Shown here: positions 1 to 64,000 of the stretch, one piece after another
How the letters are laid out: each line of letters opens with the position of its first letter
How positions within the stretch are numbered: the stretch's first letter is position 1
Assembly (NCBI GenBank): GCA_043798715.1
Contig: JAZDOK010000001.1
Location: 6,480-70,479, forward strand
Length of the DNA stretch: 64,000 nt
Direction of reading: 5' to 3'
From: a bacterium
Lineage (GTDB): Bacteria > Vulcanimicrobiota > JAZDOK01
Notes under the pieces: generated by a model
What the model was told of the DNA's origin: nothing
The model's database searches: none
What the model saw: the letters and a program-made list of their open reading frames with translations, nothing else
Position numbers and translations under genes: made by a program

Positions 1-364
1 CCTCGAGTGGCGGTTTCATTCCTCTTTCTTCCGAAGGGATGATGGATGCCCGAAAAACGTATGTTGGGCCTGGATCAATAATAAGTTTACCGGTCTTATC
101 CCATAGGTTGATCATCCATACATTCGGTTCACTAACCACTACCAGTAAGTGGAGCTTCATGCCGGGATCCGGCAATTCTTCGCTTCTTCCGTATTTCTCC
201 CCCATTCTGTAAAGAATTTTCGGCTTTGCGCCAAATGAGTGTGGGTCAATACCGGGAGTAACATTTCTTGTAATGATTTTCATCATCGTGTTTGAAGACA
301 GCTGTGCCTGCGCGGCAACAGCTACCAATGCCAGTAGGCAGACTAAAATCAACGACTTTTTCAT
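1..364 (-). CDS. hypothetical secreted protein, partial (N-terminal ~121 aa; continues beyond window start)
   Basis: Reverse-complement ATG at 362-364 is preceded by an aaggaag RBS. The translation MKKSLILVCLLALVAVAAQAQ... shows a classic Sec signal peptide. The ORF has no stop in the window and is absent from the ORF track because it runs off the edge. Confidence 0.4.
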   Translation of the reverse strand, partial: MKKSLILVCLLALVAVAAQAQLSSNTMMKIITRNVTPGIDPHSFGAKPKILYRMGEKYGRSEELPDPGMKLHLLVVVSEPNVWMINLWDKTGKLIIDPGPTYVFRASIIPSEERGMKPPLE

Positions 365-683
365 TTCTCTTCCTTTCTGTCGATTAAAAAATAGAGGTGG
401 TCATTCCCCCCGAAATAGACGCCAGGCCATATTCTGCAGCCCCTGACTTCCTTTATTTATCAGCACCTTGCCCTGTTGATAGCATATAAAGCCCCCCCTT
501 GCCCCTCAAGAAATGCTCCATGACTTTAGGCTGTACATCTTCCCCACCTCAGCTTTTTCTTCAATATACTCTGGAAAATTCCTCCAAGCTCGAATACATT
601 GCCCTTCGTGAAGGAAAAGTAATCGGCTTGCAGAAATTCTCCCTGAATCTTTTGGAACCTGTTTTGCCCGTAAGGGGATTTTT

Positions 684-3185
684 TTGAAACTAACAGACGG
701 AAGATGCGGCCTTCTTAAGGGCCGTTTTGCCTCCTTCCCTGCCTGGAAGCGGGAGGGCCAGTATTTTGCTTCCACCGCGAAGGCCCTCGGCCCAAAGCCT
801 TGCCTGGACGAGGAGACCGCCCGCCATTTCGATGAGTTCCGCATCCTCTACGACACCGTCGTCAAAATACTCTTCAACTTTCGCCAGAGCGGGCACCCCG
901 GAGGGGCCATCTCGGTGGGGCCTCAGCTCATCGGGCTTTTCCTGGACACCCTGCGCTATGACATCAGCCGCCCTGAAAGCGAGGAGAACGACGTGGTGGG
1001 CCTGGCCTCGGGACACAAGGCCAACGGTCTCTATGCCATTCTCAGCCTCCTCTTCGAGGCGGTCAGGATGCGCGAGCCTTCGCTCCTCCCTGCGAATGCC
1101 ATTTTCTTTCACGACCTTCTGGGTTTCCGCCGCAACCGGACCTATCGCTCCCGCTTGGCGGACGCCCTCCACCCTTGCCCTCTTGACGGCCACCCCACTC
1201 CCGAGACTCCCTTTGTCAGGATAGCCTCCGGAGCCTCCGGCTACGCCGTCTCCCAGCTCCTGGGCCTGGCCCTGGCCTTAAGGGAGCGTTTCTCGGGGGA
1301 GCGCCCGCCATACGTATTCATTCTCGAAGGCGACGGCGCCTCGACCACGGGGCGCTTCCAGGAGGCCTGGCAGATCGCCCACAACCTGCGCTTGGGCAAC
1401 GTTCTCTTCCTGTACGATTACAACAACGCCTGTATAGATGAGGACCGGGTCGTCGGGACCTGCGACGGCGCCCGCCTTTTGGATGGGCACGTGGCCTCCT
1501 GGATTCCGGAGGAGCTGGCCCGGACGCACGGGGGAAACGTCGTCACCGTTGACGACGGCCATGATTTTGATCATGTCATCGCCGGCTTTGATCTTATGGG
1601 CCGCCTCCTCAAAAAAAGTCCGCGCTTCCCGGTCGGCGTCTTCCACACTATAAAAGGGAAAGGCTATGACCCGGCGGGCGGCGCCACCGGCCGCAAGTTC
1701 CACGGGGCCGGGCACATGATGGACAGCCCCGAATACTTCGCCTCGCAAAAAAAGTTCGAGAATTATTTCAATGCCACGCTCCCCCGGATGCCTGGAAATC
1801 CCGATCGGGACACCGTCGAGGAGTATTTCTTAAAAAGCCTCGATGCCGTGCGCGATACCCTTTGCAAAAGATCCGACCTCACCGATTTCGTCTTCGGTCG
1901 AATAAGGCAGGCCAAGAGACGCCTCCCCGGGAAGAGAAAAATTTCCTTGGCCGACGCCCGTCCACTCGTCGAATTCGTCCGGGAAAAGCCGCTTGATCCT
2001 CTCAATCCCTCTCAAGAGATCCTTGTTACGCCCGGCAAGGCCTCCTTCCGCAAGCAGTACGTCGAGATCCTCGGATATCTCCACCGCCTCACCAACGGCG
2101 CCCTCTGGGTCATCTCGGCCGATCTCCTCTCCTCTACCCTCCCCGACATCGCCGCGCACCTCGGCGGAGTGCCGGAGGGTGAACAGACCTCCCCCGAATT
2201 TTTTTACGGACCTGAGAGTTTCTACTACGGCGAGAAAAACCGCCAATCCCGCATCCTCCACGGCGGAGGAATAACCGAGGACGCCAATTCGGGCCTGGCG
2301 CTCGGGATCGGAGCTGAAGGTCATTATGCCGCCCTGGCCACCTCCTACGGCGCCTTCCAGTCCCTGGCCCACACGCATGTGCGCGTCGCCAACGGCCCCC
2401 TGGGATCCCCGGAAAGGCAGAAGCGCATCCCCGCGCAGATAGGCGCCTTCCACGCATCGCTCTGGACGGGGCCGGACGGGGTGCGCACTCATGCCGACCC
2501 GCAGGCCCTCTCCACCTGGCGGGAAAATTTTCCCTACGGTGGAGTCGTGACTATCCTCCCGATTGACCCGGCGGAGATATTCCCCCTGCTCCTGGCCGCT
2601 TACCGGGCCCGCCCCACCGCCATCATTCCCTTTATTCCCAGGCCTGACGGAATCTGTTTTGACCGGGAAAAGCTGGGATTTGCCCCGGCCGGCAACGCCG
2701 CCCGGGGAGGCTACGTCCTGCGCCCCGCGAAGGAAGGTGAAGTCCACGGGACGGTCGTGCTGCAGGGAGCCGGTGCGTCCAAAATCTTCATCGAGAGCGT
2801 CCTTCCGGAACTCGACCGCCGGTGGAACCTTTCCATCACCGCCATCACCAGCCACGAGCTCTTTCGGATGCAGCCGCCGGAGGAGCGGGACCGCGTCCTT
2901 CCCTTCCTGGACAAAGAGCGCGTACGGCGCAGTTGCGTGGCCATCACCGAGTTCACCGAGGGGACGATCCGCCCCTACGTGGATGAAATCGGCCTCCGCT
3001 ACTCCCTTTTTTCCTACAAGCCGCCGGATCAACTAGGAAAAGACGCCGACGAGCGAGAGAGCGTGGGACCCTACGGGAGCGGGGAGCCGGAGGAAATTTT
3101 CCGGGAGGCCCACCTCGATGCCGAGGAACAGTTGCGAGCGGTGAATGCCTATCTGGAGAATATCAACGCAGGAAAAAATCTCTGA
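684..3185 (+). CDS. transketolase-family thiamine-diphosphate-dependent enzyme (833 aa, atypically long; TTG start inferred)
   Basis: SGHPGG TPP-binding motif, GDGASTTG and the DGHD motif typical of transketolases are all present. There is no in-frame ATG near the 5' end, so the start at the TTG is uncertain. Confidence 0.55.
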   Translation: MKLTDGRCGLLKGRFASFPAWKREGQYFASTAKALGPKPCLDEETARHFDEFRILYDTVVKILFNFRQSGHPGGAISVGPQLIGLFLDTLRYDISRPESEENDVVGLASGHKANGLYAILSLLFEAVRMREPSLLPANAIFFHDLLGFRRNRTYRSRLADALHPCPLDGHPTPETPFVRIASGASGYAVSQLLGLALALRERFSGERPPYVFILEGDGASTTGRFQEAWQIAHNLRLGNVLFLYDYNNACIDEDRVVGTCDGARLLDGHVASWIPEELARTHGGNVVTVDDGHDFDHVIAGFDLMGRLLKKSPRFPVGVFHTIKGKGYDPAGGATGRKFHGAGHMMDSPEYFASQKKFENYFNATLPRMPGNPDRDTVEEYFLKSLDAVRDTLCKRSDLTDFVFGRIRQAKRRLPGKRKISLADARPLVEFVREKPLDPLNPSQEILVTPGKASFRKQYVEILGYLHRLTNGALWVISADLLSSTLPDIAAHLGGVPEGEQTSPEFFYGPESFYYGEKNRQSRILHGGGITEDANSGLALGIGAEGHYAALATSYGAFQSLAHTHVRVANGPLGSPERQKRIPAQIGAFHASLWTGPDGVRTHADPQALSTWRENFPYGGVVTILPIDPAEIFPLLLAAYRARPTAIIPFIPRPDGICFDREKLGFAPAGNAARGGYVLRPAKEGEVHGTVVLQGAGASKIFIESVLPELDRRWNLSITAITSHELFRMQPPEERDRVLPFLDKERVRRSCVAITEFTEGTIRPYVDEIGLRYSLFSYKPPDQLGKDADERESVGPYGSGEPEEIFREAHLDAEEQLRAVNAYLENINAGKNL

Positions 3186-3223
3186 AAGTCTAATTCTCAG
3201 GAAAAATGAAAGGAGAAATAAAG

Positions 3224-3790
3224 ATGGGTAAAATCGTAAAGACTATTGTACTGGGGGTTCTTCTTGTAATTGCGGCGGGAGTTCTGCTTCCGGCGCCGGC
3301 CAGCACAAAAGGAAAGGGGACAAAGATGAAAAACAGAATCGCGGTCTTTGAGACCAACATGGGAACGTTTGAGGCGGAACTTTTTGAGGACAAGGCGCCC
3401 GTCACGACCGGAAACTTTATTTCGCTTATTGGGAAAGGCTTCTACAACGGAGTCATTTTTCATCGGGTGATTGACGGTTTTATGATCCAGGGCGGAGATC
3501 CCACCGGCACCGGCATGGGCGGCCCCGGCTACACCATCAAGGACGAATTCGGGCCGGGCCTCAAACATGATTCGAAGGGCATCCTCTCGATGGCCAACGC
3601 CGGCCCCGATACAGGCGGCAGCCAGTTTTTCATCACCCTGGCCCCCACCCCACATCTGAACGGGAAGCACGCCATCTTCGGAAAGGTCATCTCGGGGATG
3701 AACGTGGTTGAGACGATAGGCAAGGTCAAGACCGGACCCAATGACCGCCCCGTCAAGGACGTGGTGATGAAAAAAGTCACCCTCAAGTAA
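3224..3790 (+). CDS. peptidyl-prolyl cis-trans isomerase, cyclophilin type, with N-terminal signal/anchor
   Basis: Cyclophilin core [32 protein letters not shown]...HAIFGKV. An aaaggag RBS lies 8 nt upstream of the ATG at 3224. The N-terminus [23 protein letters not shown] is hydrophobic. Confidence 0.85.
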
Positions 3791-3830
3791 ATATAAAAAA
3801 ATCCCTTCATAAACCGCAGATTGCGCAGAA

Positions 3831-3873
3831 CAAAAGGGGAGGAGGGGGACACCCCCTCCTCCCCTTTTGTTTT
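3831..3873. terminator. bidirectional rho-independent terminator between convergent PPIase and HD-GYP genes
   Basis: Perfect 13-bp inverted repeat GGGGAGGAGGGGG-ACA-CCCCCTCCTCCCC flanked by CAAAA upstream and TTTTGTTTT downstream. Confidence 0.7.
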
Positions 3874-3911
3874 ACAGAGTTTGGATCGCCCGGGATGCCC
3901 TCCGGGAACTT

Positions 3912-6900
3912 TCAAGAGGCGACTTGTTTCTCCACCAGCGCCAGGAATCGATCCACCAGTTCGGGATCAAATTGGCTGCCGGCGCCCTTCCTCAATTCTC
4001 TGGCGGCCATGTTAAGGGGAATCCCCTTGCGATACGACCGATCGGAAATCATAGCATCCCAGGTATCCGTAATGCTGATGATGCGGGCAGCCAGTGGAAT
4101 GTTTTCTCCGCTGAGCCCGTCCGGGTAGCCCTCTCCATCCCAGCGTTCGTGGTGACCCCGCACCGTCGGCAGGATAGGCCGAAGCGATGGGATTGGCCGG
4201 AGTATCTCTTCCCCTATAATCGGGTGCTGCTTGATAATCCCGTATTCTTCCTCGGTGAGCACGGTAGTCTTATTCAGAATTTCTTTGGGGATCTCCAACT
4301 TTCCGATATCATGAAAAGCACTGCACTGGGTCAGATCGACGTCCTCCAGGAAGAGAGCCAGCCGGTCCTGCTCCTCAGAGGAGTAGCGGGAGGGGGCTAC
4401 CTGGGTTTCACCGATATCGTGCAGTAGTGCGCCTTCCTCAATCAGGCGCAGATCCTTTTCGTCCGTGACGCCGATCTCCGCCGCCAGGGAGACCGATAGA
4501 TCGCTCACCCGGGTGGAGTGTTCAAAGGCGTCGTCATTGTTGGCCTTGAGCATGAGGGCCAACATCTTGGCTGCGGACCGCTCACCGGTCACATCGTCCT
4601 TGTAGGATTTGCGGAGTATCACTTCAATGCAGGTAGTGGCCAGACGGGAGGCCTGCTGACTGTGCTTTAATGGAGCCTGCCTGCTGAAATACTCCAACTG
4701 CGCGGCATCTTTCATGCACTTCTGGATCGTGGCTTCCTTGGCGGTTTCCAAAATATTCTGGTGTGGGCTCTCCCCCAACTGCTGCTTTTTAAGTTGATTG
4801 AGGATGTATTCCGATTGGAAAGTGTAATACCGATCGCGGCCGCTCCCCTGGCCGAAGCCGCTATGCCCGCCTTTTTCGTCAGCCGGTGTCTCCGAAGTTC
4901 TTGAAACCTCGACGATGAGGGAGCGGCTCTGAGAAAAATCGAGCGTCCTGGCATTGGACTTGGAGGTGATTTTCTCGGCTAAAGTATCCATCTCCCCCAC
5001 GGAGAAGGAGACATAACGAAAGTCCCGCGTACCGGTACGGACAGGTTCCTTCTGGCCGGCCTGAAGCACGTGAGCCCGGGCGGCCGCCTCACCGGAGCGT
5101 CCTTCCTTTTCATAGGAAGAATCGGATGAAACCATGCTCTTTTTGACGAAGGCAGTCTGAACTATTGGAGGAGGCGGGGCCTCCTGAAATGAAGAAAAAG
5201 GCGGAGTCCGAGAGCTCTCATGGGCCGCCAGGAGCACCGCTCCAATACTTCCCGCCTCGGCGACCGGCGCCTTCTGAGCCTGAAAAGAAGCCTGGGTAAG
5301 ACCTTCTATATCATGAGTTTCGACATCCGCGATGTTCAAGACGCCAAAGTTCGACTGGGCGCCCTCCGCCTCCGCGGAAGGAGCCCCATCCGATTCTTCC
5401 CCGACTGCGGCCCAATTTAACTCTGCATCCCGCTCCCTGCTTTTTTTGGCGTCCTTTGGGACGTATTCAGCGGCGAGCTGAGCCATCATCGGGAGATGAA
5501 GATCCGGCTTTGCGCGGGCCTCCTCATGATGCTGGATGACCGTTGAAACAAAAGCCTGTTCCTCGGCCTGCCGCGCATCTTCCACGACAGACGAAGAAGG
5601 CTGAGTGCTTTCCGCCTGAAAAGCCTGAACCTCGCTCCCGGCGGCGGGGGAAAGATAGCGGGAAATATCCCGGCGATTGAGGGAAGGGGAAGCCGAACCT
5701 GCCTCCTCAGCTTTGTCGGGCGCCTCCTTCTTGAGCGGCTTGTCGGTTTTTTCCTCCATGGAAGAAGAGGATATCACTCTGGCCTGCTGGTTAGCCTGGG
5801 GCTTAAGCAAAAGCTGGGCTTCCAGGGTCTCCCTGGCTGAAAGGCTCTGAGGTTCCTGCTTTGGAGGAGGTTCTGATTTCGCAGTTTCCTGGGGTTTGGG
5901 CGCCTCATCCCTGAGCGGCTTCGGCGGCTCCGGAAGAGCAGGCCGGGCCTGGATCTTAGGCGGTGATATTTCGGCATCACCTGTTTTGAGATTTTTCTCC
6001 CCGACTGCCGGCGGGGGAGCGGATGCGGCCCGGGTTACGGATCTGTTCAGCGACATTCCCCCCCCGGGCGATGCAGGAGGCGTCGGCCTTGTGCCTAAAA
6101 CATTCGCCCGCAGAGGCGACTGAACCTGATTCCTGTTAAGTGGCTGGAACAGATCCTGTCCGGATTCTCCTTTTGAGGAAGCGTTAGTATCCTTCCCGTC
6201 TCTGGTCGCAAGAGATTCCTTTTCCATATTAATTTTATTGAGGCTGGCCAGGAGAACCTGTGAAACCTCCGGCTGAAAATTCATCGGAAAGCCGGACTTG
6301 GCCGGTGACGCCTGTACCGGGGTGGACGATAGAGATGCATTCGCGACGGAACCGCCATCCGCCGCCGGTTTCCCGGGCGGGGGAGAAGACGCTGTGGTCC
6401 TGGACCCAGTCAATGGAGGAGAAGACATCTTTGGGGTTGTCGGCAAGGCGGCGCCAGAGGAAAAAGCGGAGCTTGTCATGGACAACGGTTTCTGAGGCGA
6501 AGACTCCGCCCTGGATGAAGACTCCCCGCTTAAAACAGGTGGGCTTCTTTTCGCGGGGGACGCCTCGGCCTTGTCCATCTTTATATCAGGACGGCGCGCA
6601 GGGAGTGAATCCGAGCCTGCTTTGCTTAAGACAGGGGGCTCCTTCTTAGCCGGCGAAGCGCTCTTTTCCGCCGGAGGAGCCTCGGCTTTGCTCATCTTTA
6701 TTTCAGAACGGAGGGAAGGAACTTCCTTCCCTGTCTTGACTTCCGCCTTTTTTGAAGAAGTTCCGTCTTCCCTGGCAATTTCAGCCGCGCTTTTTGCCTT
6801 CTCCGGAGAGCTCTTCGCCTCCGGAGCGGAAAAGCCGAAAGTCCTCGAAAGGGATTGGAAGCGATCAGCAATCTTCTGATTGATGGCGATGAGATAGGGA

Positions 6901-7067
6901 AGTTTTCCGACGTCCACCCGGTCTCTGGAGGACGAGGAAAGCGACTTCCCATCTGAGACACCTTTCAAGCCATTTCTTCCGGAGACGCTCTCCTGACCCT
7001 GGGCGGGCAGGGTTCCGCTTCTTCCGACGGGCTTTAACGGGCCAAACAGGTTCCAGAATTGTTCCAT
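3912..7067 (-). CDS. HD-GYP domain phosphodiesterase (c-di-GMP) with ~780-aa low-complexity S/P/A/K/E-rich N-terminal region
   Basis: The C-terminus carries HD...HDIGK...HHERWDGEGYPDGL (HD-GYP signature). The N-terminal two thirds are compositionally biased and contain a duplicated ~35-aa unit (IKMSKAEAPPAEK.. / IKMDKAEASPAKR..). Confidence 0.75.
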   Translation of the reverse strand: MEQFWNLFGPLKPVGRSGTLPAQGQESVSGRNGLKGVSDGKSLSSSSRDRVDVGKLPYLIAINQKIADRFQSLSRTFGFSAPEAKSSPEKAKSAAEIAREDGTSSKKAEVKTGKEVPSLRSEIKMSKAEAPPAEKSASPAKKEPPVLSKAGSDSLPARRPDIKMDKAEASPAKRSPPVLSGESSSRAESSPQKPLSMTSSAFSSGAALPTTPKMSSPPLTGSRTTASSPPPGKPAADGGSVANASLSSTPVQASPAKSGFPMNFQPEVSQVLLASLNKINMEKESLATRDGKDTNASSKGESGQDLFQPLNRNQVQSPLRANVLGTRPTPPASPGGGMSLNRSVTRAASAPPPAVGEKNLKTGDAEISPPKIQARPALPEPPKPLRDEAPKPQETAKSEPPPKQEPQSLSARETLEAQLLLKPQANQQARVISSSSMEEKTDKPLKKEAPDKAEEAGSASPSLNRRDISRYLSPAAGSEVQAFQAESTQPSSSVVEDARQAEEQAFVSTVIQHHEEARAKPDLHLPMMAQLAAEYVPKDAKKSRERDAELNWAAVGEESDGAPSAEAEGAQSNFGVLNIADVETHDIEGLTQASFQAQKAPVAEAGSIGAVLLAAHESSRTPPFSSFQEAPPPPIVQTAFVKKSMVSSDSSYEKEGRSGEAAARAHVLQAGQKEPVRTGTRDFRYVSFSVGEMDTLAEKITSKSNARTLDFSQSRSLIVEVSRTSETPADEKGGHSGFGQGSGRDRYYTFQSEYILNQLKKQQLGESPHQNILETAKEATIQKCMKDAAQLEYFSRQAPLKHSQQASRLATTCIEVILRKSYKDDVTGERSAAKMLALMLKANNDDAFEHSTRVSDLSVSLAAEIGVTDEKDLRLIEEGALLHDIGETQVAPSRYSSEEQDRLALFLEDVDLTQCSAFHDIGKLEIPKEILNKTTVLTEEEYGIIKQHPIIGEEILRPIPSLRPILPTVRGHHERWDGEGYPDGLSGENIPLAARIISITDTWDAMISDRSYRKGIPLNMAARELRKGAGSQFDPELVDRFLALVEKQVAS

Positions 7068-7150
7068 CCGGTCGAGCTCCTCTTACATTTCTTCACTTGT
7101 GTATCACGACCGGGGCGGCAAAAGTAAAGGAAGCAAGAGGTCGTTCCCGG

Positions 7151-7396
7151 CTAAAGGGCCAGGAGTTCTTTTATCTTCTCCTTGTCAAAGCCGACGACGA
7201 TCTGTCCGTCAAAGTCCAGCACCGGGACCCCTCTCTGCTGGCTCAGCTCGATCATCTTCTGGGCCTGCGCCCGATCCGAGGAGACGTCTATGTCCTCAAA
7301 TTCGACGCCGTTCTCCCGAAGAAACTCTTTCGCCCGAATGCAATAGGGGCAGGTCGGAGTGGAGTAAACCGTCAATTTTTTCTTCATGGCAAACAT
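7151..7396 (-). CDS. glutaredoxin-family protein (CPYC active site)
   Basis: KLTVYSTPTCPYCIRAKEFLRENGVEFEDIDV... is a glutaredoxin/NrdH-like fold with a CPYC motif. Confidence 0.85.
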   Translation of the reverse strand: MFAMKKKLTVYSTPTCPYCIRAKEFLRENGVEFEDIDVSSDRAQAQKMIELSQQRGVPVLDFDGQIVVGFDKEKIKELLAL

Positions 7397-7453
7397 TCCT
7401 TTCCAAGTTATCCTTCGCGAAAAAATTCTTCTTCCGGGTTTCGGGTTCCTGCA

Positions 7454-8671
7454 TCATGCCCCCCGTCCGAGCTCCAGGTAAATTCCGTCGTCAAGGACGA
7501 GTTCCGAAGTGATGAAAGGTCCCAGGCTGTCAAAAACCATTTTTTTAAACTCCGGATTCCCGGGCGGTCCGTCCGGCGAAGTTCCAAAGAATGAAAATTG
7601 GACTCTATCAGGCCTCAGGCGCCTGACAAACCCGATGGTCTCAAGAACTGAGGAGGGGCTGTCGCCGGGACAGCCCAGGCGCAACCTGAGTTGAACCTGA
7701 ATTCCGACGTTCTTGCAGGCACTCACCACCTGTTCGATTTTATCAAGATCAATCCGGCGAAAATGTCGTTCAAGAACCTCTGCGGAGCCGGATTCCACGT
7801 TAAAACTCAGATAACGACACCCGCTCCTCTTCATCAGGCCCAGAAGCTCCACTTCCAGATTTATCGGGTTGGTGTCGGCGATCCCCCACTCCCTATCGAG
7901 CTTTCTTTCGATAGCCAGGTTGCAGATGCCCTCCAGGTGATCCCTGACAGAGACAATGTTGTCATCCTCAAACCGGAATTCCCTCACCTCGAACTCATCC
8001 CTGAGATAGATCATTTCGGCGATGACGGCACCCGGGCTCCTCAGGCGAAAACCCTTTCCCCACATGGAGGCGCCGGAGCACCCCCGGCAGTCATTCAAAC
8101 AGCCACGGCTTGAAATGATATGTATGGCCGGAAAATTTTCCCCCGTGCCGGAGGGCACCTTGTACTTCCGCGGATCCATCTGTTGCCAGTCGGGAATCGG
8201 CAGGGAGTCGAGAACCTCTATATTCCTTCTTTTCTTCAGAAACCTGGTCTTCGGCGTGAGAAGGCCCTCCATGCCCTCCGGGTCCCTCCCTTCCTCCAGC
8301 GCCCGAACGAGTTCCAGAAAAGTCAATTCTCCCTCGCCGACGACGGCGAAATCGGCCCCAGCCTCCCGGAGGGTCCATAGCGCCATGGCCGCCAGGTGCG
8401 GCCCTCCCAGGACGACGGTGTGGCCCCGGGCCTTGAGCTTCCTGGATAAACCAAGGGCCTCCGGGAAATATGCGGACATCACGTTAATACCCACCAGATC
8501 GGCACCCGCGCAACCTTCGACCAGTCTCTCATTGGAAAGGCCGTCCCTGAGGCCGTCGAGGATGGTGGGCCGCTCGCCATGGGCCGCCATGAAAGAAGAA
8601 AGATAGCCGAGCCCGAGGGGAGGGGCGATGAGGAACCCCCGGTAATTGGGGCGCACCAGCATGATTTTCAT
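7454..8671 (-). CDS. B12-binding domain radical SAM protein
   Basis: N-terminal B12-binding-like region (MKIMLVRPNYRGFLIAPPLGLGYLSSF). A CxxxCxxC cluster (CLNDCRGC) is followed by a radical-SAM core. Confidence 0.65.
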   Translation of the reverse strand: MKIMLVRPNYRGFLIAPPLGLGYLSSFMAAHGERPTILDGLRDGLSNERLVEGCAGADLVGINVMSAYFPEALGLSRKLKARGHTVVLGGPHLAAMALWTLREAGADFAVVGEGELTFLELVRALEEGRDPEGMEGLLTPKTRFLKKRRNIEVLDSLPIPDWQQMDPRKYKVPSGTGENFPAIHIISSRGCLNDCRGCSGASMWGKGFRLRSPGAVIAEMIYLRDEFEVREFRFEDDNIVSVRDHLEGICNLAIERKLDREWGIADTNPINLEVELLGLMKRSGCRYLSFNVESGSAEVLERHFRRIDLDKIEQVVSACKNVGIQVQLRLRLGCPGDSPSSVLETIGFVRRLRPDRVQFSFFGTSPDGPPGNPEFKKMVFDSLGPFITSELVLDDGIYLELGRGA

Positions 8672-8790
8672 GCCTTCATAATAAAGGAAAAAATCCTCCT
8701 TGTCCAGAGCCCCCCATTTATAAAGTATTTCAGAGGAGAGGGATTAACAGGTATAAACGAGAATCCATGCCCGTCTGGAATGGAGGAAAC

Positions 8791-10152
8791 ATGAGCCAAA
8801 AACGCCTCGTCGTGGTCGGGGGAAACGCCGCGGGCCTGGCGGCCGCCTCGCAGGCGCGCCGCAGGAACCCCGACCTTTCCATCCTCGTCCTGGAACAATC
8901 TCCATTCATCAGTTTTTCAGCCTGCGGATTCCCCTATTTTCTCTCGGGGGACATCCCCGACTTAAATAGTCTCTTTATCCATCCTCCCGATTATTTCCGC
9001 CGGGAGAGAAAAATAGAAGTCTTAATCCGCCAACGGGTCGTCTCTCTTGACCCTTCGGCCCACCTGGTCACGGCACACGACCAGGAAAAAGGCGAGGAGC
9101 GGACATTCGAATACGACCGACTGATCCTGGCTACAGGGGCCAGGCCGCTCTCGGAAGATTTTTTTAAAGGGAGCCTGCCCGGAATCTTCGCCATCCGCCG
9201 GGCGGAAGACGCCCTGGCACTGGCTGGATTTCTCCTGGCCAGAAAGCCAACCCGGGCCCTTGTCGTCGGAGGATCCTTCCTGGGCCTTACGATGGCCGAA
9301 GGACTCAGAAAAAGGGGGATTGAGGTCACCCTGTCCGAACGCTCAACCCGCCTGCTTCCTGAATTCTCAGAGCCTTTCGGCGAAGAGGTTAAAAAAGAGA
9401 TAAAGAGCCGGGGAATACAGATTACCCTTAACTCCGCCGTATCCTGCTTTGCTGGAGAGCCTGAAAGTTCCCTTCGGGAGGCCGTGCTTTCGGACGGACG
9501 CCGACTCCCCTGCGATCTGGCCGTGCTGGCCCTGGGTGTTGCACCTGATGCAGACCTGGCCCAAAAGGCCGGGATCGCCCTCGGGGCCGGGGGAGCTATC
9601 GCCACCGATCGCTTCCTCCGCACTTCCGCCAGTCATATCTACGCCGCCGGGGACTGCGCGGCCCTGAACAACTTGGTAAGCGGGCGGGAGACCTACTTCC
9701 CGCGCGGCACCTCCGCCAATCGCAGCGGCCGCGCGGCCGGTGAGGCAGCCGCAGGTGGAGAGGCTGATTTTCCCGGCGTCGCGCGCACCATGGCCGCCCG
9801 ATTCTTCGATCTTATGGTGGCCCGGACGGGCCTTAACGAAAAGGAAGCGCGGGATTTTACTTCTTCTCTTAAAGCCACGGATTCCCACTCCCGGTCGCGG
9901 GCCGGATATTTCCCGGGAAGCGAACCCGTCTTCACCCGGATTCTCTTCGACGGAAAAAGCGGCCTCCTCCTGGGAGCCGAGATGATGGGGCGGGAAGGGA
10001 TCGCAACCCGCATCAATACGTACGCGGCCGCTCTCTCAGCCCGGATGACGGTGGATGATGTATCCCGCCTCGACCTGGCCTACTCCCCACCCCTCTCTCC
10101 TGTCTGGGACCCTGTCCTCCTGGCCACGGGCCTGGCCGCCCTGGAGAAATAA
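8791..10152 (+). CDS. FAD-dependent pyridine nucleotide-disulfide oxidoreductase (CoA-disulfide reductase / NADH oxidase family)
   Basis: GxGxxG FAD motif VVVGGNAAGLAAA with redox-active Cys in SFSACGFPY, a second NAD(P) Rossmann motif VVGGSFLGLTMAE, and the dimerisation domain. ATG at 8791 is preceded by a ggagga RBS. Confidence 0.8.
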   Translation: MSQKRLVVVGGNAAGLAAASQARRRNPDLSILVLEQSPFISFSACGFPYFLSGDIPDLNSLFIHPPDYFRRERKIEVLIRQRVVSLDPSAHLVTAHDQEKGEERTFEYDRLILATGARPLSEDFFKGSLPGIFAIRRAEDALALAGFLLARKPTRALVVGGSFLGLTMAEGLRKRGIEVTLSERSTRLLPEFSEPFGEEVKKEIKSRGIQITLNSAVSCFAGEPESSLREAVLSDGRRLPCDLAVLALGVAPDADLAQKAGIALGAGGAIATDRFLRTSASHIYAAGDCAALNNLVSGRETYFPRGTSANRSGRAAGEAAAGGEADFPGVARTMAARFFDLMVARTGLNEKEARDFTSSLKATDSHSRSRAGYFPGSEPVFTRILFDGKSGLLLGAEMMGREGIATRINTYAAALSARMTVDDVSRLDLAYSPPLSPVWDPVLLATGLAALEK

Positions 10153-10206
10153 AAGGGGCGACCTTGCGGCCGTCCCTTCTGAAAAACACTCGAGTCGATG
10201 CTTGTG

Positions 10207-12063
10207 TTAAGCGAGCTTGCTCGTCGGGCTGGTTGTGGTCGTCGGGCTGGTTGTGGTCGTTGGGCTGGTTGTGGTCGTTGGGCTGGTCGTGGTCGTCGGG
10301 CTGGTCGTGGTCGTCGAACTGCTCGTGGTCGTCGGGCTGCTTATAGTCGTCGGACTGCTTACGCCAAGCGAGCTGGTCATGTTAAGCGGGCTGTTCATGT
10401 TAAGCAGTTTCCCCAAGCCGGTGTCACTGGTAGATTTACCTGCAGATTTACCGGTGGAATCACCGCCTGTGGAAGTACCGGCCGACTGCATGTTGATGGG
10501 GGATCCCAGAGAACTGGTGTTCAATGAGTCCGTCCCGGGGACATGATCTCCGCCCTTTTCAGCCTTGACTTGCTCCAGCTCGGCGGTCTTCTTCTTGATT
10601 GCGTCAATCTTGACGTCCACCTGGGAGATCTGCGCCGTGAGGTCGGCGGTCTTTTTCTTGAGATCGATGATCTTCTGATCCAGTTCCTGCAGCTGCTTGT
10701 TAATAGTCTCCAGTTCCTTGGCCAGCTTATCTTTTTCTTCCTGAAGTTTCTTAAGCTTGGCCTCTGCCTCCTTGACTTCCTTCTGCAACTGGGTCTTCTT
10801 CTGGGTCAACTTCTGTAATTGCTGCTTCAACTGCTGAAGCTTGGTATTTTCCTGCTGTTTCTGGGACTCAAGCGGCTTCTTCTGGCCCTCGAGACTCTGG
10901 GCCTTCGCCCTCAACTGCTGGGCCTGGGCGTCCTGTTGCGCCGCCTGGGCGTCCTGCTGGGCCGCCTGAGCTTCCTGGGAGGCCGCCTGAGCATCCATCG
11001 TCGCCGCCTGGGCCTCCATGGCCGCGCCGGCCGCCGCCGTGTAAGGACAGGCCATGAGGCCGGCCGCAGTGCCGTGCATCGCGGCTGCCGCCGCCTGGGT
11101 GGCCCCCGCCGTGGCGTGACCCGCCGCCGCCATGGCCTTCGTGGCCGTAGCCTGCGCCTGGACGCTGGTCGCCTGTGCGTTCGTACTCTGTATCTGGGCG
11201 GAGAGGCTCTGGATCTGCGTGCCGAGCTGCTGAACCTTGGCCTGACCAGCCTTCTCCTGAGTCTTGACCTGCTTCTCCTGGGCATCGGCCTGCTGGAGAT
11301 CCGTATCAGCTTTCTTCTTACTGGTCTCCTGCTTGGTAATCTCGCTATCTTTGGACTTGACGTCAGTATCTGTTTTCTTCTGCTTGCCCTGAACGTCTTT
11401 CTGATCGCCCTCCGCCTTCTTGAGATCGGCGTCCACGGTCTTTTTCTGAGACTGAAGATCCGCCTTCTCCGACTCGGCTTTGGAGAGCTCGCCGCCTAAG
11501 GTCGCCAGCCGTTCGTTGACCGTGCCGGTCAGGGGCAGGCCCCCTCCCAGGGCGGTCTGGGCAGCCTGGGCGCCGCCGGTTCCGGCCAAAGCAGCCCCCG
11601 CAACCATGCCGGCCGCACAGCCAAGACCGGCTGCGGCACCAAGTCCGGCTGTGGCTGCTGTCGCCTGGTTCATACTCTGATTAGCCTTGTTGGTCATATT
11701 TAGAAGAGAATTCGAATCCATCTTATTCATGTACGCCTGGAACTTGGTCAAGAACTCGGAAAATTTCGCGGGATCCTTGAGCAGCTCCAGGAGTTTCTGG
11801 GCCTCCGGATCACCTTGCTTTTGCTTAAGATACTGCTCAATGTTCTGTTTGAGAAAAATCTGGGCCGTGTTGTCCGAGCTCGTGAACTGGTCTACCGGGG
11901 TTCCGCCGGACTGAGACACGGAACTCGTCGTCGCAGCCGCAGTCCCGGAAGCGGCGGTGCCTGCCTGCGATGTGACAGCCTGTACACTCTGGGCCGGGAG
12001 ACTCCCTCCCTTTGCCTGGATCGGATCGACTTCATTAGCCATATCATCATCCCCTTTATGCAT
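10207..12063 (-). CDS. hypothetical coiled-coil protein, Q/A/K-rich, with C-terminal SPTTTT tandem repeats
   Basis: Long heptad-like K/E/Q-rich stretches and poly-A/Q/G segments. The tail is SSPTTISSPTTTSSSTTTTSPTTTTSPTTTTSPTTTTSPTTTT. There is no signal peptide. The alternative start MANEV at 12042 has an RBS. Confidence 0.55.
   Translation of the reverse strand: MHKGDDDMANEVDPIQAKGGSLPAQSVQAVTSQAGTAASGTAAATTSSVSQSGGTPVDQFTSSDNTAQIFLKQNIEQYLKQKQGDPEAQKLLELLKDPAKFSEFLTKFQAYMNKMDSNSLLNMTNKANQSMNQATAATAGLGAAAGLGCAAGMVAGAALAGTGGAQAAQTALGGGLPLTGTVNERLATLGGELSKAESEKADLQSQKKTVDADLKKAEGDQKDVQGKQKKTDTDVKSKDSEITKQETSKKKADTDLQQADAQEKQVKTQEKAGQAKVQQLGTQIQSLSAQIQSTNAQATSVQAQATATKAMAAAGHATAGATQAAAAAMHGTAAGLMACPYTAAAGAAMEAQAATMDAQAASQEAQAAQQDAQAAQQDAQAQQLRAKAQSLEGQKKPLESQKQQENTKLQQLKQQLQKLTQKKTQLQKEVKEAEAKLKKLQEEKDKLAKELETINKQLQELDQKIIDLKKKTADLTAQISQVDVKIDAIKKKTAELEQVKAEKGGDHVPGTDSLNTSSLGSPINMQSAGTSTGGDSTGKSAGKSTSDTGLGKLLNMNSPLNMTSSLGVSSPTTISSPTTTSSSTTTTSPTTTTSPTTTTSPTTTTSPTTTTSPTSKLA
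10228..10355. repeat. 18-bp tandem repeat (about 7 copies) encoding the SPTTTT units on the minus strand
   Basis: Visible periodic GGGCTGGTTGTGGTCGTC units. The overlapping plus-strand ORFs at 10164-10546 are artefacts of this repeat. Confidence 0.8.
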
Positions 12064-12171
12064 TCTTTAGTGACTATATCACGACAACGGAAGAAAATGT
12101 AAAGCGGTTAAAAAAGCTTTCAGCTGTCAGCTACCCAATATAATGGCCGGCACCCTTCGTGGCTGGTTGGA

Positions 12172-13911
12172 CTATTGATTTTTCGCCTCCGGCTCCTGAC
12201 AGAAATGAGATTCGTAGAGGCGGCTGAAGAGGCCGCCTTTTTCAAGGAGCTCCTGGTGGGTGCCCTCTTCCTCTATGCGCCCCTGGTCCAGGACGATGAT
12301 GCGATCGGCGTTCCTTATGGTGCTGAGACGGTGCGCAATGACGAAGCAGGTACGCCCCTTGATGAGATGTTCGATGGCCTCCTGGATGAGGTTCTCCGAC
12401 TCGCTGTCAATCCCGGAGGTGAATTCATCGAGAATGAGAATGCGTGGATTCATGAGAAGCGCCCTGGCTATGGCCAGGCGCTGGCGCTGTCCTCCGGAGA
12501 GATTGACCCCCCGCTCCACGACGCTGGTGTCGTAACCGTTGGGCAACTGCATAATGAATTCATGGGCGTTGGCGGCCTTCGAAGCGGCCAGAACTTCCTC
12601 TTCGGACGCCCCGGGCCGGCCGTAGGCTATGTTTTCCCGGATGGTGCCCAGGAAGATAACGGTCTCCTGTGGAACCAGGCTGATCTGCCGGCGCAGGGAC
12701 CTTATTTTTACCTTCGATATATCATAACCGTCAACGCTGACGACGCCCTTCTGGTTTTCGTAGAAACGGGAAATCATATTGACCAGGGTGGACTTCCCGG
12801 CTCCGTTGGGTCCTACCAGGGCGACGACCTCGCCGGGCCTGACCTTGAGACAGATGTCGCTGAGAACATAATTTTCGTCGTCATAGGCGAAGGAGACGTG
12901 GTCGAACTCAACCTCACCGGCCAGTTCAGGGAGATCAATGGAGTCTTCAGACTCCGGGGCCTCCGGCGGAAGATCCATTACATCGAAGATCCGCTTCCCC
13001 GCAGCGATGGCCTGCTGGAAATTGGTGTAGGTGGAGGCGATGCGGTTTAGTGGCTGGGTGGCCAGTACCATGAAACCCCAATAGGCCATCATCTCGCCCA
13101 TGGTGAACCGGCCCAGGATGATCTGAAGCGCGCCGTACCAGACCACCACCACTATCCCCAGGGCGGCCAGAAACTCCACCACCGGGGTCTGCGTCAGGGT
13201 AAACTGGGCCAGCTTCATCTGGGAGCCGAAGTACTCCTCATTCTTGTCCCGGAAGCGACTGATGACATGCTCCTCTCGGTTGAAGGACTTGACCACTTTA
13301 ACGCTGGCGATCGCCTCGTAGAGAACGCTGTAGAGATCGGCTATCTTGGTTTGCAGCTTCTCGGTTATATCCCGAATCAACTTCCCGAAATTATGGACCG
13401 CCATGGCCAGCAGGGGGCTCACCACCAGGTTGAGGAGGGTCATCTTCCAGTCCTTGTAAAACATCCAGCCCAGGGAGCCGGCCAGAATGATGGTGTCGTT
13501 GATAAAGCCTACCAGGCTCGAATAGAGGAGACTGGCGACCTGGATATCGTTCGTGGCCCGCGATTGAATCTCCCCCAGCCGCATTTTTTCATAGAATTTA
13601 AGCGGCAGGGCCTGCAGGTGTCTGAAAAAATCCAGGCGCAGAGAATTGACGGCCCGCTGAATGGCATAGGTCATTATGTATCCCTGGAAATAGGCCGTGG
13701 CCCCTTTGAAAATGACCAGCAGAAGAAACCCCCCGACGATCAGGTTGAGATAAAAAAAACTTTTTCCGACGAGCACTTTATCCGTGAGTAATTTTAATAA
13801 AACCGGCTGGAGCAGGGTTGAGCCGTTCAGAAGCAGAGTAATGGCAAAAGCCCCCAGCATATGCTTCCAGTATGGTTTCAAAAAGACAACAAGTCGTTTA
13901 AAGATGATCAT
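12172..13911 (-). CDS. ABC transporter permease/ATP-binding protein (MsbA-like lipid exporter family)
   Basis: N-terminal 6-TM domain, Walker A GPNGAGKST, ABC signature LSGGQRQRLAIARAL and Walker B ILILDE. Confidence 0.85.
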   Translation of the reverse strand: MIIFKRLVVFLKPYWKHMLGAFAITLLLNGSTLLQPVLLKLLTDKVLVGKSFFYLNLIVGGFLLLVIFKGATAYFQGYIMTYAIQRAVNSLRLDFFRHLQALPLKFYEKMRLGEIQSRATNDIQVASLLYSSLVGFINDTIILAGSLGWMFYKDWKMTLLNLVVSPLLAMAVHNFGKLIRDITEKLQTKIADLYSVLYEAIASVKVVKSFNREEHVISRFRDKNEEYFGSQMKLAQFTLTQTPVVEFLAALGIVVVVWYGALQIILGRFTMGEMMAYWGFMVLATQPLNRIASTYTNFQQAIAAGKRIFDVMDLPPEAPESEDSIDLPELAGEVEFDHVSFAYDDENYVLSDICLKVRPGEVVALVGPNGAGKSTLVNMISRFYENQKGVVSVDGYDISKVKIRSLRRQISLVPQETVIFLGTIRENIAYGRPGASEEEVLAASKAANAHEFIMQLPNGYDTSVVERGVNLSGGQRQRLAIARALLMNPRILILDEFTSGIDSESENLIQEAIEHLIKGRTCFVIAHRLSTIRNADRIIVLDQGRIEEEGTHQELLEKGGLFSRLYESHFCQEPEAKNQ

Positions 13912-13924
13912 TTGTTTCCTTTAA

Positions 13925-15208
13925 TCAGACGGCCGGTATTTGCAGGCCGGATTTTTCTCTGAGAACTTCCAGTACCCTGTCCATCCCGACGGTCTCCTGC
14001 TCCCCGGTGGCCAGGCGTTTGAGCGTTACCGTGCGGGCTGCAAGTTCGTCTTCCCCGATAAGGAGCGCATAGGCGGCGCCCGCCCGGTCGGCCGCCTTCA
14101 TCTGGACTTTGAGGCCCTTCCGGCTGTAATCGCGGTCGGCCGCGATGCCGCCCTCGCGCAGTTGGTAGAGAAGTTTCTGGGCCTCCTCCTGCGCTTCCTC
14201 CCCGATGGGCACCAGGAAGGCCATGACTCCGGAAGACGCCTCGGGAGCGCCTTTCTGGGCCGCCAACACCATGAGCGCCCGCTCGATTCCGGACGCAAAA
14301 CCCACCGCCGGAGTCGGGCCTCCGCCCACCTCCTCGATCAATCCGTCATAGCGCCCGCCTCCGCAGAGAGTGTTCTGGGCGCCCAGGCTCTCGGAGAGCA
14401 CCTCGAAGACCGTCCGGGTGTAGTAGTCAAGACCCCGCACGATGAGAGGATTGACGCGGTAAGGATGGTTCAGAAGCTCTAAATTTTTCTTGACCTTCTC
14501 GAAATGATCCAGGCACTCCTCGCAGAGGAAGGGGAATATTTCGGGCGCGCCGGAGACCACCTGCCGACAGGTCTCTTTCTTGCAGTCCAGGATGCGGAGG
14601 ATATTCCGCTCGAAGCGGCGCCGGCACTCGGGGCAGACCTCGCCGATTCTGCTTTCAAGGTAGGCCCGCAGGGCCTCCCGGTAGCGGGGGCGGCAGGCGG
14701 GACATCCGAGGGAGTTTATCTCCGCCATGAGGCCCTTGAGCCCCAGCCTCCGGTAAAATTCCATGGCCAGCATTATTACTTCGGCGTCCAGGGCGGGATC
14801 GGCTGAGCCGATGGCCTCAATTCCGTACTGGTGAAACTGCCGGAAACGCCCCCCCTGGGGCCGCTCGCAGCGGAACATGGGGCCCAGGTAATATACCTTC
14901 CAGAAAGTTCCCGGCATCGGCTTCATCTCGACGAAGGAGCGCGCCACCGAGGCCGTGCCCTCGGGGCGCAACGTCAGGCTTCGCCCGGAGCGGTCGGGGA
15001 AGGTGTACATCTCCTTCTCCACCACCTCGGTCTCCTCTCCGATCCCCCGCTGGAAAAGTTCGGTGTGTTCAAAGATCGGAAAGCGGATCTCGCGATAGCC
15101 GTAAAGTTCAGAGACTTCCCGCGCCTGTTCTTCCAGGCGCTGCCAGCCGGAGACATCGGCGGGAAGAATGACCTGCGTGCCCTTGACCGCCGGAATAATA
15201 TTAGGCAT
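13925..15208 (-). CDS. hisS: histidine--tRNA ligase
   Basis: Class II aaRS motifs and HisRS-specific N-terminus (GTQVILPADVSGWQRLEEQAREVSELYGYREIRFPIFEHTELF). There is an 8-bp overlap with the upstream alaS end. Confidence 0.9.
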   Translation of the reverse strand: MPNIIPAVKGTQVILPADVSGWQRLEEQAREVSELYGYREIRFPIFEHTELFQRGIGEETEVVEKEMYTFPDRSGRSLTLRPEGTASVARSFVEMKPMPGTFWKVYYLGPMFRCERPQGGRFRQFHQYGIEAIGSADPALDAEVIMLAMEFYRRLGLKGLMAEINSLGCPACRPRYREALRAYLESRIGEVCPECRRRFERNILRILDCKKETCRQVVSGAPEIFPFLCEECLDHFEKVKKNLELLNHPYRVNPLIVRGLDYYTRTVFEVLSESLGAQNTLCGGGRYDGLIEEVGGGPTPAVGFASGIERALMVLAAQKGAPEASSGVMAFLVPIGEEAQEEAQKLLYQLREGGIAADRDYSRKGLKVQMKAADRAGAAYALLIGEDELAARTVTLKRLATGEQETVGMDRVLEVLREKSGLQIPAV

Positions 15209-17825
15209 CTGACTTATTCCCCCCGATGATTTCCTCCGCCTTTTTCAGGGCCAGCTCAAGGCCGGCGGGATTCTTCCCTCCGGCCTGGGCCATGTCGGGC
15301 CGGCCCCCGCCCCGTCCTTCGATGAGGGGAGCGATTTCGGAGATAATCTTTCCGGCGCTCAGTTTCTTTCCGGCCAGATCCGGAGTGACCATCGCCAATA
15401 AAGCCGCCTTGCCCTCGTGCTCTCCTCCCAGTATAACGACGCCGGATTTCATCTTCTCCCGGAGGCGGTCGCCCAGTTCCCGGAGGGCCTGGGGCGCCAC
15501 CCCGGAAATTTTGGCGGAGAGGAACGGGATTCCCCCTATTTCCCGCGTCTTTTTCAAGAGCTCCTCAGCCCGGTGAAGAGAGACTTCCTTTTCAAGTTCC
15601 GCGGCCTTTCTGGCGCTCTCGCGGACCTGCTGTTTCAGGCGATCTAACGCCTGCGGGATCTCCTCGATGGAGACCTTGAAATCCTGTGAAAAATCCCGGA
15701 GCATCTCGTGGGAATCCTGGAAAAAACGTAGGGCGCTCAGAGCGGCCAGACCCTCGATCCTCCTGATGCCCGAGGAGATGGCCCCCTCGGAGATAATCTT
15801 GACGCAGCCGATCTCCCCCGTCGCCTGAACATGGGTGCCGCCGCACAGCTCATTACTGAAAGAGCCCATCGAAACCAGGCGCACCACGGATCCGTACTTC
15901 TCCCCGAAGAAGGCCAGGGCCCCCCGGCCCAGGGCCTCCTCGTGGGAAAGCTCATCGGTTTTAACCGGCAGATTTTCCAGGATCCGGGAATTGACCAGAT
16001 CCTCAACCTGTTTTATTTCCTCCCGGCTTAAGGCCTTGAAATGAGAAAAATCAAAACGGAAGGACTCCGGCCCCACCAGGGATCCGGCCTGGGAGACGTG
16101 CTTTCCGAGCACCTCGCGCAGGGCCGCCTGGAGAAGGTGGGTCGCCGAGTGGTGACGGGCCGTCCCGCGACGCCGGGCGCTTTCCACTTCCACTTGAACT
16201 TCGTCCCCCACCGAAATTTTCCCGGATGAAATCATTCCCCGGTGCACCACCAGACCCTCTGGGGTCTTCAGGGTATCGTTGATAACGGCCGAGCCCGAGG
16301 CTCCCTCTATTTTTCCGCAGTCGCCCAACTGGCCCCCGCTCTCGCCGTAGAAGGAAGTCCGATTCAGCACCAGGTCCACCGCCTCGCCCTCCAGTGCCTC
16401 GGAAAAACTGTCTCCGTTTTTAAGAATGGCCAGAATTTCGGCGGTGGAACGAAGTTCATTGTAGCCAACAAAATCTGTCTTCTCGGCCTTCAGTATAAAG
16501 GAGGCGCCCGCTAAAGAGGCCAGCTTGGCCTCCTGATCGGCCCGGGCCCGCTCCTTCTGCTCCTCCAGGAACTGTTTAAAACCGGCCTCATCCACGTCCA
16601 GGCCGCGCTCCTGGGCCATCTCGCGGGTGAGCTCCCAGGGGAAACCGTAAGTGTCGTATAGCCTGAAGACCTCCCCGCCGGGAAGTATCTTTTCTCCTTT
16701 TTTAAGAAGACTCTCCAGTTTTTCAGAAAGAAGGGCCGAACCCTGCTCCAAAGTCCGCTCGAAGTTCTCCTCCTCCTGACGGACGATACTTTGGATGTAT
16801 TCCCGCCGCTCCATAAGTTCGGGATAGACCTTGCCCATGACCGAGGAGACCGGCTCCACCAACGACGAGAGAAAATTGGTCTCCATCCCCAGTACCTTGC
16901 CCAGGCGGGCCGCCCGTCGCAGAATCCGGCGCAGAACGTAACCCCGTCCCTCGTTGGAGGGGCCTATTCCGTCGGCGATCATGAAGGAGATGGCCCGGAT
17001 GTGATCGGCGACGATTTTCATGGGAACCTCGGAGGCGCCTTCCATCTTCTTTCCGCTGAGTTCCTCAATGGATCGGATGAGAGGCGTAAACAAATCCGTC
17101 TCAAAGGGGGATTTTTTGTCCTGCATCAGCATGAGCAGCCGCTCAAAGCCCAGGCCCGTATCAATGCACCTGGCGGGCAGAGTCAGAAATTCCCCGCTCT
17201 CTATCTTGTTAAGACCTGTAAATACCAGGTTCCAGACTTCCATGTAGCGGTCGCAGTCACAGCCCGGCAGGCAGGATTTTTCACCGCAGCCCGAGGCGAC
17301 CCCCCGGTCGTAGTAAAGTTCCGAGCAGGGACCGCACGGTCCCGTGAGCCCGATCGGCCCCCAGAAATTATCTTCCAGGCGCACGATGCGCCCGGAGGGC
17401 ACCCCCACGACGTTCTTCCATACCTCGAAAGCCTCGTCGTCATCGGAGTGAATGGAGACCCAGAGGCGCTCCGGATCAAGCTTCAGGACTTTTGAAAGAT
17501 ATTCCCAGCCCCAGAGGGCGGCCTCTTTTTTAAAATAATCCCCGAAAGAAAAATTCCCCAGCATCTCGAAGAAAGTGTGGTGACGGGATGTTCGGCCCAC
17601 CCGCTCGATATCGCCGGCCCGGACGCATTTCTGACAGGTGGTCACCCGCTTTGACGGCGGCTCCTCATCCCCCCTGAAATAGGGCTTAAGAGGAGCCATG
17701 CCGGCCCCAATAAGAAGCAGGGTCGGATCGCCGACGGGAATCATCGAAAAACTGGGAAGGCGCAGATGCCCCTTTCCCTCAAAAAATTCAAGAAAGCTCT
17801 CCCTCAGGTTTTCACTGGACCACAT
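15201..17825 (-). CDS. alaS: alanine--tRNA ligase
   Basis: 874 aa with the conserved AlaRS N-terminus FLEFFEGKGHLRLPSFSMIPVGDPTLLLIGAGMAPLKPYF, the editing domain and C-terminal DHHA1. Confidence 0.9.
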   Translation of the reverse strand: MWSSENLRESFLEFFEGKGHLRLPSFSMIPVGDPTLLLIGAGMAPLKPYFRGDEEPPSKRVTTCQKCVRAGDIERVGRTSRHHTFFEMLGNFSFGDYFKKEAALWGWEYLSKVLKLDPERLWVSIHSDDDEAFEVWKNVVGVPSGRIVRLEDNFWGPIGLTGPCGPCSELYYDRGVASGCGEKSCLPGCDCDRYMEVWNLVFTGLNKIESGEFLTLPARCIDTGLGFERLLMLMQDKKSPFETDLFTPLIRSIEELSGKKMEGASEVPMKIVADHIRAISFMIADGIGPSNEGRGYVLRRILRRAARLGKVLGMETNFLSSLVEPVSSVMGKVYPELMERREYIQSIVRQEEENFERTLEQGSALLSEKLESLLKKGEKILPGGEVFRLYDTYGFPWELTREMAQERGLDVDEAGFKQFLEEQKERARADQEAKLASLAGASFILKAEKTDFVGYNELRSTAEILAILKNGDSFSEALEGEAVDLVLNRTSFYGESGGQLGDCGKIEGASGSAVINDTLKTPEGLVVHRGMISSGKISVGDEVQVEVESARRRGTARHHSATHLLQAALREVLGKHVSQAGSLVGPESFRFDFSHFKALSREEIKQVEDLVNSRILENLPVKTDELSHEEALGRGALAFFGEKYGSVVRLVSMGSFSNELCGGTHVQATGEIGCVKIISEGAISSGIRRIEGLAALSALRFFQDSHEMLRDFSQDFKVSIEEIPQALDRLKQQVRESARKAAELEKEVSLHRAEELLKKTREIGGIPFLSAKISGVAPQALRELGDRLREKMKSGVVILGGEHEGKAALLAMVTPDLAGKKLSAGKIISEIAPLIEGRGGGRPDMAQAGGKNPAGLELALKKAEEIIGGNKSDA

Positions 17826-17955
17826 TGTTCCTGTTCCTTTCCTTCCCTTCCGGAATGAAGTGAATTACTTCGAGAGGCCCCTCCGCAATCCTTCCTGGGA
17901 AATCACTCTGGCAAAGCCTGACTCTAATAGACATTTTAACTTTTCGCGGACGTCT

Positions 17956-18351
17956 TTATTGCCCATACTCTGCGAGAAAATTCTTGATGCTCATAATTCG
18001 AATGCTCTTGTATTTTTCGATAACCAGAAGATCCCGGTCCCCACTGACAATCACATCGGCCTTTCCGGCGATGGCGCATTCAATGAACTTATCGTCGTCG
18101 GGGTCGCGACAGATACTAAGCGCGGGGTCGGACTTGACAAGTTTGCCCCTTTGACGAAGAAGGCGCATCACTCTGAGGACCTGCCGACTTGAAGCTCCCA
18201 GGCGACTCAAAACCCGTGCGATCTCTTCTGCAATCGGAGCTGAGATGAGGAGAACGAACTTCCCTTTCTGCCAGAGCCTGATGATTTTTTCGCAGTCGCC
18301 GCCGGTTAGAAATGCCGAGACAAAAACATTGGTGTCGAGAACGACTCTCAA
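17956..18351 (-). CDS. PIN-domain toxin (PIN_3 / TIGR00305-type)
   Basis: MRVVLDTNVFVSAF... with the conserved acidic residues of the PIN fold. It has a 4-bp overlap with the upstream HTH gene. Confidence 0.75.
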   Translation of the reverse strand: MRVVLDTNVFVSAFLTGGDCEKIIRLWQKGKFVLLISAPIAEEIARVLSRLGASSRQVLRVMRLLRQRGKLVKSDPALSICRDPDDDKFIECAIAGKADVIVSGDRDLLVIEKYKSIRIMSIKNFLAEYGQ

Positions 18352-18623
18352 TGCATCTGCCTCACTTCCCGAATGGCCCGGCGGATGTCGTCGTGTTTAA
18401 TGCATTTGGCTTTGCCGAAATTTTGCATCTCGACGAGAATTCCATCGAGTTCCTCATCCCAGGAAGGTTGCGGCGCCAACCACTGCTCCAGGGCTTGCTT
18501 GCTGAACCTCCAGCAGCGGCCGACCTTTTTGGCGGGGATCTTGCCGAGCTTGGCCAGACGGTAAATGGTCATCTCACTCAAACTTAGCATTTTGGCAACA
18601 TCCGGAACGCCTAATACATCCAT
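18348..18623 (-). CDS. excisionase/MerR-like helix-turn-helix DNA-binding protein, putative antitoxin of the PIN toxin
   Basis: VAKMLSLSEMTIYRLAKLGKIPAKKVGRCWRFSKQALEQWL is an HTH_17/excisionase-family motif. It is translationally coupled to the PIN gene. Confidence 0.7.
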   Translation of the reverse strand: MDVLGVPDVAKMLSLSEMTIYRLAKLGKIPAKKVGRCWRFSKQALEQWLAPQPSWDEELDGILVEMQNFGKAKCIKHDDIRRAIREVRQMH

Positions 18624-18699
18624 ATTCAGACTCTCCTTATCTCTAATTAACTCTATTATACTCTTTTTCCCAAAATAATCAATTAGGAAAGGGGTGGTC

Positions 18700-18722
18700 G
18701 GGGGTATCCCCCGACAGCCCCG
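18700..18722. repeat. short conserved motif GGGGGTATCCCCCGACAGCCCCG (copy 1 of 2)
   Basis: See the copy at 53913-53935. It contains a G5-TAT-C5 hairpin-capable element. Confidence 0.55.
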
Positions 18723-18744
18723 AACCAGACGCTCACAATGTCTT

Positions 18745-20580
18745 TCATCTGTAGTCCCCTATCACCTCGAAGGCGGCCCAGTAGAAGGGATTGGCATATT
18801 TTTTATCCTTATGAAGAAGCGAAAGCTGGGCGTTGCGAAGGGCTTCGGCCTTGCTCCCTTTCCCGCTTGCCAGCTCCTTGTAGAACTCCACCATGATCTC
18901 CTTTGTCTCGCGGGAGGGAACGCTCCAGAGGGAAAGACACACACTAGATGTTCCCGCGTAAAAAAGTGCCGTCGAAAAGCCAACCATCCCTTCCCCGCCT
19001 TTCACCCGGCCCAAACCCGTCTGGCAGGCGGACAGGGTTATGAGATCCGCATCAAGATCCATCGAAAGAAAGTCCTCGACTTTAAGAAAGCCCGGGGAGT
19101 TCTCCCCCGTCAGGGCGATGCACGAAAGCCAGGGATTTACCGCATCCACCAGACCGTGGGTGGAGAAGAGGATATAACGGTAAGACTTCATATCGGGTGA
19201 TTTGGCCCTCTCCTCAGTGGCCGCCGGACCGGCATAAACAACGGACGGCTTGTCTGGCGATTTCAAGGAAGGGCTTTCCACCAGGGCGTAATCCGGGAAT
19301 AACGTGGCAATGCTCTCCGCCTCAGCTTTCGTATCGGGCAGAGGCACCAGGTTAAGGCCGCTGTCTTTGTAATAGGCGGAAAGATTAAATCCGCCCCGAG
19401 TGACGAGTTCCGAATCCTCCACCGCGACAGCTTTCCCTTTTTCTTTCTGGTCAGCAGGACCGAATACGGGATCGGCAAAGGCGACGAGTTTCTTTTCCCG
19501 CTTCCAGCGGGATCCCGCCGTTGGCGGCTGAGTGGCGCTTCTTTCTGCGTCTCTTCCCTTGGCCTGGAGCCGGATGGTATCCAGAAGCGCCAGGGAGGGA
19601 ACATAACTTACTGCATAATCCTCCACCAGGAAGCGGCAGTCGCTGTAATCCGCTGGAGTTCCGGCTCCGGAACGGGAGCCGAGAATAAGGGCGTTGAAGG
19701 GAAGATAGGATAAAGTCCCATCCGGGACGACGAGAAGATGCTTGACGCCCTTCAGCAGGCTCCTTGCTTCTTTCGGGATGAGTAAATCGGCGAGAAAATT
19801 GCCCACTTTGATGTTGATCTCAGGAGACGAAGAAAGGTCTCCCTTCTCCATCGGCGCTCTATATAGGCGGATTAACCCTTCCAGCCCGATTGATGATTTA
19901 TCCTTGTCAAAACGGGCTGGCAATATTTTGTTGGCCACCTCTTCATCCATCCCGGCCATATCCCTGGGGAGCTTAGACGCAACAGCGATACGGAAAGCCT
20001 GAATGGTATCCGACTTCAGGACAAAGAGAATGCTTTCTTCCGGCAGGACTACATATTCCAAAACAGCAGTATCCACAGGAATGTCTTTCTGGATTTCACT
20101 GGCTTTCTTGAAATTCGGCTTCTGATATTTCCCGATGAGGGATTTTTTTATCTCGTATTCTATCTGGTTTCTCCGAAGCTCAAGCTCCTCTATTTTCTTC
20201 CTGATTTCCTCTTTTTGGGCGCCTGTCAATGATAATTCCCTGGCGTGTAAATCAGAGATCTGCTTTTGCAGGCTCCCATCTTCAACTAAAAGTCCAGCCG
20301 GGGCTTTTTCCTTCAGATTCGCATTTCTCTCCGAAAGCAGATCCAGGGTTGTCCGGGCCTTTCCCGCTTCGGAGAAATGGAAGGCCGCTTCGAGATCCGC
20401 CTTTTCAGGCTCTTTGGCAGAGGCCCAGGCTGATATTTCGGGTTGAGAAAGAGCCTCCTTTTTTAGTGAAAGGCTGACAAGAAATCTTGAAAGGTAGGAA
20501 TAAACCTGGGAAGGCTCCTCGAATACCCCCATTTGGGCCTCTTTCCCCAGAACAAGTCCTCCTTTTTCTTCTGCTAATTC
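18745..20580. repeat. about 1.8 kb direct repeat (copy 1) shared by the 3' halves of the two CHAT genes
   Basis: The encoded proteins are near-identical from GVFEEPSQVYSY… to the C-terminus. The second copy lies at about 21948-23800. Boundaries are approximate. Confidence 0.7.
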
Positions 20581-28928: not shown

Positions 28929-31013
28929 GTGAACTTCGTCGAACGGATCCTTCTGATCGAAGATAATCCACTGGTACTCAGGCTGTGGAAGGCCCAGCTC
29001 CGAAAAATGCACTTTGAGGTCAGCACGGCCATCAACGGCTACGACGGGCTGAACAAAGCGCTGCTCGAAAAGCCGGCCCTCATCCTGCTCGACTCGGTGA
29101 TGCCCGAACTGGACGGTTTCGACTTCCTCATGAAACTCCGCGCCAATCCGGCCCTGGCCGCCATCCCCGTAATTATCCTCTCTAATTTTAACTTTTCGGA
29201 GGACATCGAGCGCGCCCGGGAACTCGGGGCCGCCGATTATCTTCTGAAATACGAGCTGACCCCGGCGAAACTTTTCGATACTATCAACACCGTCCTGAAC
29301 CTGAAAAAAGAGGCGCCATCTTGTCCCCCCGGAGATCCCCTTGACCAGATGCTCCTGGACGCCGCCATCCTGGACCCGCAGGAATTGCAGGAGGCCCTGA
29401 AGGCCTCCAGTGCCCAACCTCTGCCCATGATCGAAACCATCGCGACCCTGGACTTTTTGGAACCCCCGGATAAATACCATTTCCTTGAACTTGCCTACCG
29501 GACGGATTTCGTCAGAATATCGGACTACACCGTCTCCCCCGAAGCGCTGGCCCTTATCCCCAAGAAGGCGGCGCTCGAGTGGAAGATCATACCGATCTCT
29601 TTAAAATCCTCCCGCCTCATGGTCGCCATGGTGGATCCAGGCGACATAGCCGCCCTTGACTTCGTGCGGCAGCTCACGGGAAAGGAAGTGCGGGCGGTCT
29701 ATGCCACCCGGGAGGACATAGACAAATCCCTTATCCTCTACTACGGCTCCCCCGACCTTCTGAACCAGCTCCGGAAGAACCTCATGATAGAGACCGCGGA
29801 GGACGAGAGCTGCCGGACTTTCAGCGACGCCTCTAAAATAATCCAGGACCAGGCCCCCGTGGTGGAACTCATGGACGTGCTAATCGTCAAGGCCCTTGAT
29901 GAGCTGGCCAGCGACATCCACCTCGAGCCGGCGGAGGAGGGGGAGATCATCCGCCTCAGGGTGGACGGTGTGCTTCACGACGTACAGACCCTTCCCAGGA
30001 GTATAGAGCCGGCCCTGGCCACCAGAGTGAAGATTATGGCCGGGATGAACATATCCGAGCGCCGCCTGCCTCAGGACGGCCGCTTCCAGATCCGGATGAA
30101 CGAGGAGACGGTGGATTTCAGGGTCTCCAGCATCCCGACTATCTACGGGGAAAAAATCGTGCTTCGGCTCCTCCGCCACCAGGGAGCGCTGGCAACCCTC
30201 GAGGGCCTCGGCTTCGATGACGCGGCCCTCGCCGAATACCGCGCGATGGTCCGCCGGCCCTATGGCATGGTCATCCTGACCGGTCCCACCGGCAGCGGCA
30301 AGACTACAACCCTCTACTCCACCCTCAATTATCTGAAGTCCCGCGACGTCAATATTATCAGCATCGAAGACCCGGTGGAATACCGCATCAGCGGTATAAA
30401 CCAGATTCAGGTGCACCCCAGGATCGGCCTCACCTTCGCCACCGCCCTCCGCTCCATCCTGCGCCAGGATCCCAATATCATCCTGGTGGGGGAAATCCGG
30501 GACTATGAGACCGCAATACTGGCCGTCCAGGCCGCCCTCACCGGACACCTGGTGCTGACCACCCTTCATACCAATGACGCCCCGAGCGCTTTCATCCGCC
30601 TGGTGGACCTGGGGGTACCGCCATTCCTGGTCGCCTCCACCATTAACGGGGTGGTCGCCCAGCGCCTCATGCGCTGCATCTGCTCCGATTGCCGCCGGGA
30701 ACAGGATTTGAGCGATGAGGAGATTGCGCGTCTGGGGGCGGAATACACGCCGGGAATCCGCTTCCAGAATGGAGCCGGCTGCACCTCCTGCCACCGCACC
30801 GGCTACCTGGGAAGAACGGCTGTCTTTGAGGTGCTGCCGCTCTCCAAAAATATCCGGACTTCCATCCAGGATCGTATGAACGCCGACTCCATGCGCGAAA
30901 CAGCCCGCATTGAGGGCATGAAGACCCTGCGGGAGGCGGCCTGGGAAAAGGTCAAGGCGGGATTGAGCACCCTGGAGGAAATGTGGCGGGTGACGCTGGA
31001 GGAGGATAATTGA
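28929..31013 (+). CDS. response-regulator receiver domain fused to MshEN-like domain and GspE/PilB-family secretion ATPase
   Basis: REC domain (ILLIEDNPLVLRL…LILLDSVMPELDGFDF…LLK). An MshEN-like c-di-GMP-binding motif LDQMLLDAAILDPQELQEAL follows. The GspE N2 domain, Walker A GPTGSGKTTT, Asp/His boxes and a tetra-Cys Zn motif (CSDC…CTSC) are present. GTG start. Confidence 0.8.
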   Translation: MNFVERILLIEDNPLVLRLWKAQLRKMHFEVSTAINGYDGLNKALLEKPALILLDSVMPELDGFDFLMKLRANPALAAIPVIILSNFNFSEDIERARELGAADYLLKYELTPAKLFDTINTVLNLKKEAPSCPPGDPLDQMLLDAAILDPQELQEALKASSAQPLPMIETIATLDFLEPPDKYHFLELAYRTDFVRISDYTVSPEALALIPKKAALEWKIIPISLKSSRLMVAMVDPGDIAALDFVRQLTGKEVRAVYATREDIDKSLILYYGSPDLLNQLRKNLMIETAEDESCRTFSDASKIIQDQAPVVELMDVLIVKALDELASDIHLEPAEEGEIIRLRVDGVLHDVQTLPRSIEPALATRVKIMAGMNISERRLPQDGRFQIRMNEETVDFRVSSIPTIYGEKIVLRLLRHQGALATLEGLGFDDAALAEYRAMVRRPYGMVILTGPTGSGKTTTLYSTLNYLKSRDVNIISIEDPVEYRISGINQIQVHPRIGLTFATALRSILRQDPNIILVGEIRDYETAILAVQAALTGHLVLTTLHTNDAPSAFIRLVDLGVPPFLVASTINGVVAQRLMRCICSDCRREQDLSDEEIARLGAEYTPGIRFQNGAGCTSCHRTGYLGRTAVFEVLPLSKNIRTSIQDRMNADSMRETARIEGMKTLREAAWEKVKAGLSTLEEMWRVTLEEDN

Positions 31014-31014
31014 T

Positions 31015-31419
31015 ATGGAACCAAAGATTTTTTTTCTGATCGTCTGCCGGGAGGTCCTGCAGAGCGTGGACGACGCGAGGCAAATCGGCTGCATTCATAT
31101 CTATGATACCCTCTATGCCTCAAATTTTCCTCATACCATTCCCAAGATGACCTTCGTGGCCCGCTACGGCCTGGGGCAGGGCACCTTCACCCACCACTTC
31201 GAGATCCACGACCAGGGGCGCCTTCTCTATAAAGCGCCCCCCACGGAATTTATCCTGCCCAGCGAATTCGATTCTGCAACCGACGTTTTCACCCTGGACG
31301 ACATAGCCATCGAAAGCGCCGGAATCTACTGGATAAAATCCTGCATCAACGGGGTCGAGGCTGCCCGAACTCCCCTCCTGGTAACCTTCCTTCCGGAATC
31401 CGGTGAAGATCGTGCCTGA
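31015..31419 (+). CDS. hypothetical protein (134 aa), translationally coupled to the upstream ATPase
   Basis: TGATATGG stop/start overlap with the GspE-like gene. There are no recognisable motifs. It is in the same frame as the downstream MTase ORF, separated by one TGA. Confidence 0.45.
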   Translation: MEPKIFFLIVCREVLQSVDDARQIGCIHIYDTLYASNFPHTIPKMTFVARYGLGQGTFTHHFEIHDQGRLLYKAPPTEFILPSEFDSATDVFTLDDIAIESAGIYWIKSCINGVEAARTPLLVTFLPESGEDRA

Positions 31420-31440
31420 GGCCGGACCCATTTTCGAAAG

Positions 31441-34146
31441 TTGGGACTTTCCGCCTTGCCTGACCGGCAGATAAGCGCGCGGAGCGCCTTCGATTCAGAG
31501 CGCGTCACCAAGCGCTTCTACAACCGCTTCAAGACGGAACACGGCGTCTTCCTCGGGTTCATTCGGGGCATCCCGGATGAGGAGTTTTCCCGCCGGTATG
31601 CCTCCATTCTGCTCAACCGCCTCATGTTCATCTACTTCATCCAGCAGAAGGGCTTCCTGAACGGCGACGTCCACTACCTGCGCACCCGCCTGGAAGAGTG
31701 CCGGAAAAAGAAAAAGAATGTCTTTTACTCCTCCTTTCTACTGCCGCTTTTCTTCGATGGTTTCGCCAGAAGAGAAGCGGAGCGCCCGGCTGAGACCAAC
31801 CGCCTCCTCGGGCGGGTGCCATATTTGAACGGAGGCCTCTTTCTGCGCCACACGATCGAAGAAGAATACGGCTCCAACATCCGAATCGAGGATGCGGCTT
31901 TCGGGAAGCTCTTTGAATTCTTCGATCAATACCGGTGGCGCCTGGACGAGCGGCCGCCCGGGCAAGATGACGAGCTCAACCCCGACGTGCTCGGCTGCAT
32001 CTTCGAGAAATATATCAGCCAGAAACAGATGGGGGCCTATTACACCGGGGAGGACATCACCGGTTACATCGGCAGGAACACCATCGTTCCTCATCTTTTC
32101 GACGCCGCCCGAAAAAAATATCCGGCCGCTTTCGAAGGAGAGGCATCCGTTTTAAGGCATCTCCGGGCCGACCCCGACCGCTACCTCTTCGACGCCTTCA
32201 AATTCGGCGCGGACCTTCCCCTTCCCGAAGAGATCGCGGCGGGACTTTCGGATGTCTCCAGGCGCACGGGATGGAACCGCCCGGCACCCGAAGCATACGC
32301 CCTCCCCACCGAGATCTGGCGCGAGGCGGCCGCCAGAAGGAAGCGCTGCGAAGAGGTGCGGGGAAAACTCGCCGGAGGCGAAGTCCGCTCCATCAACGAT
32401 CTCATCACCTGCAACCTGGACCTCCGCCGTTTTGCGCAGGATGCCATCGAGCGTTGCGAGGGGCCCGAAATTTTACGCGCCTTCTGGCACGCCATCCGGG
32501 AAGTCACCGTTCTCGATCCCGCCTGCGGCTCCGGCGCCTTCCTCTTTGCGGCCCTCAATATCCTGGAGCCCTTATACGAGGCGTGCCTCGGCCGCATGCA
32601 GTTTTTCGTGGAGGAAGATGCGCATTCCGGGAAAAAGAGCCGACCCGAAAAAACAAGCGACTTCAAGAAAATACTCGATCTGGTCAAAACCCATCCCAAC
32701 CGGCACTGTTTTATTCTAAAATCCATCATCACCGGCAACCTCTTCGGCGTGGACATCATGGATGAGGCGGTGGAAACCTGCAAACTGCGCCTCTTCCTGA
32801 AACTCGCGGCCCAGGCGGAGCGGGCGGAGGATATCGGGCCCCTGCCCGACGTTGATTTTAACATCCGCGCCGGAAACTCGCTGGTGGGATTTGCCGCCCC
32901 GGAGGGACTCAAACAATCTCCTAAAGAGGATCTCGACAGGCGTTTGAGGGGGCTTAAAGACGAGCTGAACCGGGACCTGGCGAAAGAATACCAAGTGGAT
33001 CTTTCAAAGCCCGAGGCCTATGAGGCGTGGCTGGCCTCCCACAAGCCTTTTCATTGGGTTGCCGAATTTTACGGCGTCCTGAAATCCGGCGGATTCGACG
33101 TCATAATAGGAAACCCGCCGTACGTGGAAACCGGGAATGTTCCCGATTACAACGTGCGTGGGTTTGCCACGGAGGATTGCGGGGATCTTTATGCCCTTAT
33201 GATGGAGCGGTCAAGTCAATTGCTGTCCCCTGGCGGTTTCATGGGGATGATCGTCCCCGTTTCCATAACGAGTACCGACGGATTCGACAGCCTTCGCCGA
33301 TGCCTCATAAAAACGGAACACGCCTGCTGGTGCCTAAGTTTCGCCGAACGCCCCTCGAAGCTCTTCACCGGAGTTGAGAAGCGGCTGACAATCTGGTTGA
33401 TGAGCAACAGGCCGGCAGATGAACGGCTGTTTTTGTCGAATTATCGCCGTTGGTTTTCTGAAGAGCGGGGCAACCTGTTTTCAAACATCCTTTTCATTGC
33501 CGGGAAAAATTTGCCGCATCTGGCGGGATCTTCCATCCCCAAGGTTGCGCGACCGGCTGAGATTCGGATTCTCGGGAAGCTCTCAAAACAGGCCCGGCTG
33601 GGCTCGTTTCTCCTTAAGGACTCGCCCAATATCATTTACTATACGCGGAAAGTACGCTACTTCGTCCAATTCCTTGATTTCATACCCGGGATTGCCGATG
33701 CTGAAGGTCATCGCCTGGAACCCTCTGAACTTAAGATGCTCCGCTTCTCTTCTCCCGAACAGCGGGATGCCGCCCTGGCTTTACTTAACTCCGGGCTTTT
33801 CTACTGGTTTTTCTCGGCCTACTCCGATGTGCGAAATGTCAACCGGCGCGAGATCGGGGCCTTTCCATGCTCCCTTGATAAAATGAACCGCAACGTCGTC
33901 AAAGAGCTTCGGCATTTGTGCCAAACACTGATGGCGGACTTCAGGAAGCATTCGAAGATGCTGACGAACAACTATGGAAGTCATGGTCAACTCACCATCC
34001 AGACCTTCCAGCCAAGATTGAGCAAGCCGATCATGGACGAGATCGATCGGGTCCTGGCGAGACACTACGGCCTCACTGACGAGGAACTCGATTTCATCAT
34101 CAACTGCGACATCAAATACCGCATGGGGGACGCCATTTTTTCCTGA
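31441..34146 (+). CDS. N6-adenine DNA methyltransferase, Eco57I/PglX-like (gamma-class), no nuclease domain; start codon uncertain
   Basis: AdoMet motif I VLDPACGSGAFLFAALN and motif IV IIGNPPYV, with ~300 aa of C-terminal TRD-like sequence. The N-terminal helical region has the F-NRF/LMFIYFIQQKGFL motif shared by PglX, type IIG and ISP MTase modules. There is no in-frame ATG before residue ~60, and the ORF track uses the TTG at 31441. Confidence 0.75.
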   Translation: MGLSALPDRQISARSAFDSERVTKRFYNRFKTEHGVFLGFIRGIPDEEFSRRYASILLNRLMFIYFIQQKGFLNGDVHYLRTRLEECRKKKKNVFYSSFLLPLFFDGFARREAERPAETNRLLGRVPYLNGGLFLRHTIEEEYGSNIRIEDAAFGKLFEFFDQYRWRLDERPPGQDDELNPDVLGCIFEKYISQKQMGAYYTGEDITGYIGRNTIVPHLFDAARKKYPAAFEGEASVLRHLRADPDRYLFDAFKFGADLPLPEEIAAGLSDVSRRTGWNRPAPEAYALPTEIWREAAARRKRCEEVRGKLAGGEVRSINDLITCNLDLRRFAQDAIERCEGPEILRAFWHAIREVTVLDPACGSGAFLFAALNILEPLYEACLGRMQFFVEEDAHSGKKSRPEKTSDFKKILDLVKTHPNRHCFILKSIITGNLFGVDIMDEAVETCKLRLFLKLAAQAERAEDIGPLPDVDFNIRAGNSLVGFAAPEGLKQSPKEDLDRRLRGLKDELNRDLAKEYQVDLSKPEAYEAWLASHKPFHWVAEFYGVLKSGGFDVIIGNPPYVETGNVPDYNVRGFATEDCGDLYALMMERSSQLLSPGGFMGMIVPVSITSTDGFDSLRRCLIKTEHACWCLSFAERPSKLFTGVEKRLTIWLMSNRPADERLFLSNYRRWFSEERGNLFSNILFIAGKNLPHLAGSSIPKVARPAEIRILGKLSKQARLGSFLLKDSPNIIYYTRKVRYFVQFLDFIPGIADAEGHRLEPSELKMLRFSSPEQRDAALALLNSGLFYWFFSAYSDVRNVNRREIGAFPCSLDKMNRNVVKELRHLCQTLMADFRKHSKMLTNNYGSHGQLTIQTFQPRLSKPIMDEIDRVLARHYGLTDEELDFIINCDIKYRMGDAIFS

Positions 34147-34262
34147 AAATCGGATCCAAACGTTAACAATTTGGAAACACAACACCCTTTACAGCGACCC
34201 CGGCCTGTGGCATAATACGATCAAGTTATCGGTGTTGGTAAGGTGTTGGCTAAATTGGGAGA

Positions 34263-34290
34263 CCACGGCAATTTGCCGTGGTTTTTCAAT
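34263..34290 (+). terminator. rho-independent terminator
   Basis: Perfect 22-nt palindrome ACCACGGCAAATTTGCCGTGGT followed by TTTTCAATTTT. It lies ~115 nt downstream of the MTase stop. Confidence 0.55.
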
Positions 34291-34397
34291 TTTATGGAAG
34301 GTTGAGCACGCAGAATTAGAATTATGCCTAACAGGGTAAAAACTCTCACGTCAGATGGATCAAAAACGGGGAGCACTCCAAGGCGGAGTGATTGACT

Positions 34398-34430
34398 TTT
34401 CTTTTCTCATCATGATAAAATGCCTACGGG
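34398..34430 (+). promoter_or_regulatory. candidate sigma70-type promoter for the esterase gene
   Basis: TTGACT, then a ~17-18 nt spacer, then TAAAAT-like -10 (ttgacttttcttttctcatcatgataaaat) about 45 nt upstream of the ATG at 34472. Confidence 0.3.
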
Positions 34431-34471
34431 TGCGCGGAATCTTTTTATGGCGCCGCAGCATCCTCTAAAAA

Positions 34472-35170
34472 ATGTCAAAGCACGAAAAAAGCGATAAAAT
34501 ACGTTGTCTTCTGATCCACGGATTCGCCGGGAGTGTCCGGGAGGTATCTCCCCTCGCCGAGTACCTTTCCGGGAGGGGCTATGCGACTTCCTGCATCCGG
34601 CTGAGCGGCCACACCGGGAAGAAGAGCGACCTGGCCGGGAGCGATAATGAGAGCTGGATCCGCTCCGCTGAAGAGGCCCTTCTCGATCGCGGGTGCTCCA
34701 GTGAACGCCTTTTTCTCATCGGCTTTTCCATGGGAGGCCTGATCGCCGTTCAACTGGCACAGAAATATCGGTTGGAAGGAATTGTCACCCTTAACATGCC
34801 TATTTATTACTGGGACGTCCGGAAGTTCCTGAAACATCTCGGCAAGGATTTCAGGACGGGGCGGTTTGAGACGCTGAAACGCTATTTCCGCTCCTCGATC
34901 GACATGCCTTTTGAGGCCGTCTTTAACTTCAGGATCCTCCTGGAGAAGACCAAGCCCCTGCTGAAGAAAACAACCTGCCCCCTCTCCATCCACCAGTCCC
35001 TCGAAGACGATGTCGTGCACTCCAGAAGCGCCGAGTTCATTTATCAGAACGCGGGGTCAACGAAAAAGGAAGTGAAATACTACCCCGGCGCCGGGCACAT
35101 GATTTGTCACAGCCCCGCCTCCGGCGAGGTCTTCAGGGACGTCGAAGCGTTCCTCCGATCCGCGGATTAA
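34472..35170 (+). CDS. alpha/beta hydrolase (carboxylesterase / lysophospholipase family)
   Basis: HGF oxyanion motif LLIHGFAGS, nucleophile elbow GFSMGG, and a C-terminal His (GAGHMICH). Confidence 0.75.
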   Translation: MSKHEKSDKIRCLLIHGFAGSVREVSPLAEYLSGRGYATSCIRLSGHTGKKSDLAGSDNESWIRSAEEALLDRGCSSERLFLIGFSMGGLIAVQLAQKYRLEGIVTLNMPIYYWDVRKFLKHLGKDFRTGRFETLKRYFRSSIDMPFEAVFNFRILLEKTKPLLKKTTCPLSIHQSLEDDVVHSRSAEFIYQNAGSTKKEVKYYPGAGHMICHSPASGEVFRDVEAFLRSAD

Positions 35171-35244
35171 GAAAATCCGGGGTCTTCCGGCTCCGCCTGT
35201 ATTTCCTCCCGGTGCGCCGATAAAATCAGCACCGAAAGCATAGA

Positions 35245-36657
35245 TTACTGATCGCCGGCGGCTTTTTTCCCGATATGAAACCAGTAGAAAAACGGCAGAC
35301 CTATCAGGATCAGGGCCAGCCCCTTGAGGGAATTGATGGGATCCCCCTGTAGAATGAAGACTACGAAGGCCAGGGCGATCAAAATATAGATGGCGGGAAT
35401 CCAGGGGTAGCCGTGCGTTTTATACGGGCGATGGAGGTCGGGCTGCTTCTTCCTCAGGATGAAGAGCCCAAATACGGTGAGGGCGTTGAAGAGGACGGAG
35501 GCAAAGGTCACATAAGTCAGAAGGTCGCTGTAGGTGCCGGTGAGAGTGAGCAGGCAGGCCCAAGCCCCCTGCCAGATCAGGGCGTTTACCGGCGTCCGGG
35601 ATGTTGAGTGCAGGCGGGCAAGGGGCTTAAAGAAAAGTCCGTCCTTGGCCATGGCGAAATAGACCCGCGGACCGCCCAGGATAAGGCCGTTGTTGCATCC
35701 GAAGGTGGAGACGAGGATGGCGGCGGCGATGAAGATGAGGCCCGGCTCTCCGAAGATGATTTTGGCGGCGGCCGCCGCAATGCGGTTGTCCGGGATGGCG
35801 GCGGCGGCGGCGGCCGGGATGAGATAGAAATAGACGGCCGTGACCAGCGTGTAAATAAGCATCGTGACGAGCGCGCCCAGGATGAGTGCCCGGGGCAGGT
35901 TTTTAGGGGCTTCCTTTACCTCCTCGGCGGTGAAGGTGACGGTGTTCCAGGCATCATAGGCGAAGAGGGCCTTGGATAAGGCCACCGCCATCGCGGCAAA
36001 AAGGCCCATCTTGAGGCCGGCCGGAAGAACCGGTTGGAAAAAATTGGCGAAGTTGGTGAAGCTTCCCTTCCCTATGGTGAAGCCCAGTATGATTAGCAGG
36101 ATGACCGCCAACACCTTGAGGAAGGTGAAGACGTTCTGCACCATGGCGCCGGTGTGTATGCCGAAGCAGTTGATGACGGAGAGTAAGATGATGCTGGCGA
36201 TCCCCACCAGTTGGGCCGAATTGAGGGCAAAAGTGTGTCCGCCCAGAGCGAGGCTGAAAAGGATTACATTTTCCGAGAGCGAGGGAATGAAGACTCCGAG
36301 GTACTTGGCAAAGGCGACCGCCACAGCGGCAATGAATCCCGTCTGAATCACGAAGAAGACCGTCCAACCGTAGAGGAAACCCAGCATGGGCGAGTAGGCC
36401 TCCCTGAGAAAGACGTACTGCCCCCCGGCCCTGGGCAGCATGGCGGAAAGCTCCCCGTAGCTCACAGCGCCAAAGAGGGTGAAGAGACCGGCCAGCAGCC
36501 AGAGGGAGAGGATGATCCCGGGGCTCTGTATTATCCCCGCCATGATGGAGGGAGCGATGAAGATGCCGGAGCCGATCATCGAGCCGACGACAATGGTGGT
36601 GGCGCTGGTGAGAGTCAGTCCCTTGAGAAGTCCGCTCTCGGAAGTATCATGTTTCAT
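35245..36657 (-). CDS. APC-family amino acid permease
   Basis: 12-TM profile with the N-terminal APC signature LTLTSATTIVVGSMIGSGIFIAPS. A ggagg RBS is present. Confidence 0.8.
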   Translation of the reverse strand: MKHDTSESGLLKGLTLTSATTIVVGSMIGSGIFIAPSIMAGIIQSPGIILSLWLLAGLFTLFGAVSYGELSAMLPRAGGQYVFLREAYSPMLGFLYGWTVFFVIQTGFIAAVAVAFAKYLGVFIPSLSENVILFSLALGGHTFALNSAQLVGIASIILLSVINCFGIHTGAMVQNVFTFLKVLAVILLIILGFTIGKGSFTNFANFFQPVLPAGLKMGLFAAMAVALSKALFAYDAWNTVTFTAEEVKEAPKNLPRALILGALVTMLIYTLVTAVYFYLIPAAAAAAIPDNRIAAAAAKIIFGEPGLIFIAAAILVSTFGCNNGLILGGPRVYFAMAKDGLFFKPLARLHSTSRTPVNALIWQGAWACLLTLTGTYSDLLTYVTFASVLFNALTVFGLFILRKKQPDLHRPYKTHGYPWIPAIYILIALAFVVFILQGDPINSLKGLALILIGLPFFYWFHIGKKAAGDQ

Positions 36658-36819
36658 CGTGTTTCCTCCGCTTAAAATCGCCCGTTTCCGCTACTGCGGC
36701 AAAGCGCTTCTGATTATTGGAAAGTATTAAACCGGGGCCCTTAAAATCCCTGTCTGATCACGTGTGATCGTTTAAGCATTTTTAGATGGTAAAAAATTCA
36801 GGGCCCAAAGGGATGCCCC

Positions 36820-36848
36820 TTGTCAATGAAAAGGAAATACGCTATACT
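36820..36848 (+). promoter_or_regulatory. near-consensus sigma70 promoter upstream of pdxS
   Basis: TTGTCA, then 17 nt, then TATACT. Confidence 0.5.
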
Positions 36849-36855
36849 TTATTTC

Positions 36856-37005
36856 GCTATGAAATGCGCGCGATGTCATGGAATCTTGTTTCGAGACAGG
36901 ATTTTCGACCTGCCTCGCCTTGTTGAAGAGTATTTCTGCCTCAACTGCGGGGAGCGTTTATGGATTCATCATACAGGCCTGGTGGAGTTTTTTTCACTTA
37001 ATTAA
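36856..37005 (+). CDS. possible small zinc-ribbon protein (50 aa) in the pdxS leader
   Basis: MKCARCHG…CLNCGE contains two CxxC pairs. It lies immediately downstream of the promoter at 36820. The longer 61-aa ORF-track start would overlap the -35 element. There is no homology support. Confidence 0.2.
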
Positions 37006-37019
37006 CTGGAGGGAATGTC

Positions 37020-37913
37020 ATGGCTGCAAGAAAGGAACATGGAACGGAAACGGTCAAGCGGGGCATGGCCCGAATGCAAAAAGGCGGGGTGATCATGGAC
37101 GTGACCACTCCGGAGCAGGCCATTATCGCTCAAACGGCCGGAGCGGTGGCCGTGATGGCCCTTGAGCGGGTCCCGGCCGACATCCGCGCCGAAGGTGGCG
37201 TGGCCCGCATGGCCGATCCCGAAAAAATACGGAGAATCATGGACGCTGTAACCATCCCGGTCATGGCCAAGTGCCGGATCGGGCACTTCGTGGAAGCCCA
37301 AATTATCGAAGCGCTGGGTGTGGATTACATTGACGAGAGCGAGGTGCTCACCCCGGCGGATGAGGAAAACCACGTCTGGAAGCACGCCTTCAAGGTCCCC
37401 TTCGTCTGCGGGGCCCGGGATCTCGGAGAGGCCCTCCGCCGCATCGGGGAAGGCGCCTCCATGATCCGCACCAAGGGGGAGGCCGGAACCGGCAACGTCG
37501 TAGAGGCGGTGCGCCACATGCGCAAGATCATGGGGCAGATCCGCCATCTTATAAACCTGGGCGAAGACGAAGTCATGGCTTTCGCCCGCGATCTCAAGGC
37601 GCCGATGGAGCTCGTTCTTGAGGTAAAAAAACTGGGCCGCCTCCCGGTGGTTAATTTCGCCGCCGGCGGCATCGCCACCCCGGCGGACGCCGCCCTCATG
37701 ATGCAGCTCGGAGCCGACGGCATCTTCGTGGGCTCGGGCGTCTTCAAGTCAGACGACGCGCCCCGACGGGCCAAGGCCATCGTGGACGCCACCACTTACT
37801 ATGACAAACCCGAAATACTGGCCGATATATCAGCCGGCATCGGGGAGCCGATGAAAGGCATAGACATTCGCTCTCTCGACGAAAAACAGCTTCTCCAGGT
37901 GCGGGGCTGGTAG
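37020..37913 (+). CDS. pdxS: pyridoxal 5'-phosphate synthase lyase subunit
   Basis: Highly conserved PdxS sequence ([44 protein letters not shown]…). Confidence 0.9.
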
Positions 37914-37914
37914 C

Positions 37915-38529
37915 ATGCTAATCGGGGTCCTGGCCCTCCAGGGGGCCGTAAGCGAACACCTGGAAATGCTGCGCCGCCTGGGATGCGAAGCTCTTCCCGT
38001 GCGAGACAGAGAGACGCTGTCTTCCGTATCCGGCCTCATCCTTCCCGGCGGGGAATCCACCACCGTGGGTATGCTTCTCAACCGCTGGGAACTCCTCGAC
38101 AGCTTAAGGGCCCGGGCACATGGAGGAATGCCTGTCTTCGGAACCTGCACCGGAATGATTATCCTGGCCAGGGAGATCCTGGACGGCCTCTCAAACCAAC
38201 CGGTGCTGGGCCTCATGGACATTTCCGTTCGCAGAAACGCCTTCGGCCGTCAGCAGGAGAGTTTCGAGGCACCCATACAAATGGGCGCACTCGGCAAGAC
38301 GCCCTTCCCCGGGGTCTTTATCCGGGCTCCCTACATCGAAAAGACGGGAAAAAAAGTTGAAATCCTGGCCGCTTACGAAGAGAAGATCGTCGCCGCCAGG
38401 GAGAAGAACTTTTTAGTCTCCGCCTTCCACCCTGAATTGACGGCAGATTGCCGACTCCACGACTACTTCATAAGTATGTGCGCTCAAGAACCAGCAGCAA
38501 AAAAGGAGATGAGCATATGCCGGTCGTGA
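37915..38529 (+). CDS. pdxT: pyridoxal 5'-phosphate synthase glutaminase subunit
   Basis: Class I glutamine amidotransferase with catalytic Cys in FGTCTGMIIL. It is adjacent to pdxS. Confidence 0.9.
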   Translation: MLIGVLALQGAVSEHLEMLRRLGCEALPVRDRETLSSVSGLILPGGESTTVGMLLNRWELLDSLRARAHGGMPVFGTCTGMIILAREILDGLSNQPVLGLMDISVRRNAFGRQQESFEAPIQMGALGKTPFPGVFIRAPYIEKTGKKVEILAAYEEKIVAAREKNFLVSAFHPELTADCRLHDYFISMCAQEPAAKKEMSICRS

Positions 38530-38936
38530 GTTTGAGGCTGGATTTTTCCACCCAGGGCCGGAGTGAAGTCATAGACATCACCGAGCAGGTGGCCGAAGGC
38601 GTTATGCAATCCGGTATCGCCAACGGCGTCGTCACGATCTTTATCCCGGGCTCAACCGCCGCCTTGACGACGGTCGAGTTTGAAGGAGGGCTGATAGAAG
38701 ACTTCCAGGTACTCTGGGAACTTCTCATCCCCCAGGATCGGGAATACGGACACAATGAAAAGTGGCATGACGGAAACGCCCACTCCCATCTCAGGGCCTC
38801 TCTTCTGGGCCCATCCCTCTCAGTCCCGTTCAACGACCGGCGGCTCAACCTGGGCACATGGCAGCAGATCGTCCTCGTGGACTTCGACAACCGCCCCCGC
38901 TCAAGAAAGGTGATCTGCCAGATCATCGGCGAATAA
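38517..38936 (+). CDS. YjbQ/UPF0047-family protein (secondary thiamine-phosphate synthase-like)
   Basis: The start is set at the ATG at 38517, which has an aaaaggag RBS; the longer track ORF overlaps pdxT. The conserved core is VTIFIPGSTAALTTVEFEGGL…HSHLRASLLGPSL. Confidence 0.7.
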   Translation: MPVVSLRLDFSTQGRSEVIDITEQVAEGVMQSGIANGVVTIFIPGSTAALTTVEFEGGLIEDFQVLWELLIPQDREYGHNEKWHDGNAHSHLRASLLGPSLSVPFNDRRLNLGTWQQIVLVDFDNRPRSRKVICQIIGE

Positions 38937-38985
38937 TCACCCTGATCACCAATTTTGGAAAGCCGGCGCAGGAAGGAACAGCATA

Positions 38986-40473
38986 TTGAAGAGGGACCAA
39001 GACAGGACTCCCTACCTGGATGCCATTTTGAAATACGTAAAGGACGGGACGCTCACTTTTCACTGTCCGGGACACCAGCAGGGCAAGGGCGCCCATAAGC
39101 GCCTCCGCGACCTCATCGGGAAGAGCGCCCTTCAGGCCGATATCACCCAGGTACTCGGGCTGGATGACATTCACCAGCCCTTCGGCCCGGTGCTGGAAGC
39201 CCAGGAACTGGCGGCCAGGGCCTACGGGGCCGATTATACGCACTTTCTGATCAATGGCTCCTCCTCCGGAAACCAGGCCATGATCATGGCGGCCTGCAAC
39301 CCGGGCGAAGAGATTATCATTCCCAGGAACGCCCACAAATCAACGATCTCGGCCCTGATCTTAAGCGGCGCCATCCCCGCGTACGTCATGCCTGAATTCG
39401 ATTACCTCATGCACGTGGATCACTCCGTCACTCTGGAGAGCGTTAAAAAATCTCTTTTGGAGCACCCCGCCGCCAGGGCGGTCCTCCTTGTCAGTCCCAC
39501 CTACTATGGTTTTTCAGCCGATCTCGAGCGTATCGAAAAACTGGTGCACGGTCTCGGCAAGATGCTCCTGGTGGATGAGGCCTGGGGCCCGCACCTTCAC
39601 TTTCACCCCGACCTCCCGCTTTCCGCCACGGCGGCCGGCGCCGACCTCTGCGTCAACTCCACTCACAAGATCATCGGGGGCCTATCCCAGACCTCGATGC
39701 TGCATCAGAGTGGAAACCGCGTTGACCGGGGCCGCCTCCAGAGCGTGCTTCGCATCTTCCTCAGTACCAGCCCCAATTCGCTCCTCATCGCCTCCATGGA
39801 CGTGGCCCGGATGCAGATGGCGACGGAGGGGAAAAAACTTCTCAGCCGGGCCATCCGCCTGGGGAATTATCTGCGCGAGAAGATCAATGCCATCCCCGGC
39901 TTCCGCTGCTACGGGGAGGAGATCGTCGGAAAGCCCGGCGCCTTCGATATGGATCCGACGAGAATCACCTTCACGGCGAGAGAGTTGGGCCTGACCGGCT
40001 ATGAAATCGAACGCCACCTTCGCTACCGGCACAATATTCAGATTGAGATGGCCGAACTTTTCAATATCGTCGTCCTGATCACGATCGGACACTCCCGGAA
40101 GGACGTGGACACCTTGGTGGCGGCTCTCCGATCCATCTCGCGGGAATACCAAAAGCAGGCTCCCCTCCCCTCCCCATCCATTTTCTTCGACCGCAGGCGG
40201 GGAAGACCCGTGGAACTTCCCGACTGGCCCCCCCAGCGCCTGGCCCCGCGCGAGGCCTTCACGGCCGGGTTTGCGACTATCCCGCTTAAAAGCTCCGCCG
40301 GACGGATCTGCACGGAGCTGGTGACCCCTTATCCTCCGGGCATTCCGATTCTATGCCCCGGAGAGGAAATCACTCAGGATATCATAGACTACCTCGACGT
40401 CGAGATGGCGGCGGGAGTCCACATCCAGGGTCCGGTCGATCCGCTCCTGGAAACAATACGGGTGGTGAAATAA
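38986..40473 (+). CDS. Orn/Lys/Arg decarboxylase family PLP-dependent enzyme
   Basis: OKR_DC_1-type major domain ([32 protein letters not shown]…, SXHK lysine STHKIIGG). TTG start per ORF track. Confidence 0.7.
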
Positions 40474-40478
40474 AAAAG

Positions 40479-42023
40479 ATGGTGACAGAGTTCAAGGATG
40501 AAAGCATCCAGATCACCGACGATCTGGACTCCCTTATACACATTCTTCCCCCGGGCATCAAGGGTCGCCTCGAAAGCCTGCCGTCCCTGGAGAACCTTCT
40601 TGAGATAGTGATGGACCTAGGCAGAAAACCCGAAGCCCGCTTCCCCGAGCAGATACACCTCCTTGGGGAGGAAACGGTCACGCGGGACGAGCTGGATTAT
40701 GCGGTCTCAAGGGTCAGCGTCTTCGGAAAGGACAACCGGGCCGGAATCGAGCGGACCCTCCACCGCATCTCGGCCATCCGCAACCGGACAGGCCTGATCG
40801 TTGGACTCACCTGCCGGGTGGGCCGCGCCGTGTACGGCACCATCGCCATCATCCGCGACATCATCGAAAGCGGAAAAAGCATCCTCCTGCTGGGACGTCC
40901 CGGCGTGGGCAAGACCACCATGCTCCGGGAAGTCGCCCGTGTTCTCTCTGACGAGTTCCACAAGCGGGTCATCATCGTGGACACCTCCAATGAAATCGCC
41001 GGGGACGGGGACATCCCCCACCCCGCGATCGGCGGGGCCCGCCGGATGCAGGTCCCTGTTCCCGAACAGCAGCACGCCGTCATGATCGAGGCCGTGGAAA
41101 ACCACATGCCGGAAGTCATCGTGGTGGACGAAATCGGAATCGAGGAAGAGGCTTATGCAGCCCGTACCATCGCCGAGCGCGGCGTGCAGCTCGTGGCCAC
41201 CGCCCACGGGAACACACTTGAGAACCTCCTTATGAACCCCACCCTGTCCGACCTGGTGGGCGGCATTCAGGCGGTCACCCTCGGAGACGAGGAGGCCCGC
41301 CGGAGAAAGTCCCAGAAGACCGTCCTGGAGCGGAAGGCGCCCCCCACCTTCGAGGTGGTCATAGAAATACACTCGGTCGGCAACCTGGTCCTGCACCAGA
41401 ACGTGGCGGAAGTGGTCGATCTGATTCTCAGGGGACTTCCTCCCATGCCTGAAATACGCGTCCGCGATGACTCGGGACGCATGGAGGTTCTCCAGACCTC
41501 CAACATCGAAGAAGTAAAAGTCATGGCCGGGCAGATAAACGGCTTTCACCGTCCGGGCGAAAAATATTCCGGCATCGTCAGAATTTATCCCTACGCCGTC
41601 AGCCGCAACCGCCTGGAAAAATCCATCCGGGAACTGGGCGTCCCGGCGAGAATCGTGAGAAACCTGGAAGAGGCCGACGTCATCCTGGCCGTCAAGGGGC
41701 ACGACCGGAGAGCCGCCTTGAAGCTCAAGGAAACCGGAACCGCCACCATCCGGGACATAAAGAGCAACACGGAAAAACAGATTCGTGCCTTCCTGCAGGA
41801 ACTCTTTGACCTGCCCTCCGGCGACATCGAGGAGGCGGCCATCAAAGAAACGGAAGAGGCCATCCGCGAAGTGCTCCGCACCTCGCAGGCCCGCGAGATC
41901 TCCCCGCAGAATTCATACATCAGGAGTCTGCAGCACAAGCTGGTGGAATCTCACCACCTGTGCTCCCGCTCCACCGGCGAGGAGCCTAACCGGAGACTGA
42001 GGATTTATTTAAATAATGAGTAA
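40479..42023 (+). CDS. AAA-family ATPase with C-terminal R3H-like region (SpoIIIAA/Ycf45-like)
   Basis: Walker [10 protein letters not shown] and Walker B VIVVDEIG. The start was moved to the ATG at 40479 to avoid overlap with the decarboxylase. Confidence 0.55.
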
Positions 42024-42699
42024 AGAAGCCATAATTCAGAAGCCAGAAGCCAGAAGTCCCGGCAGAGGGCTGTTCATCACTTTAGAGGGGGTCGAAGGAT
42101 GCGGCAAGACGACCCAGGCCGCCAGGCTGAAAAGGTATCTTGAAGAACGGAATATTCCCGTCCTCTTGACCCGGGAGCCGGGGGGGACGGCGGTTGGGGA
42201 AAAAATAAGGAAGATTCTCATAGACCCTGAAAACAAGGATCTCCTGCCCCTGACGGAGGTACTTCTTTTTTCCGCCGCCCGCCACCAGCACGTCATGGAG
42301 GTTATTCGTCCCGCCCTCGAGAGGGGATTTGTCGTCCTCAGTGATCGTTTTTATGACGCCACCCTCGCCTACCAGGGATTCGGCCGCGGCATCGAGAAGA
42401 CGACTCTGAAAGCACTGACCCGCCTGGCCACCGGCGGATTAAAGCCCGATCTCACGCTCATTCTGGATCTTGATCCGCAAGAGGGCTTTAAACGCCTCTT
42501 GAAAAGCCGGCCGTTTGCTGATAGAATTGAGAAGGAAACTTTGGAATTTTTCCTCCGGGTGCGGGAGGGCTACCTGGCCATCGCCTCCCGGGAAAAGAAG
42601 CGTTGCAGGGTTTTTGACGCGTCTGCGGAAGAAGAGACCCTTCACCGGAAGATCGCCGGGGTCGTGATGAGCCGGTGGAGCCGGCTTAAGAAAGGATGA
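42016..42699 (+). CDS. tmk: thymidylate kinase
   Basis: [15 protein letters not shown]-loop, the DRF/DRY motif region and the lid region. It shows the classic tmk-holB neighbourhood. Confidence 0.85.
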
Positions 42700-42709
42700 C
42701 TGAGAGCCC

Positions 42710-43036
42710 ATGGACGAGACGGGAAACAGGAAAAGAAAATTCAAGAGAGACTTTTCGGCTCGCGAGTGCAAGCCTTTTAATTTTCACTTGCTGACCGGGG
42801 AGCGGAGCGGCAGGAAATCCCCGCTTAAGCTTTCCGCCGTATTGGAGAGCCTGGAAAAAACACTTTTAAAGTCCATCCTCTCCCTCCCCCCCGAGGAGCA
42901 GTTGGAATCGCTCAATTTCGTGCGCACCTTTGAAGGTAAGGATCGCTATGTAATCAGTATCTGGTACGCCGAAATGAAAGGAAACACGAGCTACTCCTCC
43001 ATGCTTATAAGGGCCTGCGGAATCCGCAAGAATTAA
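42710..43036 (+). CDS. hypothetical protein (108 aa) inserted between tmk and holB
   Basis: Tightly packed between tmk and holB. It is lysine/arginine-rich with no recognisable motifs. Confidence 0.35.
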   Translation: MDETGNRKRKFKRDFSARECKPFNFHLLTGERSGRKSPLKLSAVLESLEKTLLKSILSLPPEEQLESLNFVRTFEGKDRYVISIWYAEMKGNTSYSSMLIRACGIRKN

Positions 43037-44176
43037 ATGATCCATCTATTGGGGCAGGAAAAAGTCCTGCAGCTCCTACAGCGCTTTATCTTGCGGGACG
43101 AGCTTCCCCAATCCCTCCTCTTTACCGGCCCCGAGGGCGTCGGCAGAAAAACAGCGGCCCTCTGGTTCGCCAAGGCGCTCAACTGCCCCTCTCTTTCCAG
43201 TGAGGGATCGCCCTGCGGGCACTGCCTCTCCTGCGATAAAATCGCCCGGGGTATTCACCCCGACGTCCGCCCGATCGAGCCAATGAACGATAAGCTGCGC
43301 CGGGAACTTCAAGGAAAAACTGATAATGAGAAACAATCATCGAATATTAAATCCATAAAGATCGATGATATTCGGCATCTTCAACAAGAATTTTTCCGAA
43401 AACCTCTCGAAGGGCGGCGCAAGGTTTACATTGTTACTGATGCCATGAAAATGCACAGCGAAGCGGCCAGCAGTTTTCTGAAGATACTTGAAGAGCCCCC
43501 ACCCAACGTGACTTTCATCCTGGTTGCGGAATCTCCCTCAGCCCTCCTGCCCACGATCGTCTCGCGGTGCCAGCTAGTGATGTTTTCCCTGCTCCCCAAA
43601 GACCTCATCGTGCACCATCTCATGGAGAAGTTCGGCATTTCTCCCGAAAAAGCCGCGAAGGTCGCCTCCATCTCCGAGGGCAGCCTGGGAAATGCCATAA
43701 AGCTCCTTGAAAACGATAAAAAATGGGACCTGCGGGAGGAAGCTCTGAACTTTGCCGACAAAATCCCCTCCACTTCTCTTTTCGAGATGATCGAATCAAC
43801 CTCCCGCTGGGCGCCTGAGGCCAAAAAGAAGAGACTGAACGGCACAGTAGAACCGGCCTCCCGTTTGGCTGAAGAAGAGAGCCCCGAGGAAGAAAAAAAC
43901 GAGACTCTCCTTGCCTTCCTGGAACATCTGGTGAGTTGGTTTAGAGATGTCCTCATACTGGAGGAGGGGGCTCCGGAAAGCCTGCTCATCAACCAGGATC
44001 GATTGCCGATCCTGATGAAGTGGCGCGGGATTCTTAACCGGAACCTCCTCCAGGAGATCATTTATCTTCTTCTCGAGTCCGCCAGGCAAATCAACAGAAA
44101 TGCCAACGGCCGTCTCGTCCTTCAGAACGTTTTTGTCCAGATGAATAACAAACTCCGGATCCTTGAAGAAATGTGA
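43037..44176 (+). CDS. holB: DNA polymerase III subunit delta'
   Basis: LLFTGPEGVGRKTAALWFAKALNC and the Zn-finger-like CGHCLSC are present. It lies downstream of tmk and upstream of yaaT, the canonical order. Confidence 0.8.
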   Translation: MIHLLGQEKVLQLLQRFILRDELPQSLLFTGPEGVGRKTAALWFAKALNCPSLSSEGSPCGHCLSCDKIARGIHPDVRPIEPMNDKLRRELQGKTDNEKQSSNIKSIKIDDIRHLQQEFFRKPLEGRRKVYIVTDAMKMHSEAASSFLKILEEPPPNVTFILVAESPSALLPTIVSRCQLVMFSLLPKDLIVHHLMEKFGISPEKAAKVASISEGSLGNAIKLLENDKKWDLREEALNFADKIPSTSLFEMIESTSRWAPEAKKKRLNGTVEPASRLAEEESPEEEKNETLLAFLEHLVSWFRDVLILEEGAPESLLINQDRLPILMKWRGILNRNLLQEIIYLLLESARQINRNANGRLVLQNVFVQMNNKLRILEEM

Positions 44177-44183
44177 GGAAACC

Positions 44184-45029
44184 ATGGATAAAGTTGTAGG
44201 AATTTCCTTCAGGCGGGCGGGAAAAGTTTATCTTTTCACTACCGGCGGCCTGGAACTGTCCGAGGAAGAATGGGTCATTGTCGAAACGGCCCGCGGACGC
44301 GAAATCGGGCAGGTGGTAGCCGGTCCCCGGGATATGCAGGAAGAAGACTCTTCCACAACCCTGAAGGGCGTCATGCGGAAAGCCACCCAGAAGGATTTCA
44401 TCGCCGCCAGGGAACTGGAGATGAAGGCGATGGAGGCCTTCCGCATCGGGGAGGCCAAGATCAAATTTCACAAGCTCCCCATGAAACTTCTTGAAGTGGA
44501 GTATACCCTGGATGGCGGCAAGATCATCTTTTGTTTCAGCGCCGAGGGAAGAGTGGACTTCAGGGACCTGGTCAAGGACCTGGCCTCGGTCTTCAGAAAA
44601 CGGATCGAACTGCATCAAATCGGGGTGCGCGATGAGGCTAAAATGCTGGGAGGTCTCGGCTGCTGCGGGAGATCTTTATGTTGCGCGACGTTTCTCACCG
44701 AATTCGCCCCTGTTTCCATCAAGATGGCCAAAGAGCAGAACCTCTCCTTAAACCCCGTCAAAATATCGGGGACCTGCGGACGCTTGATGTGCTGCCTGAA
44801 ATACGAACATGATTTCTACCATGAGGCCCGCAAACGCCTTCCCTCCATCGGGAGCGAGGTTCAGATGGACGATGAAGGAATCGGCGTGGTCGTGGATGTC
44901 AACGTCCCCAAGGATACGGTCATCGTGGAATTACCCAGCAAGGCCCGCCTGGAGATGCCGGGCGGCCAGGCCCGCGTCATTTCCAAAAAGGAAGGCAAGA
45001 GCAAGCCGAAGGCGGAGAAGGAAAAATAG
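44184..45029 (+). CDS. PSP1 C-terminal domain protein (YaaT/RicT-like)
   Basis: Cys-rich PSP1 core CCGRSLCCATF…GTCGRLMCCLKYE. ATG at 44184 with a gagga RBS. Confidence 0.8.
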   Translation: MDKVVGISFRRAGKVYLFTTGGLELSEEEWVIVETARGREIGQVVAGPRDMQEEDSSTTLKGVMRKATQKDFIAARELEMKAMEAFRIGEAKIKFHKLPMKLLEVEYTLDGGKIIFCFSAEGRVDFRDLVKDLASVFRKRIELHQIGVRDEAKMLGGLGCCGRSLCCATFLTEFAPVSIKMAKEQNLSLNPVKISGTCGRLMCCLKYEHDFYHEARKRLPSIGSEVQMDDEGIGVVVDVNVPKDTVIVELPSKARLEMPGGQARVISKKEGKSKPKAEKEK

Positions 45030-45122
45030 AGAACCGCTTCTTAGGTATTTTCCAAATCAGGAGGAATTTTTCTCTGCGGGGGATAATAAGTCATACATAC
45101 CACATGCGCAGGGAGGACGACG

Positions 45123-45377
45123 ATGGCGACTAAAGAGGAAAAACTGGAAAAGGCCATGAGCATCATCGGTGAGGCCATGAAGGAACTCACCCCGGAGGAA
45201 AACAAGTACCTTGTCTGGCTGAAAGAGCAGATTGATGAGGCCGCTGAGGCCATGGGCGGCGAGGAATTCGACCACCGCTCTGAATTCTGCTATGGAATCA
45301 TCACCAGCGGCGAGAAGATCCATAACGAAAAACTTTTGAAAGCCTGTAAAAATTATATCGAAGCCAAGGAAAAATAA
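45123..45377 (+). CDS. hypothetical small acidic protein (84 aa)
   Basis: Good RBS (gggaggacgacgATG) and a downstream terminator. No motifs. Confidence 0.4.
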   Translation: MATKEEKLEKAMSIIGEAMKELTPEENKYLVWLKEQIDEAAEAMGGEEFDHRSEFCYGIITSGEKIHNEKLLKACKNYIEAKEK

Positions 45378-45404
45378 ACCAAAAAAGATTTCTTGTTTTT
45401 TTAC

Positions 45405-45428
45405 GGAGGCGCCAAGGCGCCTCTTTTC
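45405..45428 (+). terminator. rho-independent terminator
   Basis: GGAGGCGCC-AA-GGCGCCTC hairpin followed by TTTTC. Confidence 0.5.
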
Positions 45429-45453
45429 ATAAGGTGCAAACCTCGCTTACGAG

Positions 45454-46254
45454 TCAGACCCCGGCGTACTTCAGAGCTTCTCCGCAGGCGCAGGATCTCT
45501 CCGCAGGCATGGAGGCTATCATCTTCTTAATCAATTCTTTGACCAGTTCGTTGTTCCGATTGAAGACCTTTACGACTTCGCTGGAGGAAACGGGCTCGAT
45601 GCCATCAGCCCCCTCCAGACCGGCGTCATAATCTGTGATGAGTGATATATTCACGAAGCACATCTCCAGCTCCCGGGCCAGGGCCGCTTCGGGATAACCG
45701 GTCATGTTGATGACGGACCAGCCCATTCTGTTAAACCATCGGCTCTCGGCCCGGGTGGAGAACCTGGGACCCTGAATGACAACCATTGTTCCTTCCCGGT
45801 GCAGGGTAACCGAAAGTTTCGCCGCCGCCTCGGCCGCAATCCGCCCCAGGCGGGAGCAGTAGGGATCGGCGGTGCTCACGTGAGTGGTGCACGGCCCGTC
45901 AAAGTAGGTGTCTTTTCTTCCCCGCGTGCGATCCACGAACTGGTCGCAGAGGACGAAATCTCCCGGCTTTAATTGCTTCTGAAGGCTTCCGGCGGCGCAA
46001 GGCGAGATTATCTGGGTAACCCCCAGCTCCTTGAATGCCCACAGGTTGGCGCGGTAGGGTATGCAGTGAGGCGGCAGGCGGTGCCCCCGCCCGTGGCGGG
46101 GGAGAAAGGCCACCTGTCTGCCTTCCAGGGTTCCGACCGTAAAATTGTCGCTCGGAGGGCCGTAGGGCGTGTGAATTTTTATCTCCTCCGCCTCCTCCAG
46201 AAAGGAGTAAAAACCGGAGCCGCCGATAATCCCGATTTGAGCAGACTTATTCAT
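45454..46254 (-). CDS. mtnP: S-methyl-5'-thioadenosine phosphorylase
   Basis: PNP/MTAP family: IGIIGGSGFY…, RHGRGHRLPPH…, and the characteristic MTAP C-terminus. Confidence 0.8.
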   Translation of the reverse strand: MNKSAQIGIIGGSGFYSFLEEAEEIKIHTPYGPPSDNFTVGTLEGRQVAFLPRHGRGHRLPPHCIPYRANLWAFKELGVTQIISPCAAGSLQKQLKPGDFVLCDQFVDRTRGRKDTYFDGPCTTHVSTADPYCSRLGRIAAEAAAKLSVTLHREGTMVVIQGPRFSTRAESRWFNRMGWSVINMTGYPEAALARELEMCFVNISLITDYDAGLEGADGIEPVSSSEVVKVFNRNNELVKELIKKMIASMPAERSCACGEALKYAGV

Positions 46255-46257
46255 GCG

Positions 46258-46767
46258 TCAAGACTCTCCTGACTTTTCATCGGATGCATCCGGTGGTTTA
46301 AAAAAGTCACTCGGCTTAAGGTTCTCAATGAACTTCTTGAATTTCTTGGCCTCCCGGTCTTCGGCCGATTTGTCCAGGATGGTCTCCTCCAGCACAATCC
46401 GCTCGGAGACATAGATCGGCGCATTGGCCCTCAGCGCCAGTGCTATGCTGTCGCTGGGACGCGCATCCACCTCGATGCTGGCGCCGTTATTTTCCAGTAC
46501 GACCTTGGCGTAAAAAGTGTTTTCCTGAATGTCATGGATGACGATCCGGCTGACTTTGGCTTTCAGTGCGTCGATGATGGATTTCATTAAATCATGCGAA
46601 AGGGGCCTGGGAACGGGAGCCCCCTCAAGAGCCAGGGCGATGGCCGTGGCCTCAAACGGCCCGATCAGGATGGGAAGGTATCGCTTCCCGTCCACATCCT
46701 TGAGGATGACGACCGGATCGTGAGTAAGCAGATCGATCCCCAGCTTATCCACTTTCATTTTTCGCAT
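46258..46767 (-). CDS. bifunctional nuclease (BFN/DUF151) domain protein
   Basis: The start was trimmed to the internal ATG (MRKMKVDKLGIDLLTHDPVVILKDVDGKRYLPILIGPFEATAIALALEG…). The upstream part of the track ORF overlaps the opposite-strand gene at 47002. Confidence 0.65.
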   Translation of the reverse strand: MRKMKVDKLGIDLLTHDPVVILKDVDGKRYLPILIGPFEATAIALALEGAPVPRPLSHDLMKSIIDALKAKVSRIVIHDIQENTFYAKVVLENNGASIEVDARPSDSIALALRANAPIYVSERIVLEETILDKSAEDREAKKFKKFIENLKPSDFFKPPDASDEKSGES

Positions 46768-47001
46768 CGGAGCCACTCTCTTTCCGCAGATGGCACGGAA
46801 ATCAGCCTTGACTGACCCGCAGGATGACCTTGAAGTCATTCCCATTATATCAGAAAGGATTGTAAAAATCCAGTCCTTTGGACCCGGACCCTGTAACGCG
46901 AAGTATTTGGATTTCGCGGGCTCTTTGACGCTGCCACCATTCATAATCCGAAAAATCAACTGGAAGGGAGGAAAACACATCCTCCGGCAGAACTTAGAAA
47001 A

Positions 47002-50000
47002 ATGAGTAAAAAAAGAGGTTATTTCTACATCTACCTTTGTTTCTTTTTCTCCGGCCTGACCAGCCTCGTCTACGAGACCATCTGGACCAGAATGCTCAGC
47101 CTGATCTTTGGCCACACCGTCCTGGCCATCAGTACGGTCCTGGCAGTCTTCATGGGAGGCCTGGCCCTCGGAAGCTACCTCCTGGGCCGATGGGTGGATG
47201 ACAGCCGGCGACGCCCCATGGAAGGCCTCTGGCAGTGGCTTGGGAAGGGGAACTCCTCAGTCCCCCTCCGCCTCTACGGCATCCTGGAGGGAATCATCGG
47301 CCTCTACGTCCTCCTCACCCCCGCCCTGCTCGGGGCTATTGAAAAAACCTACGTCATGATCGCCTCCCGGGGAAGCTTTTCGTACAACGCCCTCAGCCTG
47401 GCCTGCTTCTTCATGAGCTTTCTGGCTCTCATCATACCGACCACCTGCATGGGAGCGACCCTCCCCGTCATAAGCAAGTTTCTCATCCACTCCCGCGAGG
47501 AACTCGGCGGAAAGCTGGGAGGCATCTATGCGCTCAACACGGCGGGAGCGGTCACCGGTTCCGCCCTGGCCGGATTCGTGCTCCTCCCGGTCTTCGGAGC
47601 CAGAACCTCCCTCCTGGCGGGAGCCCTCATCAATATCTGGATTTTTTTCCTTATCTTTTATGCAGCTCACGTCTTCGCCGGTGAAAAAGAAGACGACAAA
47701 GGCTCCACCTCCCCGGCGGAGGAAGAATCCCCAGCCGCCAAAAAGGCGCCAGCTCCCCTCCCCCCCTGGATCTTTCGCTGGATCATCCTCTCATTTGGAT
47801 TTGTCGGCTTTTCCTCCATGGTTTACGAGGTGGCCTGGACGCGGGCCATCTGCCTGGCTATCGGAAGTTCCATTTACGCCTTCTCCATCATTCTGACCAC
47901 GTTTCTTCTGGGCATCGCCCTCGGCAGCGCCGTCTTCTCGCTCTTTTTCGCCCGGAGGCAGAACTCCATAATTCTTCTGGCCTGGGTCGAGGCGGCCGTT
48001 GGAGCATCCAGCCTGCTTCTCACCTTTTTTTTCGGAAACCTGCCCTTCTTTTTCTATAAAATTTTTCCCGTCATTCAGGGCTCTCACTTCTCTTTAGTCC
48101 TGGGCGATTTTCTGCTCTGTTTTGCCGCCATGATCGTCCCCACCGCCCTTATGGGCTTCGCCTTTCCCCTGGTCGCGCAGATCTGCACCACCAGCCTTTC
48201 CAGCCTGGGGAAGAGCATCGGGACGGTCTATTCGGCCAACACCCTGGGTTGTATCACCGGCTCATTCCTGGCCGGATTTGTTTTCATACCTCTCCTCGGG
48301 GTCCTGAACACCATGAAAACCGGCATCCTGGCGAACCTGGTCGTGGCCCTCGCTCTTTTTCTCTGCGCCTGTTCGATCCTCTCTTGGCGGCGTATTCTCG
48401 TCCAGAGCCTGTCTTGTCTCATACTCATCGGTGCCACCGTCGCCCTTCCCGCCTGGAACACGGGGGTCATGAGCTGCGGACCGGCCATATATGCCGGGAT
48501 GTGGGAACAGATGGATCGGGTCGAATTTCTTAATAAAATCGCCCAGAAGCCCGTCTTCTACAAGGATGGGCTGAGCTGCACCGTCTCCGTCCACCAGGCG
48601 GTCTATCCTGACATTGAACCCCTGAAAGATTACGCGGTCCGGAAAAATTTCGTCGCCCTCCGGGTCAACGGGAAGGCGGACGCATCCACCATCAGCGCCA
48701 ACATGCAGACCCAGATACTACTCGGATACCTCCCGGCCCTCCTTCACCCATCCCCCAAAAAAGTGGCCGTTATCGGCCTCGGGAGCGGCATTACACTTGA
48801 TACCATACGGCAGGCCCCCGAAGTTAAAAGGGTGGACTGCGCCGAACTTGAGCCGGCAGTGGTGGAGGCCGCCGGCTATTTCTCAAAATATAACCACCGG
48901 GTCCTCACGGACAGCCGGGTGCGTCTCTTCACGACCGACGGCCGCCTCCTGCTCCTGGCCTCGCCCGAGCGCTACGACTTAATCATCTCCGAACCCTCCA
49001 ACCCCTGGATAGCCGGGATCACCAACCTTTTCAGCGTGGAATTCTACCGCATCTGCGCAGAGCGCCTGGCCCCCGGCGGGCTTGTCTGCCAGTGGTTTCA
49101 TCTAAACAATCTGGACCCCTCGGATATAAAAATGATTTTGAATTCTTTCTACTCGGTCTTCCCCTTCGGGAGCCTCTGGTCGAGTGGAGATGGGAGGGAT
49201 CTCATCCTGATCGGCCAGAAGGAAGATCGGTTGATCGACCCGGCCCGCCTGAAGCGCCTCTATGAGATACCGGTTCTGCGCCAGGCTCTTCGGAAACTGG
49301 GCTTTCTCTCCCCGGAAAGCCTCCTGGCCTCCTACCTGATGGATGCCGCAACTGCCCGGAAAATTGCCGCCCTCGCTCCACTCAACACGGATGACCTGCC
49401 GCTTCTGGAATTTTCCGCCCCCCGCTCTTTATACCAGGACACCACCCTGATAAACCTGGAGGGCCTCAGGCAATTCAAGGAAGAGCCCCGCCTTTTAAAG
49501 GACGAAGTGGCCTCCGATTCTCCCGCCTGCTCCCACTTCCATCTGGGAGTCGCCTATATGGCGGCCAGGCAGAAGGAGGATGCCCTCCGGGAATTCGAGA
49601 TGGCCCTCTCCCTCGAACCGACGCTGACGGAAGCCCGTATACAGCAGGGACGGATCCTGATGGACATGGGAAGGAATTCCGATGCCGAACGCTCACTTCT
49701 CCAGGCTTTCAGAGAAAAACAGAAGGAGGCCCGTACGGCCTACCTCCTGGGCCTGCTCAGCCAGAGGAAGAACAAGTGGAGTGAGGCTGAGTCTTTCTTT
49801 CGGAGAGCTCTTGCCGCCTGCGCCGGAGAGGAAGCGGCCTTTAAATACGTTCTCCTCCTCGAATCCGGGCGCTCCCTGGCAAAGCTGGGACGCACCAGGG
49901 AAGCTGAAAACGCCCTTCTTAAGGCATCCTCCACGCAGAAAGAGAACCTGGAAGCCCTCCGGGAGCTGGCCCTTCTTAAATACCGGAGTAACCGCCGGAA

Positions 50001-50298
50001 GGAGGCTCAACTCCTCTTCCAAAAAGTCCTGTTATCCTCTCCGGGAGACTTAGAGGCCCTGCAGGGCCTTGGGAACATCCTGCTTGCGGAGAATCGCTGC
50101 CATGAAGCCGCTATAAGATTTCGGGAGATTCTGACTGCGGCACCCAGCAATACCCACGTCCGCTTCAACTTGGCTTTCTGCCTCCTAAGAATGGGGAAGG
50201 CGGAGGAGGCCATGGAGCAATACCGGCAGATTCTCAGGGATGACCCCTACAATATGCAAGTGCTCAAGTTTATCCAGGCGCTGATGAAAAAAAATTGA
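47002..50298 (+). CDS. fused polytopic membrane domain / spermidine synthase-like domain protein with C-terminal TPR repeats
   Basis: N-terminal ~480 aa of multi-TM MFS-like segments. The spermidine synthase fold shows VAVIGLGSGITLD…DLIISEPSNPWIAGITNLFSVEFY. The C-terminal ~300 aa are TPR-like. Confidence 0.7.
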   Translation: MSKKRGYFYIYLCFFFSGLTSLVYETIWTRMLSLIFGHTVLAISTVLAVFMGGLALGSYLLGRWVDDSRRRPMEGLWQWLGKGNSSVPLRLYGILEGIIGLYVLLTPALLGAIEKTYVMIASRGSFSYNALSLACFFMSFLALIIPTTCMGATLPVISKFLIHSREELGGKLGGIYALNTAGAVTGSALAGFVLLPVFGARTSLLAGALINIWIFFLIFYAAHVFAGEKEDDKGSTSPAEEESPAAKKAPAPLPPWIFRWIILSFGFVGFSSMVYEVAWTRAICLAIGSSIYAFSIILTTFLLGIALGSAVFSLFFARRQNSIILLAWVEAAVGASSLLLTFFFGNLPFFFYKIFPVIQGSHFSLVLGDFLLCFAAMIVPTALMGFAFPLVAQICTTSLSSLGKSIGTVYSANTLGCITGSFLAGFVFIPLLGVLNTMKTGILANLVVALALFLCACSILSWRRILVQSLSCLILIGATVALPAWNTGVMSCGPAIYAGMWEQMDRVEFLNKIAQKPVFYKDGLSCTVSVHQAVYPDIEPLKDYAVRKNFVALRVNGKADASTISANMQTQILLGYLPALLHPSPKKVAVIGLGSGITLDTIRQAPEVKRVDCAELEPAVVEAAGYFSKYNHRVLTDSRVRLFTTDGRLLLLASPERYDLIISEPSNPWIAGITNLFSVEFYRICAERLAPGGLVCQWFHLNNLDPSDIKMILNSFYSVFPFGSLWSSGDGRDLILIGQKEDRLIDPARLKRLYEIPVLRQALRKLGFLSPESLLASYLMDAATARKIAALAPLNTDDLPLLEFSAPRSLYQDTTLINLEGLRQFKEEPRLLKDEVASDSPACSHFHLGVAYMAARQKEDALREFEMALSLEPTLTEARIQQGRILMDMGRNSDAERSLLQAFREKQKEARTAYLLGLLSQRKNKWSEAESFFRRALAACAGEEAAFKYVLLLESGRSLAKLGRTREAENALLKASSTQKENLEALRELALLKYRSNRRKEAQLLFQKVLLSSPGDLEALQGLGNILLAENRCHEAAIRFREILTAAPSNTHVRFNLAFCLLRMGKAEEAMEQYRQILRDDPYNMQVLKFIQALMKKN

Positions 50299-50305
50299 CA
50301 TTTCG

Positions 50306-50314
50306 TGGTATAAT
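50306..50314 (+). promoter_or_regulatory. extended -10 promoter element (TGGTATAAT) upstream of the phosphoesterase gene
   Basis: tggtataat forms a TGnTATAAT extended -10 about 84 nt upstream of the GTG at 50398. The nearby TTGACA is only 8 nt away, so it was not used as a -35. Confidence 0.4.
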
Positions 50315-50397
50315 GTATTTAAGAAGAAGTCTCGGAAGGAATGATACGAAAAGACCGGCGGCACCTCTAAACCTATTAGATAAACGGAGGGATTGTT

Positions 50398-51432
50398 GTG
50401 GATGTACCTAATGTAAATATTTCGTTCCCGGAAATTAAAAGACATCCATTGGCTGATGGTCCCAGCCGCTCCAATCATGATGATGTCGAGCCCCGCGACA
50501 CCTACGAACCGCGCAAAGCCGATTCAAAACGGAGAACGCAGAAAGCGGACAAACAAAAGCCCTCGCCTTCGGAAGGAGCCTCCTTAAACCCTGAATCGCA
50601 TCCGTCTCTCGATGGCCGGAAACTGACAAAAATAACCATCCTGCATACCAACGACATTCATGGAAACCTGAAAAACCTGCCGGCCCTCTCCGCGGCGATC
50701 GCCGCGATGATAAAAGAGAATCCCAACGCCATTCTGGTGGACTGCGGAGATCTGGCCTACAATTTTCCTTATTCCGAAACCAATCATTTCGAGCCGATGC
50801 CGGAATTCGTGAACGCGAACCTCTACAACGTCACCGCTCTTGGAAATCACGAATTCCAGTGGCCCAATACGACTCTCCAAAAGGAATTGCTAAGCCAGTT
50901 GAAACCCGACGTCCTGTGCGCCAACGTCCTTGATAAAAATACCGGCCAGCCGATACACGGCCTTAAGCCTTACGTAATAAAGGAAATAGACGGCGTCAAA
51001 GTGGCCTTTATCGGTATCGTCACTGAAGACATGGCGACCCCGGCGCATCCCGAAGTCGGCAAAGATCTGATCAAGCTGGGAGAGAATGAATCTCTGAAGA
51101 AATACGTGGCCGAGGTCAAGGAAAAGGGGGCCGACATCGTTATCGGACTCACGCACCAGGGCCTTGCAGACGACAGAAAATCCGCGGCCGCCGTCCCGGG
51201 GGTGGACCTCATCATCGGAGGCCACGACCACTTCGTAACCGAGGAACCTATCGTCGTCGGCAAATATCCCAGCCAGACCTATATCGTGGAAGCCGGTCAA
51301 TCCGCTAAATACCTGGGGGAAACGACCCTTACTTTTGATACTGAGGCCCGGGAAGTCCTTACCGCAACCATGAGGCCAATCCCTACCGGCCGATACCTGA
51401 TCAATTGCAATGGCGCTCAGAAAGCTTCCTGA
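50398..51432 (+). CDS. calcineurin-like metallophosphoesterase (5'-nucleotidase/UshA N-terminal-like)
   Basis: ILHTNDIHGNL, GDLAYN and GNHEF metal-binding motifs. GTG start with a ggaggg RBS. Confidence 0.7.
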   Translation: MDVPNVNISFPEIKRHPLADGPSRSNHDDVEPRDTYEPRKADSKRRTQKADKQKPSPSEGASLNPESHPSLDGRKLTKITILHTNDIHGNLKNLPALSAAIAAMIKENPNAILVDCGDLAYNFPYSETNHFEPMPEFVNANLYNVTALGNHEFQWPNTTLQKELLSQLKPDVLCANVLDKNTGQPIHGLKPYVIKEIDGVKVAFIGIVTEDMATPAHPEVGKDLIKLGENESLKKYVAEVKEKGADIVIGLTHQGLADDRKSAAAVPGVDLIIGGHDHFVTEEPIVVGKYPSQTYIVEAGQSAKYLGETTLTFDTEAREVLTATMRPIPTGRYLINCNGAQKAS

Positions 51433-51469
51433 CTGCTGATTTGAATCGGGACGGGAATCGTCCCGGTCG

Positions 51470-52765
51470 TCAACCGGCAGTGGTCTTGGCCTGGATATAG
51501 AGAGCGCATTCGGTGCGCTTCTGCTGGAGGCGGCAGGCGACTAAGTCCGGCTTTAGGATGTCCCCATTGACCAGGTGGGCGTTAGCGTGACAGCCCCCGC
51601 TGCAGTAATACTTGGCCCAGCATTCGGGGCATCGCTCCTTGGCGAAAAGATGGGCCGCCGCAAATTTTTCCTTAAGATCCGCCTGGACCTCACCGCTTAA
51701 AACATTTCCCATCAGGAAGCCGTCCCTTCCTATGAACTGGTGGCAGGGGAAGACCTGCCCGCCGGGGGTCACCGCCAGGTACTCCACCCCGGCTCCGCAT
51801 CCCGAGAGCCTCCTGGCCACGCAGAGCGGGGTATCAAGGGAGATCATAAAATGAAAAAAGGTGAAGGGCCGACCCTCTCTCCAGCGCTCAAGGTAAAGCC
51901 CGGTCAGTTTTTCATACTCTTCCTCAAGCACCGGCAGGTCCTCCTGGCGGATTGAAAGGGGAGACTCGGGCCTGGCGATAACCGGCTCCAAAGAGAAATT
52001 TTCTATCCCCTGATCCAGAAAATGCCGGGCCGTCTCCGAGAAGCGAAGACTCTCCCGGGTATATGTTCCCCGCACGTAATAGTTTTCACCACGGCGCGAG
52101 CGGACGGCTTTAAGGATCCCGGGAAGCACCTTCGCGTAGGAGCCATCCTGATTGGGAAAACGGCGCATCCGGTCGTTGATCTCCGGCGGCCCGTCCAGGC
52201 TGAGAATAAGGCTCAGGCCGTTCTGGTTCAGAAAATTCAGGACCTCGTCATTGAGAAGAATGGCAGTGGTAGTAAGGGTGAAAGCGATGATTTTCCCGGC
52301 CTTTTCGGCGGCTGATCGGCCATAGGCAAGCGTCTCCTTGACTACGGAGAAATTCAGCAGAGGTTCCCCCCCGAAAAAATCCACCTGCAGTTTTTTTCGA
52401 TCTCCGGAACGGCTGAGCAAAAAATCAATGGCGGCCCGGGCCACCTCAAAGGGCATATCGCCTTCTTCGGCGGCAGGAGAGGCATAAGAGGCAAAGCAAT
52501 ACCCGCAGGAGAGGTTGCACCGGTGGGAGACGTTGAGGCAGAGTGCCTTGAGCGGCCTCGAGGGCGAAGGGAGAGGGGGTGCGGTCCGGATTTCTTCCCG
52601 GCTTCGGATAAATTCGAGTTCTTTTATAACCTCGTCTTTCGCCCCGCTTAAGCCGCTCAGAGCCTGCCAGGCCTCATCATCCAAAAGGTAGAGTCCCCCG
52701 CGTTCGCCGGCCAGCAGATGCTCCGAGCCCACGCTGAAAGGATGAAAATCGGGTTCCGAAAACAA
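51470..52765 (-). CDS. radical SAM protein with C-terminal SPASM domain (anaerobic sulfatase-maturating enzyme-like)
   Basis: RCNLSCGYCF radical-SAM cluster motif near the N-terminus. Cys-rich SPASM twitch (CVARRLSGCGAGVEY…CHQF…CPECWAKYYCSGGC). Confidence 0.7.
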   Translation of the reverse strand: MFSEPDFHPFSVGSEHLLAGERGGLYLLDDEAWQALSGLSGAKDEVIKELEFIRSREEIRTAPPLPSPSRPLKALCLNVSHRCNLSCGYCFASYASPAAEEGDMPFEVARAAIDFLLSRSGDRKKLQVDFFGGEPLLNFSVVKETLAYGRSAAEKAGKIIAFTLTTTAILLNDEVLNFLNQNGLSLILSLDGPPEINDRMRRFPNQDGSYAKVLPGILKAVRSRRGENYYVRGTYTRESLRFSETARHFLDQGIENFSLEPVIARPESPLSIRQEDLPVLEEEYEKLTGLYLERWREGRPFTFFHFMISLDTPLCVARRLSGCGAGVEYLAVTPGGQVFPCHQFIGRDGFLMGNVLSGEVQADLKEKFAAAHLFAKERCPECWAKYYCSGGCHANAHLVNGDILKPDLVACRLQQKRTECALYIQAKTTAG

Positions 52766-52844
52766 ATTAAGCCTCCAGGATGAAAAAAATAAAGGGAAAT
52801 TCTCCCGCCAACGAGAATTTCACTCAATCAAAATTCGAGGGGGA

Positions 52845-53156
52845 ATGAAGATGTCCCTTTTTGACAAAGTCGGTCAGCAGGCAAAAAAAGGACTTGACAT
52901 GGCCATCCGCTCATCCGAGAAGATGATGCGGATCGAGCGTCTCAAGCTTGATGTTGCGGAATTCAAGCGGAAGAAGACCAGTTTCATGAAGGAACTGGCC
53001 AACAAGGTCTATGAAGAGTATACCAAAAACATGATTCAGGACCCCGAACTCATCCGTATATGCCAGGAAATCAAGGCCCAGCAGTGGCAGATAGACGAAC
53101 GCTGGACTGAAATCAACAACATGAAGAATGATAAGAGTCCTTCTGGCAACGGCTAA
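52845..53156 (+). CDS. hypothetical protein (103 aa)
   Basis: gaggggg RBS. It overlaps the rdgB start by 29 nt. No motifs. Confidence 0.3.
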   Translation: MKMSLFDKVGQQAKKGLDMAIRSSEKMMRIERLKLDVAEFKRKKTSFMKELANKVYEEYTKNMIQDPELIRICQEIKAQQWQIDERWTEINNMKNDKSPSGNG

Positions 53157-53766
53157 CCAGCATAAGGTCCGAGAAATCTCGGAGCTTCTTGCCGGCCTGC
53201 CCCTGGACATCCGGACCCTTTCCGATTATCCCGATCTTCCTCCTTTAAGTGAAGACGGGAACAGTTACGAGGAAAACTCCCGGAAAAAAGCGCTGTGCGT
53301 CCTGGACGCGACCTCCGTGCTCACCCTGGCGGACGATTCAGGCCTTGAGGTGGACGCCCTGGACGGAGCTCCGGGGATTTTTTCGGCCCGTTTCGGGGGA
53401 GAGAACCTCTCTTTTGCAGAGAAAAACAGGATGATTCTCTCGCTTCTTAAAGAAATCCCCGAGAATAAACGAACCGCCCGTTTCATCTGCACCGCCACCC
53501 TGGCCTTCCCCGGAGGCCGGATCGAGACCTTCAGCGGCATATGCGAAGGCGTGATTGCCCACGAACCCAGCGGCGAACACGGCTTCGGCTACGACCCCAT
53601 CTTTTTTCTTCCCGAATTCGGCAAGACCATGGCCGAGCTTTCTTCAGAGGAGAAAAACAGGATCAGCCACCGCGCCAGAGCCTTTCAGAAAGTCCGATCC
53701 TGTCTCCAAGACTGCCTGAGACGGCCTTTTGAACCGGCGACAGAGGCCCCCATACGAGATCTATAA
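53128..53766 (+). CDS. rdgB: non-canonical purine NTP pyrophosphatase (Ham1/RdgB family)
   Basis: MIRVLLATANQHKVREI…, SGLEVDAL…G, FGYDPIF motifs. Confidence 0.85.
   Translation: MIRVLLATANQHKVREISELLAGLPLDIRTLSDYPDLPPLSEDGNSYEENSRKKALCVLDATSVLTLADDSGLEVDALDGAPGIFSARFGGENLSFAEKNRMILSLLKEIPENKRTARFICTATLAFPGGRIETFSGICEGVIAHEPSGEHGFGYDPIFFLPEFGKTMAELSSEEKNRISHRARAFQKVRSCLQDCLRRPFEPATEAPIRDL
53735..53762. repeat. direct repeat DR-L flanking the brnTA insertion (overlaps rdgB 3' end)
   Basis: CGGCGACAGAGGCCCCCATACGAGATCT recurs at 54634-54673 with a 12-nt insertion. Confidence 0.6.
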
Positions 53767-53912
53767 TTGAAAGAAAGGGGAGGAGGGGGTGTTTCCCTAA
53801 GAAAGGCGTTGCGGAGGCCGAGCGGGCACGGTGTCCCGCCAAAGGCGGGACGAGCGAGGCTGAGCACCGAATCGCGATTTTCACGCTGGGAAAATCGACG
53901 GTGTACTTTCGT

Positions 53913-53935
53913 GGGGAATACCCCCGACAGCCCCG
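53913..53935. repeat. short conserved motif GGGGAATACCCCCGACAGCCCCG (copy 2 of 2)
   Basis: A near-identical 23-mer occurs at 18700-18722 (GGGGGTATCCCCCGACAGCCCCG). Both copies lie ~75-100 nt upstream of toxin-antitoxin operons. Confidence 0.55.
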
Positions 53936-54010
53936 TATTGGAGAATGCTTACGTTCATGCATGAAAGAAAATCATAAAAAAAGAATAATGCTTTTGTAAT
54001 ACATAAAAAT

Positions 54011-54020
54011 ATGATATAAT
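54011..54020 (+). promoter_or_regulatory. extended -10 promoter (TGATATAAT) for brnTA
   Basis: AT-rich stretch with TTGTAA 15 nt upstream. The TGnTATAAT ends ~19 nt before brnT. Confidence 0.45.
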
Positions 54021-54038
54021 ACAAATGAAGGCAAGACG

Positions 54039-54332
54039 ATGAAGTTAATAAAGCTCCTATGGGATGAAGAAAATCGCGCCCATATCGCCCGACATGAGGT
54101 AACTCCGGAGGAGGTCGAGGAAATATGCACCTGCGAAGACCCCAAGCCGCGGATTGAAAAGGGGAAGAAGTCAAGAAATCGGCCGGGCCTTAATTTGTAC
54201 TATGTGCTTGGCAAAACGGCGGGCGGCCGCTATATCTTTATCGTCTTCCGCCCAAAGAGGAAAGGCGAAGCGCGGGTCATCACGGCCCGGGAGATGGATT
54301 CAAAAGAGCGAAGCCGTTATGGAAGAAGGTGA
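54039..54332 (+). CDS. brnT: BrnT-family toxin (DUF497)
   Basis: The MKLIKLLWDEENRAHIARHEVTPEEVEE… pattern is typical of BrnT ribonuclease toxins. It is followed by an overlapping antitoxin gene. Confidence 0.7.
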   Translation: MKLIKLLWDEENRAHIARHEVTPEEVEEICTCEDPKPRIEKGKKSRNRPGLNLYYVLGKTAGGRYIFIVFRPKRKGEARVITAREMDSKERSRYGRR

Positions 54333-54613
54333 TTGAAATGGCAAAAATTCCGTCTTTCAAGAAGGACGAGGAGGCCGCTGCTTTCTGGGAGACTCATTCC
54401 CTGGCTGACTTTGATGAGGATCTGGAGCTTGCCTCTGAGGTTGCATTTGAATTACCCCAGAAGCAGACCTTATCGGTAAGGCTGGACGCCCGGGACGTCC
54501 AGTTGCTGAAAAAATTAGCCCGGTATAAGGGCATCGGTCATTCCACTCTGGCCCGTATTTGGGTCAAAGAAAAGCTGGATGAAGTGACCCATCGCCCAAA
54601 GCACCGCGCCTGA
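54329..54613 (+). CDS. brnA: BrnA-family antitoxin (ribbon-helix-helix)
   Basis: The C-terminal CopG/RHH-like segment is STLARIWVKEKL. It has a GTGA overlap with brnT. The alternative ATG at 54338 is in frame. Confidence 0.65.
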   Translation: MIEMAKIPSFKKDEEAAAFWETHSLADFDEDLELASEVAFELPQKQTLSVRLDARDVQLLKKLARYKGIGHSTLARIWVKEKLDEVTHRPKHRA

Positions 54614-54633
54614 GTGTCCCTGCCCATTGACCG

Positions 54634-54673
54634 CGGCGACAGAGGCCCCCTGAGTGACTTTCGTATGAGATCT
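54634..54673. repeat. direct repeat DR-R flanking the brnTA insertion
   Basis: CGGCGACAGAGGCCCCC-(12 nt)-GTATGAGATCT. See DR-L. Confidence 0.6.
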
Positions 54674-54718
54674 GATCGCTGTCAGCCGACAGCCGGCAGC
54701 TCACGGGATAAAATCGAG

Positions 54719-54747
54719 TTGTCAAGTCAAAAGCTTTGTGCTATAAT
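54719..54747 (+). promoter_or_regulatory. consensus sigma70 promoter for rpmE
   Basis: TTGTCA, then 17 nt, then TATAAT, ending ~33 nt upstream of the rpmE ATG. Confidence 0.6.
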
Positions 54748-54780
54748 GAGCCCCGTCATTATTTTGGGCGAGGTGTAACC

Positions 54781-54993
54781 ATGAAAGAGAAGATTCATCC
54801 TGCGTGGCACGAAGTGACGGTGACCTGCAGTTGCGGGTCCAGCTTCAAGAGTTTTTCCACCATTAAGGAGCTCAAGACCGAACACTGCTCCCAATGCCAT
54901 CCCTTTTATACGGGCAAGCAGAAACAATTATCGACCAAGGAGGGCCAGGTCGAAAAATTCCGTCAGCGTTACGGAATAAAGGAAGAGGCCTAG
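54781..54993 (+). CDS. rpmE: 50S ribosomal protein L31
   Basis: MKEKIHP…CSCG…CSQCHPFYTGKQ zinc-ribbon L31 signature. Confidence 0.9.
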   Translation: MKEKIHPAWHEVTVTCSCGSSFKSFSTIKELKTEHCSQCHPFYTGKQKQLSTKEGQVEKFRQRYGIKEEA

Positions 54994-55034
54994 CCATAAT
55001 TTTTTTCCGGAGGCCCCCGCGCCTCCGGGCGCCT

Positions 55035-55060
55035 AGAGAGCCGGGGCTCTCTATTTTTTT
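55035..55060 (+). terminator. rho-independent terminator after rpmE (preceded by a second GC hairpin at 55007-55028)
   Basis: AGAGAGCC-GGGG-CTCTCT followed by ATTTTTTT. Confidence 0.65.
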
Positions 55061-55072
55061 GGGGGGAAATAT

Positions 55073-55765
55073 ATGAAAGTTTCCCTGATCGGCCATACCG
55101 GAAGTCCCGAGGAGATTGTGGCTGCAGCGGCCTTTCAATGCTATGCAGCGGCGGGAGCGGAACAGCTTCTTAAGGATCTTGACAGGAAAAAAGCTTCCCG
55201 GCGCATCAGCGATTGTCTTTCCGCCGGGCACCACTCGGTCCTCGAACATGCCTCCTTTACTTTCGCCGTAGAGGGCATCTCCCGCGTCACCAGCCACCAG
55301 CTCGTCCGCCACCGCCTGGCCTCCTACTCCCAGCAGAGCCAGCGGCACGTGCGGATGGGGGCCGGAGGAGAATACGTGGTTCCACCCGGCATCGGGAAGC
55401 GGCCGGATCTTAAAGCGCGCGTCGAGAAACTCTTCCGGGATGCCTCCGATCTCTACTCCCAACTGATTGAGTCGGACGTCCCGCCCGAGGACGCCCGCTA
55501 CGTCATCCCATCCGCGGCCATGACCAAGATAGTCCTCACCATGAACGCACGGGAACTTCTGCATTTTTTTTCCCTCCGCTTATGCCGGAAGGCGCAGTGG
55601 GAAATAAGGGAACTGGCCGGACTGATGTTGAAAGAGGTGCGCCCGGCGGCGGCGGAACTCTTCAAATCGGCGGGGCCGCCGTGCCGGGAAGGTACCTGTC
55701 CCGAGGGCGACGCGGCCTGTGAAAAAAAGATGAAATCCGACAGGGTGAAAAGAGGACGGCCATGA
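55073..55765 (+). CDS. thyX: FAD-dependent thymidylate synthase
   Basis: ThyX motif [14 protein letters not shown] and a conserved HH…SVLEH region. Confidence 0.85.
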
Positions 55766-56367
55766 TGCAATTTTCAGGCGGATGGATCGAGGCCATCTGC
55801 GGCAGCATGTTCAGCGGTAAAAGCGAGGAATTAATCCGCCGGGTCCGCCGCGCGGAGATAGCCCGCCAGAAGGTGCAGGTCTTCAAGCCGACCCTGGACA
55901 CCCGCTCGGGAAATATCTGCTCGCACAGCGGCCTGGCGACCGACTGCGTTCTGGTTGATGAAAAAAATCCTTCCCTCATCCTCAAGCAAATTCGCCCGGA
56001 AACGCACGTAGTGGCCATTGACGAAATCCAGTTTTTCTCGGATGAGGTCGTCCCGGTCTGTCAGAAACTGGCCGACCGGGGCATCCGCGTGATCGTAGCC
56101 GGCCTGGATCAGGACTTCAGGGGCCGGCCATTCGGCCCGATGCCCACTCTTCTGGCCGTCGCCGAAGTTGCGGACAAGCTCCAGGCAATCTGCTCCGTCT
56201 GCGGAAGCACCGCGAGCCGCTCCCAGCGCCTCATAGACGGCGCCCCCGCCCGTTTTGACAGCCCCACCATCGCTATCGGAGCCAGTGAAAAATACGAGGC
56301 CCGATGCCGCACCTGCCACCAGGTTCCCGGTTCCGAGCCTTCCTCTTCAGATGTGGAAGTACCGTGA
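55762..56367 (+). CDS. tdk: thymidine kinase
   Basis: P-loop [11 protein letters not shown], the [10 protein letters not shown] region and C-terminal Zn-ribbon cysteines CSVCG…CRTC. Confidence 0.85.
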
Positions 56368-56909
56368 ACGCTTTGCGCCTCGCCCTGGCATTTCTTAAAA
56401 TCGGAACATTGAGCTTCGGCGGGGGCTATGCCGGGATCACCTTCATCGAGCAGGAGATCGTGAAGGTCCGCGGATGGATGCCCCAGGATGAGTTTCTTCG
56501 CGGCCTGGCCCTGGCGCAACTGGCTCCGGGCCCGGTCATGACGAACCTGGCCGCCTTCATCGGCTACCGTCTCAAGGGAGTCCCGGGAGGAGCGCTGGCA
56601 ATACTCAGCCTCCTTTTTCCATCCTTCTGCCTGGTGCTCCTGATCGCAGCTCTTTTCGGCAGATTCTCCGCTTCTTCTTCCTTCCAGGCCATTCTGAATG
56701 GAGTCACCCCGGCGATCCTGGGAATTCTGGCGGCGGTCACCGCCAGGCTCGCCATGGCCCACCTTCGAAGCGCCCTTCCCCTCCTTCTGGCCCTGGCCTC
56801 TTTCACCCTCATCTTCTTCCTGAATATTCACTCTCTCTACGTAATGCTGGGAGCCGTCCTGATTGCCGTCGTCGTCTCAGTTCTTAAAGGGAGAATAAAA
56901 ACGTGCTGA
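56364..56909 (+). CDS. chrA: chromate transporter family protein, N-terminal-type half
   Basis: CHR family signature [16 protein letters not shown]…PGP. GTG start overlapping the tdk stop. Confidence 0.7.
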
Positions 56910-57415
56910 ACCTCTTTCTGGTTTTTCTCAAGCTCGGCACCTGCGTCTTCGGGGGCGGTTATGCCGCCATTCCTCTAATGAAAAGCGAGATCGTGGACCA
57001 TCTGGGATGGCTGACCAACGATGCCTTTTTGAATGCCATCGCCGTGGGGCAGGTCACCCCGGGGCCGGTGGCGATCAGCGCGACTTTCATCGGATATCGG
57101 GTGGGAGGATTAGGAGGAGCCCTGGCCGCAACCGCGGGGATGTTTCTTCCTTCCTTCCTGATCATGCTTCTTCTCTCGGCTTTCTACTGCCGATATTGCC
57201 GGGAACAGGATCTAAAGAGTTTCTCAAGAGTTGTCCTGCCGGTTGTCATCGGCCTACTGCTGGCTGTCCTCCTGGATCTCGGAGTCCCTGCCTTCCCCTC
57301 CCTTACGGCCTGGGCCATCGGGGGAGCGGCCTTCCTCCTTACCCTGTGGGGAAAGGTGGATTACAGTCTGACCGTCATCCTTTCAGGATTTGCCGGATTT
57401 ATGATGTTGAAATAA
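56903..57415 (+). CDS. chrA: chromate transporter family protein, C-terminal-type half
   Basis: Second CHR repeat FLKLGTCVFGGGYAAIPLM…GQVTPGP. Together with the N-terminal half this forms a short-chain CHR pair. Confidence 0.7.
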   Translation: MLNLFLVFLKLGTCVFGGGYAAIPLMKSEIVDHLGWLTNDAFLNAIAVGQVTPGPVAISATFIGYRVGGLGGALAATAGMFLPSFLIMLLLSAFYCRYCREQDLKSFSRVVLPVVIGLLLAVLLDLGVPAFPSLTAWAIGGAAFLLTLWGKVDYSLTVILSGFAGFMMLK

Positions 57416-57418
57416 GAG

Positions 57419-58495
57419 GTGGTTTCCTTGATAGAAAAACTGTTGAGCTATGAAAAAAAATATGATGAACTGACGAAAAGACTCTGTGACCAGGAGTTGA
57501 TCAGCAATATTCACGAGTATCATAAAGTCGCCAAGGAGAGGGCCTCCATCGAAGAGGTGGTCCACCGTTTCAATAATTACAGGAAGCTCCTGGGGGAACT
57601 GGAAGAGGCTCAGAAAATGCTTCGGGCGGAACAGGACCCCGATTTCAGAGTCTTCCTGGAACAGGAAATCGAGAAATTTCAGAAAAGCAAAAACGAACAG
57701 GAACAATCGCTCCAGCTCCTTCTCCTGCCGAAGGATCCTTACGCCGACCGGAACATCATCATGGAAATACGCGGCGGCGCCGGCGGAGAAGAGGCGGCTC
57801 TCTTCGCCGGAGAGCTCTTCCGCATGTACACGAGGTATGCAGAGCGGCGGGGCTGGAAGTACGAGGTCATGAACTCGAACCCGACCGAACTGGGGGGGTT
57901 CAAGGAGGTCGTTTTTTCCATCGCCGGCTCCGGCGTCTGGTCCGAGATGAAATTCGAAAGCGGCGTCCACCGCGTTCAGCGCGTACCGGCCACCGAGGCC
58001 AGCGGCCGGATCCATACCTCCACGGTGACCGTGGCCGTCCTCGCGGAGGCGGAAGATGTGGACGTGCAGATAAACCCGCAGGAGCTCAGGATTGACACCT
58101 ACCGCTCATCAGGAGCCGGGGGCCAGCACGTGAACAAGACCGACTCGGCAATCCGCATCACCCACCTTCCCACCGGCATCGTAGTGGCCTGCCAGGACGA
58201 ACGCTCACAGCACCAGAACCGTGAAAAGGCCATGAGGATTTTGCGCTCCACGATCCTGGAGCGCCTCATGGCCCAGCAGGAGCAGGAAATCGCCCAGGCC
58301 CGCCGCTCGCAGGTCGGGCGGGGGGACCGGAGCGAGAAAATCCGCACCTACAATTTCCCCCAGAGCCGGGTGACCGATCACCGTATCGGCCTGACTGTGC
58401 ACAGTATCGAGAGATTCCTGGCCGGGGAACTGGATGAGATGCTCCAGGCGCTCGTCCTATCCGAACAGGAGGAACTCTTAAAAGAGCTTATTTAA
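57419..58495 (+). CDS. prfA: peptide chain release factor 1
   Basis: [11 protein letters not shown] motif. The PAT tripeptide indicates RF1, not RF2. GTG start. Confidence 0.85.
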
Positions 58496-59403
58496 TGATG
58501 CCTGAAAGATCCCCGAATTTCCAAACTCCCGTCAAAGACCTCTCCATAGGCAAAACCCTGGAGCGCGCCGCCTCTCTCCTGGAAGGCCAGGGCTTCCGCA
58601 CCCCCTCCCTGGACGCCGAAGTCCTGCTCGGCGAGGCGCTGGGTAAAACACGGACCGAGCTTTATGCTCACCGGGAGCTGCAGATATCCTCCCATGAGAC
58701 AGCGCTGTTCGAACGTCTGATTTCTATGCGCCTCAGGAAAATGCCGGTCGCCTACATAACGGGTAAAAAGGAATTCATGTCCCTTTCTTTCAAGGTGAAT
58801 CCTTCCGTACTCATTCCCCGCCCCGAGACGGAGACACTGGTCGAGGGAGCACTCTCCATCATCCATGAGCTCTCGCTGAGAGCCCCTTTGCTCCTGGATC
58901 TCGGCACGGGCTGTGGGGCCATCGCGGCAAGCATGGCCAACTACCTCCCTGATGCCCGAATCACGGCCGTAGATATTTCCGAAGAGGCTCTTACGACGGC
59001 CCGTCTTAACGCGGAGTTTCACGAAGTGCAGGGACGGATCACTTTTATAAAAAGCGACCTTTTTTCCGCTCTGCCTGCCGGTTCTCTTCCCTTTGACGGC
59101 ATTATTTCCAACCCGCCGTACGTGCCGGATGAAGAATGGGAGCGCCTCGAAGACAATGTCCGCCTCTTCGAGCCCGAAATTGCGCTCCGGGCAGGCAGGG
59201 ATGGAATGGATTTTTACAGAAGAATACTTTTTGAATATGCCCCGTATCTGAGCGAAGGGGGTTTTTTAGTATTTGAGATGGGCCTTAATCAGGAAAACGG
59301 CTTAAGGAAGCTCTTTAAGGAGACGGGGGCCTTCCGGGAGATTCGCGTCTTAAATGACCTCTCCGGCAGAGCCCGCGTAATCGCAGGGATCGGCAGGAAA
59401 TAG
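58495..59403 (+). CDS. prmC: release factor glutamine methyltransferase
   Basis: The LDLGTGCGAIA AdoMet motif and the NPPY motif ISNPPYV. It is adjacent to prfA. Confidence 0.85.
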   Translation: MMPERSPNFQTPVKDLSIGKTLERAASLLEGQGFRTPSLDAEVLLGEALGKTRTELYAHRELQISSHETALFERLISMRLRKMPVAYITGKKEFMSLSFKVNPSVLIPRPETETLVEGALSIIHELSLRAPLLLDLGTGCGAIAASMANYLPDARITAVDISEEALTTARLNAEFHEVQGRITFIKSDLFSALPAGSLPFDGIISNPPYVPDEEWERLEDNVRLFEPEIALRAGRDGMDFYRRILFEYAPYLSEGGFLVFEMGLNQENGLRKLFKETGAFREIRVLNDLSGRARVIAGIGRK

Positions 59404-59408
59404 AAAAC

Positions 59409-59819
59409 ATGGGAAAACGCAGAAAAGCCAGGGAAATTATTTTAAAAACCCTCTTCCAGATGGACGTGGGAAAATGCGGTTTGGAAGAATCGCTTCAGTA
59501 CGCCCTGGGGCGGGTGCAAAACCCGAAGATCGTTGACTATGCCGGGAGCGTGGTGCGGACGACCTGTGAAAATCTGACCGAGATTGACCGGATTATCTCT
59601 GAAAAATCAAAAAATTGGCGCCTGGAGCGCATCGCCCACGTTGACAAGAACATTCTGAGAATGGCCGTCTGCGAAATTCTCTACCGGGAGGACATACCCG
59701 CCTCCGTTACCATCAACGAGGCCGTTGAGCTTTCCAAGATTTACGGCACGGAAGATTCCGGAAAATTCATCAACGGCATCCTTGGGAGCCTGGCGGAGAC
59801 GAGGGAAGAAGAAGTTTGA
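59409..59819 (+). CDS. nusB: transcription antitermination factor NusB
   Basis: Conserved NusB N-terminus RRKAREIILKTLFQMDV and overall length. Confidence 0.85.
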   Translation: MGKRRKAREIILKTLFQMDVGKCGLEESLQYALGRVQNPKIVDYAGSVVRTTCENLTEIDRIISEKSKNWRLERIAHVDKNILRMAVCEILYREDIPASVTINEAVELSKIYGTEDSGKFINGILGSLAETREEEV

Positions 59820-62104
59820 TGACCGAACAAAACGCTTCAGAGGTTAACGAGCCGCGGAATCCCGCCCCGAAAAAGAAAAAACGGCGCTGGCTGATCGCCA
59901 TTTTTCTGCTCCTGATGCTCTTCTGCCTTTCATTCCTGGGATTTGCCCTGGGCCTGATCAGCAGCGCCTCTCAAAACCTGCCGAACATCGAGCAGTTGAA
60001 GTTTTTTCAGCCCAGCGAATCCACCCAGATTTTCGCCTCGGATGGAACTCTGATCGGGAGTATCTACAAGGAAAACAGGACCTGGGTCCCCATCTCCAAG
60101 ATGCCCCAGGTGCTCAAAGATTCTATAATTTCCATTGAAGACGAACGCTTTTATCACCACTTCGGCATAGACTTCAAGGGCATACTGCGAGCCATCCGGG
60201 CCAACCTGCGCCATGAGCCCCTCCAGGGCGCCAGCACCATAACCCAGCAGCTCGCCCGGGGCATATTCCTCTCTCCGCAGGTCTCAATCCAGAGAAAAAT
60301 TCAGGAGGCACTTCTGGCCATTCAGATTGAGCGCCGGTTCACCAAGGAGGAAATCCTGGAGCTTTACCTCAACCAGATCTACTTCGGATCCTCCGCCTAT
60401 GGCGTCGAATCCGCCGCCCACACTTACTTCGGAAAAAACGCCGGTTCCCTGAACCTGGCTGAGGCCTCCATGCTGGCGGGTCTCCCCCAGGCCCCCTCCC
60501 TTTATTCTCCCAAGGTCAATTTCAAGCTGGCCAAGGAACGCCAGGCCCTGGTACTCCAGCGCATGGTCGCCAACGGCTACATCAGCTTTAAGAAGGCCAG
60601 GGAGGCCCTTCATGCGCCACTGAAGCTGGCACAGACGAAAGAAGAATTTCACACCTACAAGTACCCCTACTTTACCACCTACGTTGTCCATTACCTTTTT
60701 TCAAAGTACGAACCGGAGGTGATCTTCCGGGGAGGCCTCAAAGTTTATACGACCATGAACGTCTCCATGCAGGAAACAGCCCAGAAAGCCTTGGCCGAGG
60801 GTGTAAAAAGAGGCCTCATGGCGGGGTACAACTGTCACCAGGGCGCTCTGGCGGCCCTGGAGCCCAAGACCGGCTATATCCGGGCCATGGTGGGAGGCGT
60901 GAAATTCGACACGAAAAGCCAGTTCAACAGGGCCTGGCAGGCCAGAAGACAGCCCGGTTCAGCCTTCAAGGTCTTCGTCTATACGGCCGCCATTGACAGC
61001 GGTTTTACCCCGACTACCATCATACAGGATTCCCCAATCAGCTATCCGATGGTGGACGGCACCACCTGGAGCCCTCGTAATTCGGATGGTGGTTACTGGG
61101 GCTCCATCACCCTGACCCAGGCCCTCCAGTTTTCCCGAAACGTGTGTGCCGTTCGGATGATCGAAAAACTGGGACCCGGCAAAGTCATTGACTACGCCTA
61201 TAGAATGGGCATCAAAGAAAAGCTGGAACCCAATCTTTCCCTGGCCTTGGGCTCCTCAGTAGTCACCCCCCTCCAGATGGCCTCCGCCTTCGGAGTGCTG
61301 GCACACGGCGGCATAAAAGTCGAACCCATACCGGTCAAGCTGATAAAGGATTTTGAGGGCAACGTCATTGAGGACAACACCAACCCCTACCAGGAAGCGG
61401 TCATTCCCTTCTCAACCGCCTCGACTATGACCGGGATTCTCCAGAAAGTCATCGAGGCCGGGACCGGAACTGCGGCCCAAATCGGGCGACCCGCCGCAGG
61501 CAAGACCGGGACCACCAACGATTTCAGGGACGCCTGGTTCATCGGCTACACCCCCCAGATGGCTGCGGCTGTCTGGATCGGCAATGACGATTACAGCCCC
61601 ATGGTACACTCCTATGGAGGAGACATCCCCGCCGGCATCTGGGCCAAGTTCATGAAGTCCGCCCTGGCCAAAGAAAAAATCATGGCTTTTGAAACACAGA
61701 AATCAGACCTCGATGAAGTCATGATCTGCGACGAAAGCGGCCTTCGGGCATCCCCCGGCTGTCCCAGTACCCACAAGGAAATGTTCAAGGCCGGAACAGT
61801 TCCTAAAAAGTTCTGCCAGTTGCACCCGACCGAACCGCAATATAACAAACAGAACATCCCGGCGACCGAGAATACCAGGGCCAGACCCCAGCCAGAGCCG
61901 ACTACTCCCGAAGAAGAGGTCGTCGTCCCCCAGGAGCCCCAGACGGAGGAAGAAAACGAACTGGACTTTGAGGATGAAAAGCCGCCAACCCTGCTTACTC
62001 CTCAACCTCCTCCTATCCCCCCGCCTCAGCCGGAAGCGACTGCTCCGCCGCCGCCGCCGCCCCCGGCTCCCCCCATCCCTTCCGGGAATGGCAGCACCCA
62101 ATGA
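59816..62104 (+). CDS. mrcA: bifunctional class A penicillin-binding protein (PBP1A-type transglycosylase/transpeptidase) with Pro-rich C-terminal tail
   Basis: GT51 motifs (EDERFYHHFGIDFKGI, RGASTITQQLAR). Transpeptidase SxxK (SAFKVF), SxN and KTGT motifs. TM anchor near the N-terminus. Confidence 0.85.
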   Translation: MMTEQNASEVNEPRNPAPKKKKRRWLIAIFLLLMLFCLSFLGFALGLISSASQNLPNIEQLKFFQPSESTQIFASDGTLIGSIYKENRTWVPISKMPQVLKDSIISIEDERFYHHFGIDFKGILRAIRANLRHEPLQGASTITQQLARGIFLSPQVSIQRKIQEALLAIQIERRFTKEEILELYLNQIYFGSSAYGVESAAHTYFGKNAGSLNLAEASMLAGLPQAPSLYSPKVNFKLAKERQALVLQRMVANGYISFKKAREALHAPLKLAQTKEEFHTYKYPYFTTYVVHYLFSKYEPEVIFRGGLKVYTTMNVSMQETAQKALAEGVKRGLMAGYNCHQGALAALEPKTGYIRAMVGGVKFDTKSQFNRAWQARRQPGSAFKVFVYTAAIDSGFTPTTIIQDSPISYPMVDGTTWSPRNSDGGYWGSITLTQALQFSRNVCAVRMIEKLGPGKVIDYAYRMGIKEKLEPNLSLALGSSVVTPLQMASAFGVLAHGGIKVEPIPVKLIKDFEGNVIEDNTNPYQEAVIPFSTASTMTGILQKVIEAGTGTAAQIGRPAAGKTGTTNDFRDAWFIGYTPQMAAAVWIGNDDYSPMVHSYGGDIPAGIWAKFMKSALAKEKIMAFETQKSDLDEVMICDESGLRASPGCPSTHKEMFKAGTVPKKFCQLHPTEPQYNKQNIPATENTRARPQPEPTTPEEEVVVPQEPQTEEENELDFEDEKPPTLLTPQPPPIPPPQPEATAPPPPPPPAPPIPSGNGSTQ

Positions 62105-62403
62105 TGCAGTCCGAACTTCCCCGCATGGCCGATCGCGCGCTTCATATAAAAATCGAGGGGCAGGTTCAGGGAGTCGGGTATCGCTTTTTCGCCATGCGAA
62201 TGGCCGAAAGGCTCAACCTGAAAGGATATGTCAGAAATCTGCCGGATGGGAATGTGGAAGTACTGGCGGAGGGCAAGGAGGAAAGACTTATGGAATTTCT
62301 TGAAGACCTGAGGCGCGGTCCCTCCTACTCCGACGTGAGAGGGGTTCGGGTCACCTGGAAGGAACCCGAGAGTAAATTTAATTCCTTCATTGTCATGTAT
62401 TGA
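62101..62403 (+). CDS. acyP: acylphosphatase
   Basis: VxGxVQGVxFR signature (IEGQVQGVGYRFF) and the GYVRNLPDGNVEV motif. Confidence 0.8.
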   Translation: MMQSELPRMADRALHIKIEGQVQGVGYRFFAMRMAERLNLKGYVRNLPDGNVEVLAEGKEERLMEFLEDLRRGPSYSDVRGVRVTWKEPESKFNSFIVMY

Positions 62404-62440
62404 CGATGGAGTTGCCATGAAACAAAAAGGAGGCCCAATA

Positions 62441-63262
62441 ATGAAAACGGAAGATTTTCTCAATCTCATGGATGCCATGAAAGTGTACGATCTGACCCAG
62501 CCCCTGAGTGTTCACACCCCTCCCTGGCCGAGCTATGTCCCTCTGAGCGTGCAGTACTTCAAGCGGCTTGCCGGGGCCCATATGGGTCAAGGCGCCAATG
62601 GTCAGATTATCACTATGAGCCACCATGTGGGCACTCATATGGACGGTGAGATTCACTTCTACGGGCACGGGAGAACCATAGGGCAGGTGCCTCTCCCTGA
62701 GTGGATCGGGCCTGGCGTCGTAGTGGATATTTCTGACGAAGTTGGTGATTATGACCTCTACACTCCGGAGATGCTCATGAAAAAAGCAAAAGTAAAGAAA
62801 GGGGACATCCTGATCATCAACACCGGCTATCACCGTTATGCCTGGTATGAGCCGGAAGCCGACGAAGTGCGTTATTTTGTCAAACACCCGGGGCCCGGCC
62901 CCGATTTTCATTCCTGGGCCCTGGATATGAAACTGAAATGGATAGGAGTGGATTGCGGGAGCGCCGATCACCCCATGAACACGATCATCCGGCAGTGGCA
63001 TCCCAAGCTATTTGAGGAGGCAGAAAAAAAGATCAAGAAAAGCTATAAAAAAAGCTGGGATGAACTCTTCCCTCAGGAAGAATACTACCAGGTAATGCAC
63101 CTGAAACTCTTTCCAAAAGGCCTGGTTCATGCGGAAAATCTGGGAGGAGACATCGATCTGGTGAAAAACCAGAGGCTGTGGATCGGCTGTTTTCCACTGA
63201 AAGCGATGGAATTTGAATCTTCGCAATGCCGAATCGTCGCTTTTGGCCCCCCAAAAATGTAA
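62441..63262 (+). CDS. cyclase-family protein (kynurenine formamidase-like fold)
   Basis: HxGTHxD metal-binding motif HHVGTHMDGE. ATG at 62441 with an aaaggagg RBS. Confidence 0.7.
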   Translation: MKTEDFLNLMDAMKVYDLTQPLSVHTPPWPSYVPLSVQYFKRLAGAHMGQGANGQIITMSHHVGTHMDGEIHFYGHGRTIGQVPLPEWIGPGVVVDISDEVGDYDLYTPEMLMKKAKVKKGDILIINTGYHRYAWYEPEADEVRYFVKHPGPGPDFHSWALDMKLKWIGVDCGSADHPMNTIIRQWHPKLFEEAEKKIKKSYKKSWDELFPQEEYYQVMHLKLFPKGLVHAENLGGDIDLVKNQRLWIGCFPLKAMEFESSQCRIVAFGPPKM

Positions 63263-63419
63263 TCCGCGTGATATTAAGCAGGACAAGTTCCTAATAAAGA
63301 AGAATTTTGGGGATTAAATAAAGTACAGGAAAAAAGATCCTATGTGGTTAAAAGGAACAATAGGACCGGTAATGAAGAGGCAGAACCCGAGAAATTAAAA
63401 TAAAAATTCGGAGGTCTTG

Positions 63420-64000
63420 ATGTTGGGTTCGAGTTCGAAGAAAATAAAGTTTTTCTCCCTTATCGCAATCAGCATTCTCATGCTTGCAGGAAGCCATTCC
63501 TGGGCAGGAAACAGGGGGAAAACACTCAATTTACTCTCAGGAAAGTCAGCCCGGCCTTTCCTTCTGGCGATGACAAATCCTGAGGAAACTTCAACTCCCG
63601 CGCCAACAATCACACCTGAACCGGGCCAATTTTTTATCCCTCAAATCACAATTGCTCCGATACCTATCAGAACGCCCAGAACAAGAAGAACTCCTCCTCC
63701 TGTTGCAACACCGAAAATAACTAAAGTACCCATACAAACGATTGTTCCTCGACCTGTGCCGACGCCCGAAATAATCTTACCTTCGCCTTCAACTCCACTC
63801 CCAACAATTATTCCCAAACCGGCCATTCCGAAACCGACTATTGCACCACCAGGCGCACGACCTGCGCTAAAACACAAACCCAAACCTACGCCCAAGCCCA
63901 CGGTGAGGCCTACGCCCAAGCCCACGGTGAGGCCTACGCCCAAGCCCACGGTGAAACCTACACCCAAGCCAACGGTGAAACCTACACCCAAGCCAACGGT
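63420..64000 (+). CDS. secreted proline/threonine-rich repeat protein, partial (continues beyond window end)
   Basis: Signal peptide (…MLAGSHSWA|GN). A Pro-rich linker is followed by a tandem PKPTV(R/K)PT repeat. The ORF is open to the end of the window. The minus-strand ORF 63641-63991 is its antisense artefact. Confidence 0.5.
   Translation, partial: MLGSSSKKIKFFSLIAISILMLAGSHSWAGNRGKTLNLLSGKSARPFLLAMTNPEETSTPAPTITPEPGQFFIPQITIAPIPIRTPRTRRTPPPVATPKITKVPIQTIVPRPVPTPEIILPSPSTPLPTIIPKPAIPKPTIAPPGARPALKHKPKPTPKPTVRPTPKPTVRPTPKPTVKPTPKPTVKPTPKPT
63885..64000. repeat. 24-bp tandem repeat (at least 5 copies, truncated by window end) encoding PKPTV(R/K)PT
   Basis: Visible reiteration of CCCAAGCCCACGGTGAGGCCTACG and the CCAACGGTGAAACCTACA variant. 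Confidence 0.8.

Follow-up and report, generated by a model that had tools for sequence, protein, structure and literature searches.

The three genes at 28929-34146 of the 64,000-nucleotide stretch of DNA that we analyzed (hereafter, the window) are true neighbors, not a system. Their adjacency arose by insertion and decay and represents ordinary genome decay, not a new regulated defense or epigenetic system. We consider it likely that the locus was assembled stepwise, that only the genes for a receiver-fused ATPase and a DUF6941 protein form an older unit, and that the gene for a DNA methyltransferase (MTase) behind them is an inserted fragment. We directly observed the presence and absence of these genes across relatives, the junctions of the insert, the truncation of the MTase, the native context of its family, and purifying selection on it.

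The positions of the three co-directional open reading frames were as given in the first-pass annotation; all are on the plus strand, as are the other features described below. The annotated 4-bp overlap between the first two genes is not present. The sequence there is TGA-T-ATG, with the ATPase stop codon at 31011-31013, a 1-nt spacer, and the DUF6941 start codon at 31015. The 21-bp gap described ahead of the MTase gene holds for a start at TTG 31441, but a conserved TTG at 31456 gives a gap of 36 nt. A scan of the locus for promoters and terminators found no terminator between the three genes, and because there is none ahead of the MTase gene, we infer that read-through of the ATPase-DUF6941 operon accounts for its transcription. 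The strong terminator reported to follow the operon is a real hairpin, but its core stem begins 117 nt past the MTase stop codon and it is part of a separately conserved element (see below).

The first gene (28929-31013, GTG start) encodes a 694-aa PilB/GspE-family ATPase fused to a receiver domain. Pfam matches to Response_reg (residues 7-118, E 5e-21), MshEN/T2SSE_N (190-275) and T2SSE (306-686) agree with the domains originally called. The residues of a response-regulator receiver can all be read from the sequence: the acidic pair (E11-D12), the phospho-acceptor Asp (D55 in LLDSVMP), the Ser/Thr (S in IILSN) and the Lys (K in YLLKY). Like PilB, GspE and MshE, the protein has a full T2SSE core, Walker A (GPTGSGKTT, also read from the sequence) and Walker B motifs, Asp and His boxes, the tetracysteine motif, and the N1 domain (MshEN/T2SSE_N); unlike them, it carries the additional N-terminal receiver. 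It is neither a PilB nor a GspE equivalog, since its NCBIfam scores for PilB (572 bits, cutoff 675.65) and GspE (551 bits, cutoff 630.25) are both below cutoff. The MshEN motif for binding c-di-GMP is RLGxx(L/V/I)(L/V/I)xxG(L/V/I)(L/V/I)xxxxLxxxLxxQ. A regular-expression search found no match to this canonical motif in the ATPase, and the nearest candidate, PLDQMLLDAAILDPQELQEALKAS, is missing the R, both G residues and the Q. We therefore reject the c-di-GMP binding that had been raised as a possibility for this protein.

The ATPase appears to be an old gene that is usually found by itself. Pfam searches of the 64-kb window found no pilin, PilC, PilT or secretin genes, and the first three had already been noted as missing nearby. 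The analysis covered these 64 kb of the genome, and pilus genes or a helicase-nuclease partner for the MTase could lie elsewhere in it. Orthologs that share 45-63% identity with the ATPase are solitary, with neither DUF6941, MTase nor pilus genes beside them, and there were no PilC/GspF, pilin or secretin genes within 8 kb of the orthologs in L170-L172. Searching genome contigs with the ATPase returned only generic PilB proteins (39-45% identity) that have no receiver, and no close relative. The ratio of nonsynonymous to synonymous substitution (dN/dS) for the ATPase gene, compared with the related locus L001, was 0.15.

The second open reading frame (31015-31419) is a real gene, encoding a 134-aa all-beta sandwich protein that matches Pfam DUF6941 (PF22091; E 2.4e-8, 34.8 bits, cutoff 27) and is preceded by a Shine-Dalgarno sequence, GGAGGAGGA, at 30998-31006. 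HMMER identified 49 relatives, approximately 25 of which are standalone proteins of 120-180 aa. A fold search returned generic Ig-like sandwiches and no functional lead. There was no PilB gene upstream of DUF6941 in two more distant loci, L087 and L088, both on short contigs.

The terminator downstream of the MTase gene belongs to a conserved non-coding element (34153-34295; defined by tblastx and alignment) that was the original downstream neighbor of DUF6941. In relatives that do not have the MTase, this promoter-plus-terminator element is directly 3' of the DUF6941 gene. It contains a GTTAAC motif, GTTAACGATTTG, at 34162-34173, and the same motif is found at 28757-28768, within the divergent intergenic region that precedes the ATPase gene. 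These matches, starting at 28757 and 34162, are the only two in the window (7 of 100 shuffled sequences reached two). The motif is conserved in L001 and L002, occurs as GTTAACAAATTG in L003, and may have a regulatory role. The element also has a promoter-like sequence, TTTACA-17-CATAAT (34188-34216; 10/12 matches and an extended -10), with hexamers that are invariant and a spacer that is variable among relatives. Two GGUGUUGG repeats (34231-34238 and 34242-34249) are located in a putative sRNA of ~70 nt. The terminator hairpin is at 34252-34292, with its core stem at 34263-34281 and a T-tract at 34282-34286. The element has a predicted folding energy of -29.5 kcal/mol (z -6.1). Rfam searches of the whole window and of the region after the MTase gene yielded no family, only sub-threshold chance matches. 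The operon is flanked by a conserved, unannotated element that combines a promoter-like site, an sRNA-like region and a terminator.

Comparison of related loci indicated that the MTase gene was added to an existing gene pair. The MTase gene is present only in the window, L001 and L002, in which the DUF6941 proteins are 93-99% identical, and the order ATPase-DUF6941-MTase is maintained in L001. Four other loci (L003, L004, L005 and L006; DUF6941 identity 67-80%) have ATPase-DUF6941 without the MTase. The ATPase gene is cleanly deleted from L002, where DUF6941-MTase is retained; because the L002 sequence is a Logan contig from automated assembly, the missing gene could reflect variation within the population or an error of assembly. 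In L003-L006, the sequence GATCCAAACGTTAAC begins 0-9 nt past the DUF6941 stop codon, and the same sequence follows the MTase stop codon in the window and L001.

The junctions of the insert could be located by alignment with these relatives. The left junction (31415-31458) consists of the CCTGA of the DUF6941 stop codon (31415-31419), a short non-homologous linker, and the codons (A-L-P-D) at which MTase homology starts. The right junction (34142-34146), aligned with L003-L006, is a CCTGA that includes the MTase stop codon. The two CCTGA sequences are identical and constitute a 5-bp microhomology flanking the insert. Because the MTase gene is found only in the window, L001 and L002 and is absent from outgroups, including the ATPase orthologs of 45-63% identity, parsimony over the approximately seven loci compared favors gain, and we infer that the event was a gain and not a loss.

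The third gene encodes an N-terminally truncated and internally deleted Eco57I/MmeI-type N6-adenine MTase of 896 aa (31456-34146). Matches to Pfam Eco57I (E 3.8e-26) and MmeI_Mtase (E 6e-7), the motif order (motif I, DPACGSGAF, ahead of motif IV, NPPY in GNPPY), and the C-terminal target recognition domain (TRD) support the original assignment of this frame, then taken as 901 aa, to the gamma class. The absence of an endonuclease domain was also called correctly: the alignment to the PADLOC profile PDLC03628 (E 6e-283) starts only at position 152 of 1100, and the N-terminal domain, which even in full-length relatives is no more than a possible nuclease, is missing. Its closest homologs (~118 proteins, 55-66% identical to the window MTase) are mostly 1080-1140 aa, with a few of 954-1064 aa and one of 1191 aa; a length of ~895 aa is seen only in P0002 and the window copy. 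Both an N-terminal domain of ~150 aa and an internal segment of ~44 aa are missing from the window MTase and its two nearest relatives. In alignments with the full-length homolog P0005, residues 1-146 and 648-691 have no equivalent in the window protein, and homology begins at approximately residue 146, where the N-terminal domain gives way to the helical region. Over the C-terminal ~300 aa, the alignment to the homologs has no gaps. When PDB was searched with the P0005 sequence, the only matches were M.TaqI (E 2e-5) and, weakly, 8c45.

The full-length MTases have a different and strongly conserved partner. In 56 of 58 metagenomic loci (52 by a strict rule, 56 when overlapping gene ends are allowed), the full-length MTase gene is directly behind a gene for an HKD(PLD)-nuclease/SNF2-helicase, hereafter HKD-SNF2. 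The pairing also occurs in annotated loci (L089 and the P0016 contig), and a gene for a DprA-like protein is often downstream. Of 77 metagenome loci, 75 have the N-terminal domain contiguous with the MTase. The window MTase is an ortholog of this family with neither the upstream HKD-SNF2 gene nor the N-terminal domain; tblastn (E<=1) detected neither HKD-SNF2 nor the N-terminal domain nor anything DprA-like in the window, L001 or L002. The first-pass annotation had considered that relatives of the MTase might be found beside conventional restriction-modification (R-M) or BREX genes. The partner is indeed of a restriction type, but it is not BREX.

One member of the family has been studied previously. 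M.Ssp6803IV (Slr6050), encoded on pSYSX of Synechocystis sp. PCC 6803, is 48% identical to the window MTase (window residues 13-896 aligned with Slr6050 residues 152-1095) and shares with it the Eco57I-type catalytic core and C-terminal TRD. At 1100 aa, Slr6050 contains the two parts that the window protein is missing, the N-terminal domain and the internal segment. On pSYSX, an HKD-SNF2 helicase gene ("helicase-related protein") is upstream of slr6050, separated from it by a small hypothetical gene and one for a VapC toxin; the window has none of these. Methylation of GAm6AGGC was tentatively assigned to Slr6050, by elimination and a REBASE match, and a knockout of slr6050 could not be segregated (PMC6105098). 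Members of the family appear to be real adenine MTases. The almost invariable coupling of the MTase gene to the HKD-SNF2 gene suggests a two-component, ATP-dependent restriction system, and this coupling would explain why the slr6050 knockout failed to segregate. We found no description of an HKD-SNF2 and MmeI/Eco57I-type MTase pair in the literature searched.

The window MTase is probably still active and retained as an orphan adenine MTase, judging from the pattern of sequence conservation. Compared with its nearest relative, its dN/dS was 0.29 (0.286; confidence interval 0.22-0.38; p 1e-17 against neutrality) and was below 1 in all three regions. In the catalytic/TRD half (P0005 position 721 to the end), 42 of 42 invariant and 68 of 68 near-invariant residues are present. 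In the helical/motif-I half, 99 of 107 family-invariant residues are present and eight are substituted, and the internal deletion removes two invariant residues. These substitutions and deletions indicate that activity could be impaired. The dN/dS of the gene is also above that of neighboring genes (0.04-0.18). The third-position GC content (GC3) of the gene, 0.70, is host-like. TTG 31441, the start used for the 901-aa product, is CTG in both relatives, whereas TTG 31456, the start for the 896-aa product, is conserved in all three copies. Expression of the MTase is uncertain, since the start is a TTG with no recognizable Shine-Dalgarno sequence, and we found no convincing one ahead of it.

Based on these results, we propose the following history. 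The receiver-fused PilB/GspE-type ATPase would have come first, as an old and usually solitary gene in these uncultured bacteria. DUF6941, a small and presumably cytoplasmic beta-sandwich protein, would have joined it in the immediate clade of the window, with the promoter/sRNA/terminator element next to it. An internal fragment of a foreign MTase gene, 2.7 kb long, would then have been inserted between the DUF6941 stop codon and the element, in the sub-clade of the window, L001 and L002. The likely donor was an Eco57I/MmeI-type MTase gene of ~1100 codons in an operon with HKD-SNF2 and often a DprA-like protein. The N-terminal ~150 aa, the ~44-aa conserved segment and the helicase-nuclease partner would have been lost, leaving the catalytic core and TRD intact. 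The surviving orphan adenine MTase, weakly translated from a TTG without a good Shine-Dalgarno sequence, is predicted to methylate one asymmetric motif and to have neither a restriction function nor a functional tie to the ATPase.

We considered whether the three genes might instead function together, with a phosphorelay-controlled ATPase acting through the small protein to regulate or power an epigenetic or defense MTase. The tight co-directional spacing with no terminator between the genes, the same arrangement in L001, and purifying selection on the MTase would fit with such a module, and the first-pass annotation had suggested it. We now consider it highly improbable. The triad is not conserved in other genomes: it is confined to one narrow sub-clade, L003-L006 have the first two genes without the MTase, L002 has the last two without the ATPase, and the more distant ATPase orthologs are solitary. 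The MTase family has another partner, and PADLOC identified nothing defense-like in the ATPase, DUF6941 or neighboring genes. PADLOC also had no match in the extra downstream genes of L001, and with both sets of genes blank there is no recognizable defense island.

Two other explanations differ from stepwise assembly in the fate or the age of the MTase gene. The open reading frame could be a non-functional remnant that is being lost, with the open frame and dN/dS below 1 reflecting a recent loss of function. Consistent with this, the N-terminal domain and an internal segment with invariant residues are gone, the N-terminal half has substitutions at eight invariant positions, no other syntenic gene has as high a dN/dS, and the start signals are poor, with TTG 31441 not conserved. 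We nonetheless think a remnant unlikely, because two genomes separated by a dS of 0.21 both keep the 896-codon frame intact, dN/dS is 0.22-0.38 in every region, all of the invariant and near-invariant residues of the catalytic/TRD half are kept, and the truncation is exactly at a domain boundary. Alternatively, the MTase could have been ancestral at the locus and precisely deleted from the L003-L006 lineages, as recombination between the flanking CCTGA direct repeats would excise the segment cleanly. This would require either at least two independent, identical deletions (in L003-L005 and in L006) or a window clade that branches deeply. It is also difficult to reconcile with the absence of the MTase next to the ATPase orthologs at 45-63% identity and with the gene being a fragment of a family native to another context. 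We consider an ancestral MTase quite improbable; the triad is not conserved whichever the direction of the event.

The original remark that the layout of the locus is unlike any R-M, BREX or DISARM arrangement was correct. BREX was rejected: the best NCBIfam score for PglX was 72 bits (cutoff 500), and there is no PglZ or BrxC in the window. DISARM class 1 was rejected because the match to DrmMI (E 4e-23) was far weaker than that to the IIG-labelled model (E 6e-283); the window contains no helicase, DUF1998 or PLD genes. The parent operon, with its HKD-nuclease SNF2 helicase and N6-adenine MTase, does resemble the DrmD and DrmMI pair of DISARM class 1, and this logic has been described for both DISARM class 1 and the Hma/BREX-related (BR) systems (PMC12839542). 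The DrmD and DrmMI models match weakly (DrmD 144 bits, cutoff 610), and no DrmA, DrmB or DUF499 ATPase was found in the annotated parent-family loci. BR systems consist of a DUF499 ATPase, a Swi2/Snf2 helicase and a DUF1156-type N6-MTase (PMC12839542). They were rejected for the window, which has no DUF499 or helicase and an MTase of the Eco57I/MmeI type without DUF1156; unlike both DISARM and BR systems, the window holds an MTase fragment only.

The parent family may be mislabelled as type IIG, a term for single-chain enzymes. PADLOC files it under REase_MTase_IIG, and like type IIG/IIL enzymes (MmeI, BpuSI, DrdV, Eco57I), the window MTase has Eco57I/MmeI_Mtase domains, a helical region ahead of them, and a C-terminal TRD. 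Unlike those enzymes, it has no nuclease domain in the same chain, and members of its family are closely tied to an HKD-SNF2 protein encoded separately, a partner that true single-chain IIG enzymes do not require. The same reservation may apply to Slr6050.

The window MTase most closely resembles orphan MTases derived from degraded R-M systems in that it has no restriction partner, is under purifying selection, and has a host-like composition. It differs in being itself shortened, with a domain and an internal segment lost and its activity putative, and in its read-through position behind unrelated genes. We give little credence to the idea that the MTase has been domesticated and is made only when the receiver-controlled ATPase operon is on, or, in a variant, as a DUF6941-MTase read-through fusion. 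If true, adenine methylation would be signal-dependent and could generate epigenetic heterogeneity. For the fusion, a single in-frame TGA (31417-31419) between DUF6941 and the MTase would have to be read through occasionally.

The triad at 28929-34146 consists of three open reading frames in the same direction. The first-pass annotation had correctly assigned the domains of a receiver-MshEN-T2SSE ATPase and a gamma N6-adenine methyltransferase (MTase) with a target recognition domain (TRD). The ATPase gene (28929-31013) begins with GTG, and its 694-aa product carries a receiver at residues 7-118, followed by a T2SSE_N/MshEN domain (190-275) and the full T2SSE core (306-686). The protein scored under the NCBIfam equivalog cutoffs for both PilB (572 versus 676 bits) and GspE (551 versus 630). 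Direct reading of the receiver sequence found that the acidic pair, the acceptor Asp55, and the Ser and Lys are all kept. The canonical MshEN c-di-GMP motif is missing from the ATPase, contrary to the c-di-GMP binding that had been suggested. The ATPase was said to have no pilus genes nearby, and we found no pilus or secretion genes in the whole 64-kb window; its remaining genes are housekeeping genes, including those for AlaRS, HisRS, PdxST, Tmk, HolB, RF1, PrmC, and PBP1.

The second gene (31015-31419) encodes a 134-aa protein with a Pfam match to DUF6941. It starts 1 nt past the ATPase stop (TGA-T-ATG), a spacer instead of the 4-bp overlap first described, and has a strong Shine-Dalgarno sequence (GGAGGAGGA) within the 3' end of the ATPase gene. 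The third gene encodes an Eco57I/MmeI-type MTase (Pfam), in which motif I and NPPY are present and the TRD is C-terminal. It is co-directional as reported, but the 21-bp gap and 901-aa length rested on the first TTG in the ORF (31441), a codon that both relatives have as CTG. Starting from the conserved TTG at 31456, the product is 896 aa (31456-34146) and the gap after DUF6941 is 36 nt. The DUF6941 and MTase ORFs share a reading frame, as would happen by accident in one case in three. The sole stop before the MTase is the TGA at 31417-31419, and read-through would yield a DUF6941-MTase fusion protein.

The triad was not conserved in other genomes. L001, a metagenome contig with an ATPase 96.5% identical to that of the window, has an identical six-gene order up to the MTase. 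In another close relative, L002 (Logan SRR22388057), positions corresponding to window 28907-30996, the ATPase gene, are cleanly deleted, and the upstream region, DUF6941, and the identical truncated MTase start are retained; this deletion could reflect either variation in the population or an error of assembly. Four other relatives (L003-L006) have the ATPase-DUF6941 pair (ATPase 73-87% and DUF6941 67-80% identical) with no MTase behind DUF6941. In these four, GATCCAAACGTTAAC... lies within a few bases of the DUF6941 stop, and in the window and L001 it comes after the MTase stop. The L003-L006 junctions thus identify the MTase segment as an indel of ~2.7 kb, lying between the stop codon of DUF6941 and a non-coding element that is conserved. 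The pentamer CCTGA is present at both MTase junctions (31415-31419 and 34142-34146). More distant receiver-PilB orthologs (L170, 63% identical; L171, from an Armatimonadetes MAG, 53%; L172, from 'Ca. Xenobiia', 45%) are all solitary, with no DUF6941 detected by hmmsearch and no MTase or pilus genes within 8 kb. By parsimony, the ATPase would have been alone, then joined by DUF6941 and later by the MTase fragment, with loss of the ATPase in L002 coming afterwards. The functional-module reading, which the first-pass annotation had itself tied to conservation of the triad, is refuted by this distribution, and the comparative loci support its alternative of a chance juxtaposition.

Alignment with its family shows that the window MTase derives from a longer gene, of which only part is left. 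PADLOC profile PDLC03628 matched it at E 6e-283, with the alignment beginning only at position 152 of the 1100-position profile. Among the best 120 database homologs, ~118 are mostly 1080-1140 aa, and only the window MTase and a relative, P0002 (88% identical), are ~895 aa. Both lack the first ~146 family residues and an internal segment, residues 648-691 of the full-length homolog P0005, in which two family-invariant residues fall. Homology to the family starts at A-L-P-D, exactly at the conserved TTG. An AlphaFold model (N-terminal 200 residues, pLDDT 89.5) places the junction of an alpha/beta domain with the helical region at this point.

Full-length homologs are found with a helicase. In two annotated contexts, a ~1130-aa HKD(PLD)+SNF2 helicase is directly upstream and a DprA-like gene is downstream. 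In PADLOC this helicase hits the candidate 'HKD+Snf2' (E 6e-53); its match to DISARM DrmD is far under cutoff. Across 80 metagenomic loci, the N-terminal domain was contiguous with the MTase at 75 of the 77 that were testable, HKD-SNF2 was directly upstream at 52 of 58 when a strict distance limit was applied (56 of 58 allowing gene-end overlap), and a DprA-like gene was downstream at 30 of 53. Synechocystis PCC 6803 pSYSX (43696-51129) has an equivalent pair, in which the 'helicase-related protein' is 51% identical to the helicase of a full-length-MTase locus (L089) and Slr6050 shares 48% identity with the window MTase. Slr6050 is M.Ssp6803IV, with tentative specificity GAm6AGGC, and segregation of its knockout failed (PMC6105098), as expected if a cognate restriction activity exists. 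The ~1100-aa family is labelled 'type IIG' by PADLOC and REBASE; the pair has the appearance of an ATP-dependent restriction system with two components. We found no description of such a system in the literature searched, and the HKD-SNF2 coupling may merit separate follow-up. No HKD-SNF2, N-terminal domain, or DprA-like sequences were detected in the window, L001, or L002 (tblastn E<=1). An independent case of decay is present in L094 (1-4183), where the HKD-SNF2 match stops at residue ~1050 and the MTase match, which begins 17 nt later, covers the full-length protein only from about residue 233.

The layout is unlike restriction-modification, BREX, or DISARM, as initially noted. Type IIG enzymes have a nuclease domain and the window MTase does not, so that identity was rejected. 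BREX was rejected on a best PglX score of 72 bits against a cutoff of 500 and the lack of PglZ and BrxC, and DISARM on the absence of DrmA, DrmB, DrmC, and DrmD from the window. Hma/BR systems were rejected on their requirement for a DUF499 ATPase and a DUF1156-type MTase (PMC12839542). Whereas intact Slr6050-family members form an HKD-SNF2 and MTase operon, the window member is truncated and alone, and the most fitting description of the locus is a truncated orphan of the Slr6050 family. The initial observation was largely correct but needed four corrections, and what it found is an ordinary gene-fragment insertion with restriction-modification decay.

The fragment appears to be under selection. 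Compared with L001, dN was 0.060, dS 0.210, and dN/dS 0.286 (bootstrap CI 0.22-0.38; departure from neutrality, p about 1e-17), and the ratio stayed under 1 in each third of the protein (helical, catalytic, and TRD). From the NPPY region to the C-terminus, all 42 invariant and all 68 near-invariant family residues are kept, and GC3 is host-like (0.70). On the other side, dN/dS exceeds that of neighbouring genes (0.04-0.18), the helical/motif-I half carries substitutions at 8 of its 107 invariant positions (most of them also in L001), and the TTG start has no clear Shine-Dalgarno sequence. We read these patterns as maintenance of the catalytic and recognition parts, with relaxation in those parts whose probable role was communication with the N-terminal domain and the partner, both now lost. 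This combination leads us to infer that the window gene is an orphan MTase that is probably active.

The strong palindromic terminator reported after the triad is a real, long hairpin (core stem 34263-34281, T-tract 34282-34286; fold z -6.1; one compensatory pair among four sequences), but comparison of the relatives indicates that it belongs to an element older than the MTase insertion. This non-coding element (34153-34295, + strand) is conserved in L001 and L003-L006, adjoins DUF6941 in relatives without the MTase, and matches no Rfam family. Its GTTAAC-centred motif lies at 34162-34173, and a promoter-like TTTACA-17-CATAAT at 34188-34216 has an extended -10, the hexamers invariant across relatives and the spacer variable. 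Between this site and the terminator is a conserved stretch of ~70 nt, a putative small RNA, carrying two copies of the GGUGUUGG repeat. The element may merit separate follow-up. There is no terminator between DUF6941 and the MTase, and therefore the MTase landed in a read-through position, which explains its operon-like appearance. The GTTAACnATTTG motif has only two copies in 64 kb, upstream of the ATPase (28757-28768) and of the sRNA-like promoter (34162-34173). Both are conserved in relatives and may be sites for a shared regulator, though the support from shuffling is weak, with two matches reached in 7 of 100 shuffles.

Synteny ends right after the sRNA-like terminator in every relative, resembling a rearrangement hotspot. 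Beyond it are an alpha/beta hydrolase in the window (~34310 onward), 808-aa and 378-aa unknown genes in L001 (12830 onward), and other, differing genes in L003 (4390 onward) and L006 (1330 onward). Divergent from the ATPase, a Gly/Ala-rich, possibly membrane-associated protein (27056-28747, - strand) matches no family in Pfam, NCBIfam, or PADLOC; its conserved start gives 533 aa (27056-28657), and it is kept in L001-L003. Tandem paralogous TPR-CHAT proteins of 1035 and 1111 aa (18745-21852 and 21948-25283) lie beside a CsgG-like/TPR lipoprotein (25420-26967); these genes have a GC content of 0.48-0.50, versus 0.56-0.62 in adjoining genes, and are syntenic in L001 and L002.

Follow-up and report, generated by a model that had tools for sequence, protein, structure and literature searches.

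The rdgB-rpmE locus and the brnT-brnA operon

The window, a 64-kb stretch of one contig of a metagenome-assembled genome (MAG), carries a toxin-antitoxin (TA) gene pair between two housekeeping genes, and all the features described below are given on the + strand. The upstream gene, rdgB (53128-53766), encodes an XTP/dITP diphosphatase of the Ham1 family with 212 aa, matching Pfam Ham1p_like over residues 4-190 (2e-63). The downstream gene, rpmE (54781-54993), matches Pfam Ribosomal_L31 and is served by a promoter at 54719-54747 (TTGTCA, 17 nt, TATAAT, with an upstream TG), which was left intact by the insertion. Between them lie brnT (54039-54332; 97 aa), predicted to encode a BrnT-family ribonuclease toxin, and brnA (54338-54613; 91 aa), predicted to encode a CopG/RHH antitoxin and starting 5 nt past the brnT stop. 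All four gene identities had been proposed in an earlier note on this DNA and are borne out by Pfam matches.

Regarding the toxin, residues 8-90 of BrnT align to positions 1-77 of the 77 of the BrnT_toxin profile (PF04365), scoring 40.9 bits against a gathering cut-off of 34.5, and a profile built from 44 relatives reaches PDB 3U97, 'Ribonuclease toxin BrnT', with E = 0.0022. BrnA scores 48.8 bits against CopG_antitoxin (PF12441; gathering cut-off 28). A protein 100% identical to the window BrnT (P0121) has the NCBI name 'BrnT family toxin', and one 100% identical to BrnA (P0124, 91 aa) is named 'CopG family antitoxin'. The operon resembles the BrnTA system of Brucella abortus (PF04365 and PF12441) in its toxin-first bicistronic order, its passing Pfam scores, the profile match to 3U97, the C-terminal RHH-type domain of the antitoxin and promoter inverted repeats suited to autoregulation. 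However, the window BrnT shares only ~45-58% identity with its nearest counterparts among representative or plasmid-borne BrnT proteins. A word-indexed search of 5.8 billion proteins returned just two close relatives of BrnT, exact-protein look-ups with the window RdgB and BrnT gave no match, a scan of genome contigs found no close relative (best match 56% identical), and the BrnA profile had no match in viral contigs.

The toxin-first linked arrangement is also present in the cassette relatives L081, L084 and L087. The cassette is under purifying selection, with dN/dS of about 0.06-0.10 (0.095 for brnT and 0.063 for brnA, relative to L081). As members of their families, BrnT would be an RNase toxin neutralised by BrnA, and the RHH domain of BrnA would repress the operon at inverted repeats overlapping the -10 element; a toxin, its neutralising antitoxin and autorepression would together make the cassette addictive and hard to lose.

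The insert that contains these genes measures 871 nt (53763-54633), in agreement with the bracketed segment of ~870 bp in the earlier note, and comprises a GC-rich structured leader of 215 nt, followed by an AT-rich promoter with an extended -10 element, brnT and brnA. The non-coding leader (53763-53977) makes up about a quarter of the insert and has an RNA fold of -87.1 kcal/mol (z = -4.46). An inverted-repeat search located in it long-range complementary arms (53785-53797 and 53913-53925), a hairpin GTCCCGCC-AAA-GGCGGGAC (53833-53851) and a second hairpin (53875-53897). The possibility that it is a known RNA or the remnant of a gene was rejected, as no Rfam match at E <= 1, no tRNA or tmRNA and no Pfam match of its ORFs was found. 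The leader is absent from the related contigs L079, L080 and L082, and it is non-homologous to the flank of L081, the only close cassette relative, except for one hairpin: the GC-rich GTCCCGCC-N3-GGCGGGA is kept upstream of the two closest cassettes (window and L081), with unrelated DNA around it, and has no counterpart beyond L081. This hairpin had no match in viral contigs.

The promoter region (53978-54038) has the extended -10 element TGATATAAT (54012-54020), lying within a stretch of 33-37% GC, as the description of an AT-rich promoter in the earlier note implied, and followed by a ribosome-binding site. Inverted-repeat arms (53993-54004 and 54014-54025), which contain TGTAATACA / TAATACA, form a candidate BrnA operator. 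This region is identical in L081 at 59 of 61 nt, despite a gene dS of ~0.7, and the motif TGTAWTACA also precedes the cassette relatives in L084 and L087. At the nucleotide level, the insert had no match among plasmids or phages, and a 31-mer of the promoter had none in JGI metagenomes. The last 20 nt of the insert, GTGTCCCTGCCCATTGACCG (54614-54633), end in TTGACCG, which resembles the TTGAACC found just left of the repeat core, a case of microhomology.

Repeats at the junctions

The insert is bracketed by two direct copies of a target sequence. Its core, the 17-mer CGGCGACAGAGGCCCCC, has two exact copies in the 64-kb window (53735-53751 and 54634-54650) and no others, the next-best match having 3 mismatches. 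In the left copy (28 nt, 53735-53762), the core is joined directly to a second block, ATACGAGATCT (53752-53762), whose counterpart GTATGAGATCT (54663-54673) is identical at 9 of 11 positions. In the right copy (40 nt, 54634-54673), core and block are separated by 12 nt, TGAGTGACTTTC (54651-54662), that the left copy lacks. The 28-nt repeat of the earlier note, split downstream by 12 nt, is thus real, although its second block agrees at 9 of 11 positions and not at the 10 of 11 conveyed by its notation. Over these 28 nt the two copies are identical at 26. Local alignment of both junction regions gave a score that none of 2000 shuffles reached, and the similarity pointed out in that note therefore stands well clear of chance. 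Taken alone and unanchored, the second block had its score reached in 119 of 2000 shuffles, and when anchored to the core end in the left copy, in 90 of 20000, so that the anchored block is significant. A possible imperfect leftward extension, TTGAAC (53729-53734), adjoins the left copy. A longer upstream homology was also considered, since CACCGCGCC[A/T]GAG occurs in rdgB (53668) and at the brnA stop (54602) in a seemingly collinear position (15/2000 shuffles), but this extension was rejected because the C-terminal tail of BrnA is native, being of equal length and with a similar HRPR tail in P0125.

The right copy is collinear with the single copy of L079 and continues into the ancestral spacer; it comprises 17 nt from the ancestral end of rdgB, the former TGA stop and the 20 nt that follow. 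Of the target, the right copy thus has 40 nt and the left one 28 of these, with exact identity over 17 nt, and the duplicated target would be about 40 nt (47 with the imperfect left extension). The length of 28 nt first given has to be revised accordingly, as the right copy carries the 12 nt missing on the left. Judged by this alignment, the right copy is the intact ancestral end of rdgB, and it is a 12-nt deletion in the left copy that would have taken the ancestral TGA.

Because the left copy lacks the 12 nt holding the old stop codon, RdgB has gained four residues, its C-terminus now reading ...EAPIRDL vs the ancestral ...EAP; the last four codons of rdgB (IRDL) and its TAA stop are, on this reading, made by the insertion event. 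The earlier note had assigned the 28-mer to the last residues and stop region of rdgB, which holds for the last codons but not for the stop, since the 28-mer stops within the last sense codon and falls just short of TAA (53764-53766), which is at the insert junction. The insertion point falls beyond the Ham1 domain, in a tail that is variable in the relatives; the RdgB orthologues of L079, L080 and L082 have 208, 197 and 200 aa, respectively.

Empty sites and age of the insertion

A comparison with related genomes had been proposed in the earlier note, and three related contigs, L079, L080 and L082, provide it. They have the same gene order as the window, with flanking genes 75-98% identical, but rdgB leads directly to the rpmE promoter and rpmE, and brnTA is absent; a 30-mer in the rpmE promoter is identical in all three. 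The repeat sequence occurs once in L079, where 15 nt (6610-6624) align to both 53737-53751 and 54636-54650, and it is absent altogether from L080 and L082. In addition, both junctions are collinear into sequence common to the relatives. The three empty sites and the single L079 repeat aligning to both copies therefore indicate an insertion with target duplication, as had been claimed.

The 40-nt target is identical to L079 at 29 of 40 positions (11 differences), the 17-mer core having 5 differing positions, and where the core has states specific to the window, both copies have them. As the copies are alike at 26 of 28 positions, against 29 of 40 to L079, the duplication is younger than the split from L079. 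The cassette had also been called recently mobile, which is correct insofar as the insertion came after the divergence from relatives whose flanking genes are 92-97% identical. On the other hand, no other copy of the cassette is closer than 87% identity (dS ~0.7), and neither a mobility gene nor a near-identical copy was found.

Mobility hallmarks

The insert encodes brnT and brnA alone, with no transposase ORF, and its neighbours, conserved housekeeping genes that L079 and L080 have as well, include no integrase or transposase gene. The absence of recombinase genes thus applies to the insert and its neighbours and the uniqueness of the repeat to the 64-kb window of this MAG contig, and a recombinase encoded elsewhere in the genome may act in trans. 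Compared as inverted repeats, the insert ends are identical at 13 of 40 positions, which is the chance level. Thus, an insertion sequence or transposon was rejected for its lack of terminal inverted repeats and transposase and for a duplication of 17-40 nt vs the usual 2-14 bp. An integron gene cassette was likewise rejected, as neither of the attC boxes R'' (RYYYAAC) and R' (GTTRRRY) was found on either strand of 53601-54800. The same applies to a Xer-dependent dif module, which would be flanked by 28-bp XerC/XerD sites, as there is no site at <=9 mismatches from the E. coli dif or from the Acinetobacter pdif sequence that served as consensus. Hairpin ends of the IS200/IS605 type were discarded too, as there is no right-end hairpin and this family makes no target duplication. 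The flanks of the cassette relatives L081 and L083-L087 have no likeness to the window flanks (none beyond chance for L083, L084 and L085), and a match to AGATCTCGTAT at the brnA end in L083 was judged to be chance.

Origin of the insertion

Very probably, a foreign piece of 871 nt entered the dispensable 3' tail of rdgB with a target duplication of ~40 nt. The event is classed as an insertion with long target duplication because the insert lacks a recombinase gene, terminal inverted repeats, attC and dif. Made up of the structured leader (215 nt) and a complete type II TA operon, brnT-brnA, with a promoter of its own, this piece would have arrived when the lineage was already separate from its closest sampled relatives. 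The duplication would have covered the end of rdgB (17 nt), its TGA stop and the next 20 nt, and the left copy would later have lost, or arisen without, 12 nt including the old stop. As for the route, the likeliest one, put forward tentatively, is that repair or replication functions of the host made two illegitimate joints. Their positions may have differed by ~40 nt, for instance if they formed on the sister duplexes of a fork or at a staggered break with subsequent fill-in, and the right joint was perhaps aided by the microhomology TTGA(A)CCG. Two observations count against this explanation: the 12-nt gap of the left copy requires an extra event, and a perfect 17-nt core with differences only in the arms has the attL/attR look of a site-specific recombinase. 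By our own estimate, simple decay after insertion would leave all four point differences outside the core with a chance of ~0.07.

The latter pattern is what would be expected of a Campbell-type integration, in which a circular cassette (~888 bp) bearing one repeat copy (attP) recombined with the rdgB tail (attB) within the 17-nt core, catalyzed by RecA or, in the manner of cis-mobilisable elements, by a tyrosine or serine recombinase acting in trans. The repeats would then be attL and attR, with no duplication de novo. Such an integration, considered rather unlikely here, would account for a perfect core that is imperfect on both sides (TTGAAC vs TTGACCG on the left, a 12-nt indel and 2 mismatches on the right), and integrative elements typically sit, as here, at the 3' end of a housekeeping gene, with codons from the element keeping its frame open; the GC-rich hairpin conserved upstream of the two closest cassettes may also be a protein-binding site. 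However, no recombinase gene exists in the insert or among its neighbours, the other cassette relatives (L081, L083-L087) have no similar flanks, and the copy on the element must match a lineage-specific, fast-evolving 17-mer with 5 differences from L079. Therefore, the element would have to originate at the same locus of a very close relative, by which the first insertion is merely postponed.

It is highly improbable that the cassette is ancestral and was lost independently in L082, L079 and L080 through recombination between the flanking repeats. Deletion between direct repeats leaves exactly one copy, as seen in L079, but L080 and L082 are without any repeat sequence, three independent losses of an addictive module are set against one gain, and the closeness of the two window copies, relative to L079, shows the duplication to be later than the split. 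An assembly artefact (a chimeric MAG join), or a chance repeat beside a vertically inherited gene pair, is hardly credible. The window is indeed a metagenome-assembled contig, with P0121 and P0124 lying on a 75-kb 'MAG: bacterium' contig, but a repeat of 17 nt is shorter than the usual assembly k-mers and both junctions run on collinearly in the relatives. A chance repeat is opposed by the shuffles, none of the 2000 attaining the score, and by its precise mapping to the single ancestral copy. The insertion with long target duplication thus remains the preferred reading.

Comparison with known systems

Integrative elements are found at the 3' ends of protein genes, together with derivatives lacking a recombinase (CIMEs). 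The window resembles them in its direct repeats at a housekeeping 3' end, an identical core with imperfect arms and an intact gene, but its insert has no integrase in or near it and is only 0.9 kb. The brnTA pdif modules of Acinetobacter plasmids and the TA cassettes of chromosomal integrons are also small discrete modules with their own promoter; in contrast, the window has neither XerC/D (dif-like) sites nor attC R''/R' boxes, and such modules duplicate no target.

Insertion with long target duplication has been described for restriction-modification (RM) gene complexes (Nobusato et al. 2000; Furuta et al. 2010, PMC2853133), including Haemophilus influenzae cases with 46-bp target duplications that overlap gene 3' ends and without mobility genes (PMC2853133). 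Furuta et al. 2010 looked for an uninterrupted site in a related genome, with repeats aligning to its single copy, a duplication >30 bp, an insert <20 kb without other mobile-element genes and a repeat unique in the genome. Here, L079 offers an empty site whose single copy aligns to both repeats, and the insert is <20 kb, without mobile genes, and flanked by a repeat that is unique within the 64-kb window. The likeness thus comprises a small, mobility-gene-free insert, an empty site in a relative, a unique repeat and an addiction module as cargo and, for the H. influenzae cases, the repeat length (which would be about 40-47 nt here) and the overlap with a gene 3' end. However, the cargo of the window is a TA pair with a predicted RNase toxin and not a DNA-cleaving RM system, and its repeat is imperfect (12-nt gap, 2 mismatches), with 17 nt exact.

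A further parallel is offered by the 'genomic islets' of chromosomal TA genes reviewed in PMC2654758, one of which is ccdO157 of E. coli, situated between folA and apaH. They too are lone TA operons between conserved housekeeping genes, present or absent among close relatives, although in the window both junctions retain a clear duplicated target, which is informative on entry. The window locus is a well-documented but ordinary mobile TA islet. Its value lies in the fact that the movement of lone chromosomal TA pairs without a visible mobility gene is poorly documented, most islets having lost their junction scars, and here both junctions are kept, with three empty-site comparators and an unusually long duplication (probably ~40 nt). 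In this way, the locus ties TA mobility to the long-target-duplication mode of RM systems. For the latter, DNA breakage by the cargo itself has been proposed as the cause, and the same scar with an RNase-toxin cargo would argue for a host-repair mechanism instead. A bolder proposal, which is doubtful, is that TA operons can enter chromosomes unaided through insertion with long target duplication, in the manner of RM complexes, with the hairpin GTCCCGCC-N3-GGCGGGA acting as a cis-acting site for movement or for a trans-acting recombinase; if true, this route would be independent of a DNA-cleaving cargo.

In this lineage, the spacer between rdgB and rpmE is a variable site, at which the insertion altered the C-terminus of RdgB and left its domain untouched. 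A second lineage-specific insertion in the window, at 46930-50293, is bracketed by TTGAC only, which suggests that this DNA may also have been gained via short-homology joints.

Gene Content of the Locus

The segment at 53763-54633 lies between rdgB (53128-53766; Ham1 family, Pfam 2e-63, domain covering residues 4-190 of 212) and the ribosomal protein L31 gene rpmE (54781-54993), which is followed by thyX (55073-55765), the last two being assigned by Pfam. It carries brnT (54039-54332; BrnT_toxin, 40.9 bits, Pfam cut-off 34.5) and, as the next ORF, brnA (CopG_antitoxin, 48.8 bits, cut-off 28). Identical (100%) proteins from a 75-kb MAG contig are named by NCBI 'BrnT family toxin' (P0121) and 'CopG family antitoxin' (P0124); as P0124 has 91 residues, the brnA start is placed at ATG 54338, 5 nt past the brnT stop. 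Searched exhaustively with HMMER (E <= 0.001), this BrnT has 833 related representative clusters, the best of them 53-58% identical, and a profile built from 44 relatives matches the Brucella BrnT structure 3U97 (E = 0.0022) and 7VD7. Plasmid-borne relatives with ~45% identity are also annotated as BrnT. The cassette is an ordinary BrnTA module, for which mobility is expected. Upstream, a conserved ORF of 103 aa (52845-53156), to which Pfam assigns no domain, overlaps the rdgB start by 29 nt; a 101-aa ORF is called at its position in the related contigs L079 and L080.

Empty Sites in Related Genomes

The closest RdgB relatives in a large protein collection, P0001 (90%) and P0002 (73%), are encoded on L079 and L080, which have the conserved-gene order of the window: holB-like, PSP1, small ORF, PNP_UDP, BFN, metallophosphoesterase, radical SAM, small ORF, rdgB, rpmE, thyX, tdk, chrA and chrA. 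In both contigs brnTA is absent and rdgB is directly followed by rpmE, at a distance of 128 nt in L079 and 81 nt in L080, which is the empty site anticipated by the earlier note. A third contig, L082, was found with a 30-mer of the conserved rpmE promoter and is the closest relative (DNA identity of 91.7% for rdgB, 97.7% for rpmE and 96.5% for thyX); it is also without the cassette, its rdgB-rpmE spacer being a different sequence of 218 nt. Aligned by blastn, L079 and the window form two collinear blocks (L079 3133-6624 with 50294-53751, and L079 6610-9977 with 54636-58006), in which 15 nt of L079 match both repeat copies. This is the formal signature of target duplication, as had been proposed from the repeats themselves.

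Structure and Age of the Duplication

Reading of 52800-55400 together with a repeat search located the quoted repeats, with an exact 17-nt core, CGGCGACAGAGGCCCCC, at 53735-53751 and 54634-54650; these are its only exact copies in the 64-kb window, the next best match having 3 mismatches. The segment between the repeats is 871 nt long. After the core, the left copy continues with ATACGAGATCT (53752-53762), and the right copy with TGAGTGACTTTC and then GTATGAGATCT (54663-54673). The second part of the repeat pair described in the earlier note is therefore present, displaced by 12 nt, and only 9 of its 11 positions are identical. Similarity at chance level is not indicated, as none of 2000 shuffles reached the score obtained when the junction regions were locally aligned. 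Taken by itself and free to lie anywhere, the second block is no more than marginal (119/2000 shuffles); it is significant with its start fixed at the core end in the left copy (90/20000).

The L079 site reads ...CCTTTGGAACCTGCCACAGGGACCTCC TGA GTGACTTTTATACGTGAGCCGATCGCTGTCAG..., and the right copy with the sequence after it is collinear with this site, so it represents the ancestral rdgB end (…GAG GCC CCC TGA) and downstream spacer. In the left copy, which is continuous with rdgB, the 12 nt TGAGTGACTTTC are missing; consequently, the frame continues through ATA CGA GAT CTA to a TAA at the junction, giving an RdgB of 212 aa relative to an inferred 208. At the two second-block mismatches, the left copy has the L079 state (A and C). 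The window copies are identical to each other at 26 of 28 positions, whereas comparison with L079 over the 40 nt gives 11 differences, and both copies have the window-specific core states in common, indicating a duplication much younger than the split from L079. In addition, the insert ends in CATTGACCG, a sequence similar to the target directly before the core on the left side, TTTTGAACC, which may represent microhomology or a decayed arm. A match further upstream, CACCGCGCC[A/T]GAG, was considered as a longer homology and is probably due to chance, because the BrnA tail that it would replace is native.

Possible Routes of Insertion

The insert contains brnT and brnA as its only genes, with no known mobility machinery visible, and its ends are not inverted repeats. 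Neither attC boxes nor dif-like sites were found at the locus, nor tRNA genes in the 64-kb window, and the cassette is surrounded by the housekeeping genes that also stand here in the relatives. Our tentative preference, held at slightly less than even probability, is that host functions would have made two illegitimate joints offset by ~40 nt. Two features speak for this route, namely the apparent microhomology at the right joint and a second lineage-specific insertion, at 46930-50293, bracketed by TTGAC only. The main rival, given a somewhat lower probability, is that a circular form integrated across a pre-existing homologous core through a trans-acting recombinase or RecA; a perfect core with imperfect arms fits such an event, although it requires the element to carry a copy matching a 17-mer that is lineage-specific and evolves fast. 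An ancestral cassette at this site followed by three losses, one for each empty site, is unlikely, as is an assembly artefact.

The 46930-50293 insertion (3.36 kb, relative to L079 and L080) is located between the BFN-domain and metallophosphoesterase genes. Its one ORF (47002-50298) encodes 1098 aa, including a domain like that of spermine/spermidine synthases and TPR repeats at the C terminus, and the TTGAC at both junctions is the -35 of the downstream promoter.

Among described phenomena, the nearest is the 'insertion with long target duplication' of restriction-modification (RM) complexes, recognized by a relative with an empty site, a duplication >30 bp, an insert <20 kb and the absence of mobility genes; in two Haemophilus influenzae cases, 46-bp repeats overlap a gene 3' end (PMC2853133). 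Reviews give this mode for RM systems and call TA pairs that stand alone on chromosomes 'genomic islets' (PMC3874152, PMC2654758). In a full-text search for the phrase with 'toxin-antitoxin', its use in reviews was for RM systems or in the reference list only, the other titles concerning RM or methylomes. The observation is confirmed and, with refinements, the interpretation of a brnTA insertion with target duplication is supported; the locus is useful for its well-preserved junction scar, its three empty-site controls and its resemblance to the long-target-duplication mode of RM systems.

Cassette Relatives, Promoter and Leader

The sole close relative found for the cassette is on the 897-nt contig L081, which encodes a BrnT with 86% identity. 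DNA homology covers 53978-54593 (86.9% identity), where the contig stops, and dN/dS is 0.095 for brnT and 0.063 for brnA, with dS ~0.7. The 61 nt before brnT are identical at 59 positions and include the extended -10 TGATATAAT (54012-54020) and an inverted repeat (arms 53993-54004 and 54014-54025). TGTAWTACA also precedes the more distant relatives L084 and L087, and these elements fit a promoter with an operator for the RHH antitoxin. In this BrnTA subfamily, TGTAWTACA overlaps the -10 (window 53993-54025, L084 700-720, L087 1-50), with two copies each in the window and L087, making it a candidate conserved operator of the BrnA RHH domain. The more distant cassette relatives occur in unrelated contexts, with flanks showing no similarity to those of the window.

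The insert begins with a GC-rich (~61%) leader of 215 nt (53763-53977), which is non-coding, with no Pfam match for its ORFs and none in Rfam, and is predicted to be strongly folded (-87 kcal/mol, z = -4.5). It has no homology with the L081 flank, except for one hairpin, GTCCCGCC-N3-GGCGGGA (window 53833-53851, L081 49-67), whose strict pattern occurs only at those two sites within the 695 kb of sequence searched. In these two closest cassettes the hairpin lies 200-290 nt 5' of brnT in DNA that is otherwise not alignable, with short direct repeats on either side (window, GGCCGAGC / GGCTGAGC; L081, two copies of GCCGAAGGCG). At the leader start, the 19-mer AAAGGGGAGGAGGGGGTGT (53774-53792) equals one arm and the loop of a hairpin at 3833-3867, a perfect bidirectional terminator that separates two convergent genes. 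A similar purine run is present in a convergent-gene spacer of L080 (1591-1624). The leader may include a decayed terminator of the donor locus.

Effects on the Host Locus

The insertion point falls beyond the Ham1 domain, in an RdgB tail that differs in every relative, and the rpmE promoter (54719-54747) is intact. The stretch from brnA to rpmE showed no terminator-like site, so transcription may read through into rpmE. The left breakpoint of the L082 rearrangement falls within ~8 nt of the repeat, so the rdgB end has been a breakpoint more than once; the probable reason is that dispensable sequence first begins here, behind a conserved gene. In L082 (2225-2373), 149 nt of unrelated AT-rich sequence take the place of the rdgB tail and spacer. 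This stretch includes TTGACG...TACTAA, which resembles a promoter, together with a strong terminator hairpin (TAGGGACAGCGCC...GGCGCTGTCCCTATTTTTG); it may encode a small RNA or a small peptide, or may be a scar left by a further insertion at this position. Finally, the rpmE promoter and 5' leader (54710-54780; TCGAGTTGTCAAGTC...GCTTTGTGCTATAATGAGCCCCGTCATTATT...GGCGAGGTG) are nearly invariant among the relatives, while the genes are 75-87% identical; this conservation above that of coding sequence suggests a regulatory leader for L31.
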